Source of the DNA: Dehalococcoidia bacterium
GTDB taxonomy: Bacteria > Chloroflexota > Dehalococcoidia > Lucifugimonadales > UBA3495
Length of the DNA stretch: 64,000 nt
NCBI GenBank assembly: GCA_965220625.1
Contig: CBDCQN010000003.1
Span: 1,994,186 to 2,058,185 of the forward strand
Reading direction: 5' to 3'
Numbering within the stretch: position 1 is the stretch's first letter; each line of letters begins with the position of its first letter. The notes under the pieces were generated by a model that saw nothing but the letters and a program-made list of their open reading frames with translations, was not told the origin of the DNA and made no database searches. Of this stretch, positions 1 through 64,000 are shown piece by piece. The translations under genes were made by a program, and so were the position numbers.

Positions 1-811
1 GCTTCCCACCGGCAGTTACCGGGTGATATTGGGACCGCAGCCGGTGGCCGAAATCCTCGAATGGATATTGATGGCGTCGTTCCAGTTGGAGATGTTTTAC
101 GCGGGCGCATCGTCGTTCATGGGAAAGCTGGGGCAGCAGGTTGCGTCCGAGCAACTCAGTATTTTCGACGACAGCCGCGCCGCCGGCCTCCCCAATTCCC
201 GGTCGATCACCGATGAAGGTCTGCCCACCGGCCGCGCCGAGCTGCTGAGCAACGGCCGGTTATCGGGGCTGATTTCCGACTTCTACAACTATCAGCGCAT
301 CCTGCGCGACCCGTCCGGCAGGGAAAAGCTGGGCCGCGACCCAATGGAGGCGCGACAGGACATCGCACCCCGGAACGGCTTTCGACCGGGCAACGGCGGC
401 GGCCGCGACTTCGGTGGTCCGCCCGGCGCCGTATCCTCCAATCTGATCGTGCAGGGCTCGCCCGGCGTATCCCGAGACGAACTGCTCCGGCAGGTCGGAG
501 ACGGCGTCTACATCGGCCGGATTTGGTACACCTATCCCGTGAACGGCATCAGCGCCGGCGACTTCAGCGGCACGATTATCGGTGACTCGTACCTGATCAA
601 GGATGGGCGGATCGCCGCGCCATTGAAGCCCAACACGCTGCGCATGAACGACAACGTACTCCGGGTCATCAACAGCATCCTGGGAATTGGCGCATTCCGG
701 CGGCCCACGGTACGGTGGTCTTCGGACCAAGTCACCTGGGCTCCGGAGATCGCGGTGGACGGTTTCGGCCTGGAAGAGATCAGCGAGTACATGGAGAACG
801 TTTACCAATAG
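1..811 (+). CDS. TldD/PmbA family metalloprotease, C-terminal portion (gene begins upstream of window)
   Basis: Frame is open from the window edge. C-terminal motifs GRIWYTYPVNGISAGDFSG and LIKDGRIAAPLKPNTL resemble TldD/PmbA family. Confidence 0.8.
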   Translation, partial: LPTGSYRVILGPQPVAEILEWILMASFQLEMFYAGASSFMGKLGQQVASEQLSIFDDSRAAGLPNSRSITDEGLPTGRAELLSNGRLSGLISDFYNYQRILRDPSGREKLGRDPMEARQDIAPRNGFRPGNGGGRDFGGPPGAVSSNLIVQGSPGVSRDELLRQVGDGVYIGRIWYTYPVNGISAGDFSGTIIGDSYLIKDGRIAAPLKPNTLRMNDNVLRVINSILGIGAFRRPTVRWSSDQVTWAPEIAVDGFGLEEISEYMENVYQ

Positions 812-840
812 CGGCCTCCCCGCCGACATGGAGCCCGAAG

Positions 841-1659
841 ATGTCTTCTGAGGAATCAAGGGAACAAGCCGTAAAATTCAGCGTCGCCAGGGGGGTGGGG
901 GTCATCACCCTGAACCGCCCCGAGTCTCGAAACGCCCTCACTCCCGAAATGATCGAATTGATTGGTCAGGCGGTCGAGAGCTGCAAACGCCCCCATGTTC
1001 GGGCGGTCCTGATCACCGGCGCTGGAGGCGCGTTCTGCGCCGGGGCGGACGTGAAGCAACTGGTGGAAACCCTGGAGAGCGATGGGCCCGAAGGGTTGTC
1101 GCGAGCGGTCCGAGAGCTGGCCGATTCCTTGCACCACAACGTTGTCCTGGCCCTGCGCCGGCTCGACAAGCCGGTCGTGGCTGCCGTTAACGGCGCGGCC
1201 GCCGGGGCCGGGTTCAGCCTTACTCTGGCCGCCGACCTGCGCCTGGCCGCACAGAGCGCGCGGTTTCTGATGGCCTACGCCAATATCGGCGCACCCGCCG
1301 ACGGCGGCTCCACCTATCTGCTGCCCCGTCTGGTGGGTGCTGGCAGGGCGATGGAGCTTTACCTCGCCAGCCAGCCGGTGGGCGCCCCCAGAGCCTTGGA
1401 GTTGGGCTTGGTGACCCAGGTCTGCCCGGACGGAGAGTTGGACCGGCACGCCTTGGAGACTGCCGAGAAGCTGGCCGCGGGTCCGACTGCAGCCTATGGG
1501 CGGGTAAAGGAGCTGTACGAGCGTACTTGGGACTCGAGCTTGGAGGCCCAGTTGGACGCTGAGACCGAGGCCTTCGCCCAAGTGACACTGACCCGCGACT
1601 TCCAGGAAGGCATCAAAGCCTTCACCGAACGCCGTCAGCCCTGGTTCCAAGGGCGGTAG
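841..1659 (+). CDS. enoyl-CoA hydratase/isomerase (crotonase) family protein
   Basis: ITLNRPESRNAL, GAGGAFCAGADV and AAVNGAAAGAGF crotonase motifs. ATG at 841 is in frame with the 715 ORF and preceded by GGAG. The earlier GTG would overlap the TldD gene. Confidence 0.9.
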   Translation: MSSEESREQAVKFSVARGVGVITLNRPESRNALTPEMIELIGQAVESCKRPHVRAVLITGAGGAFCAGADVKQLVETLESDGPEGLSRAVRELADSLHHNVVLALRRLDKPVVAAVNGAAAGAGFSLTLAADLRLAAQSARFLMAYANIGAPADGGSTYLLPRLVGAGRAMELYLASQPVGAPRALELGLVTQVCPDGELDRHALETAEKLAAGPTAAYGRVKELYERTWDSSLEAQLDAETEAFAQVTLTRDFQEGIKAFTERRQPWFQGR

Positions 1660-1679
1660 AGAGTTGCCGCGGGGCTGGA

Positions 1680-1910
1680 TCAGGTAAAGTCGAAAACTTT
1701 CACTTCGGCTATTCTGGTGGGTTTGCCGCTTTCATGGATGGCCCGACGGACTTTTTCGGTAATTTCCACGCTGAACGATTGCTCACCACAACGCCCGCAA
1801 ATCTCCGCCGGTACACCCCTGACAGCGAAGTATTCACCATCGATCTGAAAGACATCGTCGACCAGCTCCACTCGGCTGACCTTGGAACCACAAACCGCGC
1901 ACTTAAACAT
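1680..1910 (-). CDS. YgiT-type zinc-finger protein (MqsA-like antitoxin N-domain type)
   Basis: MFKCAVCG...VPAEICGRCGEQSF gives two CxxC pairs with the YgiT/MqsA zinc-ribbon layout. Start trimmed to ATG 1910, which overlaps the stop of a small upstream ORF (ATGTTTAA). Confidence 0.7.
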   Translation of the reverse strand: MFKCAVCGSKVSRVELVDDVFQIDGEYFAVRGVPAEICGRCGEQSFSVEITEKVRRAIHESGKPTRIAEVKVFDFT

Positions 1911-2007
1911 TGCTACCTCCGGACCGAGTAGTCCACCCACTCACCGCGTCTGGCTCATACAGAGTAACGATCTTGACCAGATCGGTGTCGGCCAGAGACA
2001 CCTGCAT
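1903..2007 (-). pseudogene. possible decapitated DUF4258-like toxin remnant upstream of the zinc-finger gene
   Basis: The frame reads ...GIPVKWRNRSNKMQVSLADTDLVKIVTLYEPDAVSGW, which resembles the C-terminal half of DUF4258-type toxins. No full-length ORF exists. The frame runs nonsensically into the mutS2 3' end. Confidence 0.25.
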
Positions 2008-2075
2008 CTTGTTCGATCGATTTCGCCATTTGACCGGAATACCGTATCCATGAAGAACCTGGAACGAAGTACCCC

Positions 2076-4511
2076 CTAGCGAATCTCCACCACCGTGACG
2101 CCGTCGCCTCCGGGGCCCTCGCCGTTGGCGGCGGATACCACCAGGGGGTGGTCGGCCAAGTACTCCCGGACGGCGCGGCGGAGGGCTCCGGTTCCCTTGC
2201 CGTGAATGATCCTGAACTCGCCGGCGCCGTCGAGGGCGGCGTTGTTGAGGGCCGCGTCCACCTTGGCGACCGCGTCATCGACACGAAGACCGCGCAGGTC
2301 CAAGTCCCCACCGGAACGCCGCGGGGCAGTCGTCCGGCTGAGGTAAACCCCTTGCCGGGCCGCTACGGCGTGTCCCTCAGCACGGCGCTCCAATTGGTAT
2401 ACCGGTATTTTGGCCCGCATCGTGCCCAGCAGCACTTCCAAGCGGTCCTGTTCGTCCGGCGGGGTGATGACCTCCACCGGCTGGCTGATGCCGCGAACAT
2501 AGACCCGGTCTCCTTCTTTGAGGGACTCCTGCCACCGGGACCGTTTGACCTCTATCGGTTGCCAGTCAGTGGATTCAAGCTGACGCTGTACCTCCCGGAT
2601 CTCAACCCGTTGCTGTTGTACCTGGACAGGCGTCTCCGGGCGTTCCAGCAACCGTTCCGCGCGTCTCAACCCGTCCAGGATGCCGGCTATCCGGTCCTGA
2701 AGTTCCTGTCGCGCTTCCTCCACCAAGGCCGCCTTGGCGCTTTCCACCGACGACAACTGCTCTTCCAGGTCTCTCTGTTGCCGGGAAGCCTGGGTGCGGG
2801 CCTCCTCCGCCTCTTCCCGCAAACGCTCCACCACCAGCCGTTCCTGCTGTAGCTCGTGCAACAAATTATCCGTGGCTTCCTGCGCCGGGGATATTCCGGA
2901 ACGAGCGTCTTCGATAATAGGTCCGGGGATTCCCAGCCGGGCCGCGATGGTCAGAGCATAGCTTCTGCCGGGCATACCAAGGGTCAGATGGTAGGTGGGC
3001 TCCAGGGTACCGGGATCCAGGTCGACACTGGCATTGACCATACCGGGTTGTTCCTGGGCCGTTCTGGCCACGCCTCGATGGTGGGTGGTGGCCACCAGGA
3101 AAACGCCTTTGTCCCTGAAATAGCGCAGGATCGCGCTGGCCAGGGCCGACCCTTCTTCGGGATCGGTGCTGGCGCCCAACTCGTCGGCCAAAACAAGGGA
3201 CCGGACAGTGGCCCGGTTCATTATCGATATGAGGTTGGTCATGTGGGAACTGAAGGTCGACAGCGACTGCTGGATGCTCTGTTGGTCGCCGATGTCGGCG
3301 TAGACGCCATCGAAGCAGGGGAGATGGGCTTCGTCGGCCGGGACGTGCAGACCCGCATGGGCCATTATCGCCAAAAGCCCCACCGTCTTCAGGGCCACCG
3401 TCTTGCCGCCGGCGTTGGGCCCGGTGATCAGCATCACCCCGGCTTCCGTGCCGAGTTCCACAGTCACCGGGACCACCCTTCCCGGCAGCAGGGGGTGGCG
3501 CGCCCGTACCAGCTTCAGACTCCGTTCCGGCGTCTCTTGAGACGCCAGCCACGGGGGGACTGCCTTGAGGGCGGCCGAGTAACGGGCCTTGGCCGTGTTC
3601 AGATCCAAGCGGGCTACGAGGTCCAGTGTTAACAACAGGTCTTCGCCGCTTTCTCCCACGAGACCGGAAAGCTGCCGCAGCACCCGCTCTTCTTCCCTCT
3701 CTTGGGCCAGACGCGCTTCCCGCCAGCGGTTGCCCAAATCGATGGCCTGCATCGGTTCGACGAAGACGGTGGCCCCGCTGTCGGAGACATCGTGGACGAT
3801 CCCGGGCACCCGCGGCCGCATCTCGGTCTTGATCAAGAGCACCATGCGGCCGTTGCGTTGAGTGATCAGTGGCTCTTGCACCAATTCCTGGCGTTGCAGC
3901 CGGCGCAGGTTCCGCTCCATTACCTCGTTGAGACGGTTCTGGGCCTGGCGGGCCTCGGTCCGCAACCGCCCCAAGACGGGACTGGCATGGTCCAAGACCT
4001 CTCCGGCGGGGCTGATGGCGCCTGTGATATCCCGTTCCAACTGGGACACGTCCGGGATGTCGCCCGCGATGCGGGCCAGCATCGGCATTCGTTCCTGGCG
4101 GGCCAGGACGGAGCGGTCATAACGAGCGGCGCGGGCCAGTTCCCTTACGGCGTAGAGTTCGATGCCCCGCAGAAGACCGCCCAGCAGCGCACGCTGCAAC
4201 AACTCGCGGAAGTCCTGCTCCGGTCCGAATTCCAGCGCGCCGGACTGTTCCAAGAACTGCCTGGCTTCGGTCGTTTCCTGCTGGCGGGTGGCGATCTCCA
4301 AAAGGTCTTGGGAAGGAGTGAGAGACATCGCCCGCTCCCGGCCCACGACCGTACGGGTATAGGAAGCCAACTGCAGCCGGATCTGGTCGAACTCCAGCAG
4401 CGACCCCGCTTGGCGAAAGCCGTCCAAGGCGCCGGGCGGAGGAACGGTATCGACGGGGAGCGTTGCGTCCTGACCCGGCTGTTCAGCGTCCAATTCAGTG
4501 TCGTTCAACAA
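2076..4511 (-). CDS. mutS2: endonuclease MutS2 (MutS domain plus C-terminal Smr domain)
   Basis: 811 aa. Walker A ITGPNAGGKT, MutS ATPase core, and C-terminal Smr (DLDLRGLRVDDA...IIHGKGTGALRRAV). Confidence 0.95.
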   Translation of the reverse strand: MLNDTELDAEQPGQDATLPVDTVPPPGALDGFRQAGSLLEFDQIRLQLASYTRTVVGRERAMSLTPSQDLLEIATRQQETTEARQFLEQSGALEFGPEQDFRELLQRALLGGLLRGIELYAVRELARAARYDRSVLARQERMPMLARIAGDIPDVSQLERDITGAISPAGEVLDHASPVLGRLRTEARQAQNRLNEVMERNLRRLQRQELVQEPLITQRNGRMVLLIKTEMRPRVPGIVHDVSDSGATVFVEPMQAIDLGNRWREARLAQEREEERVLRQLSGLVGESGEDLLLTLDLVARLDLNTAKARYSAALKAVPPWLASQETPERSLKLVRARHPLLPGRVVPVTVELGTEAGVMLITGPNAGGKTVALKTVGLLAIMAHAGLHVPADEAHLPCFDGVYADIGDQQSIQQSLSTFSSHMTNLISIMNRATVRSLVLADELGASTDPEEGSALASAILRYFRDKGVFLVATTHHRGVARTAQEQPGMVNASVDLDPGTLEPTYHLTLGMPGRSYALTIAARLGIPGPIIEDARSGISPAQEATDNLLHELQQERLVVERLREEAEEARTQASRQQRDLEEQLSSVESAKAALVEEARQELQDRIAGILDGLRRAERLLERPETPVQVQQQRVEIREVQRQLESTDWQPIEVKRSRWQESLKEGDRVYVRGISQPVEVITPPDEQDRLEVLLGTMRAKIPVYQLERRAEGHAVAARQGVYLSRTTAPRRSGGDLDLRGLRVDDAVAKVDAALNNAALDGAGEFRIIHGKGTGALRRAVREYLADHPLVVSAANGEGPGGDGVTVVEIR

Positions 4512-4571
4512 AAAAGCCCAGTATGTCGAATAGGGACGAATCGGTGCTGGGGAAGCGCGGGAGGGCGGTCA

Positions 4572-5300
4572 TTACCAAGCGACTGTCCAGACCCGGCTCT
4601 CCCGAATCATCAACCCCACTGATTCCAGCGTATCACGTTTGGGGTCGCGGATGTTGAGGCGCCGGGGCAGGGTGATGGCCGACAGCGCGGCCAGTGATGG
4701 ACATTGCTTGAGCAGGCCGTTCAGGGTGAACTTCTCTCCTCCCAACAGTACGTAGTCCAGACTGCCTGGAGCCAATCGCTGGCGAACTTCTTCGCATACT
4801 TTGTCGTAGAGCCGTTTCACTTGGCCCTCACGCACCCTGGTATACCGGAGCTGCGAAGTGCCGCCGGCGTGGTGCTTGCCCTTTACGTAGCGTGAGTCGG
4901 TCTTGGAGGCGACCAGCCTGTCGCCTTGGTACAGGGCAACCGAAAACCGGCCGAGACGGACCAGCACCACTCCCACCGTGAAGTCGCTGTCCAAGAGTTG
5001 CCGCAAGGGAGAGTCGTCCCATCCATCAATCGACCGCGTCTCCCGCACTGGGAAGGGCGGCGCGATGAGTAGCCCCCGGCTGCCCGAACGCAGTCCCACG
5101 ACGCCGCAGCCATTCTCCTCGACTAGAGGCCCCAACTCCCGGAGGTGCTGGCTCCAACCCGGGCCGACGCTGGCGTCCACGGCCGCGCCGGGGGTCAGGT
5201 ACAACGACGAACTGCCCTCGTTTTCCGGCTGCGAGGCGATTCCGTCCAGCATGCGAGTCAACCGGCCCGCAGGAATCCATTGTCCGGCCAAATCCATCAC
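4572..5300 (-). CDS. Vms1/VLRF1-type (acVLRF1-like) peptidyl-tRNA hydrolase, eRF1-fold
   Basis: VVLVRLGRFSVALYQGDRLVASKTDSRYVKGKHHAGGTSQLRYTR matches the actinobacterial/chloroflexal VLRF1 pattern (GG-x-SQ-x-R-F/Y-x-R) as I remember it. Lies 61 nt upstream of mutS2 on the same strand. Confidence 0.65.
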   Translation of the reverse strand: MMDLAGQWIPAGRLTRMLDGIASQPENEGSSSLYLTPGAAVDASVGPGWSQHLRELGPLVEENGCGVVGLRSGSRGLLIAPPFPVRETRSIDGWDDSPLRQLLDSDFTVGVVLVRLGRFSVALYQGDRLVASKTDSRYVKGKHHAGGTSQLRYTRVREGQVKRLYDKVCEEVRQRLAPGSLDYVLLGGEKFTLNGLLKQCPSLAALSAITLPRRLNIRDPKRDTLESVGLMIRESRVWTVAW

Positions 5301-5320
5301 TTCACGATTTAACCACAGAG

Positions 5321-5370
5321 AGGGCGGAGAGCACAGTGTCCGCCTCTGCGGTCTTCGCGCTCTCCGCGGT
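5321..5370. repeat. palindromic GGAGAGCAC-type intergenic repeat
   Basis: gcggagagc (5324-5332) pairs with gctctccgc (5359-5367). Related palindromes occur at 8120-8158 and 26440-26533. Confidence 0.6.
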
Positions 5371-5413
5371 TATAGTAAACTGGGCCAAGACATTCCGGCC
5401 AGCAGGAGGAGGC

Positions 5414-6217
5414 TTGACTGCGGAAGATTTCGACTCGTTATCGCGGCGGCGAGACCAGGCCTTGGTCCGGCTAGACGAGGGTCACCGGGCGCTCACCAAC
5501 TCCCTCGCCGGGCTCGACCCGGAGGAAGCGTTCCTCGGCTCCCGCTGGTCGGTACGCGAGGTGCTGCTCCACCTGGACTCGGAAAACTTCATCGACGCTC
5601 TGGAGAAGTTTGCGCGAGGCGAGCACGAAATGCTGCCTCCCTTCTCGACCCGCGAGGAAGAGCTGAAGAAGGAAATCGCCCACATGGAGGAAACGCATCA
5701 ACGGTTTCGCTCTCTGGTAGCCGGACTCAACCCGGCACAGCTTGGCCAACCCGTAACACCGCCGAACCCGGAGAACGCCTTCCCCGGCCTGTCCCTGCTG
5801 GAGCTGATCGAACGGGTCTGCGGCCATGAAGCGTCCCACGCCCGGCAGATCGAGCTGACCCGCAAGTACGTCGCCGCCTTCCGCTCACAGGAACGGGCGC
5901 TTAACATCGTCGCACTGGGCGACGGCAGCCCGGCCCGCCTGTCGCAGGGCGTCAAAGACCTGCTGAACATGGCCGACTACGTGGTGGGAGAACCAGCGGC
6001 CCTGGAATTGGTGAGCCGTTGGACCCGTGGGGTCGAGCTGACCCTAACCGACGATAACACCGAGGAACTTATCGCCAGAATGGGGCGCGAAGTGCAGGCC
6101 GGACTCTGGGCGGTGGTCTGCTGCTTCGGCGACCCGGCAGCCGACGGCAACGCCATTGTGACCTTGGCCCACCAGCACGCCGACGCGGTGGCGGTGTACG
6201 GGCCGGCGGGGGAATAG
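5414..6217 (+). CDS. DinB-family domain protein with C-terminal tetrapyrrole-methylase-like half domain
   Basis: N-terminus has a DinB-like four-helix pattern (WSVREVLLHL...CGHEASHARQI). C-terminus has IVALGDGSPARL...ADYVVGEP...CCFGDPAADG, like the N-subdomain of TP methylases. Start moved to TTG 5414, preceded by AGGAGGAGG. Confidence 0.55.
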   Translation: MTAEDFDSLSRRRDQALVRLDEGHRALTNSLAGLDPEEAFLGSRWSVREVLLHLDSENFIDALEKFARGEHEMLPPFSTREEELKKEIAHMEETHQRFRSLVAGLNPAQLGQPVTPPNPENAFPGLSLLELIERVCGHEASHARQIELTRKYVAAFRSQERALNIVALGDGSPARLSQGVKDLLNMADYVVGEPAALELVSRWTRGVELTLTDDNTEELIARMGREVQAGLWAVVCCFGDPAADGNAIVTLAHQHADAVAVYGPAGE

Positions 6218-6228
6218 GCCGGTTGGCC

Positions 6229-6723
6229 TTATCCCAAGGCGACAGGTTCCCACTGCAGAGGGATATCCAGCAGAGTCCCTTGCAAGCGTTCAAGGATTGG
6301 CCGATAACTATCGGCGGGCTCAAGCCTTACCCGCAAATATACAGGCGCATCGCTGCTGACAATCAAACGGTGTGCCGTTTCCATTACTGCGGCCAGCATC
6401 CGGCACTGCTCCGGATAGTCTACGTCTCTGCCGCCAGGCCCGCGCAGCCACAAGACTGAAATCCGATGATCGTCTATCAAATTCCGGTGTTTGCGACGGG
6501 CAAACCAATCGCCGGTAATCCATAATGCCCGGTGACCAGCTTTGGCCCCCAGATGACGAATTATATCTTCGTCTGGGAGAGGAACGACGGACAGATCCCG
6601 ACCGGGCCACTCATCCCAAACCGTCGCGATCGGGTATCCGGTCAATCTGGATACACTTGGAACAATACCCGAACTCAAAGATTCGTCAATGAGGAAGAAC
6701 GGCTCAGACGTTGACGGCCGCAA
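6229..6723 (-). CDS. PIN-like (DUF5615-like) putative toxin
   Basis: FFLIDESLSS...PDEDIIRHLGAKAGHRALWITGDWFARR resembles DUF5615/Mut7-C type PIN-like proteins. Overlaps the upstream DUF433 gene by 20 nt. Confidence 0.5.
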   Translation of the reverse strand: MRPSTSEPFFLIDESLSSGIVPSVSRLTGYPIATVWDEWPGRDLSVVPLPDEDIIRHLGAKAGHRALWITGDWFARRKHRNLIDDHRISVLWLRGPGGRDVDYPEQCRMLAAVMETAHRLIVSSDAPVYLRVRLEPADSYRPILERLQGTLLDIPLQWEPVALG

Positions 6724-7336
6724 GCTGCCTTTCCCATTCCAAGGCGTTCAACACCCGCTCTTTGGTCAGCCTGTATCCATCCGCTAAATTCTCAACGCTA
6801 TCCCCACGTTTCAACATTCCGGGGAATATGCAGGTCGGAGTTCGCGTTCCGATTACACACGGGCTGCCGGATACAACGCCGGGGTGGATTACAACGTCTT
6901 CAAAGGGCCGCCATATGCAGGCGACCCCTTCGCTGTCAAACTCCAGGTCCAATGGAGAATTGTTCAGAGAGCAGAGGGAGAGTATCTTGAGAAAATAGCT
7001 TATCGTTTCGCCTTCAAGCGCACTGAGATCAGAAAAACTCCACAAGGCCTTGCTGGCGAAAGGCCACTCCACACCCAACTCCCGCCTGAGCGAGAGGCCG
7101 GATTCGTTGATGGCGCCGACGGACACTCCCCGAGCGTAAAGCTGGGAAATCAGCCGCAGGGAAATCATGGCACGGAAGTCAATGTATTTCTCCCCTTCCC
7201 AAATGTCATCCCACTCCAGCGACGCAACGCCTGCGTCGACCCAATCCCGCAACTGCTTTTCGGAGAGTCGTTCCGCACCGGACTTCTCATTGGACCAAGA
7301 GATGAGCCGCGCCGCTTTCGCTGCCTCGTAACTCAA
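6704..7336 (-). CDS. DUF433 domain protein (putative antitoxin partner)
   Basis: C-terminal GSPCVIGTRTPTCIFPGMLKRGDSVENLADGYRLTKERVLNALEWE matches the DUF433 signature. Operonic overlap with the PIN-like gene. Confidence 0.65.
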   Translation of the reverse strand: MSYEAAKAARLISWSNEKSGAERLSEKQLRDWVDAGVASLEWDDIWEGEKYIDFRAMISLRLISQLYARGVSVGAINESGLSLRRELGVEWPFASKALWSFSDLSALEGETISYFLKILSLCSLNNSPLDLEFDSEGVACIWRPFEDVVIHPGVVSGSPCVIGTRTPTCIFPGMLKRGDSVENLADGYRLTKERVLNALEWERQLAAVNV

Positions 7337-7474
7337 AACGCCAGCCTCCCAACAAGGGATGTGTCAACATTGTAAATCTTCGCCAACCGTTCTCTCAATT
7401 GCCCGCCATCGGCCGTTTTGCTACACTAGCCTGTGCCGCAGTCAGGGAATCCCAAACGCCGGAGATGAGTCAGC

Positions 7475-8095
7475 ATGATCTATGAAGTCCGCACCTATAC
7501 CCTGAAGCCTGGCAGCGTGGCCACGTTCGAAGAGAACTTCGGCGCAGCCCTGCCGCACCGCCAAAAATACTCTCCCCTGGCTGCCTTTTGGCACACCGAG
7601 ATCGGCCCGTTGAACCAAGTGATCCACGTTTGGCCTTACGAGAGCCTGGACGAGCGCACCAAGATCCGGGCTGAAGCCGCCAATGACCCCAATTGGCCTC
7701 CCCACAACGACCCCGAAATGTACGTCAACATGGAATCGGAAATTTTCATTCCGGCCCCTTTCATGCGGCCCTTGGGTGGAGACCAGGCCTTGGGAAACAT
7801 CTACGAGATGCGGTCCTACAACTACCGGCAGGGCAGCATGGGCGAAGTGATCAAGCGCTGGGCCGAGGCTGTCCCCCATCGCGAGGAATACTCTCCCTTG
7901 GCCGCCGCTTGGTACACCGAGTTGGGCGGGTTGAACAAGTGGGTGCATATCTGGCCCTACGCCGATCTCGAAGAGCGAAACCGGGTGCGGGAAGAGGCCG
8001 TTAAGAGCCCCCACTGGCCGCCGCCCACCCGGGAGTTTCTGGCGAGCCAGGAAAACAAGATCATGGTGCCCGCTTCCTTCTCGCCCACGCACTGA
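7475..8095 (+). CDS. NIPSNAP family protein (two NIPSNAP repeats)
   Basis: MIYEVRTYTLKPGS...VIHVWPYESLDER is repeated as IYEMRSYNYRQGS...WVHIWPYADLEER. Confidence 0.8.
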   Translation: MIYEVRTYTLKPGSVATFEENFGAALPHRQKYSPLAAFWHTEIGPLNQVIHVWPYESLDERTKIRAEAANDPNWPPHNDPEMYVNMESEIFIPAPFMRPLGGDQALGNIYEMRSYNYRQGSMGEVIKRWAEAVPHREEYSPLAAAWYTELGGLNKWVHIWPYADLEERNRVREEAVKSPHWPPPTREFLASQENKIMVPASFSPTH

Positions 8096-8119
8096 AATAT
8101 TCCACCGCTGAAAGCACGG

Positions 8120-8158
8120 AGAGAGCACAGAGATTCTTGACCGGTCTCTGTGCTCTCT
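8120..8158. repeat. 14-bp-stem hairpin of the GGAGAGCAC repeat family (terminator-like, no U tract)
   Basis: agagagcacagaga (8120-8133) pairs with tctctgtgctctct (8145-8158), with an 11-nt loop. Lies just downstream of the NIPSNAP gene. Confidence 0.6.
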
Positions 8159-8195
8159 GTGTTCCTGCGGTGAACAATCGTAATGAGCGACCGTA

Positions 8196-8918
8196 ATGAG
8201 CGACGTGGATAGCCAGCTTGAAGATTTGGTGACCGCCAACCGCATTCTCGCCAGAGAAGAGGTGGTGGACGCTTACGGCCACGTCAGCATCCGCCATCCC
8301 AAGAACCCCGACCGGTATTTCCTGTCCCGGTCGCGGGCGCCGGAGTTGGTCGAAGCCGGCGACCTCATGGAATACACGCTGGAGGGAGAGCCGGTGGACC
8401 GGCGGGGCCGGGCCATGTACTCGGAGCGCCCGATTCACGGAGGCGTATATGAAGCACGCTCCGAGGTAATGGCGGTGGTGCACAACCATTCGCAGCCAGT
8501 GGTCCCATTCGGTGTTACCGGTACGCCGTTGCGTCCGGTGTTCCACTTGGCCGCAATAATCGGCGACGATATCCCGGTGTGGGACATCCGCGACAATTTC
8601 GGCGACACCAACCTTCTGGTGACGACGATGGAGCAAGGGCGGAATCTTGCCGCCGCACTGGGACCGCGACGGGTGGCCCTGATGCGGGGCCACGGCTGCG
8701 TCGTGACCGGGCGGTCCCTCAAAGAGGCGGTGATGGCGGCAGTCTACCTGCAGGTAAACGCCCGCCTGTTGCTCGAGTCGTTGCGGCTTGGAGACGTGAA
8801 GTATCTGTCTCGGGGCGAGATCGCCGAGATGTCGGAGAGCCAGGTGCAGCCCCGCACCTTGGCGCGCGCTTGGGAATACTGGGCCGCCCGTGCCGGACGG
8901 AACGCGTCTGAACTCTGA
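8196..8918 (+). CDS. class II aldolase/adducin family protein
   Basis: ILAREEVVDAYGHVSIRHP... and VVHNHSQPVVPF, GHGCVVTG are class II aldolase motifs. Confidence 0.85.
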   Translation: MSDVDSQLEDLVTANRILAREEVVDAYGHVSIRHPKNPDRYFLSRSRAPELVEAGDLMEYTLEGEPVDRRGRAMYSERPIHGGVYEARSEVMAVVHNHSQPVVPFGVTGTPLRPVFHLAAIIGDDIPVWDIRDNFGDTNLLVTTMEQGRNLAAALGPRRVALMRGHGCVVTGRSLKEAVMAAVYLQVNARLLLESLRLGDVKYLSRGEIAEMSESQVQPRTLARAWEYWAARAGRNASEL

Positions 8919-9027
8919 TTTGTTTGACCAAGTGATTGCCGTGATTGCCAGCGTCTCCAGGTGCGGACAGATCGAGGAAATCTGTTAATCACAAAAATCC
9001 CGGTCCAGGCAGAGGCGAAAGGATACC

Positions 9028-9426
9028 GTGCTTAACGAAGAGCCTGAAATCATCGAAGAGATCAAGGCGGCGAACCAAGGGTTCTACGACGCTTTCAACG
9101 AACTCAGCATCGAGCGAATGGCTGCGGTCTGGGAGGAGTCGGACCGGGCCCTGTGCGTCCATCCCGGTTGGCAGCCGCTGGTAGGTTGGGCGCCCATCCG
9201 GCAGAGCTGGGAGCGGATTTTCGACAACGCCAACTTGATGCAGTTCAACATACGCTACCTGAACGTGGTGGTGCAGGGCGACTTCGGCTATGTCACCTGC
9301 GTCGAGGGCATAACCAGCGTGGTACAGGGCCGGGCCACCAACTTCAGCACCTTCGCCACCAACATCTTTGCCCGCAGCCAGTCCGGCTGGCGTATGATCG
9401 CCCACCACGCCTCCACCAGCGGCTAG
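9028..9426 (+). CDS. SnoaL-like / NTF2-fold (DUF4440-like) protein
   Basis: 132 aa. IKAANQGFYDAFNELSIERMAAVWEE...WRMIAHHAS is the typical NTF2-like pattern. Confidence 0.7.
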   Translation: MLNEEPEIIEEIKAANQGFYDAFNELSIERMAAVWEESDRALCVHPGWQPLVGWAPIRQSWERIFDNANLMQFNIRYLNVVVQGDFGYVTCVEGITSVVQGRATNFSTFATNIFARSQSGWRMIAHHASTSG

Positions 9427-9559
9427 CCTCCGCTTTCTCGGAGACCCCCTTTGCGGAAGGGGGAGACAACGGGGCAGTCCGGTTTTGAGATAGTCTCTTT
9501 ACCTCATCGCCCTCAGCGCGTCAAAAATCCTCCGTGGGCCGCTGCTCCTTGGTACAATT

Positions 9560-9624
9560 GGTTCAGGCCGCTGATTCAGGCCGCTGATTCAGGCCACTGA
9601 TTCAGGCCACTGATTCAGGCCACG
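9560..9624. repeat. tandem repeat, 13 nt x 5 (gattcaggccRct), each unit carrying TGATTCA
   Basis: Read directly: ggttcaggccgct gattcaggccgct gattcaggccact gattcaggccact gattcaggccacg. Ends 41 nt before ATG 9666 of the ferritin-VIT1 gene. Confidence 0.9.
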
Positions 9625-9665
9625 GTCGGCCAAATAATCACGAGGGCGTGTTCGCGGGACTTGCG

Positions 9666-10922
9666 ATGACTGCTGACCCTTCCACCCTTTCCGCCACCCA
9701 GAAGAACCTTTGGAGCGCCATTGTCTCCGAGGCGCTGGCCAACCTGAAGTACAACGCCTACGCTCAGCGCGCAATGCAAGAAGGCCACCCGGAGATCGCC
9801 CGGATTTTTCAGGAAGTGGCCGTCGCCGAGACGGAGCACGGCGTCAACCACCTGCGCGTGTCGGGCGACGTGGCCACCACGGTTGAAACCCTCCGGACGA
9901 TCACTCACGGCGAGGCCAGGGAGGCCGCAACCGTTTATCCCCGGATGATCCAGGCAGCCTTGGCCGAAGGCAACCAGGAAGCCGCCGATTCCTTCACCAT
10001 AGCGATGGAGCAGGAGTGGAGTCACCTGGAGACGTTCATCGAGGCGCTCGAAAACCTCGAAACCAAGCTGGCCGTCGAATCAGGACGTATCCGTCCGGCA
10101 GTGCCCGAAATTCCGCTCATGCCCGCCGGACCGGAGGCGGTTTCAACCGCGTCGGACGGCTCGTCTCAGGCTGGCACGGCCGCTGCACCGGTCTTCGACC
10201 GTGGCACCTACAATACGGCCGTCGGCGAACTCGACCAGGAACGCTGGCGGGTGGCGCGCATGGGGCGGCTCCGCGAGGTCGTATTCGGCGCCCAGGACGG
10301 CCTGCTCAGCACCGTCGCGCTGGTGACCAGTCTGGCTGTGGCCGTGGAGAGCCAGACCACCATCCTGGTAGCGGGACTGGCCGGAGCACTGCCCGGCATG
10401 ATATCGATGGCCACTGGAGCCTTGCTTGGCTCACGCGCCGAGCAGGACGTGCAACGCGCCGAGATCGAGCACGAAGCCCAGGAACTGGAAACCAACCCTG
10501 CCGAGGAATTAGCCGAACTTGTGGTGCTTTTCCAGCGGGAGGGCATGACCTACCGGGACGCGAGGCAGGTCGCCGACGAAATCTCCCAAGACCGTGGCCT
10601 GTGGTTGAAGACCCTCGTCGAGAAGGAGCTGGGCATCAGCGCGGAAGTCACCTCCAATCCGGCCAAGGATGCCATGGCGATGGGCCTGGCCTTCATCTTG
10701 GGCGCGGCCGTCCCGCTGGTCCCCCACTTTTTCCTGACGGGCGGAGAGGCCATCGGCGTCTCGGTGGGAGCAACGCTGGCCGGGCTCTTCACGCTGGGGC
10801 TGGTCAAAGGACGCTTGGTGCAGCGCGCCCCGCTGCTCCAAGGCCTCGAAATCCTGGGCATCGGCGCAATCTCCGCCTGCGTCGGTTACGCCTTGGGCGC
10901 ACTAATTCCCCGGCTGTTTTAG
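9666..10922 (+). CDS. ferritin-like (rubrerythrin-type) domain fused to VIT1/CCC1 iron transporter domain
   Basis: N-terminus has an ExxH di-iron pattern (ALANLKYNAYAQRA...AETEHGVNH...AMEQEWSH). C-terminus has VIT1/CCC1 TM helices (VFGAQDGLLSTVALV...). ATG 9666 preferred over GTG 9648. Confidence 0.8.
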   Translation: MTADPSTLSATQKNLWSAIVSEALANLKYNAYAQRAMQEGHPEIARIFQEVAVAETEHGVNHLRVSGDVATTVETLRTITHGEAREAATVYPRMIQAALAEGNQEAADSFTIAMEQEWSHLETFIEALENLETKLAVESGRIRPAVPEIPLMPAGPEAVSTASDGSSQAGTAAAPVFDRGTYNTAVGELDQERWRVARMGRLREVVFGAQDGLLSTVALVTSLAVAVESQTTILVAGLAGALPGMISMATGALLGSRAEQDVQRAEIEHEAQELETNPAEELAELVVLFQREGMTYRDARQVADEISQDRGLWLKTLVEKELGISAEVTSNPAKDAMAMGLAFILGAAVPLVPHFFLTGGEAIGVSVGATLAGLFTLGLVKGRLVQRAPLLQGLEILGIGAISACVGYALGALIPRLF

Positions 10923-11004
10923 TTAGACTAACGACAAGGACAACCGACGTCTCAGCGCGACGCGCAGGTGCAGCCCAACCGGCCCGCGCCTAACGCGGCG
11001 GCCG

Positions 11005-11904
11005 CTACGCGCGGGCCAGGTGGGCGCGGGCGGCGGCCAGGAAGTCGACCGGGTTGTCTCCCTGCACCAGATGGCCAGCGTTGGCTATGGTGACGCAGGT
11101 GCAGTCGGCAATATCCTCGCACATCCTGTCCATGGTTTCGGCTGCAAAAATGTCGCTGCGGTCTCCCCGGGTGACCAGGGTTGGGCAATCGATGCGCTTG
11201 ACGCAGTCCCAAAGCTGCTCGGGAGTCCAATAAGACTCGGCTCGTCCGGACTGCCTCATCACCTTGTCGTATTTCCAGGTCCACTTGCCGTCGGCGCCTT
11301 GGCGAATGCTGTATTTCAGCGCGCCCAGCACCTGCTCCCGGCTTCGGCCCGTATATTCCTGCACCCGGTCGGCGAACTCTTCGAAAGTGTCCAAATTGTC
11401 AGGGAGCTCACGAAAGCGCCGGATGCGGTCGCTGCCCCGGGGTACCGTCTCGGGGCCAGTGTCCACGATGGTCAGCGACCGCAGCATCCCAGGGTGCCGG
11501 GAGGCCCAAACGAAGCTGTTGCGGCCGCCCATCGAATGGCCCATCAGGTTGAAATCGGACAGCCCCAAAGCATCCACGATTCCGTCCAAGTCCCCCTGCG
11601 CGGCCTCGATGGAGTAGTCGCCGTCCGGGGCCCAATCGCTGTCCCCGTGGCCCCGTTGGTCCAACACCAGGACGTGGTACTCCGAGGACAGGCCAAGACT
11701 GATGAAGTCCCAGCTATGCGCTTGCTGGGACGCTCCGTGAAGCATCAGGACGCCGGGTTTCCCCGGGTCTCCCCACGCCAGCAGGTGGAAGTTCATCCCG
11801 TTGGCTCTGACCCAACGGTCAACGGGTTCATTTTCCTCCTGGAAGGGCACGCCCATCTGCCGGGCTGCTTCGTGAAGGGACAATCCGAGAGAATCAGCCG
11901 CCAT
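11005..11904 (-). CDS. alpha/beta hydrolase fold protein
   Basis: LMLHGASQQAHSWD plus nucleophile elbow GHSMGG. Start set at ATG 11904, preceded by GGAGG. Confidence 0.8.
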   Translation of the reverse strand: MAADSLGLSLHEAARQMGVPFQEENEPVDRWVRANGMNFHLLAWGDPGKPGVLMLHGASQQAHSWDFISLGLSSEYHVLVLDQRGHGDSDWAPDGDYSIEAAQGDLDGIVDALGLSDFNLMGHSMGGRNSFVWASRHPGMLRSLTIVDTGPETVPRGSDRIRRFRELPDNLDTFEEFADRVQEYTGRSREQVLGALKYSIRQGADGKWTWKYDKVMRQSGRAESYWTPEQLWDCVKRIDCPTLVTRGDRSDIFAAETMDRMCEDIADCTCVTIANAGHLVQGDNPVDFLAAARAHLARA

Positions 11905-11987
11905 TGGGGGCCTCCAGCAAGAAATCAAAACCCTGAAGTTGGTATGATACCCCGAGTGTCCTGAGAGTCAAGGAAGCCTGCGGTCTC

Positions 11988-12073
11988 GTAAGCGTTCAGT
12001 CCCGGTGAGAAGCCCCAGCCACACCCTGTGGTCACCAGTTTTCGCCGGACCGCGCTTATCGAGGGACTGTCAC
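11988..12073. repeat. REP-like element, copy A of the gttcagtcccggtgagaagcc family
   Basis: Diverged copy of the 69-nt core found identically at 30910-30978 and 48558-48626. Confidence 0.75.
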
Positions 12074-12272
12074 GAAGTCGGAAGCCGGGATGACTCATGC
12101 CGTGGGTTCAGCCATCGTCCGCCGACAATTAGGTGAGCCTGCCCGCCAGCCGGGGCATTCCTTTTGGAGACCCCCGGTGCTATGATTGCCCGGTTGTTTT
12201 CATCTTGCCCGGTCTCATTTGTCCACCACGAATCCAGACGTTGCACTGACGTCAAGGGAGTACCCCCACCCG

Positions 12273-12893
12273 ATGACCACCGACGCGGTCCAGCTACAAC
12301 TCGAACCCAGGGAACTGCTTCGCAAAAAGGTGGGCCGTCTGCGCCGCGCCGGCATAGTGCCGGTGCACCTGTACGGTCCCGGGATTGAGCCCCGCGCCCT
12401 GCAATGCCCCGCTCCCCGTCTCATCCAGGCCCTGTCCCTGGCGGGAGCGAGTACTCCGATTTCCATAAAAATCGAAGGTGAGTCCGGTACCCACTTAGCC
12501 TTCGTCAGGGAAATCCAGTGGGACCCCCGGCGGGATGACCTCGTCCACGTCGATCTGTTGGCGGCGGACGTCGGCCGCCTGTCGACAGCCCAGGTCACCA
12601 TTGTCTTGGTGGGTGAGTCCTCCGGAGCCCAGTTGGCCGGCGGGAACGTGGTGCAGCAACTGCGCACCATAGACGTTCAAGCTCTGCCTCTGGACATGCC
12701 GGCCCAAGCCGAAGTAGACCTCTCCACGCTCACCGACCCGGATGGCACTATCAGGGTGGCGGACCTGGGTCTGCCGGCCAACGTAACGGTGCTGACGGAC
12801 CCCGAAGAGGTGATAGCCCGCATCGACGTGGCCCGCGCCGGTGCGATTGACGGAGCAGAAACCGCACCGGCCGACGACCAGCCCGGCGGATAG
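12273..12893 (+). CDS. rplY: 50S ribosomal protein L25 / general stress protein Ctc
   Basis: RELLRKKVGRLRRAGIVPVHLYG and HVDLL...VTIVLVGES match the Ctc-form L25 layout. ATG 12273 preceded by GGGAG. Confidence 0.85.
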   Translation: MTTDAVQLQLEPRELLRKKVGRLRRAGIVPVHLYGPGIEPRALQCPAPRLIQALSLAGASTPISIKIEGESGTHLAFVREIQWDPRRDDLVHVDLLAADVGRLSTAQVTIVLVGESSGAQLAGGNVVQQLRTIDVQALPLDMPAQAEVDLSTLTDPDGTIRVADLGLPANVTVLTDPEEVIARIDVARAGAIDGAETAPADDQPGG

Positions 12894-12925
12894 CAAACGG
12901 CAAGTCATCTTATGGAGACGGCGTC

Positions 12926-13693
12926 GTGTACCTAGTCTACATGGGCCAGTCGGGCGATACCGGCAACAGCACCGCAGACCCTTCCCAACCCCACCAAGTC
13001 TACACCGGCCTGCTGGTCCATGAGACCCAGGTCGTATCCATGACCGGGGAGTTCGACGCCCTCTGCCGCCGCCATTTCAGTTATCCCTTGGGCGAATCGG
13101 GAGCACCCCGGGGGATCCGTCCGGTCGATGTATTCCACGGCTTGCGGCACTACACATCATGGCCCCAAGCGAAGCGCAATGAGTTAATTCAAGACTGCCT
13201 GAACATAATGGTCCGGCGGGAATCCCCTGTGATCGCCGCCTACATCGACAAGCGGGAACTGGCCGACGCCAAGGCCGCCGGCGACTCCCCCAGCGCCCTC
13301 TGGAAGAATCCTACTGAACCTATTGTCAGCCGGTTCCTCTTTGCCCTCAACATGTTCTTGGACGAGATGAGCATGTCCACCCTGTCCCACGACCAGATCA
13401 TGGGGGGGCAACTCCCAATTTCAGATTTCGCCTTGGTGGTGGCCCAGCAGCGGGACTCGGTGGAGCCCCGTTTCTTAACTGAATTCCTGCGCTCCGAAGA
13501 CGGGCAGGACGCCACCGCCATGCTGAGCAACTTCTGCTTCGTTACTCCGGAGTATTCAGTGGGCACACAGCTCTCCAACCTCTGCGCCTACTTCGCCCGG
13601 CGCTGGCTGCAGCACCCATCCCGTCCCCAACCCTATTTCGAAGCCCTCCGGGACAACCGGGTAATCCAGGTCATTTACCCTGTAACCGTCTAG
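12926..13693 (+). CDS. DUF3800-like protein with substituted signature residues
   Basis: Layout YLVYMGQSGD...FHGLRHY...VIAAYIDKREL...SVGTQLSNLCAY parallels DUF3800 (yiDESG...QlADl). DE is replaced by GQ and AD by SN. Confidence 0.4.
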   Translation: MYLVYMGQSGDTGNSTADPSQPHQVYTGLLVHETQVVSMTGEFDALCRRHFSYPLGESGAPRGIRPVDVFHGLRHYTSWPQAKRNELIQDCLNIMVRRESPVIAAYIDKRELADAKAAGDSPSALWKNPTEPIVSRFLFALNMFLDEMSMSTLSHDQIMGGQLPISDFALVVAQQRDSVEPRFLTEFLRSEDGQDATAMLSNFCFVTPEYSVGTQLSNLCAYFARRWLQHPSRPQPYFEALRDNRVIQVIYPVTV

Positions 13694-13822
13694 GCGTTAA
13701 CGCCCGGTCTTCTTTACAACGCCCGGTTCCGAGATTACAATCGGCGCCAGTAGAGACGGCGCTTTGCGCGGCTTCTACTGTGTTTTTATCCCCGGTGGTT
13801 ACCTCCGGTAGTTGGAAGAAAG

Positions 13823-14290
13823 ATGCCCCAGCCTATTTACCTGACGAGAGAGGGACTAGAAAAACTCCAGGCTGAGTTGGAGCACCTGCGTACCGTGCGC
13901 CGCCACGAAGTCGCGGGGAGCATTCAGCAGTCACGGGAACGCGGCGGCACGGTGAGCAACGCCGAATATGAGGACGCAAGAAACGAGCTTGCCTTCACTG
14001 AAGGCCGCATCCAAACCCTGGACAACATGGTTAACAACGCACTAATCATTGAAGAAAACCGCAGCGCCGCCGACGCCGTGGAGGTAGGAGCCAAAGTCAC
14101 CGTCCAAAATCAGGAAGGCAAGTCATACCAGTACACAATTACCGGCAGCGCTGAAGCGGACCCATCCCAAGGAACAATCTCCAACGTTTCGCCGATAGGC
14201 CGCAGCCTGTTGGGCAAAAAGGTTGGCGAGATCACCGAAGTAAGCGCGCCCTCGGGAAAGATCAAGCTCGAAATTCTGGCTATCGAATAG
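13823..14290 (+). CDS. greA: transcription elongation factor GreA
   Basis: 155 aa. LTREGLEKLQAELEHL coiled coil plus C-terminal FKBP-like domain (ISNVSPIGRSLLGKKVGE). Confidence 0.95.
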   Translation: MPQPIYLTREGLEKLQAELEHLRTVRRHEVAGSIQQSRERGGTVSNAEYEDARNELAFTEGRIQTLDNMVNNALIIEENRSAADAVEVGAKVTVQNQEGKSYQYTITGSAEADPSQGTISNVSPIGRSLLGKKVGEITEVSAPSGKIKLEILAIE

Positions 14291-14351
14291 GCCCGGTACG
14301 GCCGGCGTGATAGACATCCCCGCAGCCCGCCGCGCCGACTGAACGGTTTTT

Positions 14352-15869
14352 ATGCCCGACCGAGAAGAGTCCCTTCTGTCCAACCGTGCCGCCAAGTTGC
14401 AACGCCTTCGCGGCAACGGCATCGACCCCTACCCACCGCGTTACCATCGCACCTTCGACGCCGCGACCGCCGCCAAGACTTTCGAAGCCGTCGAGGCGGG
14501 GCAGCAACCGGAAGACGCCTCCCTGGACGTGTCCATAGGAGGCCGCATCACGTCCATGCGCGTCATGGGGAAAGCGGCGTTCCTAGACCTCCAAGACGGG
14601 TCCGGCAACCTCCAGGTACTGATGCGCCAGAACAATCTGGGCGAGGGCTTCGGCCTGCTGAAGGACCTGGACATCGGCGACCACCTGGGGGCCCGGGGCA
14701 ACCTCATCCGGACCCGGACGGGCGAAATCACGGTCGACGCGAGTCAGGTGACGATCACCTCCAAGGGTATGCGCCCTCTTCCCGAAAAGTTTCACGGGCT
14801 GCGCGACACCGAGACCCGGTTCCGCCAACGCTACCTGGACCTCATCGCGAACCGCGACGTGATGCCCGTGTTCGCCCTCCGCAGCAAGGTCATCAGCGGC
14901 ATTCGGCGATTCCTGGACGCCCGGGGGTTCCTGGAGGTCGACACACCGATACTGGTGCCGGTGGCCGCCGGGGCCCACGCCCGTCCGTTTGTCACGCATC
15001 ACAATGCCTTGGACCAGCAGCTTTACCTGAGAATCGCCACCGAGCTGTATCTGAAGCGTCTCATCATCGGGGGATTCGACAAGGTGTACGAGTTGGGCCG
15101 GGTCTTCCGGAACGAGGGAATAGACCAGGACCACAACCCCGAGTTCACCCTTCTGGAAAGCTACGAGGCCTACGCCGACTACAACGACGTCATGGAAATG
15201 GTCGAGCAGATGGTCTTCCAAGTGGCCACCGACACCCTGGGGACGGCCCGGGTCGAAGTGGGAGAAAACATCGTGGATTTCACGCCGCCGTGGCGCCGCG
15301 TGGAGTTGCGCCAGGAGTTGTACGCCCGGGGCGGGATCGACCTTGACGCCGGTTCCGATCAAGAGCTGCAACGCCGGGCCGCCGCCTTGGGAATAGACAC
15401 CGGCGCAAGGGAGAGCCGGGGCCGCATCATCGACAAGCTGCTGTCGTCCCTGGTGGAGCCCCACCTGATACAGCCGACCTTCGTGCTGGACTACCCCGAG
15501 GAGATGTCGCCCTTGGCCAAGGCCAAGCCGGGAACGCCGGGGTACGTGGAACGGTTCGAGGCCTTCGCCTGCGGCATGGAGATCGCCAACTCCTATACTG
15601 AGCTCAACGACCCCCAGGTACAGCGGAAACGCTTCGAAGCCCAAGAGGAGATACGCCGCCTCTACCAGGACGAAGAGGTGGACCGTCAGGACGACGATTT
15701 CCTCACCGCCATGGAGTACGGCATGCCCCCCACCGGCGGGTTGGGGGTCGGAATCGACCGGCTGGTGATGCTGCTGTCGGGCCAGACCTCCATCCGGGAC
15801 GTAATGTTGTTTCCACAGATGCGCACCAGGCGGGACGGTTCAGAAGGGGATTCCATAGATGTCGACTAA
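14352..15869 (+). CDS. lysS: lysine--tRNA ligase (class II)
   Basis: 505 aa. OB anticodon domain and class II motifs (FRNEGID..HNPEFT, GGLGVGIDRLVMLL). Confidence 0.97.
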   Translation: MPDREESLLSNRAAKLQRLRGNGIDPYPPRYHRTFDAATAAKTFEAVEAGQQPEDASLDVSIGGRITSMRVMGKAAFLDLQDGSGNLQVLMRQNNLGEGFGLLKDLDIGDHLGARGNLIRTRTGEITVDASQVTITSKGMRPLPEKFHGLRDTETRFRQRYLDLIANRDVMPVFALRSKVISGIRRFLDARGFLEVDTPILVPVAAGAHARPFVTHHNALDQQLYLRIATELYLKRLIIGGFDKVYELGRVFRNEGIDQDHNPEFTLLESYEAYADYNDVMEMVEQMVFQVATDTLGTARVEVGENIVDFTPPWRRVELRQELYARGGIDLDAGSDQELQRRAAALGIDTGARESRGRIIDKLLSSLVEPHLIQPTFVLDYPEEMSPLAKAKPGTPGYVERFEAFACGMEIANSYTELNDPQVQRKRFEAQEEIRRLYQDEEVDRQDDDFLTAMEYGMPPTGGLGVGIDRLVMLLSGQTSIRDVMLFPQMRTRRDGSEGDSIDVD

Positions 15870-16407
15870 GGAAGAATCTTCGAACTCCAGGTTCTTGGAA
15901 AAGCTCAGAGAGTACGTATTCCTTTCCGAGATTTTGCAGGAAGCCTGGGTGCGTAGGCACCAGACCGTCGACATATTGAGGGCCGAAGTTGACAGTTCCG
16001 GCTACGACTTGGTGTTGGAATGCGCCGGTATTCGCAGATATATCCAACTCAAAAGCTCACGGGCGGATGCCAAGACAAGCCGGCAAACGGTCAACGTCAA
16101 ACTGGCTGAAAAAGCGGGTGGGTGCATTATTTGGCTTTTCGATAACGACTCTGATGACTCTGTCAAATTGGAGTACGGGTTTTTTGGCGGAGAGCCAGGC
16201 AAACGCCTAGAACTGGGCGCCAAAGTTGGCAAGCACACTAAGAGCACTGCGCAGGGTGTCAAAACCGAACGGCCGAATACCCGCGTAGTCAATAAAGGGC
16301 AGTTTGACAAACCGGTTCCTGTTAGCAAATTGTTCGACAAGCTTTTTCCCGGCTACCAATCATCCGGAACTTTGACTCCACAGACTGTTACCCATGCTGT
16401 CGATTGA
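15859..16407 (+). CDS. PD-(D/E)XK nuclease-like (DUF4365-like) orphan protein
   Basis: DSSGYDLVLECAGIRRYIQLKSS fits a D...E-x-K nuclease core. Visibly AT-richer than its neighbours. Overlaps the lysS stop by 11 nt and the serS start by 14 nt. Confidence 0.45.
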   Translation: MSTKEESSNSRFLEKLREYVFLSEILQEAWVRRHQTVDILRAEVDSSGYDLVLECAGIRRYIQLKSSRADAKTSRQTVNVKLAEKAGGCIIWLFDNDSDDSVKLEYGFFGGEPGKRLELGAKVGKHTKSTAQGVKTERPNTRVVNKGQFDKPVPVSKLFDKLFPGYQSSGTLTPQTVTHAVD

Positions 16408-17674
16408 CCTAATACGCCGGGACCCGGACGGCATCCGCAACGCCATGGACTCCCGGGGCGAGCCCGACCAGATTACCGAACTTCTCGGTCTTGACGCCGA
16501 GTTCCGGCGGTACAAAACTCAGGCCGACGAGATACGCAATCAGCGCAATCAGGTCAACCGGGAGATCGGGCACGCGCGGTCGTCCGGTGAACCCCCTTCC
16601 CCGGAAATCATCGAGCAGATGCGCGGCTTGGGGCGCGAGCTTGATTCCGTCGACAGCGCGGCACAAGCGCTTGAAGAGCGCATCCGCGAAATACTTCTCG
16701 GCTTGCCCAACCCTCCGTTGCCGGATGTTCCCCGGGGTTCCGGGGAAGAGAACAACATAATCGTTCGGGAGTACGGTAAAGTACCGGTCCTCGATTTCAC
16801 CCCGATACCCCACTGGGAGTTGGGCGAGCGGTTGGGAATCATTGATTTCCAGCGCGGGGCAAAGCTCTCCGGGAGCCGGTTCTATACCACTGTAGACCAC
16901 GCGGCAAAGCTCGAACGGGCCCTGATCTTTTGGATGCTGGACCTGCATACCCGGGAGCATGGCTACACCGAGGTGTCCTTGCCCGCAGTGGTGCGGCGGG
17001 ACGTCATGGAAGGGTCGGGCAACCTGCCGAAGTTCGCCGACAACCTCTACCACGACGAAGAGGATGACCTCTGGCTGATACCCACCGCCGAGGTGCCCAT
17101 CACCAATCTCTACCGGGACGAAATCATCCCGGCGGAGTCGCTCCCTCTGTACTACGTGGCCCAAACGCCATGTTTCCGGCGGGAGAAGGCGGCGGCCGGC
17201 CGGGACACCCGGGGCATTAAGCGCGTCCACCAATTCAACAAGGTGGAAATGTACAAGTTCGTCGAGCCCGAGACCTCTCACGACGAGTTGGAGAGCCTCT
17301 TGACCCACGCCGAAGAGGTGTGCCGCCGGCTGGGCTTCGCCTACCGGGTGATACAACTCTGCACCGGCGACATGGGGTTCTCCGCCGCCAAGACCTACGA
17401 CATAGAAGTGTGGGCCGCGGGCTGCCAGGAGTGGCTGGAGGTCAGCTCCTGCTCCAACTGCACCGACTTCCAGGCCCGGCGTTCCAACATCCGGTACCGT
17501 CCGCCGGGAGGAGGGCGACCCCGAGTTCCGCACACCCTCAACGGCTCCGGATTGGCCTTGCCCCGGGTGATGATCGCCATCCTGGAAAACTACCAGCAGC
17601 CCGACGGGTCGGTGGTCATCCCGGAAGTCCTCCGCCCCTACACCGGCTTCGACCGGATCCCGGCGGCTACGTAA
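16394..17674 (+). CDS. serS: serine--tRNA ligase
   Basis: 426 aa. N-terminal coiled-coil arm and class II core (FRREKAAAGRDTRGIKRVHQFNKVE, TLNGSGLALPR). Confidence 0.97.
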   Translation: MLSIDLIRRDPDGIRNAMDSRGEPDQITELLGLDAEFRRYKTQADEIRNQRNQVNREIGHARSSGEPPSPEIIEQMRGLGRELDSVDSAAQALEERIREILLGLPNPPLPDVPRGSGEENNIIVREYGKVPVLDFTPIPHWELGERLGIIDFQRGAKLSGSRFYTTVDHAAKLERALIFWMLDLHTREHGYTEVSLPAVVRRDVMEGSGNLPKFADNLYHDEEDDLWLIPTAEVPITNLYRDEIIPAESLPLYYVAQTPCFRREKAAAGRDTRGIKRVHQFNKVEMYKFVEPETSHDELESLLTHAEEVCRRLGFAYRVIQLCTGDMGFSAAKTYDIEVWAAGCQEWLEVSSCSNCTDFQARRSNIRYRPPGGGRPRVPHTLNGSGLALPRVMIAILENYQQPDGSVVIPEVLRPYTGFDRIPAAT

Positions 17675-17698
17675 GTAATCGTACCGTCTTCGGTAGAA

Positions 17699-18040
17699 GT
17701 GGTGACGTTGCCTAACGCGACGATGGCCCGTGTCGAAGAGTCGAAGGTCTTGACTTATCTCCTGTCGACGTCGCATGAAGACGGCAAGAGCAAGGCCGAG
17801 TTTTTCCTTCGCCACGGATTCTCTCGCGAGCGATGGACCGAGTTCGGGGAGGCGCAGCGCGTCCACGCTCTGATGAACGCCGTTTCAGAGGTTCGGGAAA
17901 GTGAACACGGTACGACGTTTCGCATCGATGGTATTCTTGAAATGCCCGATGGACGAAACTCCAGGATACGTACCGTCTGGTTCATCTCGGCTGACGGCCA
18001 TGTGCCGAGGCTGGCAACTGCCTATCCGCTGGGGAGGTGA
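17699..18040 (+). CDS. DUF6883 domain protein (putative toxin of DUF6883/DUF4926 pair)
   Basis: LPNATMARVEESKVLTYLLSTSHEDGKSKAEFFLRHGF...IRTVWFI...PRLATAYP matches my memory of DUF6883 proteins. Confidence 0.65.
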   Translation: MVTLPNATMARVEESKVLTYLLSTSHEDGKSKAEFFLRHGFSRERWTEFGEAQRVHALMNAVSEVRESEHGTTFRIDGILEMPDGRNSRIRTVWFISADGHVPRLATAYPLGR

Positions 18041-18042
18041 AC

Positions 18043-18276
18043 ATGATCAAGGAGCATGATCGAGTAGTTCTCACCGCTGATATTCCGGAAGAAGGCTTAC
18101 GGCGCGGGGACGTTGGTACAATCGTCCAAATCTACGGACAAGACGAAGCCTTTGAAGTGGAATTCTTCACCCTCGACGGCAGCACTGCCGCTTTAGCTAC
18201 TGTATTGGCGTCCCAGGCACGGCCCGTAACCGGCAATGACCTTACCCACGCCCGCCATGTAAAGACTCTTCCTTGA
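18043..18276 (+). CDS. DUF4926 domain protein (putative antitoxin partner)
   Basis: MIKEHDRVVLTADIPEEGLRRGDVGTIVQIYGQDEAFEVEF is the DUF4926 pattern. ATG 18043 preceded by GGAGG. Confidence 0.65.
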   Translation: MIKEHDRVVLTADIPEEGLRRGDVGTIVQIYGQDEAFEVEFFTLDGSTAALATVLASQARPVTGNDLTHARHVKTLP

Positions 18277-19220
18277 CCTCCAGCCATAATATTCTCGAAT
18301 GCTGCGGCTTGCGCAAGAGCTTCGGTGAGCGCGTTGCCGTCGACGGCGTCAGCTTCCATATCGCCGAGGGCGAGACCTACGGCCTGTTGGGCCCCAACGG
18401 CGCCGGCAAGACTACCATCATCTCCATGATCTGCGGTCTGTTGCAGAGCGATGGTGGAGAGGTGCTGGTCGCCGGGACCCGGATGACGCCGTCCAGCGTC
18501 GGCGTCAAGGCCCAGATTGGCCTCGTCCCCCAAGACCTGGCCGTCTACCCCGACCTCACGGCTCGGGAAAACCTGAGCTTCTTTGCCCGCCTCTACGGGA
18601 TGGACGGAAAGACCCGCCGGGCGCGAATCGACGAGGTCCTGGAAATCACCAGTTTGGCGGACCGTGCCGACGACGCGGCCAAAGAGTTCTCCGGAGGCAT
18701 GAAACGCCGCCTCAACATCGCCGTCGGCCTCCTGCACCGGCCCCGGCTGCTGGTGCTGGACGAACCCACCGCCGGGGTCGACCCCCAGAGCCGCAACGCC
18801 ATCCTGGAGAACGTCGCCCAACTCAGCGACGAGGGTCTCGCGGTCCTCTACACTACTCACTACATGGAAGAAGCCGAACGCCTCTGCGACCGGGTGGGCA
18901 TCATTGACCTGGGTGAACTGAAGGCCGAGGGAAACCGCCGGGAGTTGGTGGGCTCCATCGGGGAACACGACCGCCTGGAGCTGTCCGCCACCGGGGACCT
19001 CGCCGCCGGGGCCCGCGCCATCGCCGGCGTAAAGGGCGTGCGGGAGGCAGTGGCCTGGGACGGCGGCATCACCATCTCGGTGGACCAAGCCCGCGAGGCA
19101 CTGCCCGAGGTTCTTTCCAATACCGCCGCCGCCGGTATCACGGTACGGAACGTAGAGGTGAGGGAACCGGACCTGGAGGCTGTCTTCCTGCACCTTACCG
19201 GCAAAGCGCTCCGGGACTGA
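18273..19220 (+). CDS. ABC transporter ATP-binding protein (ABC-2/DrrA type)
   Basis: Walker A GPNGAGKTT, signature FSGGMKRRL, Walker B LLVLDEPT. TTG start overlaps the DUF4926 stop (TTGA). Confidence 0.9.
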   Translation: MTSSHNILECCGLRKSFGERVAVDGVSFHIAEGETYGLLGPNGAGKTTIISMICGLLQSDGGEVLVAGTRMTPSSVGVKAQIGLVPQDLAVYPDLTARENLSFFARLYGMDGKTRRARIDEVLEITSLADRADDAAKEFSGGMKRRLNIAVGLLHRPRLLVLDEPTAGVDPQSRNAILENVAQLSDEGLAVLYTTHYMEEAERLCDRVGIIDLGELKAEGNRRELVGSIGEHDRLELSATGDLAAGARAIAGVKGVREAVAWDGGITISVDQAREALPEVLSNTAAAGITVRNVEVREPDLEAVFLHLTGKALRD

Positions 19221-19223
19221 CCC

Positions 19224-20396
19224 GTGTCCACCGCTCTCCTCATTGCTTGGAAGGACCTGCGCCAACGGTTCCGGGACCGTTCGATGTTCCTCATCGCATT
19301 CGTCGTCCCATTGGTCTTGGCTTTCATTTTTGGCCGCATCCTTGGAGACATCGGACAGGAAGTAACCTTTCAGTATGCCTTGGCCAACCAGGACGACGGA
19401 CTGATCTCCAGCGTCTTCGTAGACGAAGTGTTGACCCCCCTGGAACGGCAGGGCTTCTTGGAATTAACTCCGGTGGACTCACGAGAAGAGGCTTTGGCGC
19501 TGGCGACAGATGGCGCCGTCTCTGCGGCGTTCGTCATTCCTGCGGGATTCTCCGCCGCCGTGGAGCAGGCCCAACCCGCCGAGATCGAGGTAATCGGCAA
19601 CGTAGATCAGCAGATCGGCACGCTCATGGCCTCGTCCATGGTCACGACCTTCGCCAACGAGGTGCGGGCCGCCCAACTGGCATTCGTGACCGCCGTGAGT
19701 TTCGATGAGTCCGCCTTCAGCAAACTCGATCAACTGACCGAAGGCCGGGCGCTGCCCAACCCCATCACACTGGAAGACGTCTCAGCCACCCGCAAGGAGC
19801 TGGACGCCCGGACGTTTTTCTCGGCCGGGATAGCCGTGTTCTTTCTCTTCTTCACCGTGCAGTTCGGGGTCACCAGCCTGCTGGATGAACGGCGGGAGGG
19901 CACTCTGGCCCGCTTGATGGCGGCGCCGGTGCGGCGTTCCGCCATATTCGCCGGCAAGCTGATCACCAGCTACGTCGTCGGCGTAGTCAGCATGGCGGTC
20001 TTGGCCGTCGCCACCACCCTGATACTCGGGGCCGAGTGGGGAGACCCCTTTGGCGTGGCGCTCCTGATCCTGGCCGGAGTGTTGGCGGCAACGTCCATTA
20101 CCGCCCTCATCGCCACCATCGCCAAGAGCAGCGATCAGGCCAGCAACTGGCAGACCATAGTAGCGTTGGTGCTGGGGATGCTGGGCGGGTCCTTCTTCCC
20201 CGTGACTCAGGCCGGCGGAGCGATAGTAACCCTGAGCCTGATCACACCCCATGCCTGGTTCCTCCGGGGGCTGGGAGACCTGCAGGGCGGCGGCGGAGTC
20301 AGTGACATAGTTCCGGCACTGGCGGCCATTCTGGCTTTCGCCGGCGTAGCAGGGACTGCCGCCATGTTGCGGCAGGGGAAGATATTCCAACCATGA
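19224..20396 (+). CDS. ABC-2 type transporter permease
   Basis: 390 aa. N-terminal TM helix, large extracytoplasmic loop and C-terminal 5-TM bundle typical of ABC-2 permeases. Directly follows the ATPase gene. Confidence 0.8.
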   Translation: MSTALLIAWKDLRQRFRDRSMFLIAFVVPLVLAFIFGRILGDIGQEVTFQYALANQDDGLISSVFVDEVLTPLERQGFLELTPVDSREEALALATDGAVSAAFVIPAGFSAAVEQAQPAEIEVIGNVDQQIGTLMASSMVTTFANEVRAAQLAFVTAVSFDESAFSKLDQLTEGRALPNPITLEDVSATRKELDARTFFSAGIAVFFLFFTVQFGVTSLLDERREGTLARLMAAPVRRSAIFAGKLITSYVVGVVSMAVLAVATTLILGAEWGDPFGVALLILAGVLAATSITALIATIAKSSDQASNWQTIVALVLGMLGGSFFPVTQAGGAIVTLSLITPHAWFLRGLGDLQGGGGVSDIVPALAAILAFAGVAGTAAMLRQGKIFQP

Positions 20397-21553
20397 AAGA
20401 GCTGGCGATTGCAGGCTTCAACCTTCGCCGTCTCTTCCGCTACCGGCCGAATTTCTTCTTCGTAATAATCTTCCCCATGCTGATAATCCTGTTGCTGGGC
20501 GCAACCTTCGGCAGCGGCTTCAACCCCGCAATCGGCATCGCGGCCGAAGACACCGGCGCGTTGGGCGAAGAGTTAGTCGCGGCACTGGAAGCGGAAAAGG
20601 ACTTGAAGGTACGTCGTTTCGATAACGAGGATGACTTGGCCGACGGCGTCAACCGCGGCCGGGTAGAGGCCGGCCTCGTGGTGCCGGCAGGCTACGACAC
20701 CATGGTCCGCAACGGCGATACCGTGATTCTGAAGTTCTTCAGCCGCCCCGGGAGCTTCGGCGCCCAGTTGGGGGGCACCGTTGCCGCCGTCGTATCCGAC
20801 CAGAGCGTACTGGTGCGGGCCAGCCGCTACGTCGAAGATGCGGGATACGCTTCCCAGGATGAAGCCCGGGCGAGAGCGGAGGCCCTCTCCCGGATTATCC
20901 CAGCCGTGAATGTACGGGTCACCAGGGCCGGGGAGGCGTTGTTCCCCGAAGAACTGGGGAAATTCGACATGGGCGCTACATCCCAGTTGCTGCTCTTCGT
21001 GTTCCTCACGTCGTTGACCGGGTCGGTGGCGTTGATCGAAACCCGGCAGCTGGGTTTGTCCCGCCGCATGCTCTCGACGCCGACGCCGGTGCGGACAATC
21101 CTGATGGGAGAGGCTTTGGGCCGTATAGCCGTGGCCTTGCTGCAGGGGGTAATCATCATGGTTGGCTCGGGCCTGCTATTCGGCGTGAATTGGGGAAACC
21201 CGGTGGGCGCCGGACTGGTGTTGGTGTTCTTCGCATTTGTCGGGGCCGGCGCCGGTATGGTTGTTGGGAGCGTGTTCAGCACCGAGCAGCAGGCCATACC
21301 CATCGCCTTGCTGGCGGGGCTGGGCCTGGCGGCCATAGGCGGCAGCATGGTCCCCTTGGAGATCTTCCCCGACACCATGCGGACCATTGCCCATTTCACG
21401 CCCCACGCCTGGGGCAACGACGCCTTCGCTGAATTGGTGCGCCGAAACGGGAGCGTGGTGGATATTCTCCCTGACCTCGGAATACTCGCCGCTTTCGCTG
21501 CGGTCCTTTTCACCGTGGCCACTTGGCGGCTACGCAAGGTTATGACGAATTAG
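20393..21553 (+). CDS. ABC-2 type transporter permease (second subunit)
   Basis: Paralogous architecture to 19224-20396. ATGA start/stop overlap. Confidence 0.8.
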   Translation: MKELAIAGFNLRRLFRYRPNFFFVIIFPMLIILLLGATFGSGFNPAIGIAAEDTGALGEELVAALEAEKDLKVRRFDNEDDLADGVNRGRVEAGLVVPAGYDTMVRNGDTVILKFFSRPGSFGAQLGGTVAAVVSDQSVLVRASRYVEDAGYASQDEARARAEALSRIIPAVNVRVTRAGEALFPEELGKFDMGATSQLLLFVFLTSLTGSVALIETRQLGLSRRMLSTPTPVRTILMGEALGRIAVALLQGVIIMVGSGLLFGVNWGNPVGAGLVLVFFAFVGAGAGMVVGSVFSTEQQAIPIALLAGLGLAAIGGSMVPLEIFPDTMRTIAHFTPHAWGNDAFAELVRRNGSVVDILPDLGILAAFAAVLFTVATWRLRKVMTN

Positions 21554-21650
21554 AGAATCCTTGGGCAAGGATGTACAATCCGGATAGTCGCTTCCGGGAA
21601 GCGGTCACCTGAAGCCGAGACCGAGATAACGACTTTATGGGAGGGCAGTC

Positions 21651-22466
21651 ATGGCTGGAATCTGGCCTGGTGATATTCAATGTGTAGCCATGTTGGGGTT
21701 CGACGTCGACGGTGTATCCTCGTGGCTCAACCGCGACCCGTCGTTCAAGGACCATCCCAGCTTGATGTCCATGGCAGAGTACGGCCCCGCCGTCGCCACC
21801 CCCCGCATCCTGGACCTGCTGGACGACGCCGCCGTACCGGCCAGCTTCTACGTCCCAGGGTACGTCGCGGAGAACTACGTCGACCTGGTAAAGGAGATTG
21901 CCGGGCGGGGGCACGAAGTGGCCCACCACGGCTACATGCACGAGCCGCCTTCGACGCTCTCACGGGAACAGGAGGACGACATCCTGCGGCGCGGCATCGA
22001 CATCCTGGAAGGCATCACCGGGGAGCAACCGCTGGGCTATCGCTCTCCCAGTTGGGAGCTTAGCGAACACTCCCTGGACCTGCTTGCATCCCACGGCTTT
22101 CTCTACGACACCAGCCTGATGGGTGACGACGCCCCCTATATCGAGACCGCCCCGGGCACCGGTCAGCAGATCGTAGAAATCCCGATCCACTGGCTGCTGG
22201 ACGACGCCCCGAATTTCGTCTACGCCCCGGTGGCGAACCGCTTGGGACCCATGCGCAACCCGGACGAAGTCTACGGCGCCTGGGCCGCCGAGTTTGAGGG
22301 ACTCTACCGCTACGGCCGTTCCTTCGTCCTGACCATGCATCCCCAGTACATAGGCCGCCCCGGCCGGCTCCTGATGCTGGAACGCCTGATCAACCACATC
22401 AAGTCCTACCCCAACGTAGAGTTCATGCGCGCCGTAGACGTAGCGAGGATGTGGCAGCCGGGATAG
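21651..22466 (+). CDS. polysaccharide deacetylase (NodB homology) family protein
   Basis: FDVDGVS..., HEVAHHGYMHE and RSPSWE are NodB-type motifs. Confidence 0.8.
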   Translation: MAGIWPGDIQCVAMLGFDVDGVSSWLNRDPSFKDHPSLMSMAEYGPAVATPRILDLLDDAAVPASFYVPGYVAENYVDLVKEIAGRGHEVAHHGYMHEPPSTLSREQEDDILRRGIDILEGITGEQPLGYRSPSWELSEHSLDLLASHGFLYDTSLMGDDAPYIETAPGTGQQIVEIPIHWLLDDAPNFVYAPVANRLGPMRNPDEVYGAWAAEFEGLYRYGRSFVLTMHPQYIGRPGRLLMLERLINHIKSYPNVEFMRAVDVARMWQPG

Positions 22467-22649
22467 TTATTAAGAGTTATCAGCTAAATATTAATACGAG
22501 GCGCCTCTATTAAGAGTTGCTTCATTAGGGTAGCGGTGAGTAATCCCATGGAGCCTCTTGACCGTTAGAGCTATCAGTATTAAGATTTAGGCTCTAACTA
22601 TTAATAAAGGTTCGGGCTATTAAGCAATGCTTAATAAGGGGTTCCTCCT
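22467..22649. promoter_or_regulatory. AT-rich leader with phased TATTAA(G/T) boxes and a 19-bp palindrome upstream of fic
   Basis: Boxes start at 22468, 22489, 22508, 22578, 22599 and 22618, with spacings of 19-21 nt or 70 nt. tattaagcaAtgcttaata (22618-22636) has perfect 9-bp arms and ends 13 nt before the GTG start. Confidence 0.5.
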
Positions 22650-23810
22650 GTGAGGCGCAGCCTTATCGGCCGGTACGAGGTTATCACAACTTCTGGAGAG
22701 CAAGTCCGCGCTTTCATCCCCGAACCGTTGCCGCCTGAGCCGTCAATCGACATCGCTTCCCTACAGCCATCTCTATCGCAGGCCCTCGTATCCTTGGGGC
22801 GTTTGGACGGCTTGGCCCGCGTACTGCCCAATACACTCCTCTTCCTATACTCCTATGTAAGAAAAGAGGCTGTCCTCTCCTCGCAGATCGAGGGCACTCA
22901 GTCATCGATATCCGACCTGTTGCTCTTTGAGGTCAGAGAAATGCCCGGGACTCCAACCGGCGAGGTCGTGGAGGTTTCCAACTACGTAAGCGCGTTGGAA
23001 CACGGACTGAATCGCATCACCAACGGATTTCCTCTCTCCAATCGTCTGATACGGGAAATTCACGCCGAGCTGTTGGCCCGAGGCCGGGGCAGCAACCAGA
23101 TGCCCGGAGAGTTCCGAAGATCACAGAATTGGATCGGCGGCAGCCGTCCTGGAACAGCCCACTTCGTGCCGCCCCCTCCACTGGTAATCCCTGACTGCAT
23201 GTCGGATTTTGAGAGATTCTTACATTCGAGTAATCCAGGGCTTGATCCCGTGCTTCGGGCCGGGGTTGCTCATCTCCAGTTTGAGACCATTCATCCCTTC
23301 CTAGACGGCAACGGAAGAGTCGGCCGGCTGCTGATCACGTTGCTGTTATGTCACTCCGGTCTGCTCCGACATCCGCTGCTATACCTCAGTCTCTATTTCA
23401 AAGAGAACCGCGACCGCTACTACGAATTATTGGACTGGGTCCGCCAGACCGGAGACTGGGAGAGTTGGTTGGAGTTTTACCTGGACGGTGTAGCCGAGAC
23501 TGCCGAGAGCGCCGTGCGGACCGCCGAACGGGTCCTCGAGCTCTTCGACGGTGACGAAGCGGCTATTCAACAACAAGGCCGCGTTGCCGGTTCGGCGTTA
23601 CGGGTCCACCAAGCGCTTAAAGAGCGGCCTATTACCTCCCTCCGAGGTGTCTCGGACCGCACCGGGCTATCACCTCCGGGCGCTGCTTCCGGGATGCGTG
23701 TACTGGAAGGACTCGGCATTGCCAAGGAGATGACCGGCCAGATTCGCGACCGGAGATACGGCTACGAGCGGTACATCGCCATCCTGAACGAAGGCGCAGA
23801 GCCCCTGTAA
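22650..23810 (+). CDS. Fic family protein (AMPylase-type) with N-terminal inhibitory motif
   Basis: Fic motif HPFLDGNGRVGR. An upstream SSQIEG matches the (S/T)xxxE(G/N) auto-inhibition helix. C-terminal winged-helix-like region. Confidence 0.9.
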   Translation: MRRSLIGRYEVITTSGEQVRAFIPEPLPPEPSIDIASLQPSLSQALVSLGRLDGLARVLPNTLLFLYSYVRKEAVLSSQIEGTQSSISDLLLFEVREMPGTPTGEVVEVSNYVSALEHGLNRITNGFPLSNRLIREIHAELLARGRGSNQMPGEFRRSQNWIGGSRPGTAHFVPPPPLVIPDCMSDFERFLHSSNPGLDPVLRAGVAHLQFETIHPFLDGNGRVGRLLITLLLCHSGLLRHPLLYLSLYFKENRDRYYELLDWVRQTGDWESWLEFYLDGVAETAESAVRTAERVLELFDGDEAAIQQQGRVAGSALRVHQALKERPITSLRGVSDRTGLSPPGAASGMRVLEGLGIAKEMTGQIRDRRYGYERYIAILNEGAEPL

Positions 23811-23908
23811 GCCCAGTTGTCGCCTGGCTCCGCAGGCTCCCTTGCCTGAACGCCAGCGGGATACTAACATTGACCCAACCGACGAATACCATCAAGAGGA
23901 CGGCATTC

Positions 23909-24211
23909 ATGCCCAAGGTGCACGACATGGGCGGCGCGCCCAACAGCGACCCTATAGACCACGATGGACACGTCCTGATGGACTGGGAACGCCGAATCGA
24001 CTCCATTCGCGGTGTGCTGGGTGAAAAGGGTTACCTGGGAGTTGATGAGCTGCGCCGGGCCATCGAGGGTCTGGGAGAAGCCCGGTACAAGTCACTGAGC
24101 TACTACGAGCGCTGGGCCGCGGCGGTGGAGGCCTTGCTGGTGGAGAAGGGTGTTCTGACCGGCGACGAGCTAGACCGTATGATGGCCCGGCTCGAAGGGC
24201 CGAGGGGCTGA
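23909..24211 (+). CDS. nitrile hydratase beta subunit, N-terminal-half equivalent
   Basis: VHDMGGAPN...DWERRIDSIRGVL...YYERWAAAVEALLVEKGVLT is the beta N-domain pattern. ATG 23909 preceded by AAGAGGA. Confidence 0.7.
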   Translation: MPKVHDMGGAPNSDPIDHDGHVLMDWERRIDSIRGVLGEKGYLGVDELRRAIEGLGEARYKSLSYYERWAAAVEALLVEKGVLTGDELDRMMARLEGPRG

Positions 24212-24213
24212 CT

Positions 24214-24513
24214 TTGGCCGCTGAACGCGAGGCCTCATTCCATACCGGGGACTTGGTGCGAGTGCGGGTAGGATCGCCGCCCACCCATTTCCGCACCCCT
24301 GAGTACGTCCAAGGCCAGACCGGCCGGGTCTCAGGCCTTTGCGGTGTTTTCCCCAACCCCGAGTCATTGGCCCACGGGGGCGACGGGCTTCCCTTCGTTG
24401 CTCTTTACCAGGTCGAGTTCGCCCAGACCGACCTATGGAATGGATATGCCGGTTCGGCGTCGGACCGCTTGCTTATCGACATCTACGAGCACTGGCTGGA
24501 AGTACCCCCGTAG
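24214..24513 (+). CDS. nitrile hydratase beta subunit, C-terminal (SH3-like) half equivalent
   Basis: FHTGDLVRVRV...THFRTPEYVQGQTGRV...LYQVEF is the beta C-domain pattern. TTG start lies 2 nt after the previous stop, in a different frame. Confidence 0.65.
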   Translation: MAAEREASFHTGDLVRVRVGSPPTHFRTPEYVQGQTGRVSGLCGVFPNPESLAHGGDGLPFVALYQVEFAQTDLWNGYAGSASDRLLIDIYEHWLEVPP

Positions 24514-24567
24514 GCCCAGATACACCGCAGGCAGATACGGTAAGCGACAGTCGACTTGGAGGGAGCC

Positions 24568-25209
24568 ATGAGCGTTGACCATGGAGACCATACCCATCCC
24601 GGAATGGACACCGATGAGTTGGGCTATATCGCGAAGCGGGTCCGGGCCATAGAGGCGGTGTTGGAGGAGAAAGGCGTGTTGACCACCGCCGAGGTACAAG
24701 CCAACGTCGACGCCGTCGAGTCGCGCTCACCCACGGACGGCGCCCGGGTTGTGGCCAAAGCCTGGGCCGACCCGGCTTTCAAAGAGCGGCTCCTTTCCGA
24801 ACCCGGCGCCGCGTTGAACGAGCTCGGCTACCAGTTGCCAGACCCCACGCCCAAGCTGGGAGTGTTCGAAAACACCGGCGAAGTCCATCACTTGGTGGTC
24901 TGCACCCTCTGTTCCTGCTACCCCCGGGCGCTGTTGGGCCGGCCTCCCGACTGGTACAAAAGCTTCGCCTACCGGTCCCGGGCGGTGGTCGACCCCCGCG
25001 GGGTCATGCGGGAGTTCGGTCTTGAGATCGGCGACGACACCGAGGTGCGGGTGTTGGACAGCACCGCAGACCTGCGATACCTGGTGCTGCCCCAGCGTCC
25101 TGCCGGCACCGAGGGGATGAGCGAGGAGGAACTGGCCGAGTTGGTGACCCGGGACAGCATGATCGGCGTTTCCTTGGCCCGCTCGCCGCAGTTAGCCGGT
25201 GAGTTTTAG
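24568..25209 (+). CDS. nitrile hydratase alpha subunit family protein (cobalt-type CTLCSC motif)
   Basis: VVCTLCSCYPRALLG metal-binding claw. ATG 24568 preceded by GGAGGG. Confidence 0.85.
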   Translation: MSVDHGDHTHPGMDTDELGYIAKRVRAIEAVLEEKGVLTTAEVQANVDAVESRSPTDGARVVAKAWADPAFKERLLSEPGAALNELGYQLPDPTPKLGVFENTGEVHHLVVCTLCSCYPRALLGRPPDWYKSFAYRSRAVVDPRGVMREFGLEIGDDTEVRVLDSTADLRYLVLPQRPAGTEGMSEEELAELVTRDSMIGVSLARSPQLAGEF

Positions 25210-25228
25210 AATTCATTTGGGCGGACGT

Positions 25229-25531
25229 TCAGCTGCGGGTAGCCAGCGTGATGAGGTTGGCTACCAGCGTGGCTATAGTCGCTGCGCCTAAGCCGTATAG
25301 CACGAACATTAGCTTGTCTAACCGGGTATTCGTTTCAGTAATGCGAGCGTGACCGTCATCAAAGCGTGTGTTGAAATCAGACCGCATATCCTCAAAGCGG
25401 GTATTGAAGTCAGACCGCATATCCTCAAGGCGGGCGTTGAAATCAGACCGCATATCGTCCAGCCGTTGGTTGGTAGCTTCCTGTCTCTCCTCCAGCCGGC
25501 CGAGACGTTCCTCATCAGTTGCCATCGTCAT
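25229..25531 (-). CDS. small tail-anchored coiled-coil protein with three 11-residue repeats (family member P1)
   Basis: LDDMRSDFNAR/LEDMRSDFNTR/FEDMRSDFNTR followed by a C-terminal TM helix (LMFVLYGLGAATIATLVANLITL). Paralogs at 39248, 40596 and 49601. Confidence 0.65.
   Translation of the reverse strand: MTMATDEERLGRLEERQEATNQRLDDMRSDFNARLEDMRSDFNTRFEDMRSDFNTRFDDGHARITETNTRLDKLMFVLYGLGAATIATLVANLITLATRS
25364..25462. repeat. 33-bp x 3 in-frame tandem repeat inside the small protein gene
   Basis: Units 25364-25396, 25397-25429 and 25430-25462, read directly. Confidence 0.9.
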
Positions 25532-25608
25532 GGCACCGCTCCTTACCCCGCGGTTCCACCCTACCGCAAAGTGCTACGATTATACTACGCCGCGGGCGAG
25601 GTTTAGCC

Positions 25609-26430
25609 CTATTGGGCGAGGAGCGCGTCGCGTAGGCCGGCCAGCAGCCCCGACACCCGGGCCAGGCTGGCGTCGTCGCCCATCCCCAGCTTCAGCGGGG
25701 TCACGGACACCCAATTGTTCCTTACCGCCCAGATATCGGTGTCGGCCTCCGGCTGCCCTGGGATCGGACGGTTGCGGGCGATGCGGTACAGCTTCCCTTC
25801 CTGGCCCGTGCCGTTGGCGCTGGGCCCCTCTTGGCGCACCGACTCTCCATACGAGCGATTGCCCAATCGGGTGATCTTGATGCCGGCGATTTGCGGCTGG
25901 GCCACGTTGGGAATATTCACGTTGAGGAACATTGGAGCCGACGGGTTGTCCCTGACCTGCCCGGCCAATGACTCAAGAATGCGCTCGGCGGTCTCGTAGC
26001 GAGGGTTGGTTACCGAACCGACGGAGATCGCGATGGTGGAACAACCCCGGATGAACCCTTGTACGGCGCCGCCCACCGTGCCCGAAACCATTACGTCCCA
26101 ACCGGTGTTGGTGCCCGAGTTGATCCCGGAAACCACCAGGTCGACCGGCCCGGTCACCGATTCCAACGCCAGGATGCAGCAGTCTCCGGGTGTACCGTCC
26201 GCGGAGTAGGCGGTCACCGGGAACAGGTCTTCGCCAGCCTCCTGGAACTCAGGGGCCGGTTCCCACGGGCCCACGCGCACCGGCGCATGGAGGGTGAGTG
26301 ACGCGCCCACACCGCTCTGCTCCTGTGCCGGCGCCATCACGAACACCTCCCCAACCCGGCGGAGGGGCCTGACGGCGGCCCACAGGCCCGGGGAAGAAAT
26401 GCCGTCGTCATTAATCAGGAGAATCTTCAT
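25609..26430 (-). CDS. surE: 5'/3'-nucleotidase SurE
   Basis: MKILLINDDGISSPG and SGINSGTN are SurE motifs. Confidence 0.95.
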   Translation of the reverse strand: MKILLINDDGISSPGLWAAVRPLRRVGEVFVMAPAQEQSGVGASLTLHAPVRVGPWEPAPEFQEAGEDLFPVTAYSADGTPGDCCILALESVTGPVDLVVSGINSGTNTGWDVMVSGTVGGAVQGFIRGCSTIAISVGSVTNPRYETAERILESLAGQVRDNPSAPMFLNVNIPNVAQPQIAGIKITRLGNRSYGESVRQEGPSANGTGQEGKLYRIARNRPIPGQPEADTDIWAVRNNWVSVTPLKLGMGDDASLARVSGLLAGLRDALLAQ

Positions 26431-26439
26431 GGGGGTCCG

Positions 26440-26533
26440 TTCACGCGGAGAACGCAGAGAAATTACGGAGGGCGTGAGGTCTGTTGATGAAATCTCCGCG
26501 CTCTCGGCGCGTTCTTCGTGCTCTCCGCGTGAA
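26440..26533. repeat. palindromic GGAGAGCAC-family element (long inverted repeat)
   Basis: ttcacgcggagaacgcagagaa (26440-26461) versus the reverse complement of ttcttcgtgctctccgcgtgaa (26512-26533). Confidence 0.6.
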
Positions 26534-26545
26534 ACCGTTTCCAGG

Positions 26546-27421
26546 CTAGTGGTGGGCCAAGCCCACGGCGTGGAACAGGGCGTGCTTCAGCTCGATGGCG
26601 GCCATCGCACGGCGGTAGTCGGCCGACGCGAAAATGTCGCCGATGATGTCGGAGCCCAGGTCGTCGGCCACCCGGTCGGCGGCCGCCGCGATGGACTCTT
26701 GGGTGAGTTCCTGTCCCGTCAACGCCGCCTCCACAGAGGGCGCCCTCACCGGGCTGGGCACCAGCCCCCCTACGGCGATACTGGCGCCGGTGCAATGATG
26801 GTGGCTACCGGCCTCCAGCGTTATCACGGCCGCAGCGCCCACTACCGCAAACGAGGTGGCAGGGTGGGCCATCTTGGCATATTCGGCCACTTGGTTCGCC
26901 GCCAACACCGGGACTTCAACACCGGTCAGAATCTCGTTGTCTCCCAAGGTGGTTGTGAACGCCCCGATGAAAAAATCAGAGGCCGCAACCGACCGGTTGC
27001 CCTGTCCCTGGATGTTGAACTGCGCGTTCAAGGCAGTAAGCACAGTAGGCAGGTCGGAGGCCGGGTCGGCGTGGGAAACGTTGCCTCCGATGGTGCCCCG
27101 GTTCCTCACGGCCGGGTCGCCCACGCCCTCAGCCGCCTCAGCCAGGATACCGCAAGACTGTTGCACCTGGGACGATGAGGCAATCTGGTTGTGGGTGGTC
27201 AGGGAACCTATACTGACGGTGCCGCCGTTCACCGAAATCCCCTTCAACTCCGCTATGCCGCCGATGTCCACCACCAATGCGGGGCGGGCCAAGCGCAGTT
27301 TCAGCAGCGGGATCAGGCTCTGTCCGCCGGCCAGCACCTTGGCCTCGCTATTGTTGGCGAGGGCGTGAATGGCTTCGGCGACCGACGCGGCTTTTTGATA
27401 ATCGAATTTGGGCGCGAACAT
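26546..27421 (-). CDS. molybdopterin dehydrogenase FAD-binding medium subunit (CoxM-like)
   Basis: VLAGGQSLIPLLKLRLARP FAD-binding pattern. Last gene of an S-L-M operon. Confidence 0.85.
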   Translation of the reverse strand: MFAPKFDYQKAASVAEAIHALANNSEAKVLAGGQSLIPLLKLRLARPALVVDIGGIAELKGISVNGGTVSIGSLTTHNQIASSSQVQQSCGILAEAAEGVGDPAVRNRGTIGGNVSHADPASDLPTVLTALNAQFNIQGQGNRSVAASDFFIGAFTTTLGDNEILTGVEVPVLAANQVAEYAKMAHPATSFAVVGAAAVITLEAGSHHHCTGASIAVGGLVPSPVRAPSVEAALTGQELTQESIAAAADRVADDLGSDIIGDIFASADYRRAMAAIELKHALFHAVGLAHH

Positions 27422-27424
27422 CGC

Positions 27425-29773
27425 TTAACTCCCCTGTTGATGGATGGCCTGCCAGACCTTTTGCGGCGTGAGGGGCATGTCGATGTGGGTAACCCCGAAC
27501 GGCCGCAGCGCATCAATCACCGCGTTATATATTGTGACAGTCGAAGCTATGGTCCCCGTTTCGCCAATTCCCTTGACCCCCAACGGATTATGGGGCGACG
27601 GAGTCTCCGACGAAATGGTCTCGATGTCGGGCACCATATGGGCCCTGGGCAGCACGTAATCGTTCATGGTCCCGGTAAGCAGTTGGCCGTTGTCGGCGTA
27701 AACCGCACCCTCCCACAGGGCCTGGCCGGCCCCTTGGACCACGCCGCCGTGTATCTGCCCTTGTACAATCATGGGGTTGATCTGGGGGCCGCAGTCGTCG
27801 GCCGCCACATAGCGCTGGAGTTCGACTAACCCGTTGTCCGGGTCGACGGTCACCACAGCGACGTGAGCTCCGAAAGGATAGACGAAGTTGGGCGGGTCGT
27901 AGAAAGCGGAGGCCTCCAGCCCCGGTTCCATCCCCTCCGGCATATTCCAGGCAACATTGGCCATCAAGGCAATGTCCTGGATGGACCGGCTCTGGTCGGG
28001 GGACCCTCTGACCGAGAATTGGCCGTCGGCATACTCGATGTCTGCCTCGGCGGCCTCCAGAAGGTGGGCCGCCAATGCCGTGGCTTTGTCCTTGATCTTG
28101 CGTAGTCCCAGAACCAGCGCCCCGGCGCCCACCGCGGTGGTGCGGCTGCCGTAGGTGCCCCATCCCATTGGGGCGCTGGCGGTATCGCCGTGGATAATCT
28201 CCACGTCATCCACCGGCACACCCAATTCGTCTGACACGATCTGGGCGAAGGTGGTCTCCTCGCCTTGGCCGTGGGGGGACACGCCAACATAGGCATTGAC
28301 CTTGCCGGAGGGATGGAACCGCACGACGGCGCTCTCCCAGAGGCCGCCGCCAAATCCCACGGCTCCCGCCACCTGGGAGGGTCCCAACCCGCATATTTCA
28401 CAGTAGCAGGAGACGCCGATGCCCATGTACTGGTGGTGCTCCCGCAGATGGGCCTGCTCCTCGCGAAGCCCGGTGTAATTCGCGCGGTCCAGCACCAGGT
28501 CAAGGGAGGTCTCGTAATCGCCGCTGTCGTAGGTAAGCCCCGTGGCGACGTCCCGTCCCTCCTCGAATTTCGGAATCAGGTTCTTCCGCCGCAGTTCCAC
28601 CGGGTCCATTCCCAACTCGGCGGCCAGAACGTCCACCATGCGCTCAAGGAGGAAAGTGGCCTCAGGGCGTCCGGCGCCCCGATAGGCGTCCACCGGCGTG
28701 GTGTTGGTGAAGACGCCGTAGACATCGGCCTTGGTGGCCCCGATGTCATAGGGCCCGGAATACATCAACCCGTGGAGAATGGTGGGGACACCGGGCGCCG
28801 CAGTGCTGAGGTAGGCGCCCATGCCGGCGTAGACCACTGCACGCACACCGGTGATCTTTCCGTCGCTGGTGGCCGCCATCTCCACGTGTTGGATGTGGTC
28901 CCTGCCGTGGATGGTGGCGATGTAGTTCTCCGACCGCGTCTCCGTCCACTTCACCGGGCGGCCCAGTTGCATTGAGCAAAAGGCGGTGATCATCTCATCG
29001 GCATAGACCGGTATCTTGCTGCCGAACCCTCCACCAACCTCCGGCGCGATCACCCTCAGCTTGTGTTCCGGCACACCGGTGACCAACGAGCCGAGAAAGC
29101 GGCAGATATGGGGGTTTTGGCTGGTGGTCCAGATGGTCAGTTCCCCCATAGCTCCCAGCCAAGTGGCCACGGCGGAACGGGGCTCCATCGCGTTGGGCAC
29201 CAGACGTTGCTGCAGGATAGTGTCCCGCACCACCACGTCGGCGTTGGCGAAGGCAGCGTCGGTGTCACCGCCCTCGGCGACCCAATGGAAAGCCTGGTTG
29301 TTGGGAGCGTCCTCATGCAGTTGGGGCGCTCCGGCCTGCATGGCGGCCTCCGAGTTCACGGTGGCCGGCAGCACTTCGTAATCGACCTGGATGAGTTCCA
29401 TAGCGTCTTCGGCCTGGTAACGGCTGTCGGCGACCACCACAGCCACGGCGTCGCCTTGGTACCGCACCACATCCTTGGCAATGGCGGGGTGGGCCACAGC
29501 TTTGACGTCGGAATCAGGGACAATCCAGGCGCACGGAATGGGGTTGATCACGCCTTCCACGTCTGCGCCGGTATAGACCGCCAGCACCCCCAGAGCGCTG
29601 GCCGCCCCAGTGGTGTCAATGCTGCGGATGCGAGCGTGGGCATGCGGGCTGCGCAGTATGGCCGCATGGACCGTTCCCGGCAACGAAACATCGTCGGTGT
29701 AGGTCGCGCCCCCGGTAATGAGCCTGGGGTCTTCCCGGCGACGTATGCCGGAACCGAATATTCTGGTCGTCAT
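27425..29773 (-). CDS. xanthine dehydrogenase family molybdopterin-binding large subunit, form II CoxL-like
   Basis: 782 aa. Active-site loop AYRGAGR (form II type) rather than AYxCSFR (form I). Confidence 0.85.
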   Translation of the reverse strand: MTTRIFGSGIRRREDPRLITGGATYTDDVSLPGTVHAAILRSPHAHARIRSIDTTGAASALGVLAVYTGADVEGVINPIPCAWIVPDSDVKAVAHPAIAKDVVRYQGDAVAVVVADSRYQAEDAMELIQVDYEVLPATVNSEAAMQAGAPQLHEDAPNNQAFHWVAEGGDTDAAFANADVVVRDTILQQRLVPNAMEPRSAVATWLGAMGELTIWTTSQNPHICRFLGSLVTGVPEHKLRVIAPEVGGGFGSKIPVYADEMITAFCSMQLGRPVKWTETRSENYIATIHGRDHIQHVEMAATSDGKITGVRAVVYAGMGAYLSTAAPGVPTILHGLMYSGPYDIGATKADVYGVFTNTTPVDAYRGAGRPEATFLLERMVDVLAAELGMDPVELRRKNLIPKFEEGRDVATGLTYDSGDYETSLDLVLDRANYTGLREEQAHLREHHQYMGIGVSCYCEICGLGPSQVAGAVGFGGGLWESAVVRFHPSGKVNAYVGVSPHGQGEETTFAQIVSDELGVPVDDVEIIHGDTASAPMGWGTYGSRTTAVGAGALVLGLRKIKDKATALAAHLLEAAEADIEYADGQFSVRGSPDQSRSIQDIALMANVAWNMPEGMEPGLEASAFYDPPNFVYPFGAHVAVVTVDPDNGLVELQRYVAADDCGPQINPMIVQGQIHGGVVQGAGQALWEGAVYADNGQLLTGTMNDYVLPRAHMVPDIETISSETPSPHNPLGVKGIGETGTIASTVTIYNAVIDALRPFGVTHIDMPLTPQKVWQAIHQQGS

Positions 29774-29776
29774 CGC

Positions 29777-30253
29777 CTAGCCTCCCCCACTCGTATTCAT
29801 GCCAGGGGCGGCCTCGAGCACCGCCTGAACGATGTTGTGGTAGCCGGTGCACCGGCAGATGTTGCCTTCCAGTCCTTGGCGGACTTCCTCGGCCGTCGGG
29901 TTAGGGTTTCGTTCCAGAAGCTCCACCGAGGTCATGATCATGCCAGCGGTGCAATATCCGCACTGGAGACCGTGTTTGTTCCAGAACGCCTCTTGGACCG
30001 CGTGCAACTCGCCGCCTTGGGCGAGCCCTTCGATGGTCGTGATGTCGCTGCCGTCAGCCTGCACCGCCAAACAGGTGCAGGACTTTACGGTGACGCCGTC
30101 CATCCGGACCACACAGGAGCCGCACTGGCTGGTATCGCACCCGATTTTGGTGCCGGTGAGGCCCAGGTTATCCCGGAGGAAATGGACCAGCAGCACCCGC
30201 GGGTCCACGTCGCCCTCGCGGGCCCGGCCATTGACAGTGACCTGAATTCTCAA
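29777..30253 (-). CDS. (2Fe-2S)-binding small subunit (CoxS-like)
   Basis: [11 protein letters not shown] and CGYCTAGM cysteine clusters. Start set at TTG 30253 (MRIQVTVNG), 7 nt after GGAG. Confidence 0.85.
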
Positions 30254-30540
30254 GGCGATACTCCTGTTGGGTAGGATTCGGAACCGAGGGAATCCGGCCT
30301 CCGGCCGGTCCACAACGGCAGGGGATTAGGAGAGGGTCGCGGCACCCGAAAAGGCGGGGTCGAATTGTGCCCGGAGTATATACTTGCCCAGAAGCAACGT
30401 CAACGCGAGTCAGAGCCCGCAGAGTGCACCAGGACCCTTTCATTCTTCGCCGTGGGCGAATGCTGTCGGGGCGTTGTCTGAACTGTGATTCGTTTGATTT
30501 ATATGATTTCTGTGATTGTTTCATTGGGACTGTTTCGTAA

Positions 30541-30864
30541 CTAGCAGAACCTGGGAGGGGGATAGTCCCGGGACCAGGGGATTAGGGCACGGAGGAGGTC
30601 TTCGCGGTCGGGGAGGGAGCTGTTGGCGCGGCACCGCTCCAGGTATTTATGGACCGCCATGAAGGAAGGGAGCCGGAAGCCGGCGGAGGCTACCCGGCGG
30701 ATGAAGGCATGGGACTCGGGAGGAGGTTGGCGGTCGGCGCGAGCTGCGGAGGATTGGAGGCAATGCTCCCCGGCCAACCGGCGGAGCCGGAGGAGGGCGA
30801 GCTGGCGGGCCAATTTTCGTTGGAGGGCGCGGACGCGGACTCTCAGGGAGCTCAGGGTATCCAT
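30541..30864 (-). CDS. hypothetical Arg-rich protein
   Basis: ORF trimmed to ATG 30864 because the upstream part runs through a REP element. No family recognised and no clear RBS. Confidence 0.3.
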   Translation of the reverse strand: MDTLSSLRVRVRALQRKLARQLALLRLRRLAGEHCLQSSAARADRQPPPESHAFIRRVASAGFRLPSFMAVHKYLERCRANSSLPDREDLLRALIPWSRDYPPPRFC

Positions 30865-30909
30865 ATAGGGTTCACATCGTTTTATCGGGCGTTTGGTTGG
30901 GGGTGTTTT

Positions 30910-30991
30910 GTAAGTGTTCAGTCCCGGTGAGAAGCCCCCGCCGCACCCCTGTGGATACCGGCTTTCGCCGGTATGACGAAAGGACTGACTT
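30910..30991. repeat. REP-like element, copy B (69-nt core identical to copy C)
   Basis: 30910-30978 is identical by eye to 48558-48626. The matching tail cgcttattggcagaccgtcac sits at 31100-31120, after an inserted GEG/PSP-type hairpin repeat. Confidence 0.85.
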
Positions 30992-31432
30992 AGAAACTGT
31001 CTCAAAACTGATGGCGCGTTTCGTCTGTTTTGGCGTCAGTTGACCCGGCGGGACCCACCCCCATCCTGACCTTCCCCCTGAGGGGGAAGGGGCTTTAGTC
31101 GCTTATTGGCAGACCGTCACGAGGCCGAACGGTTACGATGTGCGGCGGGGCGTTTGGCCTGGACGCTTCTTATGGTAGTGCGGGGTCTCAAGGCTTGGGA
31201 ATGGGCAAGTGTCAGGGCTTTTTTGTGAGGGTGGCAGGGTAAATATTTGAATCAGGGTTATCAGGATGGGAGGATTCGCAGAATGAAAGGCGCCCATTTT
31301 GAGATCCAGGAATCCGGTAAATCCTGATTCAGACATTAAGGGAGCAGCCCTTGCGGCTCGATTATTGCTTGGATTCCAACATTCTATTTCCAAGACGCAC
31401 CCCGGCAGAGTCGACAAGCGGCCGGCGGCCAT

Positions 31433-31572
31433 GGTCATTTAATTGTCCGCTCCTCCAAATGGGGGAGGGATAGGGTGGGGGAGTCCCCTGACGTGAGCGA
31501 CCATCGCTATTGCCAGTATTTCACCCTCACCCCAACCCTCTCCCTCTAGGGAGAGGGAGAATTAAAAGGCCC
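31433..31572. repeat. MITE-like 140-nt element E1 with imperfect terminal inverted repeats
   Basis: Starts ggtcatttaattg and ends gaattaaaaggccc. Roughly 85-90 percent identical by eye to the reverse complement of 45418-45555. Two internal GC hairpins. Confidence 0.8.
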
Positions 31573-31611
31573 TTTCGCCATGCTAGAATGGGGACGAGGT
31601 GTAAGGCCGTC

Positions 31612-32169
31612 ATGACTACGAGAACCAAATCTATCACCGCCGACGAACTTCTGGCTATGCCGCGCGGAGATGGCACACGCTATGAGCTTATCCGTGGAGT
31701 TTTGATTCAGAAAATGCCTACCGGTACTCCTCACGGCCTCACCGTCAGCAATACAGACTTTGTCTTAAACCACTACTGCCGGTCCACCGACTATGGTGAT
31801 ACAGTTGCCGCAGACCCTGGTTATCTGCTGGACCGGGACCCCGACACCGTTCGCGCGCCAGACATTGCGTGGTTCGCTCCAGGGAGGCTTACTTCGGTTG
31901 GGCCTGGGTTCCCGGAATTAGCCCCTGACCTGGCGGTGGAAGTCAAATCACCCAGCAACTCCAATCCCGAAATGGCCGCCAAGGCGGCAATGTGGCTCAG
32001 CTACGGTTCGCAAGAATCGTGGGTGCTCGACCCGGAGCACACCGTAGTCACGGTCTACCGCCCAAACGCCGAGCCGGTAACGCTGACAGAAGACGACACC
32101 CTTGACGGCGGCGACTTGTTGCCCGGCTTCACCTCCCCAATCTGGCAACTTTTCCGCCGCCGCCGCTAG
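31612..32169 (+). CDS. Uma2 family (DUF820) PD-(D/E)XK endonuclease-like protein
   Basis: YELIRGVL...APDIAWF...PDLAVEVKSPSN...SWVLDPE..VTVYRP are Uma2 motifs. ATG 31612 after GAGGTG, with tgctagaat upstream. Confidence 0.8.
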   Translation: MTTRTKSITADELLAMPRGDGTRYELIRGVLIQKMPTGTPHGLTVSNTDFVLNHYCRSTDYGDTVAADPGYLLDRDPDTVRAPDIAWFAPGRLTSVGPGFPELAPDLAVEVKSPSNSNPEMAAKAAMWLSYGSQESWVLDPEHTVVTVYRPNAEPVTLTEDDTLDGGDLLPGFTSPIWQLFRRRR

Positions 32170-32267
32170 ACCATCTGAAATGCGGAGTGCGGAATGGGGG
32201 ATTATTAAAACATTGCCCACTCCTCATTCCACGTTCCACATTCCTAATTCTGCGGAGGTTTTCCTGA

Positions 32268-33575
32268 ATGTTCCCCCACTCCGTATTTCCTGACACCGCT
32301 GAAATCAACGGCGACGGCCATTTGATTATCGGCGGTTGCAGCTCCCTGGATTTGGCCGAAGAGTACGGCACGCCCGTCTACATTCTAGACGAGCAGACGA
32401 TTCGGGCCCGCTGCCGGGAGTTCTTCGGCGAGTTCCGACAGCGTCACGCCGACAGCCGCGTCAGCTACGCCTGCAAGGCCTACATCAACCCGGCGTTGAC
32501 CCGGCTGCTCCAAGAGGAGGGGATGGGGTTCGACGTGGTGTCCGGTGGCGAGCTGGCCACCGCCATTAGCGCCGGCGTCCCGCTTGACGAAGTCTATTTC
32601 CACGGCAACAACAAGACCCCTCAAGAGCTGATTGAAGCCTTGGACCATTCGATCGGATGGGTGGTGGTGGACAGCTTCCACGAATTGGACTTGTTGGACC
32701 GGTTGGCCGGCGACGCCGGAAAGAAACAGGACATACTCCTTCGGGTGTCCCCGGGCATCGACCCCCATACCCACGTTTACACCACCACCGGCATCCTGGA
32801 CTCCAAGTTCGGGTTCTCCATCCAGACCGGAGACGCCGCCGAAGCCGTGCGCCGCGGGCTGGCGGCGGAGAACCTCAAGCTCAGAGGGCTGCATTTCCAC
32901 CTCGGTTCGCCGGTGTTCGAGTTGGAGCCGTACCGGGTGGCCACCGAGTTGGTGCTGCGGTTCGCGGCCGAGTTCCGCGAAGAAGGACTCGCGATGCAGC
33001 GGTTCAGCCCCGGCGGCGGGTTCGCCGTGGCCTATACCCGGGACCAGCACCCCCCCTCGGTGGCCGACTACGCGGAAGCCATCGTCTCGTCCATGAGCTC
33101 CACATGCCGGGAACTCGGCATGGAGCCGCCGACCCTGGTCATCGAGCCGGGCCGTTCTATTATCGGCCCGGCAGGCGTGGCCCTTTACCGGGTTGGGGCC
33201 ATCAAAGACGTGCCCGGAGTCCGCAAGTTCCTCAGCGTAGACGGCGGAATGGGCGACAACATCCGCCCGGCCCTGTACCAGGCCGAATACGAGGTCGTCG
33301 CCGCCAACAAGGCGTCTCTGGAACCGGTGGAGAAAGTCACGGTAGCGGGAAAGTACTGCGAGTCCGGCGACCTCTTGGCCTCGGATATCATGCTGCCCGA
33401 AATCGCCTCCGGAGACCTCCTGGCCATCCCGGCGGCAGGCGCATATTGCCCGTCTATGGCCAGCAATTACAACCTCAACCCACGGCCTCCCATGGTGCTG
33501 GTGTCCGGCGGCCGCAGCCGGTTGATTCGCCGCCGGGAAAGCTACCAAGACATGATGCACTGCGACGTCGCCTGA
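32268..33575 (+). CDS. lysA: diaminopimelate decarboxylase
   Basis: GTPVYILDE, YACKAY (PLP lysine), HFHLGS, EPGRSI and CESGD are motifs of fold-III decarboxylases. Confidence 0.95.
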   Translation: MFPHSVFPDTAEINGDGHLIIGGCSSLDLAEEYGTPVYILDEQTIRARCREFFGEFRQRHADSRVSYACKAYINPALTRLLQEEGMGFDVVSGGELATAISAGVPLDEVYFHGNNKTPQELIEALDHSIGWVVVDSFHELDLLDRLAGDAGKKQDILLRVSPGIDPHTHVYTTTGILDSKFGFSIQTGDAAEAVRRGLAAENLKLRGLHFHLGSPVFELEPYRVATELVLRFAAEFREEGLAMQRFSPGGGFAVAYTRDQHPPSVADYAEAIVSSMSSTCRELGMEPPTLVIEPGRSIIGPAGVALYRVGAIKDVPGVRKFLSVDGGMGDNIRPALYQAEYEVVAANKASLEPVEKVTVAGKYCESGDLLASDIMLPEIASGDLLAIPAAGAYCPSMASNYNLNPRPPMVLVSGGRSRLIRRRESYQDMMHCDVA

Positions 33576-33581
33576 GACCAA

Positions 33582-34607
33582 ATGTGGCGGGTCATCGGCC
33601 AAGACCATGTGCTGCGCCAGTTGGAGTCAAGCCTGGCCCGGGGGCGGACGGCCCACGCCTACCTGATAGCGGGGCCCCCTCACGTGGGCAAAATGACCCT
33701 GTCCATTGACTTGGCCCAGGCGGCGAACTGTCTGGAGAGCGCCCCCGCGCCTTGCGGCTCTTGTACCCAGTGCGACCGGATCGCCCGGCTCCTCCACCCC
33801 GACGTCAGGGTGATTGGCGTGGGACAGAGCACCGCAGGCGGAGGGCGGGGCAGCCGGACCGTCATCGGCATCGACGACATCAAGGACGTGCTGCGCTCCG
33901 TTAATTTGAACCCCTTCGAGGGCTCCAAGAAGGTCATCATCCTTGACGGCGCGGAGTCGATGAGCGCCGAGGCCGCCAACGCCCTGCTCAAGACCCTGGA
34001 GGAGCCGCCTCCGCAAGTGATGTTTCTGTTGCTGACCGGAGACGCCGATTTCGTGCTGCCGACGATCAGCTCACGGTGCCAGGTGTTCAACCTGCAGCCT
34101 CTGGCGAGAGAGGAAATGCTGGAACGGCTGATCGGCGCCCATCAGGCCAGCCCAACAGAAGCCGAGCAGTTGTACCGGTATTCCCGGGGCTGCCTAGGCT
34201 GGGCCATCCGTGCCTTGGACGACCAACAGGTGCTTGAGCAGCGCCAAGCCGACCTGGAACGATTGCAGGAGGCCATGGCCTCGGACCTTCAGACGAAGTT
34301 TGCCTACGCCAATGAGGTGGCTACCCTCTTCAGCAACAATCGCGATTCCGCCTTTCAGTTATTGAACCTGTGGCTGCGCTGGTGGAGAGACCTGCTCCTG
34401 ATCAAAGAAGGAGCGAACGAATACCTGCAAAACGTGGATTTCGCCGAGACACTTCGCAGCCAGGCAGGAGGCCTGAGCACCGGTGAGATAGTGGGGTTCA
34501 TTCAACGGCTGACGGGGACGGTGGCGGCCTTGGAGCGCAACGCCAGCGCCAGGCTCGCGCTGGAAGTGCTGATGCTGAACCTTCCCGCCGAGAGGACCCG
34601 GGTGTAA
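33582..34607 (+). CDS. holB: DNA polymerase III subunit delta'
   Basis: HAYLIAGPPHVGKMT, zinc module CGSCTQC, and clamp-loader AAA+ layout. Confidence 0.85.
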   Translation: MWRVIGQDHVLRQLESSLARGRTAHAYLIAGPPHVGKMTLSIDLAQAANCLESAPAPCGSCTQCDRIARLLHPDVRVIGVGQSTAGGGRGSRTVIGIDDIKDVLRSVNLNPFEGSKKVIILDGAESMSAEAANALLKTLEEPPPQVMFLLLTGDADFVLPTISSRCQVFNLQPLAREEMLERLIGAHQASPTEAEQLYRYSRGCLGWAIRALDDQQVLEQRQADLERLQEAMASDLQTKFAYANEVATLFSNNRDSAFQLLNLWLRWWRDLLLIKEGANEYLQNVDFAETLRSQAGGLSTGEIVGFIQRLTGTVAALERNASARLALEVLMLNLPAERTRV

Positions 34608-34646
34608 CGGTCCCCATTACACAGCTTACCGCCTTCCGCCCGGCCA

Positions 34647-34815
34647 GGGTCTTTTAATTGTTGAATCCGCCCCCTCCCGTCGTCCCGGTCGCAACCGGGA
34701 CCCAGGACCCGACGCCGGTTTTGGTTCCCCCAAGACGCCTCTAACCCAAGGTTGGGGTCTGGATTCCGGCTGTGGCCGGAAAGACGGGGGGATTCTTTCC
34801 GACAATTAAATGACC
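34647..34815. repeat. MITE-like element E3 (same termini as E1/E2, different hairpin modules)
   Basis: Starts gggtcttttaattg and ends gacaattaaatgacc. Internal stems gtcccgg/ccgggac and ttccggc/gccggaa. Followed by a taaatgacccc duplication. Confidence 0.7.
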
Positions 34816-34945
34816 CCTAAATGACCCCGTCCGTCAGGCGGGTCTTCAATTCAGAGTTGATGTGCTACTATGAAACTACCGGGTCCGGCGGCAGTGCCGA
34901 TCCCGGCCTCATGCTTCGATCCTACGATATTACGAACGATCGGCC

Positions 34946-35581
34946 ATGGCGGTTGAACGAAACGGAACCGGTCCAACAAGGGACCAGACAAACGAGCAGT
35001 CCAACGGTCTAACCGCCGAGCAGACAAACGGGCTGGCGGACCTGCCGGGACCTGTGGACCCGGCTGTGTTGATTCGCGCTCCGGTCTTGGTGCTGAACCT
35101 CAACTACGTTCCGGTGAACGTCTGCTCGGTCCGCCGGGCCGTGGTGATGCTCGACAAAGGCAAAGCCGAGACGCTTGAGAACCACGAGGGACAACTCCAC
35201 ACCGTCACTGCGGTAATCGAGGCCCCCTCCATCATCCGGCTGGTCTACATGGTCAAACGGCCGTTCCTGCCCCGGAAGCTGTCCAAGAAAGAGGTGTTCC
35301 TGAGAGACCGGTTCACCTGCCAGTATTGCGGCAAGAAGGCCCAGGACTTGACCTTGGACCACGTGATACCCCGTCGCCAGAACGGCGGCCACACTTGGGA
35401 GAATGTGGTTGCCGCCTGCAGCCGCTGCAATTTGCGGAAAGCAGGGCGGACGCCGGTGGAAGCCAGAATGACCCTTAACAAGTCTCCCCGGGCGCCAGAC
35501 CCGAACCCATACCTGATCCTGCAAAACCGGGTGATCCTGGAAGCCTGGCGTCCCTACGTCCCTTGGTCCGACGGCGGCTGA
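34946..35581 (+). CDS. HNH endonuclease family protein
   Basis: CQYCGKKAQDLTLDHVIPRRQNGGHTWENVVAACSRCNLRK is an HNH motif. Confidence 0.85.
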   Translation: MAVERNGTGPTRDQTNEQSNGLTAEQTNGLADLPGPVDPAVLIRAPVLVLNLNYVPVNVCSVRRAVVMLDKGKAETLENHEGQLHTVTAVIEAPSIIRLVYMVKRPFLPRKLSKKEVFLRDRFTCQYCGKKAQDLTLDHVIPRRQNGGHTWENVVAACSRCNLRKAGRTPVEARMTLNKSPRAPDPNPYLILQNRVILEAWRPYVPWSDGG

Positions 35582-35606
35582 CCCTATTTTGTTAGGGGTC
35601 GGTCGG

Positions 35607-36119
35607 TTATTCGAAGAGCCCTCCGGCGGTCTCGTCCCAGTCGCCGGGTATCAGACCCACCCCGCGAATTACCACATCGAAATTGTCGGCCAGGAACGGG
35701 CCCAGCGCGGACTCTTCGATCTTCTCATCCGAATCCGCGAATGGGTATTTCTGCAGACCCGTCAACACGGCCGACAAGACCGCAAAAGCTATCACCAGTC
35801 CCAAGACGAGCCCGCCCGCGCTGTTCACCATGCCACCAAGAGGAATGAACGCAAGGACTTTGCGCAGCAGTTGCCCCAACACAATCCCGATGATCACCAC
35901 GACCGCCAATACGAGAAGCATCCCGGCGACGGCCTCGGCGTTTTCGCTGAGGTCGAGTCCCGAAAACAACACGCCCGCCGACTCCCCGAATCGGCTGGCG
36001 ACTGGAATGCCGATCAGCAGAGCGATGAAAGGTACGGCCAAGCTTAACAGGCCCTGGGAATAACCCCAGATGGCACTGACCGCCCACACGACAATAATGG
36101 CCAAATCAACCAAGTTCAT
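35607..36119 (-). CDS. CvpA family membrane protein
   Basis: MNLVDLAIIVVWAVSAIWGYSQGLL and 4 TM helices. Start trimmed to ATG 36119. Confidence 0.7.
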   Translation of the reverse strand: MNLVDLAIIVVWAVSAIWGYSQGLLSLAVPFIALLIGIPVASRFGESAGVLFSGLDLSENAEAVAGMLLVLAVVVIIGIVLGQLLRKVLAFIPLGGMVNSAGGLVLGLVIAFAVLSAVLTGLQKYPFADSDEKIEESALGPFLADNFDVVIRGVGLIPGDWDETAGGLFE

Positions 36120-36290
36120 GGCGCCCCACCCCCGCACTCGCGGTTTCGTCCACGAGTGTAGCACGGTGGGAGCCGCCGCAGACAGGCGATAACAACAGTC
36201 GGCGTCACAATTCTTCGGGCCCCTCTACCGCGATGCTATAATGCCAAAAACCTCAACAGAAGCCGGTGGCGCTCCGTCACCCAGGGCAAA

Positions 36291-36962
36291 ATGGCGAGCC
36301 AAAACGGCGTGATAGCAATTGACGGTCCGGTGGCCTCCGGCAAAACAGTGGTCGGCAGGACCCTGGCGCGGCGGTTGGGTTTCTCCTTTGTCGATACTGG
36401 GATTATGTACCGGGCCATAACCTGGCTGGTGCTTCATCGCGGGGCCGACGTCGACGATGCAGGGTCCTTGGGCAGGTTGGCCCGGGCGAACCCGGTGTAT
36501 CTGGTCGACGGCGACAGCTCCGTGGTGAAACTGGCGGGCAAAGAGGTTGGCCCCGAATTGCGGGACCCAGAGGTGGAAAAGAACGTATCGTTGGTCTCGC
36601 GGGTCGCTGAAGTCAGAGAAGCCATGGTGGCCCAACAGCGCGATCTGGCCGCTCACGGCAGGATGGTCATGATCGGCCGGGATATCGGCACAGTGGTGCT
36701 GCCGGAAGCCGGCCTCAAAGTCTACCTGCTGGCTTCCCCGGAGCAACGGGCCCGCCGGCGTTGGCAGGAAATGCGGGACGGGGGACAGAACGTCGCATAC
36801 GAGACGGTATTGGAACAAACGAAGCGACGCGACGGGATCGATTCCAAAAGGGGCAACTCGCCCCTCAGGCCCGCCGCGGATGCGTGGCTCCTCGATACCG
36901 ACGACCTCACTGTCGACCAAGTGGTGGACCGGATCATCGAGAGGGCGGTGGGAATTCAATGA
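36291..36962 (+). CDS. cmk: (d)CMP kinase
   Basis: IAIDGPVASGKTVVGR P-loop and GRDIGTVVLP. Confidence 0.95.
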   Translation: MASQNGVIAIDGPVASGKTVVGRTLARRLGFSFVDTGIMYRAITWLVLHRGADVDDAGSLGRLARANPVYLVDGDSSVVKLAGKEVGPELRDPEVEKNVSLVSRVAEVREAMVAQQRDLAAHGRMVMIGRDIGTVVLPEAGLKVYLLASPEQRARRRWQEMRDGGQNVAYETVLEQTKRRDGIDSKRGNSPLRPAADAWLLDTDDLTVDQVVDRIIERAVGIQ

Positions 36963-37639
36963 GCGGAGAGCGCTCCACCTGGCTTTACAAGGTGGGCCGC
37001 CGTGTCGGCCGTTTCTGTTTCGGATACCTGGGCCGGCTGGAGATCAAAGGGCTGGAAAACGTTCCTCCCCACGGCCCGGTGATCCTGGCCTGCAACCACC
37101 TCTCCTATACCGACCCGCCGCTGTTGGTGGTAACGATGCCGCGGCCCCTCTTCTTCGTAGGCAAGAAGGAATTGTTCGGCAATCCGTTGACCCGGTTCGT
37201 TATGCGCAGTTTCCACGTCTCTCCCATTGACCGTTCGTCATCGGGACTGGACGCGGTACGGATTTTAACGCGGCACCTTGAGAAGGACCGGACGGTAGTC
37301 ATATTCCCTGAAGGACACCGGAGCCCGGACCACACCCTGCAGCAGGGGATGCTGGGAATCGCTTATCTGGCGGTGAAATCCCAAGCGCCGATTGTGCCCG
37401 TGGGAGTGACCGGGACCCAGAAGATTTCCGCTTGGCGAATGCCGTTGCCCCTGTGCCGGCTGACCATCAGCATAGGGCCGCCTTTCACCCTGCCGGTGTT
37501 GGAAGGAAAACCGTCCCGAGAGGTGTTGCACAGCATCGCGGACATGATCATGGAACGGGTCGCCGCCCAGCTTCCGCCGGAATTCCGCGGGGCCTATGGA
37601 AAGAACGCCTCCATCCCCCGGGAAGCCAGCGCAGCCTGA
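36959..37639 (+). CDS. plsC: 1-acyl-sn-glycerol-3-phosphate acyltransferase family protein
   Basis: ACNHLSYTDPP (HX4D block) and FPEGHRS block. ATG 36959 overlaps the cmk stop (ATGA). Confidence 0.85.
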   Translation: MSGERSTWLYKVGRRVGRFCFGYLGRLEIKGLENVPPHGPVILACNHLSYTDPPLLVVTMPRPLFFVGKKELFGNPLTRFVMRSFHVSPIDRSSSGLDAVRILTRHLEKDRTVVIFPEGHRSPDHTLQQGMLGIAYLAVKSQAPIVPVGVTGTQKISAWRMPLPLCRLTISIGPPFTLPVLEGKPSREVLHSIADMIMERVAAQLPPEFRGAYGKNASIPREASAA

Positions 37640-37709
37640 ACAGGGACCGAGTAACACCCGTTTCGTTTACTAAACCCCTCATCTTGAGCCTTTAGGCCGG
37701 GAGTTTCCC

Positions 37710-37931
37710 ATGCAGGACGCGTCCAAGTTTGGTATCTACCTGAACGCCCGGGAAAATCAGGTGGTGAGAATCAACTCTCCGTACTGGTTCCCGGAAGAGC
37801 CCGATTGGGTGTTTCTTACCCCGGAAGTGAACGCCACCCTGGTCAGCATCCGGGAGCTGGCTGCCGAACAAGGGCTTTCCCAAGAGTCCGGTTCCATCAC
37901 TTGGGGCACCATTCCCATGAAGGATGAATAA
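37710..37931 (+). CDS. hypothetical small protein
   Basis: 73-aa ORF with plausible composition, followed by a strong hairpin. No family recognised. Confidence 0.4.
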   Translation: MQDASKFGIYLNARENQVVRINSPYWFPEEPDWVFLTPEVNATLVSIRELAAEQGLSQESGSITWGTIPMKDE

Positions 37932-37944
37932 GACCGGAAAAACC

Positions 37945-37972
37945 GTGGGGGCGCTTCGTGAAGCGCCCCCAC
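37945..37972. terminator. bidirectional stem-loop between convergent genes
   Basis: gtgggggcgctt cgtg aagcgcccccac gives a perfect 12-bp GC-rich stem. Confidence 0.6.
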
Positions 37973-38015
37973 CAACTGTACGCCGACTCCTTGTACGCTG
38001 GCCGTCCGCCGCGGG

Positions 38016-39167
38016 CTAACCCTTGAAAGCCGGCATCACCTCTTCGGCGAAGATGCTCAACTGGTCTTTGAACACTTCCAGGGGCATGCCCATCACCGAG
38101 CCGATGTTGACCCGCTCCACTCCGGGGTACTTCTCTTCAGCGGACTTCAGGCGCTCGACTACCGACTCGGGAGGTCCGCAGAGCCACGAGCCTGCTTCGA
38201 CCGCCTGCTCAAGGGTCGGAAGCTCGACACCGCGAGAGCGCCCGCCGTCGGCCACCGACTCAATCTGCTCCGGCGTCAGCGGCATGAGCCCCAAGGGAGC
38301 GGCGAACTTCATCGCCTCCTCGAAGTACGGCTTGGCCGTTTCGATGGCTTTCTCCTTGGTTTCGGCCATGAACACCCGGTAGCCCAGCGCCACGCCCTCG
38401 CCCAGCCGGGTCTCCCGCCCGTAGGCTAGCTGCGCTTCCTGGTACATCCGCATACGCTCGCCCAACACCGGCTCGGGGTTGTTTGCGATCAACGGCTTGA
38501 TGCCCATTTTGGCCATGAAGTCGATGCCACGAGGGTTGCCGCTGACCAAGGGCTGCCAGATGTCCACCGGCTGGTTGATGGGCCGGGGGACCAGCGTCAG
38601 CTTCTCCAGCTCGTAGCCCCGGTACGGCACCCGCGCCGGTATCTGAAAATACTTACCTTGGTGGGAAAAGGACTCTTCGTTAAACGCCTTGATAATCACT
38701 TCGACCTGTTCTTCGAACAGTTCCCGGTTGGCGTCGGCATCCCGCATCGGCGAGCCGAACGTCTCAACTTCCCGCGTGTGGTAGCCGCGGCCGACGCCGA
38801 AAATCACCCTGCCCTTGGACAATATGTCAGCCATGGCGAAGTCTTCGGCCAACCGGAGTGGGTGCCACATCGGCGTGATGTTGAAACCGCAGCCGTATTT
38901 GAGGTTTTCGGTCTGGGTGGCCAAGTACAGGCCCAGCATCAACAGGTTGGGAATTCCCTCGTAGCCTTCCGGCTGGAAATGGTGCTCGGCCATCCAAAAC
39001 TCGTTAAAGCCATTCTTTTCCAGATGCCGGGCGATGTCCAGGGCCCAGTCGTAGGTCTCGACCAGTTGCTCGTTGGAATACCAGCGGTCATTGGCAGGAG
39101 TACCGTTGAACCCGATATTGTCGTCGACCACATGGCCGGCATAAGAGGCTGAGAAATTGGTGAACAT
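38016..39167 (-). CDS. LLM-class (luciferase-like) flavin-dependent monooxygenase
   Basis: FWMAEHHFQPEGY... and GRVIFGVGRGY are LLM motifs. Confidence 0.85.
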   Translation of the reverse strand: MFTNFSASYAGHVVDDNIGFNGTPANDRWYSNEQLVETYDWALDIARHLEKNGFNEFWMAEHHFQPEGYEGIPNLLMLGLYLATQTENLKYGCGFNITPMWHPLRLAEDFAMADILSKGRVIFGVGRGYHTREVETFGSPMRDADANRELFEEQVEVIIKAFNEESFSHQGKYFQIPARVPYRGYELEKLTLVPRPINQPVDIWQPLVSGNPRGIDFMAKMGIKPLIANNPEPVLGERMRMYQEAQLAYGRETRLGEGVALGYRVFMAETKEKAIETAKPYFEEAMKFAAPLGLMPLTPEQIESVADGGRSRGVELPTLEQAVEAGSWLCGPPESVVERLKSAEEKYPGVERVNIGSVMGMPLEVFKDQLSIFAEEVMPAFKG

Positions 39168-39247
39168 CAGCTAGGCCTCAGATTTGAATTTGTTCGTTAC
39201 ACCCTGCAACGTCTATGGGCGAGGGTTGAGGTGCTTCCGTGGTCATA

Positions 39248-39517
39248 TTAGCCGCCCAGCAGGGTAATTACGATACTTGCCACCACCGCGGCTATGATCG
39301 TTGCGCCGAACCCGAACATACCAAACATCAACCGGTCAAGCCGCGCTTCCAGCCGGGCAAACTGCCGGTCGTTATGCTCCTCATGGCGGGCCATTACCTG
39401 GTCCAGCCGCGCCTCGAGACGAGTAATCCGCTCGTTGGTTTGGACTTGTTCACCCTCCAGACGCCCCAAAGCGCGGTATACTTCGGTCGCGTCAATCTGC
39501 GTGGTCTCAGTCGCCAT
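39248..39517 (-). CDS. small tail-anchored coiled-coil protein (family member P2)
   Basis: LGRLEGEQVQTNERITRLEARLDQV...FARLEARLDRLMFGMFGFGATIIAAVVASIVITLLGG shows 11-residue periodicity plus a C-terminal TM helix. Confidence 0.6.
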   Translation of the reverse strand: MATETTQIDATEVYRALGRLEGEQVQTNERITRLEARLDQVMARHEEHNDRQFARLEARLDRLMFGMFGFGATIIAAVVASIVITLLGG

Positions 39518-39580
39518 GTCATCCTTCTCTCATACGGTCTGGGGTGGACGTTCGAAATGGCGGCTTTCGGCCAGCCGCCT

Positions 39581-40498
39581 CTACTCCCGCACCTGGCTGG
39601 GGGCCGGGTTGTGCAGCTCCAGGCCAATAGTAGCCGGAAAGACCCGCGCCAGTTCCTCGACAGTCCACTTGCCTTGTTTTTGAATGGTCTTGACCGGTTC
39701 CGGCTCGTTGAGCAGGTTGATGAGTCCCTCGGTGACGTGGAACACATGGCCGTTGACGTGGGCCGCCTCGTCGGAGGCAAGCCAGGTTACCATGGGAGCT
39801 ATGTCTTCCGGGCCGCCCCGCAACGTGATGCTGGCGCCGGTGCTGATTCCCCGGGCCGTACGCAGTTCCCGCGCCTCGTCGGGCACGCTGGTGATCATCC
39901 GTGTGGAAGCGCTGGGGGATATCGCATTGGCCGTCACGCCATAACGTCCCATGTCCCGCGCCACCACCCGGGTAAAGCCGGCGATGCCGTCTTTGGCCGC
40001 GCCGTAGTTGGCTTGGCCGGAGTTGCCGTAGAGCCCGGATGTCGAGCTGAAGGTGATAACCCGGCCGGAACGCTGTTGGCGGAACAAAACACAAGCGTTC
40101 TTGACGACTGAGAAGGTCCCTTTCAGGTGCACGGCGATAACGTCGTCCCACTCCTCTTCGCTCATGTTGAAGACCATGCGGTCCCGGAGGATGCCAGCCA
40201 CCGTGACCACGATGTCCAGCTTGCCGAAATTGTCCAAGGCAGTCTGGACGATCTTCTCTCCGCCGTCCATGGTGGCCACCGATTCCATGCAGGCCGCGGC
40301 CTCTCCGCCGTTCTCCCTGATCTCGGCCACCACCTGCCCCGCCACCGAATCGTCGGAGCCGGAGCCGTCCACGTTGACCCCCGGATCGACCACCACGACC
40401 TTTGCGCCCTGCGCGGCCATCAGCATGGCCACGCCACGGCCGATGCCGCGGCCCGCGCCGGTTACAATTGCGACTTTGTCTTCGAGGAGGTTGGGCAT
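39581..40498 (-). CDS. SDR family oxidoreductase, MFE-2-type dehydrogenase-like (paralog 1)
   Basis: VTGAGRGIGRG, NYGAAK catalytic YxxxK, plus a roughly 90-aa C-terminal extension. Roughly 70 percent identical by eye to 41081-42001 over the core. Confidence 0.85.
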   Translation of the reverse strand: MPNLLEDKVAIVTGAGRGIGRGVAMLMAAQGAKVVVVDPGVNVDGSGSDDSVAGQVVAEIRENGGEAAACMESVATMDGGEKIVQTALDNFGKLDIVVTVAGILRDRMVFNMSEEEWDDVIAVHLKGTFSVVKNACVLFRQQRSGRVITFSSTSGLYGNSGQANYGAAKDGIAGFTRVVARDMGRYGVTANAISPSASTRMITSVPDEARELRTARGISTGASITLRGGPEDIAPMVTWLASDEAAHVNGHVFHVTEGLINLLNEPEPVKTIQKQGKWTVEELARVFPATIGLELHNPAPSQVRE

Positions 40499-40595
40499 TT
40501 GTTTGGCCTCTTGAGATTGTTTCGTTATGGGGATTTTCGAGTGTCGGTCTAACCGCCCGCCCGAATCACAGTTTGAGCCGCCCTTCTTTCTCCGC

Positions 40596-41051
40596 CTAGC
40601 CGGGAAGCTTTTCCAAGACTGTTACTGTCGTGGTTATGGCTGCGGCCATAAGAATGGCCCCCAAAGAGAGCAAGGCCAGAAAGTAAGTGCGGGACTCTTT
40701 CCGCGCGGCTTCAACAAGTTGAAGCATTTCCCGGCGCGTCGAATCGTTCATATCCCGCGTGTCTTGTCGCAAGGCTTGGTTCGCCTCTCGCATCTCTTGT
40801 CGCAAGGCTTGATTCGCCTCTTGCATCTCTTGTCGCAAGGCTTGATTCGCCTCTTGCATCTCTTGTCGCAAGGCTTGGTTCGCCTCTTGCATCTCTTGTC
40901 GCAAGGCTTGATTCGCTTCTCGGGCCTCCTGACGCGCGGCGTCATTCCCCCGGATTATGGTATCCAAGCGGGCGTTCACGTCGTCGAAGCGCTGAACGTT
41001 GGCCTCTTGCAGCGCCTCCAGTCGAGTAATCCGTTCTTCTGGCGTTACCAT
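40596..41051 (-). CDS. small tail-anchored protein with five 11-residue repeats (family member P3)
   Basis: EANQALRQEMQ x5, N-terminal ERITRLEALQEANVQRFDDVNARLD, and C-terminal TM helix YFLALLSLGAILMAAAITTTV. Confidence 0.65.
   Translation of the reverse strand: MVTPEERITRLEALQEANVQRFDDVNARLDTIIRGNDAARQEAREANQALRQEMQEANQALRQEMQEANQALRQEMQEANQALRQEMREANQALRQDTRDMNDSTRREMLQLVEAARKESRTYFLALLSLGAILMAAAITTTVTVLEKLPG
40761..40925. repeat. 33-bp x 5 near-perfect in-frame tandem repeat
   Basis: Units 40761-40793, 40794-40826, 40827-40859, 40860-40892 and 40893-40925, read directly. Confidence 0.95.
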
Positions 41052-41080
41052 TCAGATTATTGCGCTGGCGTCAGCCGCCG

Positions 41081-42001
41081 CTACACCCGGGCCGGAGCGG
41101 GATTGTAGATGTCCTTGGTCAGCACGTCGGCGGCAATCGGCCTTAAGACGTCCAGGTCCCAGTGGCCGGACGGTTCGTATATAGAGCGTTGGGGACGGGG
41201 TTGAGACATTAGAGAGACGGTGTTTCCGTACACGAGGAAGGTCTGGCCGTTAACGTTGTCTGCGTAGTCTGAGGCCAGGTAACAGATGAAGGGAGCGATG
41301 GCGTCGGGGTCCAAGGCGCCCATGTCGAAGTCCTCGGTCAACGTGGCAACGCCGCTCCGCTCCCGGATCTCGGCCGCAGTGTCAGGGATGTCCCCAATCA
41401 TGCGGGTGGAGGCCCGTGGAGCGATGGCGTTGGCGGTTACACCGTACCGGCCCATGTCCTTGGCCACCACCTTGGTGAAGCCGGCGATTCCCGATTTGGC
41501 CGCGCCGTAGTTGGCCTGGCCGGAGTTGCCCACCAAGCCCGACTCCGATGTGAAGGTGATGATGCGGCCGGAGCGTTGTTGCCGGAAGAGTATGCAGGCA
41601 TTTTTGACCACGGTGAAGGTCCCTTTGAGATGGACCGCGATAACGTCGTCCCATTCCTGCTCGGTCATGTTGAATATCATCCGGTCACGGAGAATACCGG
41701 CGCAGGTGACGACAACATCCAGACGTCCGAAGGTGTCCACGGCGGTCTGAATAATCTTCTCGCCGCCCTCCATGGTCACCACCGATTCCATACAGGCCAC
41801 GGCGTCGCCGCCCGCAGCCTTGATCTCTTCGACCACCTGTGCCGCCACCGAGTTGTCGGCCCCGGACCCGTCGACGTTGACGCCCGGGTCCACCACTACG
41901 ACCTTGGCGCCTTCCGCCGCCATCTCCATGGCGACGCCACGGCCAATGCCACGGCCGGAGCCGGTCACGACAGCTACTTTGCCGGTTAGCGTGTCAACCA
42001 A
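41081..42001 (-). CDS. SDR family oxidoreductase, MFE-2-type dehydrogenase-like (paralog 2)
   Basis: VTGSGRGIGRG and NYGAAK, with the same architecture as 39581-40498. Confidence 0.85.
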   Translation of the reverse strand: MVDTLTGKVAVVTGSGRGIGRGVAMEMAAEGAKVVVVDPGVNVDGSGADNSVAAQVVEEIKAAGGDAVACMESVVTMEGGEKIIQTAVDTFGRLDVVVTCAGILRDRMIFNMTEQEWDDVIAVHLKGTFTVVKNACILFRQQRSGRIITFTSESGLVGNSGQANYGAAKSGIAGFTKVVAKDMGRYGVTANAIAPRASTRMIGDIPDTAAEIRERSGVATLTEDFDMGALDPDAIAPFICYLASDYADNVNGQTFLVYGNTVSLMSQPRPQRSIYEPSGHWDLDVLRPIAADVLTKDIYNPAPARV

Positions 42002-42231
42002 TGTTCACTCCTTTTGGACAGCGCCAGGACCTCATTTTCAGGCGCGAGCGGTGTTTATGGACAAGCCTGGCCACTTTCGGACGGTTGGCAATGCTCCGGC
42101 GGGCCTGCTTAGTAACCGGAACTGCCGTCACCCGATTCCGGCGGCCGTTCGGGCTCATAGAGCGTGCGGGGCCGAACGATATAGCCTGAAAAATCGAGCC
42201 TGAAGGCCGGTGTTCCCGGTAGGGCTCCCGG

Positions 42232-42660
42232 CTAGTTCTTGGGAAGAACTACAGTCGCCGAACCCGGGGTGGTCGTCTCTCCCTCCACGTTCTCAAGCCA
42301 GATATCGCAGTCCACCAAGTAGTTGGCGCCTTCCTGGTACTTTCGGGTCACCACCCCCTTGGCGGTGATGGGGCGGCCCGGACTATCCATGCCACGGTAC
42401 TGGCAGGCCAGCCGTCTCAGGGTGCCGTCTGGTCCCATCCAATCGGTCATCAGGTGGCCCAGAAAGGCATTCTTCAGCGCGCCGTGAAGAATTACATCAT
42501 CGAGGTTGTTGTTTTTCGCGTAATCCTTATCGTAGTGGATCTGGTAATAGTCGCCGGACGCCCCGGCGTACTTCACCAACTGCTGGGTGGTCGGGTCCTT
42601 CCGCAGGGAGGGTAGTTCCATTCCCTCGGAAACATCGTCCCAATAAACCTGGTCCGCCAT
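42232..42660 (-). CDS. MaoC-like (R)-specific enoyl-CoA hydratase, hot-dog fold
   Basis: YAGASGDYYQIHYDKDYA...ILHG is the MaoC dehydratase motif. Confidence 0.8.
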   Translation of the reverse strand: MADQVYWDDVSEGMELPSLRKDPTTQQLVKYAGASGDYYQIHYDKDYAKNNNLDDVILHGALKNAFLGHLMTDWMGPDGTLRRLACQYRGMDSPGRPITAKGVVTRKYQEGANYLVDCDIWLENVEGETTTPGSATVVLPKN

Positions 42661-42724
42661 GACCTGGCACCCCTAACGGTTTTTTCGGTTCCCGGCGCCT
42701 GGTCTAGGTCCGGCGCCGACCGTC

Positions 42725-43183
42725 CTAATATCGAATCGACGTGTTGGTCTGAGTGGCGACTACCTGATCGAACTGGTTCCGGTAGGTGATGACGTAGATC
42801 GTGATGACCATCAATCCCATCCGGCCCGTTCGTTCGTTGATGTCGGTGATGCCGGAGACGGCGGTGATGCGGTCCCCGGCGCGGACGGGCTCGAAATACT
42901 CCCATTCGCTGCCGCCGTCCAGCAACCGGTCATAAGGCATGTGGAACGGGTACTCGGCTCGACCCACCGGCACCGACCGCAGGAAGGTCGGCGGGGCGAC
43001 GAGCCCGCCGTAGCGGGACTGCCGCGCGGCCATTTCGTCGTTGAATACGGGGTTATCGTCGCCTATGGCCTGGGCGAATTTAATAATCGCCCCTTTTTCC
43101 ACGTCCGCAGTCACGGGTCGGCTCTCTTGGCCGATAGCCCGGTCACGCATTTCTTCGGTCAAAAACGACGCTGGAGTGTTCAC
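42725..43183 (-). CDS. MaoC N-terminal-type (FAS1-like) dehydratase domain protein
   Basis: IIKFAQAIGDDNPVFNDE...GGLVAPPTF is the pattern of the non-catalytic hot-dog partner. Confidence 0.75.
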   Translation of the reverse strand: MNTPASFLTEEMRDRAIGQESRPVTADVEKGAIIKFAQAIGDDNPVFNDEMAARQSRYGGLVAPPTFLRSVPVGRAEYPFHMPYDRLLDGGSEWEYFEPVRAGDRITAVSGITDINERTGRMGLMVITIYVITYRNQFDQVVATQTNTSIRY

Positions 43184-43424
43184 TTGCAGCCTCTAACCCG
43201 GCCCTCAAAATCGCAGTCTACAAGTAGGGTATAGTAGTGTCAAGAACGGTCCGAGCGCGTAGTGTTCAGAGTTGATGAGGGTGGATTCCAGCAGGGCGGG
43301 ATGACGCATCAAGTCTGAACACGCGCCGAAGCGGCTGCGAGCCGGGTGCGGTTGGCTCGTTGCCAAGCCCGTTACGTCGTAATATAGTCTGGACACTCAA
43401 CCGGCCCGACCTCTCCGTTTTCGG

Positions 43425-44414
43425 ATGGGACCCGGGCCGCGGAGTTTGCAGGTGCAGTTCGGGTTCTATCTGCCCAACAGCGGCGAGGGCGCCTCCCCCG
43501 ATGCGCTGGCCAGCATAGCCCGCACCGGAGACCGCTTGGGCTATTACTGCATGGTGGCCCCGGACCACATCCTCCAGCCCCGGGAAGTACATTCCAGGTA
43601 CCCCTACAGCGTCACCGGGAACATCCTCGCCGGGGGCAACTCGGGCCAAGGAGAATGGCCGGAACAGGTCACTACCCTGGCCTTTCTGGCCGGGGTGACG
43701 GAACACATCCGCCTGGTCACCAGCGTCATGATTATCCCCTACCGGAACCCCCTGCTGACGGCCAAGATGCTGGCCACGCTGGACGTGCTCTCCAAAGGCC
43801 GTCTGGTCGTGGGCGCGGGCGTCGGTTGGATGGAAGAGGAGTTCCGATTGCTGAGCGCTCCCCCCTTCGCGGAGAGGGGAGAAGTGACCAACGAGTACCT
43901 CAGGGCCTTCATCGAGCTTTGGACCAGCGACGACCCGACGTTCTCCGGAAAATACTGCGAATTCTCCAACATCACCTTCCTGCCCAAGCCGGTGCAGAAG
44001 CCCCATCCTCCCATCTGGATCGGCGGGCAGAGCCGCCGGGCGTTGCGGCGCGCCGCCGAGCTTGGCGACGCCTGGCACCCGGTGGGAGCGATTCCGGCGG
44101 CGCCACTGGAGCCCGATGAACTGGCGGACAACGTGCGGGCCATGCGGGCCCACGCCCAACGGGTGGGACGCGACCCGGGCCGGATCCAGGTGTCGATGAA
44201 AGCTCCCCTGTATGACGCATCAATTGTCCAGAGAGGCGGCCAGGACGGCCCAAGGCGCAGGTTCTCCGGCTCCCCCGAGGACGTTCTGGAGGACGTCCAC
44301 GCCTACGAGGAGGCCGGCGCCACCCATCTGATATTCGATTTTCGGAGCCCGTTCCACAACGAGACAGAGGAGCGGATGTCGCGCTTCGCCGAAGAGGTGA
44401 TGGCGGCGGCGTAG
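43425..44414 (+). CDS. LLM-class F420-dependent-type oxidoreductase
   Basis: FGFYLPNSG..., VTSVMIIPYRNPLLTAKMLATLDVLSKGRLVVGAGVGW and PHPPIWIGG. The start may be slightly downstream. Confidence 0.8.
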   Translation: MGPGPRSLQVQFGFYLPNSGEGASPDALASIARTGDRLGYYCMVAPDHILQPREVHSRYPYSVTGNILAGGNSGQGEWPEQVTTLAFLAGVTEHIRLVTSVMIIPYRNPLLTAKMLATLDVLSKGRLVVGAGVGWMEEEFRLLSAPPFAERGEVTNEYLRAFIELWTSDDPTFSGKYCEFSNITFLPKPVQKPHPPIWIGGQSRRALRRAAELGDAWHPVGAIPAAPLEPDELADNVRAMRAHAQRVGRDPGRIQVSMKAPLYDASIVQRGGQDGPRRRFSGSPEDVLEDVHAYEEAGATHLIFDFRSPFHNETEERMSRFAEEVMAAA

Positions 44415-44552
44415 CCGAACACCCACATCAAACTCTCTCTCCCTGTGGAAGGTATCCCGACTCTGCCGGGGTACCCATGAGCCGGACTTTCCCCTTCGAG
44501 AATACGGGTCAGGCTCCCCAGGGAGCGAGGATAACTGAAGAGGAGAAGAACG

Positions 44553-45365
44553 TTGGATACGTTGGATGACCGCTATAACCGCGGACACGAGATGCGGAGC
44601 CGCATGGCTGCGGGAAACCCCAGTCACTACACCCTCCCCGGCATTGACCAACTCGCTCCGGACCTGAAGCGGATTATCGACGAAGCGCTGTGGGGTTCGG
44701 TCTGGACCCGGCCGGGGTTGGACCCGGCGCACCGTTGCATGTGCACCATGTCGGCCCTCACGGCGCTGAATCAGCTTCCTCTGTTGCGACGCAACATCGA
44801 ACGAAGCCTGAATTTGGGGGTGACCCCGGACCAGATAGTGGAGGTCTTCATCCAAATGACCTTCTTCGTCGGTGTTCCGGGCGTGGAGACGGCGATGCGT
44901 ATCACCAAGGAAATTTTCGAGGAGCAGGGCATCTCTTACACCCCGACACTGGTGTACGACACCGACCGGACCGTGGACGAACTCCACGAAGCCGGGATGA
45001 AAATATACGATGAGCAGATGGGCGAACCTCCACTCTATCCGGTGGACGATCCCGAATCGGTGGAAATGGAGGTCCAGCGTATTGTCGAGGAGTACCATTG
45101 GGGAGCGATACACGGCCGCCCCGGCTTGTCCCCCAAGAGCCGGGCGCTCTGCGGCCTTTCCGCCATGACCGTCCTGGGCCAATACGACCGCCAGATACGC
45201 CGTCTTATCGAGGGCGCGATTCACGTTGGCGCCACACCCCGGGAAATCATGGAGGTGTTCATTCAATTGATTTTCTACGGCAGCTATACCAACTCGCGTA
45301 CCGCGATGCGGGTGGCCCGTTCGGTATTCGTGGAACACGGCCTGACGCCCGCCCCGGCGGACTAG
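44553..45365 (+). CDS. carboxymuconolactone decarboxylase (CMD/AhpD-like) family protein, two domains
   Basis: WTRPGLDPAHRCMCTMSALTA... and a second copy HGRPGLSPKSRALCGLSAMT. TTG start after AGGAG. Confidence 0.8.
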   Translation: MDTLDDRYNRGHEMRSRMAAGNPSHYTLPGIDQLAPDLKRIIDEALWGSVWTRPGLDPAHRCMCTMSALTALNQLPLLRRNIERSLNLGVTPDQIVEVFIQMTFFVGVPGVETAMRITKEIFEEQGISYTPTLVYDTDRTVDELHEAGMKIYDEQMGEPPLYPVDDPESVEMEVQRIVEEYHWGAIHGRPGLSPKSRALCGLSAMTVLGQYDRQIRRLIEGAIHVGATPREIMEVFIQLIFYGSYTNSRTAMRVARSVFVEHGLTPAPAD

Positions 45366-45417
45366 AACCGTGAACAGCGAATTATGAAACGTAGATCCGG
45401 TCCGGACTCAAGACAGG

Positions 45418-45555
45418 GGTCTTTTAATTCGTCCTCTCCCTTGAGGGAGAGAGCTGGGGTGAAGTTGAAATGCTGGCAATAACGATGGTCGCTCGCGTCA
45501 GGGATCGCCCCCACCCTAACCCTCCCCCATAGGGGGAGGGGACAATTAAATGACC
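45418..45555. repeat. MITE-like element E2 (inverted copy of E1)
   Basis: The reverse complement aligns end to end with 31433-31572. Hairpins cctccccc/gggggagg and ctctccctc/gagggagag. Confidence 0.8.
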
Positions 45556-45622
45556 TTGGGATTCAAGGATGTACTGATATTGATTCACGTAAAGAGAGAC
45601 TGGCAAGTTAAGAGGGACTGGT

Positions 45623-46411
45623 ATGAAGCTTCGCTTGGACGACGGCACAGAACTGTTCTACACGGTGGACGACTTTACCGACCCGTGGACTGAGCCGGAA
45701 ACCGTGGTAATGCACCACGGCATGGCCAAGAACCACAAGATGTGGTTCGGCTGGGTCCCGGTCATCGCCCGCCATTACCGGGTGATACGCTTCGACATGC
45801 GAGGAATGGGACAGTCGGACGTGCCCGAACCGGGCTACCCTTGGTCATTAGACCACTTTACCGACGATTTGACCGAGGTGGCCGACAAGCTCGATCTGGA
45901 GAAGTTCCACCTCATCGGCGAGACCGTTGGCGGCTCCATCTCCATGAACTACTCCACCAGGCGCCAAGAGCGGTTGCGGTCCCTCGCCGTGTGCACCTCG
46001 CCCACCAGCTTCGATTCCCATCACCAGGAAAGCGCGGCCCTCATCGAACGCGAGGGAATCGACACCTGGGTGGACGAGTCCATCGGACGCCGGTTGGACC
46101 CGCAGATGGTCGACCCGGCCTACATTCGCTGGTACGCCGACCAGATGAAGGCGACGCCGGCACATGTGGTGGCCGGGTTCCAGGCCAACGCCTCCGGCGA
46201 CATCGGCCCCTTGTTGAAAGACGTGCAAACGCCGGTCCTCGTGCTGGCGGCCGCCAACCTGCGAGAGGAGGTGCTCGGCGATTTTCGAGGCGCGGCCGAC
46301 CTGTTCCCCAACGGCAAACGGGTGGTGTTTCCCGGAGTCTACGGGTTCGTGCAACACATATTGCCCGTTCCCTGCGCACGGGCCTGGCTGGACTGGGTCC
46401 GAGACTTGTAG
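45623..46411 (+). CDS. alpha/beta hydrolase (3-oxoadipate enol-lactonase-like)
   Basis: VVMHHGMAKNHKMW and nucleophile elbow GETVGG. Adjacent to the CMD gene, as in pcaC/pcaD pairs. Confidence 0.75.
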   Translation: MKLRLDDGTELFYTVDDFTDPWTEPETVVMHHGMAKNHKMWFGWVPVIARHYRVIRFDMRGMGQSDVPEPGYPWSLDHFTDDLTEVADKLDLEKFHLIGETVGGSISMNYSTRRQERLRSLAVCTSPTSFDSHHQESAALIEREGIDTWVDESIGRRLDPQMVDPAYIRWYADQMKATPAHVVAGFQANASGDIGPLLKDVQTPVLVLAAANLREEVLGDFRGAADLFPNGKRVVFPGVYGFVQHILPVPCARAWLDWVRDL

Positions 46412-46450
46412 GGTGCTCCGCCCACGCTCCCGGAGACAAGACTGCATCGA

Positions 46451-47059
46451 ATGCCGGACAGATTAACCAACCGGGGCCTGTGGCGGCGCAGGAGGCTGGA
46501 CCGGAACCTGGTCTTACGGCGCTTGTTCCACGGGCGGGACCCGGAGACCGGCGACCGATGGATTTGGCGAGACCCGGGATTTGTCGCCCAACCGACCAGG
46601 TTCGTTGTCCAGGCGGGTCTGGCCGCTCTGGTGATGCTGGTCGCCCTGATATTCGTCGATTCACTGTCCAACGCCGCTATCGCCGCCGGGTTGGCATCCA
46701 GTGTCGTAATCATCTTCATCAATCCCTCAAACCGCACGGCTCGGATCAGGGCGGTGGTCGGGGGACACGGCTTGGCGCTGGTCCTGGGTTCCGCCTTCTC
46801 GTTCTTTCTCTTCTTCACGCCGGTGGCGGCGTTCCTGGAAGGGACCGACGTGTTCAGGAACTTGGCGTACGCCTGTGTCGTCGGCCTGTCCGTGCTGCTG
46901 ATGGCAATCACCAACGCGGAGCACCCTCCGGCCGCCGCCACCGCCATCGGGATGGCCAGCCGGGAATGGGAGGCGACCATTTTCGGCAGCATCATCGGGG
47001 CGGTATTCATGCTGGCCTTGATCAAGTTGGCCCTCCGCTCTCACCTACGGGACTTGTAA
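46451..47059 (+). CDS. HPP family membrane protein
   Basis: 4-5 TM helices and NAEHPPAAATAIG containing the HPP motif. Confidence 0.65.
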   Translation: MPDRLTNRGLWRRRRLDRNLVLRRLFHGRDPETGDRWIWRDPGFVAQPTRFVVQAGLAALVMLVALIFVDSLSNAAIAAGLASSVVIIFINPSNRTARIRAVVGGHGLALVLGSAFSFFLFFTPVAAFLEGTDVFRNLAYACVVGLSVLLMAITNAEHPPAAATAIGMASREWEATIFGSIIGAVFMLALIKLALRSHLRDL

Positions 47060-47071
47060 AGGAGCCGGACT

Positions 47072-48475
47072 ATGCCCGAAGCCCTAAGCCGAACTTACGC
47101 CAGGTTCATCTCCTCCCTGGAATACGAGCATCTTCCTCCGGAAGTGACCGACAAGCTGAAGGCCTCGCTGTTACACGCTATGGTGGTGTCCATCATCGGC
47201 GCCCAGACCAGCCACGGCCAAGCCGCCATAGCCCTCGCCAAAGAGGAAGAAGGCAGGGATTCCGGGGCGACGGTCCTTGTGGATGGCAGTCGCGCCACCC
47301 GCGGCGGAGCGGCCTTCGCCAACAGCAAGCTCATGCACGCCACCAACCAGACGGACTCCTACCGTATGCTGATACACCCCGGCCCCTGCATCATCCCGGC
47401 GGGCCTGGCTTCGGGGGAGTTGGGCGGCAAAACCGGAGCGGACCTGCTCACGGCCATGGCGGCCGGGTACGAGGTGGAAGCCCGCATCGCCGGGGACTTT
47501 ATCCCGACGACCCAAGCCCGGGGTTTCCGGTGCAGTCCGGTGTACGGCACACTGGGAGCGGCCGTGACCACCGCCAAGCTCTTGGGGCTCAATCAGGACC
47601 AGACGGTTACCGCCTTGGCCCTCGGCTGCACCTTCGCCGGCGGCACCACCGAGGGTCCGAGGACCAGCGGCCGGGAGATGCTCTACCACGAGCCCAACGC
47701 CACCCGGAACGGCATAATGGCGGCCCTGTTGGCCCGTGAGGACCTGCAGGGCTCCGAGACCTGTTTGGAGGGAGACGCCGGTTTCTACAACGCGTTCACC
47801 GGCAACAACCGGGGCGAGCTTACCTATACCTTCGGCGGACCTCAGCAGACCGACCTGGGTCAGACAGTACAAGGATTGGGCGACCGCTGGGAGCTGCTCC
47901 ACGTCACTCCCAAAATCTACCCCACGGCGGGCTACAACTGCCCGGTGATCGAGCTCACCACCAGGATGCGGGCACGCCACGACGTACCTCCCGGCAACAT
48001 CGCGGGCATCACCGTGGAGATGAACTGGCTGGAAACCACCTATCCGTCGCCCGCTTTCCCCAACCCCGACCGCAACATGCCGGGAGTCGGCAGCACCCAC
48101 TACTTCACCGCGTATACCTGGGTCCACGGCAGCTATCCGCCCCTGCGCCAACGGCTCGACCCTGGGCAGGGCGCGACCGAGGCCGACCGCGCGGTGACGG
48201 AGCTCCAGCAGAGAGTGGAAGTAGTGGGACAGCGCGACCGGGGCGGCTTCGCCCCGCGGATCACCGTCCGCACCAATTCCGGTGAAGAATTCAGCGACGA
48301 AATGCTCGGCAATGAGCTGGAGTGGGACCTCGCCACCGAGACCGGGCGCATCAGCGCGTTGTTCCCGGACCTGCCGTGGCCCGCCCCTCAACTGGACAAT
48401 TTGGTGGCTGCGGTGAACGACATCGAACACCAGCCGGACATCGGCGGGCTCATCGCCGCCTGCGTACCGTCTTAA
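47072..48475 (+). CDS. MmgE/PrpD family protein
   Basis: 467 aa. PrpD-family N- and C-domain layout (LLHAMVVSIIG..., SPVYGTLGAAVTTAKLLGL). Confidence 0.85.
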   Translation: MPEALSRTYARFISSLEYEHLPPEVTDKLKASLLHAMVVSIIGAQTSHGQAAIALAKEEEGRDSGATVLVDGSRATRGGAAFANSKLMHATNQTDSYRMLIHPGPCIIPAGLASGELGGKTGADLLTAMAAGYEVEARIAGDFIPTTQARGFRCSPVYGTLGAAVTTAKLLGLNQDQTVTALALGCTFAGGTTEGPRTSGREMLYHEPNATRNGIMAALLAREDLQGSETCLEGDAGFYNAFTGNNRGELTYTFGGPQQTDLGQTVQGLGDRWELLHVTPKIYPTAGYNCPVIELTTRMRARHDVPPGNIAGITVEMNWLETTYPSPAFPNPDRNMPGVGSTHYFTAYTWVHGSYPPLRQRLDPGQGATEADRAVTELQQRVEVVGQRDRGGFAPRITVRTNSGEEFSDEMLGNELEWDLATETGRISALFPDLPWPAPQLDNLVAAVNDIEHQPDIGGLIAACVPS

Positions 48476-48557
48476 AATAGCGATGTCCTTTTACCTGACA
48501 CAAGAGAGTACAATTCTAAAAACCCTTCCGGAAAGGAACTTTCAAATGGGAGTCAAA

Positions 48558-48655
48558 GTAAGTGTTCAGTCCCGGTGAGAAGCCCCCGCCGCACCCCTGT
48601 GGATACCGGCTTTCGCCGGTATGACGGGGGACTGCGCTTATTGGCGGATTGTCAC
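48558..48655. repeat. REP-like element, copy C (69-nt core plus tail), abutting the IS insertion
   Basis: 48558-48626 is identical to 30910-30978. The tail cgcttattggcggattgtcac runs up to the IS target site. Confidence 0.85.
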
Positions 48656-48658
48656 TAA

Positions 48659-49573
48659 GTAACTATCTCAAATAGCGAGGCGGCGTTGACGGCGGTACCA
48701 GATGAGGGCACAAGCCAATTGAAGCAGGCCCAGGTAATTGGCGGGCTTCTTGTCGTAGCGCACCAGTATCGCCCGGCACTTGGACAGCCAGCCCAAGGTG
48801 CGTTCCACCACCCATCGCCGGGCGGGGAAGGTTTTCCCGCCCCATTGATCCAGCTTCTCCTCCCCAATGCGCCGGATATGCGGACAGTACTGGAAAGCGG
48901 CAACGGTCCCGTGGCCTGTGGGATTGTCATACCCTTTGTCCAGGCACAGGTTTTGAGCGCCTTCCGGACGCGCCACCACTATACTCTCCAAGGTCGGTCT
49001 CAAGAGTTTCGTATCATGGACGTTGGCTCCAGCCAACGCTACGCTCAGGGGTCCGCCTGCCGCGTCGACCAGGATGCTCTTCTTGCTCCCGGCTTTGCCC
49101 CGGTCGGTGGGGTTGCGTCCAATAGCACCCCCCCAAAACGCGCTTTGCCCATAGAGCAATCCGCCGACTGCCATTCCCAGTTCACGCCTCCCAACTCCCC
49201 GCATTCTTCTATCAGGACAGCCCAGATGCCCGCCAGCGCTCCACACCCCACCCAGCGCTGGAAGGTCCGATGGATGGTGCTATCGTCTCCCAACTCCTGG
49301 GGCAAGTGGTTCCACTGGCAACCGCTTCGCATCCGAAAGATAATGCCTTCCAGCATCTTCCGCTGGTCCACCCGTTTGCGCCCCTTGGATTTGGGCGGGT
49401 CCAACTCCAGTATCACCGGTTCGATTCGCTCCCAAAGGCCGTCCGGAACATCCCAAATCGTAGGTAACGGTTTCCCCTCCAGCACGATTCACCTCCACCC
49501 ACCTTTTGGAATAATCCTAGCGACTACCTTCACACATTAACTACAATTTGAAACCGCTATTTGAGATAGTTAC
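48659..49573 (-). mobile_element. IS5-family insertion sequence (IS1031/IS427-like), 915 bp, apparently intact
   Basis: 19-bp perfect terminal inverted repeats gtaactatctcaaatagcg (48659-48677; reverse complement at 49555-49573). Flanked by a direct TAA (48656-48658 and 49574-49576). Confidence 0.85.
48668..49485 (-). CDS. IS5-family DDE transposase, two overlapping frames joined by -1 frameshift
   Basis: orfA (49485-49045) carries MRSGCQWNHLP. orfB (49246-48668) carries NPTDRGKAGSKKSILVD...CLDKGYD. Frames overlap at the T4G7 run (plus strand C7A4, 49128-49138). Confidence 0.8.
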
Positions 49574-49600
49574 TAAGTCTGAACAGTTACGAGTCGAACG

Positions 49601-49765
49601 ATGGCTGCCATAGGAGAACCAGTCGCTAGGCTCGAAGGAGCCTATGAGCAAGTAGACAAGCGGCTGGACGATATGAACCGGCGGCTGAACACTATTTTGG
49701 TCCTGCTTTGCGGTTCTTGGGTCACGATAATTGCCGCGATCATTGGACTGTATTTCAAAGGGTAG
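49601..49765 (+). CDS. 54-aa tail-anchored protein, minimal member (P4) of the repeat family; not in the supplied ORF track
   Basis: My own translation is MAAIGEPVARLEGAYEQVDKRLDDMNRRLNTILVLLCGSWVTIIAAIIGLYFKG. It shares the RLE..Q...RLDDMN.RL plus TM pattern with P1-P3. Confidence 0.55.
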   Translation: MAAIGEPVARLEGAYEQVDKRLDDMNRRLNTILVLLCGSWVTIIAAIIGLYFKG

Positions 49766-49798
49766 CCCAGGATCCCAAGAAAAGAGCAGGGACGATAC

Positions 49799-50593
49799 AT
49801 GGACCTTTCGCTGGAAGGGAAGATCGCCATCGTAACCGGCGGCAGCAAGGGAATCGGCCGCACCACGGCCTTGGCGCTGGCCCAAGAGGGCGTCGACGTC
49901 GCGATCTGCGCCCGCGGCATGGAGGACCTGGAGGACGCGGCGGCGGATATACGCGCCAAGACTGGACGCAGGGTCGTGGCGGTCCGCGCCGATACCGGCG
50001 TCCCCGATGACATCAGCAACTTGGTGGCCGTCACCGTGGCCGGGCTTGGGGGCGTGGATATTCTGGTCAACAACGCCGTGAACTCCACCGCCGCGCCCTT
50101 CATGGAGTTGGCTGACGAGGACTGGCTCAATCACATCAACGTCAAGGTGATGGGCTACGTGCGGTGCTCCCGGGCAGTCATCCCCCACATGCAAGCTCGC
50201 GGCGGAGGCCGCATCATCAACATCGGCGGTATGGCCGCGCGGTCGGCCAGTTCTCTGACCAACAGCAACGGCGTGACCAATTCGGCCGTTTCAAACATCG
50301 CCAAGAACCTCTCCGACCAGGTCGCCAAAGACGGCATACTGGTCAACTGCATCCATCCCGGCACCACCCGGACTCCCCGTCAGACCATGATGTTGGAACG
50401 CCAGGCCAAGGACGGGAATATATCCATGGAAGAGGCCGAGCGGCGGGCTGTCGCCCAGATACCCATCGGCCGGATGGTGGAGCCCGAGGACATCGCCGAC
50501 CTGGTACTCTTTCTGGTTTCCGACCGGGCCGGGGCCATCACCGGCCAGACCATAGCCGTCGAGGGCGGCGCGGGCCGGGGGATCCACTACTGA
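49799..50593 (+). CDS. SDR family oxidoreductase (FabG-like)
   Basis: VTGGSKGIGR and NNAV. The serine-tyrosine-lysine region is atypical (SNGVTNSAVSNIAK), but the overall layout is classical SDR. Confidence 0.85.
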   Translation: MDLSLEGKIAIVTGGSKGIGRTTALALAQEGVDVAICARGMEDLEDAAADIRAKTGRRVVAVRADTGVPDDISNLVAVTVAGLGGVDILVNNAVNSTAAPFMELADEDWLNHINVKVMGYVRCSRAVIPHMQARGGGRIINIGGMAARSASSLTNSNGVTNSAVSNIAKNLSDQVAKDGILVNCIHPGTTRTPRQTMMLERQAKDGNISMEEAERRAVAQIPIGRMVEPEDIADLVLFLVSDRAGAITGQTIAVEGGAGRGIHY

Positions 50594-51501
50594 TTTTTAG
50601 AATCGCCAGTTTGGGCGGGCTGCTTTTAGCCTTGCTTTTCGCTTCCGGCTGCGCTTCGGCAGGCCGGGACGCGGCTATCGTCGTGCCGCCCACGGAGGAG
50701 TTTGGCGGGCCGGAGTTTTCGGTTATTATCGTCTCCACCGATTTGGCCGTTGGCAGCGGGAACCGCCTTTCGTTCGGCGTCCTCGACCGTGAGGGGATGC
50801 CGGTACGCGCCAGCCAGGCGGAGATACGCACCTATTTTTTCCCTGAAGGCCAAGACGAGCGACAGCCCAGAGGGGCGGCCGTTGCGGACTTCCAGCAATG
50901 GAACGCCGCCGCGGGCATCTTCATCACCAACCTCAATTTCGATACGGCGGGACTCTGGGAGCTTGAAGCGGATCTGACCGCCGAAGGCGCATCGATCACC
51001 GCCGCATCCAAATTCACGGTCAAAGAGACCAGCGACACGCCCTCCATCGGCGCCCCCGCGCCAGCCAGCGTCACCCTGACCGCCGCCGACGTCGACGACT
51101 TGTCCCAAATCAGCACCGCCAATCCTCCCGACCCCGCCTTCTACCAGCTTTCGCTCCACGAGGCCCTGGATCAGGGAAAACCATTCGTCGTGGTGTTTGC
51201 CACGCCTGCCTTTTGCGTCAGCGCCACCTGCGGGCCGCAATTATCGGAGTTGGGCAAGGTCAAGGAGCAGTTCGAGGGCCGGGCCAACTTCGTTCACGTG
51301 GAGGTCTTCAAAGACCCCCATCTGATCACCGGCGGCCGTCCCACCGCCGGGTTGGTCCCCGCCGTGGAGGAATGGGGGCTGCCAACCGAGCCTTGGGTCT
51401 TCGTTGTCGACGCCCGTGGATTGATCAGCGCCAAGTTCGAGCAGTTCATTCCGGCGGGAGTAATCGTTGCGGCGCTGTCGGAAGCTCTAGGCGCCCTGTA
51501 A
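50590..51501 (+). CDS. lipoprotein with C-terminal thioredoxin-like (TlpA/redoxin-type) domain
   Basis: Lipobox LLFASGC. C-terminal FVVVFATPAFCVSATCGP motif. Start uncertain (CTG 50590 overlapping the SDR stop). The long upstream part of ORF 50164 overlaps the SDR gene and is rejected. Confidence 0.5.
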   Translation: MIFRIASLGGLLLALLFASGCASAGRDAAIVVPPTEEFGGPEFSVIIVSTDLAVGSGNRLSFGVLDREGMPVRASQAEIRTYFFPEGQDERQPRGAAVADFQQWNAAAGIFITNLNFDTAGLWELEADLTAEGASITAASKFTVKETSDTPSIGAPAPASVTLTAADVDDLSQISTANPPDPAFYQLSLHEALDQGKPFVVVFATPAFCVSATCGPQLSELGKVKEQFEGRANFVHVEVFKDPHLITGGRPTAGLVPAVEEWGLPTEPWVFVVDARGLISAKFEQFIPAGVIVAALSEALGAL

Positions 51502-51505
51502 CGCC

Positions 51506-51832
51506 TCAGTCCCGCAATTGGATGGCCACCAGCGCGTCGCCCTTCCTCACCCAAGCCACCAGGATGGACTCCCCCTGAAGCTGGTGCGACCGCAGGTGGG
51601 ACCCGTTCTTGCCCAAGCTTCCCTCGGTGGTGAACGACCACAGCTTGCCGTCGCCGTCACGGATTTTCAGTGTTTCGATTTCCGCAATGTCGCGGTCCAC
51701 CACTTCGATTACTATGCCGCGAACGGCCCCGGAATCGCCTTCGCATCCAAGTCCAACACCCCAAGCGACCGCCACAGCCACAACGGCGAAACACAAAGGC
51801 CGGGCCAGCCGTTGACAGGAGTTTCGTTTCAC
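51506..51832 (-). CDS. small putative lipoprotein, unknown function
   Basis: GTG 51832 gives VKRNSCQRLARPLCFAVVAVAVAWGVGLGC (signal peptide plus lipobox). Lies 13 nt downstream of the ABC-2 permease stop. Confidence 0.35.
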   Translation of the reverse strand: MKRNSCQRLARPLCFAVVAVAVAWGVGLGCEGDSGAVRGIVIEVVDRDIAEIETLKIRDGDGKLWSFTTEGSLGKNGSHLRSHQLQGESILVAWVRKGDALVAIQLRD

Positions 51833-51845
51833 TGGCGGAATGTCA

Positions 51846-52928
51846 CTAGCTGAACTTGAAAACCCTGGTGGCCGCCACCGCCGTCGCCGCCGCCCAGCCG
51901 GCCAAGGCGGCCAGTTGGGGCCAAGCCTCGGCAATCGGGGCTTGGTCCAACCCGACCTCCCGCAAGGCAGAGAGCATTGGGGTCAAGGGCAGGACCTCGG
52001 CGGCGTAGGGCAGCACCCAAGGCAGGGAGGTGGTGGAGAAAAAGGTGCCGGCGAAGAACACCATGGGCAGGGCCACCGCGTTCCCCATGCCCGACGCCGC
52101 AGCGGGACTGCGGGCCCATGCGGACAGAATGAAACCGATGTTCAGGAACACGATGCTTCCCAACGCTGTGATGAGCAACACCCACCCCAGGTTGCCGTGA
52201 AGCCTGCCTCCGAAGACGAACACCCCCACGGCCAGGATGATACCGGCCTGCACGAGAGCCAGCAGCAGGTGGGCCGCGATCTCGCTGGCGAAGAACTTCC
52301 AGATGGGAAGGGGTGTCGCCAGCAGCCGCTTGAGGATCGCCTGGTTGCGGTACGTGGAGATACGCACCGCTATGGAGATTATCGAGTTCGTCATGATGCC
52401 CAGCCCCAACAGGCCGAGCAGCACAGTATCGAAATAGTCGACTTCCGGAACGTCGATGACGTTGGCCGTGGTCAGCCGGGAGGCCTGGACCGGTTGGCCG
52501 TCGGACCACACCTCGGCCACCAGACCGCGCACCGTAGCCTCGACTAATTGGTTGCGGTCGGGGTTGCGGGAAGTGTAGACCAACCCCACCGGATCATGGC
52601 CCGGCTCCCCGACTGCGGCGGCCGTTTCGTCAAACCCCGGCGGAATGACGATCAGATATCCCAGGTCTCCTTCCCGCAGGGCCTCGGCCATGTCCGTCCG
52701 CACGAACTCTTCGACGTCCAGGAATTCGACATCGGCCAGCCGCTCACGGAACACTTGGGCGCGAGACCCGTCCGAGAGGTCGACGACGGCGACGGGAGCG
52801 GGGACCACGCCGTTGAAGTCGATCAGACCGAATACCACCACCAACAGCAGCGGGAAAAAGAGCGCCCAGAAAAGCCCTTGGCGATTGCGCGCCATCATCA
52901 TCAGGTTCGAGCGGGTGAGAGCCAGCAT
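51846..52928 (-). CDS. ABC-2 type transporter permease
   Basis: 360 aa. N-terminal TM helix, periplasmic loop and C-terminal TM bundle. Downstream of the ATPase gene. Confidence 0.8.
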   Translation of the reverse strand: MLALTRSNLMMMARNRQGLFWALFFPLLLVVVFGLIDFNGVVPAPVAVVDLSDGSRAQVFRERLADVEFLDVEEFVRTDMAEALREGDLGYLIVIPPGFDETAAAVGEPGHDPVGLVYTSRNPDRNQLVEATVRGLVAEVWSDGQPVQASRLTTANVIDVPEVDYFDTVLLGLLGLGIMTNSIISIAVRISTYRNQAILKRLLATPLPIWKFFASEIAAHLLLALVQAGIILAVGVFVFGGRLHGNLGWVLLITALGSIVFLNIGFILSAWARSPAAASGMGNAVALPMVFFAGTFFSTTSLPWVLPYAAEVLPLTPMLSALREVGLDQAPIAEAWPQLAALAGWAAATAVAATRVFKFS

Positions 52929-52945
52929 GGGTCAGTCCGTCACCG

Positions 52946-53872
52946 TTAGTCCCGCAGGCCGGCGCCCGTAAGACCCAAGTAGACGTCTTCGAGGGTCACC
53001 GGGGTTATCTCCAGGTGTTCCAGACCGAGGTCAGAGTTGCCTATCTCGCTCAATACGGCGTTGAGACCGCCGGCGCCGTCTTTCAGCCGCAGGACGTAGG
53101 TGGTTGCTTCGCCGGTCTCCATTTGGGTAATGTCCACTCCTAGGGAGGCGAAGCGGGAGGCGTCCAGAGGCCTGGACAAGACCAACTTGACCGAGTAGGC
53201 GGCTTTCACGCCGTGGACCAAATTCTCCACCGAGTCCACCGCCAACAGCCTGCCGCCGTCCATAATGGCGATGCGGTCGCAGAGGGCTTCCGCCTCTTCC
53301 ATGTAGTGGGTGGTGAGCAGCACGGTAACCCCGCTTTCCCGGATGTCGCGCACCAGGTCCCACAGGTTGCGCCTGGCCTGGGGGTCGAGGCCGGTAGTGG
53401 GCTCGTCCAGGATCACCACCTCGGGTGAATTGACCAAGCTTGCCGCCACGGCGAACCGCTGTTTCTGCCCGCCGGACAACTGGCGGTGGTAGCTCTTGGC
53501 CCGGTCGGCCAGCCCCACCTGTTCCAGCAGGGTTCGCGGCGAGACCCGCCGGGGATAGAAGCTGCCGAGGAGGGAGATAGTCTCGGAGAGGGTGAGGTAA
53601 TCGTAATAGGAGGAGGACTGCAGTTGCACCCCGATCCGGGACTTCACCTGCCGGGACCGGGTACGGACTTCCAACCCCAGCACCTCCACCGATCCTTCCG
53701 TAGGGGTCTGCAGGCCTTCGATAATCTCCAGGGTCGTGGTCTTGCCCGCGCCGTTGGGTCCCAGTATTCCGAAAATCTCACCGCGTTCGACGGAGAACGT
53801 GACGCCGTCGACTGCGGTTAGAGACCCGAACCGTTTGACCAAGCTTTCGACTCGGACCGCATGCTCCATCAC
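52946..53872 (-). CDS. ABC transporter ATP-binding protein
   Basis: Walker A GPNGAGKTT, signature LSGGQKQR, Walker B VVILDEPT. Confidence 0.9.
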   Translation of the reverse strand: MMEHAVRVESLVKRFGSLTAVDGVTFSVERGEIFGILGPNGAGKTTTLEIIEGLQTPTEGSVEVLGLEVRTRSRQVKSRIGVQLQSSSYYDYLTLSETISLLGSFYPRRVSPRTLLEQVGLADRAKSYHRQLSGGQKQRFAVAASLVNSPEVVILDEPTTGLDPQARRNLWDLVRDIRESGVTVLLTTHYMEEAEALCDRIAIMDGGRLLAVDSVENLVHGVKAAYSVKLVLSRPLDASRFASLGVDITQMETGEATTYVLRLKDGAGGLNAVLSEIGNSDLGLEHLEITPVTLEDVYLGLTGAGLRD

Positions 53873-53918
53873 GAGGAAAAATCATATCACAACGCGGTAC
53901 GGCCCCGTCGGGCGGGTT

Positions 53919-54064
53919 GCTGTTTAATTTAATGCTTCATTGCGGCCCCGAGCCGGAATCCGGAACGTTTGCTGGTGTCCCCTTCGCCTTGGTTAAGGGG
54001 TTGTGCGCGGCAGGATTCCGGCTGCGGCCGGAAAGACAGGGGATTTTTCCGACGATCAAAAGGC
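53919..54064. repeat. MITE-like element E4 (right half homologous to E3)
   Basis: ggattccggctgcggccggaaagacaggggatttttccgacgatcaaaagg parallels 34765-34815. Left end is gctgtttaattt. Confidence 0.65.
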
Positions 54065-54125
54065 TCTGTCCCTCACTTCTCCCGCCTTGTGTTAATATGA
54101 GCTACAACCTACGGAGGAATGGAAT

Positions 54126-54599
54126 ATGGCAGCGGATGTTGGTCAGGCAGCCCCGGACTTCAACCTTTACGATTTCGACCGTCAGCAGCGCAAGCTGAGC
54201 GACTTCAAGGGCCAGAACGTGGTGCTGGCCTTCTTCCCCGGCGCGTTCACCGGCGTATGCACCACCGAGATGTGCACCTTCCGGGACCGGAACGACGCCC
54301 TGAATTCGCTGAACGCCCAGGTGTTGGGCATCAGCGCCGACCCGCCCTTCGCCCAGAAGGCTTGGGCCGACCAGAACAACCTCAACTTCACCCTGCTCAG
54401 CGACTTCAACCGGGAGGCCATCTCGGCCTACGACGTCGCCCTGCACAACCTGGCCGGTATGGAAGGCTACGTGGCCTGCCAGCGGGCCGTGTTCGTGGTG
54501 GACAAAGAGGGCGTGATCCGCTTCAAGTGGGTCGGCGAAACCCCCCTGAACGAGCCCGACTACGACGAGGTCCAAGCCGAGGTCGGCAAACTGGGCTAA
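54126..54599 (+). CDS. peroxiredoxin (AhpC/TSA, Bcp-like)
   Basis: APDFNL...VVLAFFPGAFTGVCTTE contains the peroxidatic Cys motif. Confidence 0.85.
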   Translation: MAADVGQAAPDFNLYDFDRQQRKLSDFKGQNVVLAFFPGAFTGVCTTEMCTFRDRNDALNSLNAQVLGISADPPFAQKAWADQNNLNFTLLSDFNREAISAYDVALHNLAGMEGYVACQRAVFVVDKEGVIRFKWVGETPLNEPDYDEVQAEVGKLG

Positions 54600-54635
54600 A
54601 GTCCCATTCACCCCGGGAAAAACGAGGAAGAACGA

Positions 54636-54666
54636 GTTGCCCACCTCCAGAACCGAGGTGGGCAAC
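54636..54666. terminator. stem-loop downstream of the peroxiredoxin gene
   Basis: gttgcccacctc cagaacc gaggtgggcaac gives a perfect 12-bp stem followed by tgtcatt. Confidence 0.55.
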
Positions 54667-54724
54667 TGTCATTCCGGCCCTGTTGGGATGCCGGCCTTTC
54701 TTCCGTCACTCCGCCACCCCTTCC

Positions 54725-54914
54725 GTCATTCCGGCGAACGCCGGAATCCACGTCGCCTCTGCGGTGTCTCTTAAAGGGCGCCGTACAGCCGGATATGTTT
54801 GATGGATTGGCGTGGATGGGCTTTGGCTATCCCAGGAGTTGCCCGTAGACTGGAACTGACCTGCTGTCCCTGAGAGTTGGGGTTACGTGGATTCCGGCGT
54901 TCGCCGGAAAGACG
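54725..54914. repeat. inverted pair of 28-nt ggattccggcgWWcgccggaa REPs flanking about 133 nt
   Basis: gtcattccggcgaacgccggaatccacg (54725-52) versus cgtggattccggcgttcgccggaaagacgg (54886-914). The reverse complement matches with one mismatch over 28 nt. Confidence 0.75.
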
Positions 54915-54983
54915 GCATCTCTGCGAAGGTAACGGCACCCCTGGACCCCAACTCCGGGATGACCCGCGTTGTTGCCAAGTTAG

Positions 54984-56477
54984 TCAATCTTGGACCATTA
55001 TCGGGCTGGGCGATAAGCCGGCGGCTATTTCCTCGAGTTGCTCCAGGGCCGCCCGAAGGTCTTCTACAATCTCCTCAGCGATTTCGTCCGGCGGCGGCAG
55101 GCTTGCCGAGTCTTCCATGCTCTCGTCGCGGAGCCAGAAGATGTCGAGGTTGGCCTTGTCGCGCTTGACCAGCTCGTCGTAGGTGAAGCGGCGGAAGCGT
55201 TCCGTCTCCTCGCGTTGCATCCGGTTTTCGGGGTTGTAGCAGGCCACGAAGTCGTCCAGGTCGGCGCGGGTCAGCGGGTTGGTCTTGAGGGTGAAGCGGC
55301 GGTTGGTGCGCAGGTCGTAGATCCACAGCTCCTTGGTCCACGGCGTCTCGCTGGCCGGCTTGCGGTCGAAGAACAGCACGTTGGCCTTGACGCCCTGGGC
55401 GTAGAAGATGCCCGTCGGCAGACGCAGCAGGGTGTGGACGTCGCACTCGGCCAGCAGCCGGCGGCGAACCGTCTCCCCGGCGCCGCCCTCGAACAGCACG
55501 TTGTCCGGCACCACGATGGCCGCCCGCCCGGTGTTCTTCAACAGGGTGCGCACGTGCTGCAGGAAGTTGAGCTGCTTGTTGCTGGTGGCGGCCCAGAAGT
55601 CGGGACGCTCCACCGTGAGCGACTCCCGCTCCGACTCGCCCTCGCTGTTGACGAAGGTCAGGCTGGACTTGCGGCCGAAGGGAGGGTTGGTCAGCACCAT
55701 GTCGTAGTTGACCCCTGGATGGGCCCGCAGGCTGTCGTCCACGGTGATATTGGTCTCGTCGCCGCCGATGCCGTGGAGGTAGAGGTTCATGGCGCAGAGC
55801 CGCGCCGCGCTGTCCACGATCTCCCAGCCGTGCAGGGCGTCCCGCTGGAGCCGCTCCCGCTGGCCCCGGTCCATGGACGGGTGGCGGTCGACGATGTAGT
55901 CGTGGGCGGCCAGCAGAAAGCCGCCGGTGCCGCAGGCCGGGTCGCATAAGGCGTCGTCGGGGCCGGGGCGCATCACGTCCACGATGGCCCGGATCAGCGG
56001 GCGCGGCGTAAAATACTGCCCGGCGCCGGTCTTCACGTCTTGGGCGTTGCGCTCCAGCAGCGACTCGTAGGCGTCGCCCTTCACGTCGGCGTCCATCGAC
56101 AGCCAGTTCTCGCTGTCGATGAGCTCCCGGACCAGCCGGGTCAGCATGGCCGGTTCCTGGATCCGGTTCTGGGCCTTGCGGAAAATTACGCCCAAGGTGC
56201 CGGGCTGACCGCCCAGCGTCTCCAGGGTGCGCCGGTAGTGGGATTCCAACTCGTCGCCGTCCCGGGCCAGCAGGTCGGCCCAGCCGTAGCCGCCGGGGAT
56301 GGGCGGAGGCCGGTAGCCGGGCAGCAGGGTGTAGGGTGGGCGGCTGCGCTCGTGCATCATCTTGAGGAAGATGAGGTAGGTGAGCTGCTCCAGGTAGTCG
56401 CCGTAGGACAGCCCGGCGTCGCGCAGGATGTTGCAGTAGTTCCACAGCTTCTGCCCGATGTTCACCGAGGTCGTCAT
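54984..56477 (-). CDS. hsdM: type I restriction-modification system methyltransferase subunit
   Basis: N-terminal HsdM domain (LWNYCNILRD...), AdoMet motif DPACGTGGFL and catalytic NPPFG. Confidence 0.95.
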   Translation of the reverse strand: MTTSVNIGQKLWNYCNILRDAGLSYGDYLEQLTYLIFLKMMHERSRPPYTLLPGYRPPPIPGGYGWADLLARDGDELESHYRRTLETLGGQPGTLGVIFRKAQNRIQEPAMLTRLVRELIDSENWLSMDADVKGDAYESLLERNAQDVKTGAGQYFTPRPLIRAIVDVMRPGPDDALCDPACGTGGFLLAAHDYIVDRHPSMDRGQRERLQRDALHGWEIVDSAARLCAMNLYLHGIGGDETNITVDDSLRAHPGVNYDMVLTNPPFGRKSSLTFVNSEGESERESLTVERPDFWAATSNKQLNFLQHVRTLLKNTGRAAIVVPDNVLFEGGAGETVRRRLLAECDVHTLLRLPTGIFYAQGVKANVLFFDRKPASETPWTKELWIYDLRTNRRFTLKTNPLTRADLDDFVACYNPENRMQREETERFRRFTYDELVKRDKANLDIFWLRDESMEDSASLPPPDEIAEEIVEDLRAALEQLEEIAAGLSPSPIMVQD

Positions 56478-56485
56478 GCTGTTGC

Positions 56486-57211
56486 CTACTGAGCGTCGAA
56501 AATCAGGGCGCGGACATCGAACACGAACCCCGGCAGTTCGGGCGCGCCGGTCAACTGCTCCGGGTCGTCCAAGGTGATGGGTTCGGCGCCGGGGCGGTAG
56601 ATATGCGCCTGCCGCCGGAAGGGATCAATGAGCCAGCCCAGCCGCCCGCCGTGGGCGATATATTCTTCCATCTTGCGCCGGGCCGCCGACGGACGGTCAT
56701 TGCGCGACATCACCTCCACCACGAAGTGAGGGCAGAAACGCAGCAGCCATGTCCCGCCCGAAGCCGCGTAGTCCGCCAGTTGTTCCGGGGACAGCCAGGC
56801 CGCGTCGGGAGCGTAGCGCGCACCGTTGGGCAGTTCGACGCCCAGCCGCGAGCCGTGGACCTCACCACCATGCTCCCGCGCCCAGACGTACAATTCCGCG
56901 CCGAATGTCAACTCAAATCGCGAACCCAATATGCCCGGCATAGGCGATACCAGCAACCTTCCCTCTGCATCCAACTCCAGCTTGCCCGCCATTGTCCTGT
57001 TGGCCTGGTTGAACTGGACCAGCCATTCGTTAAGCCGTTCGCCAACGTAGCCGGCCTCGGCCAATACTTCCAGGACCGGCCCGAACTCCAGGCAGATGGG
57101 CAGGGACAGGGGGTCCCGCTCAAGCCGGGCCTCATCGGATGCCATTGCCGGCCCATGTATATCGGGTTTGGCAACCATTTCGCTCACCGTCCTTACCGGC
57201 CAGTATGCCAC
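56486..57211 (-). CDS. Uma2 family (DUF820) PD-(D/E)XK endonuclease-like protein embedded between hsdS and hsdM
   Basis: LLVSPMPG..., YAPDAAWL, PHFVVEVMSRND, GWLIDPFRRQAHIYRPG and LPGFVFDV. Lies 3 nt after the hsdS stop and 8 nt before the hsdM start. Confidence 0.75.
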   Translation of the reverse strand: MAYWPVRTVSEMVAKPDIHGPAMASDEARLERDPLSLPICLEFGPVLEVLAEAGYVGERLNEWLVQFNQANRTMAGKLELDAEGRLLVSPMPGILGSRFELTFGAELYVWAREHGGEVHGSRLGVELPNGARYAPDAAWLSPEQLADYAASGGTWLLRFCPHFVVEVMSRNDRPSAARRKMEEYIAHGGRLGWLIDPFRRQAHIYRPGAEPITLDDPEQLTGAPELPGFVFDVRALIFDAQ

Positions 57212-57214
57212 AAA

Positions 57215-58738
57215 TCACCGCGTCACCTTCCTCTTGCCGCGCCTCCTGGGCTTGCTCTTGACGGTGGCCAACGCCTGCGCTTCCGCCTCGCGCTCGGCCC
57301 TGATTCGCTCCAGGAGCGCGGACGCCGGCTCGTCGCCGGGGTCCTGAGGGACGAGCTTGCCGGAGAACGCCTGCTTGAGGATGCTTTGGCGCAGCCGCTC
57401 CGCCCGCGCCAGGCTGGCCTCCACGGCGGCCTCCGCCTGCTGGACGACCGACAGCCGCCGCTCCACCTCCGCCACAATGCGGCGCTGCTCAGCCAACGGC
57501 GGGAGGGGGATGGGCATCGTGTGAATCAGCGACAAGCTGACGTTATTCTGCCCCGCTGACGATGCCGCATTCTGTTCGATGAAAGCCCTTCCCAACTGAC
57601 TCGTTGAGTATATGTGAAACCACTTCGGTATGAACTCGGCTTCCATCAATCGAAACCGGAGAAGGTACGATGCGAAACCGTGGTACGGCTTCAAATCTGA
57701 ATGCACCACCGCTGTCTTGCCGACGAGTCGGACGCTGCCGTTAGTCCGGCACATGAGGACATCCCCTTTGGCGAGGGACGTTTCAGAGTCAATCTTGACA
57801 GGCTGGATGGCGTACTTGATGTCCGCAAGGTCGATCTCACCAGCGACTATGTTCGGGATACGAAGTACGGGCACCCCAGTTGCTTCGTAACTGCACTTTA
57901 CGGATGTGCCGTATTCGCTTCGGGCAAGTAGCTGCTCAACCACCGCCCACGCCCACCCCTCCGGCAATTCCGGCAGGGTGGAGGTGGCCGGTGCGGAGGG
58001 ATCCTTGTACTGACCCCGCCGCTTCTCCTGGGACTCCCAGCGGGCGCGGCGCTCGGCCAGGATGCGCTCCAGCAGGACGCCGGCGGGTTCGTAGTCGCGG
58101 TCCTCGGAGCGGGCCAGAGCGGCCTCGGTGGGGACCAGCCGGCCCTCGCAGGCGGCCTTGAGGACGCTGGCCCGGTAGCGCTTCAGGTTGGCCCGCGCCC
58201 GCCGCAGCGCGGCAACGGAGGCGTCCAGCCGCGTGAACTGCGTTTCGATTTCGGCGACGATGCGGTGTTGCTCGGCGAGGGGTGGAACGGGAAATGGGTA
58301 GTTCGAAAAGGTGTTTCCTCTAACTCTCATCAGAGAGCCACCAACTCCTGATGCGTTGGCCGAAAGAAAATCTCTAAAGGCATCTAGCCGCATGTAGTAC
58401 GCAAGAAAATGAGAAAATACATCATCTACTGGAGAAAATCCAAGCCATTCAGTTGACGCTATCTTTTGGTGGTCCGAATACTCACCAACCACCCAGGTGC
58501 GATTTATTCGAGGGTTAATTTTGCAAAGGAGAACAGTATCGTTGTCAACAGTTTGTTTGCTTGAACCGATTTCACCCCCAGATACAATTTCGGGCCTTCC
58601 TTCTGAGAAACTGGGAACGCTATAAAGCTCAAATGTCTGTCGAGGCGTTTTGCTAGGGGTGATGGACTTGGATTTGTCCCGGCGAACATAGCCGAGAGTA
58701 GTAATCGCCCAGCCTGCGGGGAAGTCTGCCTGGGTCAT
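57215..58738 (-). CDS. hsdS: type I restriction-modification specificity subunit (two TRDs)
   Basis: Two conserved spacers, LAEQHRIVAEIETQFTRLDA and LAEQRRIVAEVERRLSVV, separate two variable target-recognition domains. Confidence 0.9.
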   Translation of the reverse strand: MTQADFPAGWAITTLGYVRRDKSKSITPSKTPRQTFELYSVPSFSEGRPEIVSGGEIGSSKQTVDNDTVLLCKINPRINRTWVVGEYSDHQKIASTEWLGFSPVDDVFSHFLAYYMRLDAFRDFLSANASGVGGSLMRVRGNTFSNYPFPVPPLAEQHRIVAEIETQFTRLDASVAALRRARANLKRYRASVLKAACEGRLVPTEAALARSEDRDYEPAGVLLERILAERRARWESQEKRRGQYKDPSAPATSTLPELPEGWAWAVVEQLLARSEYGTSVKCSYEATGVPVLRIPNIVAGEIDLADIKYAIQPVKIDSETSLAKGDVLMCRTNGSVRLVGKTAVVHSDLKPYHGFASYLLRFRLMEAEFIPKWFHIYSTSQLGRAFIEQNAASSAGQNNVSLSLIHTMPIPLPPLAEQRRIVAEVERRLSVVQQAEAAVEASLARAERLRQSILKQAFSGKLVPQDPGDEPASALLERIRAEREAEAQALATVKSKPRRRGKRKVTR

Positions 58739-58986
58739 CCGCCGGTCTCAATGGCGACCTGTTGCGACACATCGAGGGCCGGGATTTCCACCTCCACGGC
58801 GGAGTAGTTGGGCTGAGGGACGGTATCGCCGTCCTCCAGCATCCCTTCGACGTGGAAGTTGGCGGCTTCTTCAATAAGGTTACGGGTTTCCTCGAAGGTG
58901 TCGGCGGCGGCTATGCAGCCGGGCAGGTCGGGCAGGTGGGCCGAATAGCCGTTGCCGGTCTTGCAAATTATTGCCACGTATTTCAT
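58735..58986 (-). CDS. HicB-like (UPF0150, RNase H-fold) antitoxin-type protein without DNA-binding domain
   Basis: MKYVAIICKTGNGYSAHLPDLPGCIAAADTFEE. The stop overlaps the hsdS start (ATGA at 58735-58738). Start trimmed to ATG 58986. Confidence 0.7.
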   Translation of the reverse strand: MKYVAIICKTGNGYSAHLPDLPGCIAAADTFEETRNLIEEAANFHVEGMLEDGDTVPQPNYSAVEVEIPALDVSQQVAIETGG

Positions 58987-59407
58987 CGGTAATCCCTCGT
59001 CCATAGAACGCCGCCGCGCCGCGCTCAGGTAGCTGCGGACGCCAACTGCGCAGCCGCGTTGAAGGCAGTTTCCGAAGGGTCTGATTGTGCGGGTCCACCT
59101 CAACTCCGATTGATTCCAGAGCGGTTACTCCCAGCAGCGGTCCCGCGTCCGGCGGGCCGCAGACGATGGTTGCACCAGCGATTTCTCCCATAAACTCGAT
59201 ATCGCCGGTGGTGACATCCATTCTGATTTCGCTGCCGTCCGCCAAGCCGTATACCCGCTGGCCTTTAGGGAACAGGCCAAGGGCGTCAAGGTGTTGCTTC
59301 GGCACGAGGCAGTCTACGGCTCCGGTATCCACCAGGAACAGACCTTCCCAAGTCCGTTCCGGTTCGGCCGGGTTGCGTATAGTGGCCGTTACGTGTGTGA
59401 TACCCAT
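58880..59407 (-). CDS. retropepsin-like (clan AA) aspartic protease
   Basis: LFLVDTGAVDCLV (D-T-G active site) and LLGVTALESIGVEVD. An Arg-rich 3' tail overlaps the next gene by 107 nt. Confidence 0.65.
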   Translation of the reverse strand: MGITHVTATIRNPAEPERTWEGLFLVDTGAVDCLVPKQHLDALGLFPKGQRVYGLADGSEIRMDVTTGDIEFMGEIAGATIVCGPPDAGPLLGVTALESIGVEVDPHNQTLRKLPSTRLRSWRPQLPERGAAAFYGRGITDEIRGNNLQDRQRLFGPPARPARLHSRRRHLRGNP

Positions 59408-59432
59408 TTCAACTCCCGAATAATTCTCCTGC

Positions 59433-59666
59433 TCAGGATTTAGCCAGAAGCTCCATCAGCAGCCGGTTGCGCTCAACGCTGGCATAGTAGCAGGCCATAA
59501 CTTCGGGGCGCACATTTTCCGGGAGCTTGCTCTTGAAGTAATCCCACATGGCCTCTTCCAAGACTTCCTCGGAATCCCGGCCCTCACGCCGGGCAATCTC
59601 GCGCATCGCGGCCAGCAGCTCCGGTACAGCTTGGCCGGTAAACTTTTCCCGTGCGGCGACCATCAC
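59433..59666 (-). CDS. ribbon-helix-helix-like small protein (antitoxin-type)
   Basis: FTGQAVPELLAAMREIARREGRDSEEVLEEAMWDYF fits a strand-helix-helix (CopG/RHH) pattern. Confidence 0.45.
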   Translation of the reverse strand: MMVAAREKFTGQAVPELLAAMREIARREGRDSEEVLEEAMWDYFKSKLPENVRPEVMACYYASVERNRLLMELLAKS

Positions 59667-59704
59667 ATATCTCCTGTCAATTATCTACCCGTCTCAACGG
59701 CAAT

Positions 59705-59932
59705 TTACTCGCTCGTGATGGGGCGCTGGACTTCCACCTCGATGGCTGTGCTCACGGGTTCCGGGATGGCCTCTCCATGCTCGGTCATCAACTCAACGTG
59801 GTCCACGACCGCCCCAGTGATGAGCGAAACAACTTCCTCCCTGGTCTCCCCCGCGGCGACGCAGCCCGGCAGGTCGGGGATATAGGCGCCGTAGCTGGTG
59901 GGTCCCCTTTCGATGATGACGGTGTATTTCAT
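59705..59932 (-). CDS. HicB-like (UPF0150) antitoxin-type protein, N-domain only
   Basis: MKYTVIIERGPTSYGAYIPDLPGCVAAGETREE. Paralog of 58735-58986. Confidence 0.7.
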   Translation of the reverse strand: MKYTVIIERGPTSYGAYIPDLPGCVAAGETREEVVSLITGAVVDHVELMTEHGEAIPEPVSTAIEVEVQRPITSE

Positions 59933-59944
59933 CGGGTACTTCTT

Positions 59945-60125
59945 ATCTAAGGAACCTCTGAATAAGCCAGCGACATGGCTGCGAAAGCCGTGAATCCGGA
60001 GGGTAGATTAGGGAACTCAGCTATGCAATGAGCGCCGGCACCCCCATCCTAACCTTCCCCCGCGACGGGGTAAGGGTCTTGTTCAGAGGTTTTCTAATCT
60101 ACCCCCGCCTGCGGGAAGGTCTTGT
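59945..60125. repeat. repeat-dense spacer with interleaved inverted repeats and a GEG/PSP-type hairpin
   Basis: The reverse complement of aacctctgaa (59953-62) matches ttcagaggtt (60082-91). ggtagattag (59999-) pairs with ctaatctacc (60094-). ggtcttgtt is duplicated. Confidence 0.55.
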
Positions 60126-60129
60126 TGTA

Positions 60130-60375
60130 TCACCTGCTGAACAATTCCCGCATCAACTCGTCTTGTCCAATCTCCAGATATACAGAAACTTGCCCAATAA
60201 TTTCTTCCAATGTGCCAACTCTAACAGGGTTATGACGCGGAACAGAGACATAATGTTCATAGCCCATAATGGTTGAGACCAGTCTCATGTGGCTACCCCT
60301 TTGCCGGGTAAGGTTGTAGCTGTATTTCCGGCGTAGCAGGGTAACAAGCTCCATACCGGATAGATTCCGAGGCAT
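60130..60375 (-). CDS. hicA: HicA family mRNA interferase toxin
   Basis: LSGMELVTLLRRKYSYNLTRQRGSHMRLV...VSVPRHNPVRVGTLEEII. ATG 60375 lies 2 nt after the upstream stop. Confidence 0.8.
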   Translation of the reverse strand: MPRNLSGMELVTLLRRKYSYNLTRQRGSHMRLVSTIMGYEHYVSVPRHNPVRVGTLEEIIGQVSVYLEIGQDELMRELFSR

Positions 60376-60377
60376 TC

Positions 60378-60782
60378 TCACACGGGTATGACTTCTTTTT
60401 GGACCAGGTGTATCCGAATCGCCTGGGGCGCTTCGCCGTCGTCGAAGTGGCACAGCACCGCGTCCCGCATCATGTAAATCAATTCATCCCAATCGTCGCC
60501 CTGGGTGATTATGCTCTGCCCGACGGCACTGGCTGAGTAGCCGCCGTCGGGGGATTCCCTTACCCGGAAAACTATTTCCGTGTCAGGATTACCGAGGGAT
60601 CCCTGCTTTCCGGCTTCCAGAACTTTCTCTTTGAGAAACTCCAGCCTTCCGGCTTTGATGTCCTCTTGAAGCTGACGGTCCCACCGCTCCCAGTCGTGGT
60701 CCCATACCCACTTCATCAAATCGGAGAATTCAGCTTCGGGTAAAGCCAGGATATCCTGCGCAATCTCCGCCACAGTTCTCAT
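60378..60782 (-). CDS. antitoxin-type fusion: N-terminal addiction-module-like helix domain plus C-terminal HicB-like fold
   Basis: N-terminal ILALPEAEFSDLMKWVWD...WDRQLQEDIKAGRLEFL. C-terminal EIVFRVRESPDGGYSASAVGQSIITQGDDWDEL. Immediately precedes hicA. Confidence 0.55.
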   Translation of the reverse strand: MRTVAEIAQDILALPEAEFSDLMKWVWDHDWERWDRQLQEDIKAGRLEFLKEKVLEAGKQGSLGNPDTEIVFRVRESPDGGYSASAVGQSIITQGDDWDELIYMMRDAVLCHFDDGEAPQAIRIHLVQKEVIPV

Positions 60783-60832
60783 ATAAGGCCCTCACGCGTC
60801 CATTTCCACCCATTATACCGCCGTCCTCCGGC

Positions 60833-63658
60833 CTACCCCGCCAGTGCGAGGTTCAGCTCCTCCAGCAGCGCCGCCAGCCCGTCGCCGAACACCTCGTAGG
60901 CTCGGCCGATGCCGCCGCGCTGAGCGAAGGGGGACAACTGGAGGTCGCCAGGGTCGATGCTGACGCTGCCGGCGATGTGGTCCTTAATGTCATTCAGCCA
61001 CTGGCGCTGCTCGTCGGTGAAGGAGCGTCCGGCGATTTCCTGGGTATCCAGCCAGCCTTGGAACCGTTCCTCAACACGCTCGGCGAAGGGCGCCAGTTCC
61101 TCATCGTTTCCAATGGCGTAGCGCACCAGCGACACAATGTCGGCCATCACCCGCTGGCTGGAGCCGCGCACCCGGGACTGCTCAAGCTGCCGGTAGGCGG
61201 CCCACAGCCGTTCCGGAGTCCAGGAGCGGGGCGGGCTTGCCAGCGAATCGGCCAAGGCCCGGATTTCCGCATAGCTCAACCGCTGGCTGTAGGGCCGCTG
61301 GTACAGCACTTGCAGCGCGGTTATCTCGTCCCGGTTCTCCTCGATGTACTCCCGGAAGGAGCGGGTGAGCGCGTCGGCCTCCGTCCCGGAGAACTCCGCC
61401 CGGACCACCGTATCCTGGGATACCGTGTCGATGGTCTGCTCGTAGGCGCGGTGGGTATCGATCAGCCGTTGCCGCAGTTCCGGGTTGGCGGCGAAGGGCC
61501 TGGCCGCCGCATCCAGCAGTTGCCGCGCCGCTTGGGCTATGGCTTCTTCCGGCGGGTCGTCCTGCCCGGTGGCCGCCCGCGCCGCGTCCAGGGCGGCGTC
61601 GGGATCGGTGGCGGTGAGCAGCTCCCTGACCAGCTCCTTCAAGGTAGAGCCTCCGGCCACGTCCTCCACCGCCTGCCGGTCTTGGGGCGAGAGCCGCCGG
61701 TCAAGGCGGGCGAGACGGCTGGCCAGTGACGACAGGGTGTCAGGCTCACGGTCGCCCATGGCCACCATGTCCAGCAGCTTGTCGAAGGCCACCGACGGGT
61801 GGCGGTCCAGCGAGTAGGACTCGGACAGCTCGCTCTCGGTGACGCCCACCGCGTCCACTATAACGAAGCGGTCCTTGCCATCGGCGTCGGGCGTAACCGC
61901 GTTGAAGTCGGTGGCGGAGATGGTGCGGACGCCGCGCCCCTTCATCTGCTCGAAGAAGTTGCGGCTGCGCACGTTGCGCATGAAGAACACCACCTCCACC
62001 GGCTTGATGTCGGTGCCGGTGGCGATCATGTCCACGGTGACCACGATGCGGGGGTTGAAGCTGTTGCGGAACTGCGTGATCAGGTCCTCGGGCCTCGCCC
62101 CGGTGGTGCGGTAGGTGATCTTCTGGCAGAAGTCGTTGCCCTTGGCGAACTCCTCCCGCACGATGTTCACGATGTCGTCGGCGTGGCTGTCGTCCTTGGC
62201 GAAGATGATGGTCTTGGGCACGTGCTGGCGTCCGGGAAAAATCTCGGTCGTTACCCTGTCGCGGAAGGTCTGGATGACCGTGCGTATCTGGTCCGTTGCC
62301 ACCACGTCGCGGTCGAGTTGGCCGGGCGTGTAGGTCAAATCCTCGTCCAGTTCCTCCCAACGCTTATCGCGGGTGCGCCGGTCGCGCCGGTCCACCTTCA
62401 GGCCGGCCTCGATGGTGGCCCCTTCCTCCGTGATCTTCGTCTCGATGCGGTAGACGGTGTAGCCCACGTTGATGCCGTCGGCCACCGCCTGCTGATGGTT
62501 GTACTCCATCACCAGGTTCTGGTTGAAGAAACCGATGGTCTGCTTGGAGGGCGTGGCGGTCAGCCCGATGAGGAAGGCGTCGAAGTATTCCAGCACCTGC
62601 CGCCACAGGTCGTAGATGGAGCGGTGACACTCATCGGTGATGATGAAGTCGAACTCCTCGATGGGGAAGTTCCGGTTGTACTCCACTGTTTGCGGAGAGG
62701 GCCGGGTCGAGGCCACGTCATAGCCGGAGGGCTCGTCCATCTCCGGGTCCAGCTCCTCACCCTTCAGCATGGAGTAGACCCTTTGGATGGTGGCGATGCA
62801 CACCCGGCTGACCGGGTCGATGCTGGCGGACTGGAGGAGCTGGACGTTGTAAAGCTCGGTGAACTTCCGTCCGTCGCCGGGCACGGTGAAGCCTTGGAAT
62901 TCCCGGAGCGTCTGCCGGGCCAGGTTGCTGCGGTCGACGAGGAACAGCACCCGCCGGGCGCCGGCGTGCCGGATGAGCCGGTACACCTGGTTGCAGGCCA
63001 TGAACGTCTTGCCGCTGCCCGTCGCCATCTGCACCAAGGCGCGCGGCCGGGCCTCGGCCAGCGACTGTTCCAGGTTCCGGATGGCCTGCCCCTGCACCGT
63101 CCAGAGATTGGAGTCGTCCAGCGGCGGCATCGCGGTCAACCGGCGACGCAGGCTGCGATGGGTCCGATAACCCCCGCCGCCAGCGTCCGCTATCAGTTCC
63201 GGCCCATCCGGCGACGTTCCAACAGAGGCGTCCCGCGCACCCAGCCACCCGGCCAGCGTTTCCGGAGTATGGAAGGAGAAGACGTTCCTGCTGCGCGGCT
63301 GGGGATCGAGGCCGTTGGTAAACCGGGTCTCAACACCGGTGCTCTCATACAGGAACGGCAGGGGGCGCCTGTGGGCGGGCAGGTTGTCGGGAAGGCCCGC
63401 GCCGTACTTCTCGGACTGTATTTCGACGCCGGTAAGAGAGTGCCCCTCGGGCTTGGCTTCCACTACCCCTGCCGCCTTGCGGTCGACATAGAGAAGGTAG
63501 TCTGCCCCTCCATGACCCGGCTTCAACGAAAACTCCCGGACCGCTACTCCGTTGCTGGCGTACAGGTTGATGGATGAGGCGTCCTGCACCGCCCACCCGG
63601 CTTGCTCCAGCATCCTGTCTATATTGACCCGAGATTGTCGTTCCGGTGTCATCGCCAT
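60833..63658 (-). CDS. hsdR: type I restriction endonuclease subunit R (DEAD/DEAH helicase-nuclease)
   Basis: 941 aa. N-terminal nuclease region, Walker A MATGSGKT, DEAH-box ITDECHRS, and helicase C motifs. Confidence 0.95.
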   Translation of the reverse strand: MAMTPERQSRVNIDRMLEQAGWAVQDASSINLYASNGVAVREFSLKPGHGGADYLLYVDRKAAGVVEAKPEGHSLTGVEIQSEKYGAGLPDNLPAHRRPLPFLYESTGVETRFTNGLDPQPRSRNVFSFHTPETLAGWLGARDASVGTSPDGPELIADAGGGGYRTHRSLRRRLTAMPPLDDSNLWTVQGQAIRNLEQSLAEARPRALVQMATGSGKTFMACNQVYRLIRHAGARRVLFLVDRSNLARQTLREFQGFTVPGDGRKFTELYNVQLLQSASIDPVSRVCIATIQRVYSMLKGEELDPEMDEPSGYDVASTRPSPQTVEYNRNFPIEEFDFIITDECHRSIYDLWRQVLEYFDAFLIGLTATPSKQTIGFFNQNLVMEYNHQQAVADGINVGYTVYRIETKITEEGATIEAGLKVDRRDRRTRDKRWEELDEDLTYTPGQLDRDVVATDQIRTVIQTFRDRVTTEIFPGRQHVPKTIIFAKDDSHADDIVNIVREEFAKGNDFCQKITYRTTGARPEDLITQFRNSFNPRIVVTVDMIATGTDIKPVEVVFFMRNVRSRNFFEQMKGRGVRTISATDFNAVTPDADGKDRFVIVDAVGVTESELSESYSLDRHPSVAFDKLLDMVAMGDREPDTLSSLASRLARLDRRLSPQDRQAVEDVAGGSTLKELVRELLTATDPDAALDAARAATGQDDPPEEAIAQAARQLLDAAARPFAANPELRQRLIDTHRAYEQTIDTVSQDTVVRAEFSGTEADALTRSFREYIEENRDEITALQVLYQRPYSQRLSYAEIRALADSLASPPRSWTPERLWAAYRQLEQSRVRGSSQRVMADIVSLVRYAIGNDEELAPFAERVEERFQGWLDTQEIAGRSFTDEQRQWLNDIKDHIAGSVSIDPGDLQLSPFAQRGGIGRAYEVFGDGLAALLEELNLALAG

Positions 63659-63689
63659 AATCGTAACTGTTCAGACTTGATATTTCATT

Positions 63690-63905
63690 CCCGGCCTTGA
63701 ACAAATATCCCCTCCGCCCGCGCACGGGGGAGGGTTAGGGTGGGGGCGCCTTCGTTGAAGGCGTCTGCTGGATTCGGGGAGGTCGAGCGCCAATGGCCCC
63801 CCTTCCTAACCTTCCCCCCCTTCCCCCCGCCGGGGGGAAGGGACAGGTGTTTTTCCTCCCCTCAAGGGGGGAAGGGCCACGTGTTTTTCGCAATGACAGC
63901 CGCAA
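63690..63905. repeat. cluster of GEG/PSP-type GC hairpin REPs
   Basis: gggagggttagggtggggg, ccttccccccgccggggggaaggg and cctcccctcaaggggggaaggg are hairpins upstream of hsdR. Confidence 0.6.
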
Positions 63906-63935
63906 TTGTATGGCAGCGCCAACCATCACCCCCCG

Positions 63936-64000
63936 TCACTCGTGTATCTCTTCGCCGCAGTGGGGGCAGATTCGGGTTTCGTGCTCCCGGCGGCGTTGTA
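63936..64000 (-). CDS. 3' end of an unidentified gene (zinc-ribbon-like C-terminus), truncated by window edge
   Basis: The minus-strand frame reads ...QRRREHETRICPHCGEEIHE then a stop at 63936-63938. Only 20 codons are visible. Confidence 0.3.
   Translation of the reverse strand, partial: QRRREHETRICPHCGEEIHE

Follow-up and report, generated by a model that had tools for sequence, protein, structure and literature searches.

A Uma2-family gene lodged between hsdS and hsdM as probable accessory cargo of a type I restriction–modification operon in marine Dehalococcoidia

We analyzed a 64,000-nt stretch of DNA (termed the window) from the genome of a Dehalococcoidia bacterium, a marine member of the Chloroflexota, in which a 241-codon open reading frame (ORF; 56486–57211, minus strand) lies between the hsdS and hsdM genes of a type I restriction–modification (R-M) operon. 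Comparison of this locus with its relatives suggests that the insert is an autonomous embedded accessory cassette, consisting of a leader and a 230-aa ORF for a predicted Uma2 nuclease, which is probably cargo of the operon and not a subunit of the restriction enzyme. The locus is one more case of accessory genes inside type I R-M operons, a 'guilt-by-embedding' kind that has already been described, and the way in which type I R-M enzymes are understood is unaffected by it. Its main value is that of a tractable system for assigning function to a Uma2 protein: some operons of this lineage carry the gene and others do not, the gene in turn is found inside and outside the operon, and the insertion point is exactly known. 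This natural experiment makes a role of Uma2 in defence, toxicity or stabilisation testable by the swap of a single cassette.

The assignment of the ORF to Uma2 (DUF820) goes back to a first-pass annotation, which had named the failure of a profile search as grounds for abandoning it. The search returned PF05685 with 97.1 bits (E = 1e-27; Pfam cut-off 27) over ORF residues 66–233, counted from the upstream GTG and corresponding to profile positions 3–171 of 172, and the motifs noticed originally (PDAAWL, FVVEVMSRND, GWLIDP...IYRPG and LPGFVFDV) are all present in the translation. NCBIfam yielded no model for the window Uma2 protein. More than 100 database orthologs, about 230 aa long, cover 95% of the ORF. 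The GTG at 57211, at which the longest frame opens, was rejected as the start of the gene: the frame is broken in two related loci (L001 and L049), and orthologs as well as database gene calls start at a downstream ATG (MVAKP). Based on the conservation of this ATG in all orthologs and the broken upstream frame in both loci, we delimit Uma2 to 56486–57178, encoding 230 aa. The spacing reported initially holds on one side, where 8 nt separate the Uma2 stop from the hsdM ATG, and had to be revised on the other, where a distance of 3 nt after hsdS applies to the longest ORF only; the ATG at 57178 lies 36 nt past the hsdS stop.

Table 1 Features of the Uma2-bearing type I R-M locus and of the second Uma2 copy in the window.
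Feature	Position	Strand	Basis or remark
hsdR, 941 aa, EcoAI/EcoEI-like	60833–63658	−	EcoEI_R_C E 6e-42, ResIII E 1e-34; NCBIfam PRK11448 E 6e-111
Small cargo ORFs, ~2 kb between hsdR and hsdS	58735–60782	−	ORF translations read by eye
hsdS, 507 aa, two target-recognition domains	57215–58738	−	Pfam Methylase_S; PADLOC Specificity_I E 2e-98
Non-coding conserved leader, 36 nt, Shine–Dalgarno-like AAGGA	57179–57214	−	hsdS stop to Uma2 ATG
TGTGGCATACT, 11-nt motif resembling an extended −10 promoter (TGG + CATACT)	57202–57212	−	Ends 23 nt before the ATG
Uma2 (TT1808-type), predicted PD-(D/E)XK nuclease, 230 aa	56486–57178	−	PF05685, 1wdj, ortholog starts
Uma2 stop codon	56486–56488	−	
hsdM, 497 aa	54984–56477	−	N6_Mtase E 2e-66 and HsdM_N; PADLOC MTase_I E 2e-191
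Unlinked canonical Uma2 paralog	31612–32169	+	PF05685 E 3e-30; PADLOC PDC-S03 E 7e-14

The surrounding genes form a complete type I R-M system of the EcoAI/EcoEI kind, on which PADLOC and NCBIfam concur, with co-oriented genes for HsdR, an HsdS containing two target-recognition domains and HsdM. The gene order on the minus strand is hsdR–cargo–hsdS–Uma2–hsdM, and the location of Uma2 between hsdS and hsdM was confirmed by the matches to Methylase_S upstream and to N6_Mtase and HsdM_N downstream on the same strand. A weak AGG precedes hsdM. Co-expression of Uma2 with hsdM, as had been proposed from the gene arrangement, is likely in view of the shared strand, the 8-nt gap and the ATGA stop/start overlap of both genes in the orthologous loci L003 and L049. 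No small antitoxin ORF adjoins Uma2 in the 36 nt towards hsdS or in the 8 nt towards hsdM. Uma2 hence lacks the small adjacent cognate antitoxin that characterizes type II toxin–antitoxin systems, in agreement with the 'solo' status of the family, which has been called a 'likely solo toxin' forming paralog cassettes (PMC2701414). Read by eye, the small ORFs between hsdR and hsdS encode a HicA-like, three HicB-like and an RHH-like protein as well as a retropepsin-like protease; in related loci, a called HicB_lk_antitox gene is found directly before hsdS.

A survey of gene neighbourhoods, of the kind suggested by the first-pass annotation, revealed that the Uma2–hsd linkage recurs in other genomes. 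Scanning one genome per species, we found 27 loci encoding the 230-aa Uma2 subfamily, all of them in Dehalococcoidia/SAR202/Chloroflexota MAGs. Loci with at least 70% identity (L002–L006) show the same hsdR...hsdS–Uma2–hsdM order, which is absent from those with at most 62%. A reciprocal scan with HsdM yielded 80 loci, which span many phyla and without exception have the order R-S-M. Seven of them, in addition to the window, contain Uma2 between S and M; five of these were already known from the Uma2 scan and two (L047 and L049) were new. At none of the 39 HsdM loci outside the Chloroflexota clade does Uma2 occupy the S/M junction. Three further orthologs on metagenome contigs (66–76% identity) all exhibit the succession of S, 36 nt, Uma2 and M. 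The linkage was thereby found in at least eight SAR202/Dehalococcoidia species plus metagenome contigs, with hsdM either starting 8–45 nt beyond the embedded Uma2 copy or overlapping it by ATGA.

In the Uma2 tree, one branch parts the embedded copies from the copies outside R-M loci, which make up 25 of the 34 sampled members of the subfamily, and the branching order of the embedded copies mirrors the HsdM tree. The single branch and the mirrored order argue for one insertion followed by co-inheritance and against repeated recruitment; the embedded linkage traces to a single insertion event. The dN/dS ratios were in the range of 0.20–0.43 for Uma2 and 0.16–0.35 for hsdM at similar dS; by these estimates Uma2 is under purifying selection and has co-diverged with hsdM.

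One identical Uma2 protein (P0059) was encountered on at least 15 metagenome contigs (L108–L117), where it neighbours hsdS of 438, 442 or 489 aa and hsdM of 496–504 aa. The same contigs carry IS66/IS110 insertions between hsdR and the cargo and nSTAND3 or SMC-like/AAA_13 genes downstream. Together these features suggest that, at the population level, specificity subunits are shuffled within a defence island. Within one species (L004/L058), a 1.4-kb insertion lies between hsdS and the Uma2 cassette (L058:3860–5233); its only long ORF, of 422 aa, is on the opposite strand and has no Pfam match.

The view that hsdS and hsdM are normally coupled was corroborated in the R-S-M family, in which the S/M junction consists of a 4-nt ATGA overlap at 29 of 67 loci, with a gap of less than 200 nt at 11 more and of more than 200 nt at 27. 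The overlap of the hsdS stop with the hsdM start is the ancestral state of this family. Outside the Uma2 clade, inserts at the junction encode an AbiEii-like AAA_21 ATPase, HTH_66 together with DUF433, an NYN nuclease and, twice, Schlafen/AlbA_2, and further S/M inserts comprise DUF3800, Fic/DOC, DUF5131, DUF4357, HARE-HTH and DUF559. No Pfam match was obtained for the inserts of L060 (388 aa), L081 (442 aa), L098 (576 aa), L100 (219 aa), L101 (319 aa) and L104 (193 and 243 aa). Likewise, the hsdR–hsdS junction of the window and its relatives contains HicAB-like and other small genes. On this comparison the R-S-M operon is a general landing site for accessory genes; in this one family, many defence-associated genes, spread over different phyla, have the hsdS/hsdM junction as their cargo slot. 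At L046, a canonical Uma2 (12190–12927) lies about 4.7 kb downstream of hsdM, the S–M junction of this locus being without Uma2.

According to these comparisons, the cassette entered the operon a single time, precisely where hsdS and hsdM ancestrally overlapped by ATGA, in a lineage of SAR202/Dehalococcoidia bacteria. As the insertion would have broken the coupling of S to M, translation of hsdM would now be coupled to Uma2, across the 8-nt gap here and through the ATGA overlap in L003 and L049. Uma2 itself would be transcribed by read-through from hsdS as well as from its own extended −10-like promoter.

By the comparative evidence, the R-M system does not appear to need Uma2. In the nearest HsdM relatives of the window (91–93% identity; L028, L029, L030, L039 and L044), hsdS and hsdM show the ATGA overlap and no Uma2. 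Placing the Uma2 label on the HsdM tree requires 6–7 changes, and a tree with all Uma2-bearing loci in one clade fails the AU test (p = 3e-47). In SAR202 bin87, the system is present in two copies, one with Uma2 and one without (L061, L053). At L001 (7955–8810), all that remains of the R-M genes around an intact Uma2 is the final 24 nt of hsdS and the initial 96 nt of hsdM. Free-standing paralogs (L007–L018) have the leader motif and the N-terminal extension of the protein in common with the embedded copies, and their neighbours are genes for a luciferase-like monooxygenase, ketopantoate reductase (PanE) and TPP enzymes; glycosyltransferase, hydrolase and VIT/rubrerythrin genes are the neighbours at L019–L027. 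As both the extension and the leader are common to free-standing paralogs, they are not R-M-specific adaptations. In addition, we observed that only short fragments of hsdS and 32 codons of hsdM are left at L001, the Uma2 cassette alone being intact, and that IS5-like transposase ORFs and a Doc-like ORF, read by eye, are located just upstream.

These comparisons lend no support to a specific link, physical or functional, between Uma2 and the methylase core, which had been suggested as possible from the placement of the gene. Most sister operons lack the gene, among them those of the closest hsdM relatives at 91–93% identity; it outlasts the R-M genes at L001; the sister paralogs that share its N-terminal extension and leader are surrounded by metabolic genes; and many unrelated genes take its slot in other phyla. 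A functional partnership between Uma2 and the type I enzyme is unlikely, be it with Uma2 as a latent effector held by M2S1/R and freed by a phage block, in the manner of PrrC, or as an alternative nuclease targeted through the methylase core. A partnership would fit the constant spacing of all embedded copies (36 nt from hsdS, and 8–45 nt or ATGA to hsdM) and the co-divergence of Uma2 with hsdM. It would also fit the substitutions that are fixed in the embedded clade relative to the free paralogs, mostly charge changes, at 126, 158, 162, 173, 178, 182 and 190 (GTG numbering), and a dN/dS of about 0.3 maintained inside the operon is compatible with adaptation to R-M. However, most sister operons work without Uma2, with S and M re-coupled by ATGA, an intact Uma2 persists after R-M decay, and the extension and leader are shared with free-standing paralogs. 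The contigs L114 and L117, which keep S–Uma2–M with no hsdR within 10 kb, could be taken as a further sign of partnership, but IS66/IS110 insertions on the R-less contigs explain the loss of R, and hsdR is intact in the window.

The precedent for such a partner is PrrC, an ABC-ATPase/anticodon nuclease that is physically masked by the R-M enzyme at the EcoprrI locus. PrrC is almost exclusively embedded in type I R-M (bioRxiv 10.1101/2024.01.29.577857). Similar to PrrC in EcoprrI, the window harbours a single accessory gene, here for a predicted nuclease, lodged between co-oriented hsd genes. In contrast to PrrC, near-obligatory embedding is not observed, as Uma2 resides mostly outside R-M loci (25 of 34 subfamily copies, and 50 of the 51 copies in the genome). 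The fold of Uma2 is moreover unrelated to that of PrrC, and Pfam, PADLOC and NCBIfam detected solely the Uma2 domain in the window protein, with neither an ABC-ATPase nor an anticodon-nuclease domain. We consider it very unlikely that S–Uma2–M constitutes a functional three-gene unit, in which Uma2 would be an HsdR-independent restriction nuclease or a guard effector triggered by inhibition of M2S1; if true, this would explain the persistence of the module on hsdR-less contigs together with the fixed charge changes around the active-site helix.

The leader of the cassette is nearly identical in DNA among nine R-M-embedded loci and is not coding, its frame being broken in L001 and L049. Its motif TGTGGCATACT is conserved before the R-M-embedded copies as well as before the non-R-M paralogs L007–L018, about 23 nt upstream of the ATG in each case, and occurs once in the 4.6-Mb genome. 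The only variants seen were TATATT and CATAAT, both of which are nearer to the −10 consensus. Based on this pattern we infer that TGTGGCATACT acts as an extended −10-like promoter; a standard −35/−10 scan does not call the site, no −35 being present. RNAalifold, applied to the leader as a possible structured RNA, found no more than a 5-bp TGGCA/TGCCA pairing, in which no pair covaries. The leader was also considered as a leftover hsdM promoter and rejected as such, given that the Uma2-less junctions contain no relic of it. We further noted that the DNA of TGTGGCATACT and of the first five codons, ATGGTTGCCAAACC (MVAKP), is better conserved than the rest of the gene, and that this holds between paralogs only 55–60% identical in protein. 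The two segments contain a TGGCA...TGCCA inverted repeat, a candidate promoter, operator or RNA element.

Such a leader could alternatively be the reason for which the insert is kept, with selection acting on an effect in cis: the internal promoter and the new upstream frame would uncouple hsdM from hsdS/hsdR and thereby alter methylase dosage. The conservation of an extended −10-like motif, unique in the genome, right after the hsdS stop would be in line with this, as would an hsdM that has lost its ATGA coupling to hsdS and is preceded by a weak AGG. Yet the cassette also persists in places without a following hsdM (L001, L007–L018), and a pure cis role leaves unexplained why the ORF is under purifying selection with catalytic residues conserved over 113 orthologs, so that we regard this explanation as improbable.

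According to the favoured reading of an autonomous cassette, Uma2 would be a Mg-dependent nuclease acting alone, which would provide a second layer of defence or, in the manner of a toxin, help to keep the locus. The nearest solved structure is TT1808 of Thermus thermophilus (1wdj), which was retrieved by sequence with E = 6e-20 and by Foldseek, using the window model, with E = 5.5e-16, a TM of 0.77 on the target and 34% identity. The top seven Foldseek matches are chains of four Uma2/DUF820-type entries (1wdj, 3ot2, 6okh and 9y1l). At a modest model confidence (pLDDT 58.6), the protein is thus predicted to adopt the PD-(D/E)XK fold as present in 1wdj, 3ot2 and 6okh. Compared to TT1808, it contains about 40 additional N-terminal residues, comprising about 30 predicted to be disordered and a short conserved helix, and it is encoded inside an R-M operon.

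For this family, Feder & Bujnicki (2005) described the active site (H/S)-PD-EXX-K, in which the Lys has migrated to the next helix, with Tt1808 representing the S-PD-EXR-K variant (PMC551604). The window protein displays the pattern S-PD-EXM-K, the same variant of Ser, Pro-Asp, Glu-x-(Arg/Met) and migrated Lys, differing by the Met that replaces Arg at the classical Lys position. Within 52 sequences, D125 and E155 never vary, and the conservation of K169 reaches at least 90% (numbering from the ATG; D136, E166 and K180 from the GTG), and the catalytic Lys of the window aligns with K130 of Tt1808. The conservation of the D, E and K residues, proposed for checking by the first-pass annotation, extends from the window protein across 113 orthologs, and the predicted catalytic set (Ser, Pro-Asp, Glu-x-Met and migrated Lys) is intact. 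Both the retained residues and the recurring linkage run contrary to what the first-pass annotation had listed as refuting its proposal. An interpretation in which the catalytic Asp is lost, derived from a His in the PDLVVE string and a Met for Lys, was discarded, as the Tt1808 alignment and the published family analysis (PMC551604) place the catalytic positions elsewhere. In the family literature, including PMC2701414 and PMC551604, we found no reported activity for any Uma2 member; the term 'nuclease' is therefore used here on the grounds of fold and motif.

Another possibility is that Uma2 has the PD-(D/E)XK fold but no catalytic or no nuclease activity, binding nucleic acids for instance, and that it is a near-neutral passenger of the operon. 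This reading could account for the Met at the classical Lys position, the His for the Asp of the common 'PDLVVE' string and the lack of published activity for any Uma2 protein, but has little probability considering that Met, Leu or Val at this position is the family norm (PMC551604), that TT1808 is likewise without 'PD' before the Glu strand, that D125, E155 and the migrated K169 are kept, and that a dN/dS of about 0.3 argues against neutrality.

Genes embedded in type I R-M, BREX, DISARM and Hma have given rise to 145 'phage defence candidates' (PDCs) in PADLOC, each PDC model being derived from a cluster of which one or more members sit inside a BREX, DISARM or type I R-M system (bioRxiv 10.1101/2024.01.29.577857). 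The window gene appears to belong to the kind listed there as candidate PDC-S03 (Payne et al. 2024 preprint), with which it shares being single, embedded and on the same strand between hsdS and hsdM. Its protein differs in falling into a divergent TT1808-like subfamily, restricted to Dehalococcoidia/SAR202 as far as sampled: whereas the PDC-S03 HMMs match canonical Uma2 proteins of the same genome over their full length (6.8e-35, up to 118 bits), the match to the window protein is weak and partial (22 bits, E = 1.9e-5).

An embedded DUF820 gene is also known from Synechocystis 6803, where the hoxEFUYH hydrogenase operon encloses sll1222 beside a TA pair and a stabilising role has been proposed (PMC4963859). 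As in the window, a Uma2/DUF820 gene is inserted there between genes of an unrelated multi-subunit operon, in the company of toxin–antitoxin modules and in an order conserved in a relative; the hox operon, in contrast, is a metabolic and not a defence operon, and stems from a different phylum. Uma2 nucleases were furthermore found beside solitary dnd clusters (PMC6435447), and proliferation and horizontal spread of the family have been described (PMC551604).

The genome contains 51 matches to PF05685, 49 of which are above the cut-off, in agreement with the family expansion that had been concluded from a second, unlinked copy in the window; this paralog (Table 1) is indeed Uma2. To our knowledge, Uma2/DUF820 is among the largest prokaryotic protein families without demonstrated function, and some cyanobacteria contain hundreds of copies. 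Some 30 of these 51 matches align to profile positions ~35–156 only and are located in open frames of 240–390 aa; these partial-profile matches may represent a distinct, larger Uma2-related family that is expanded in this genome.
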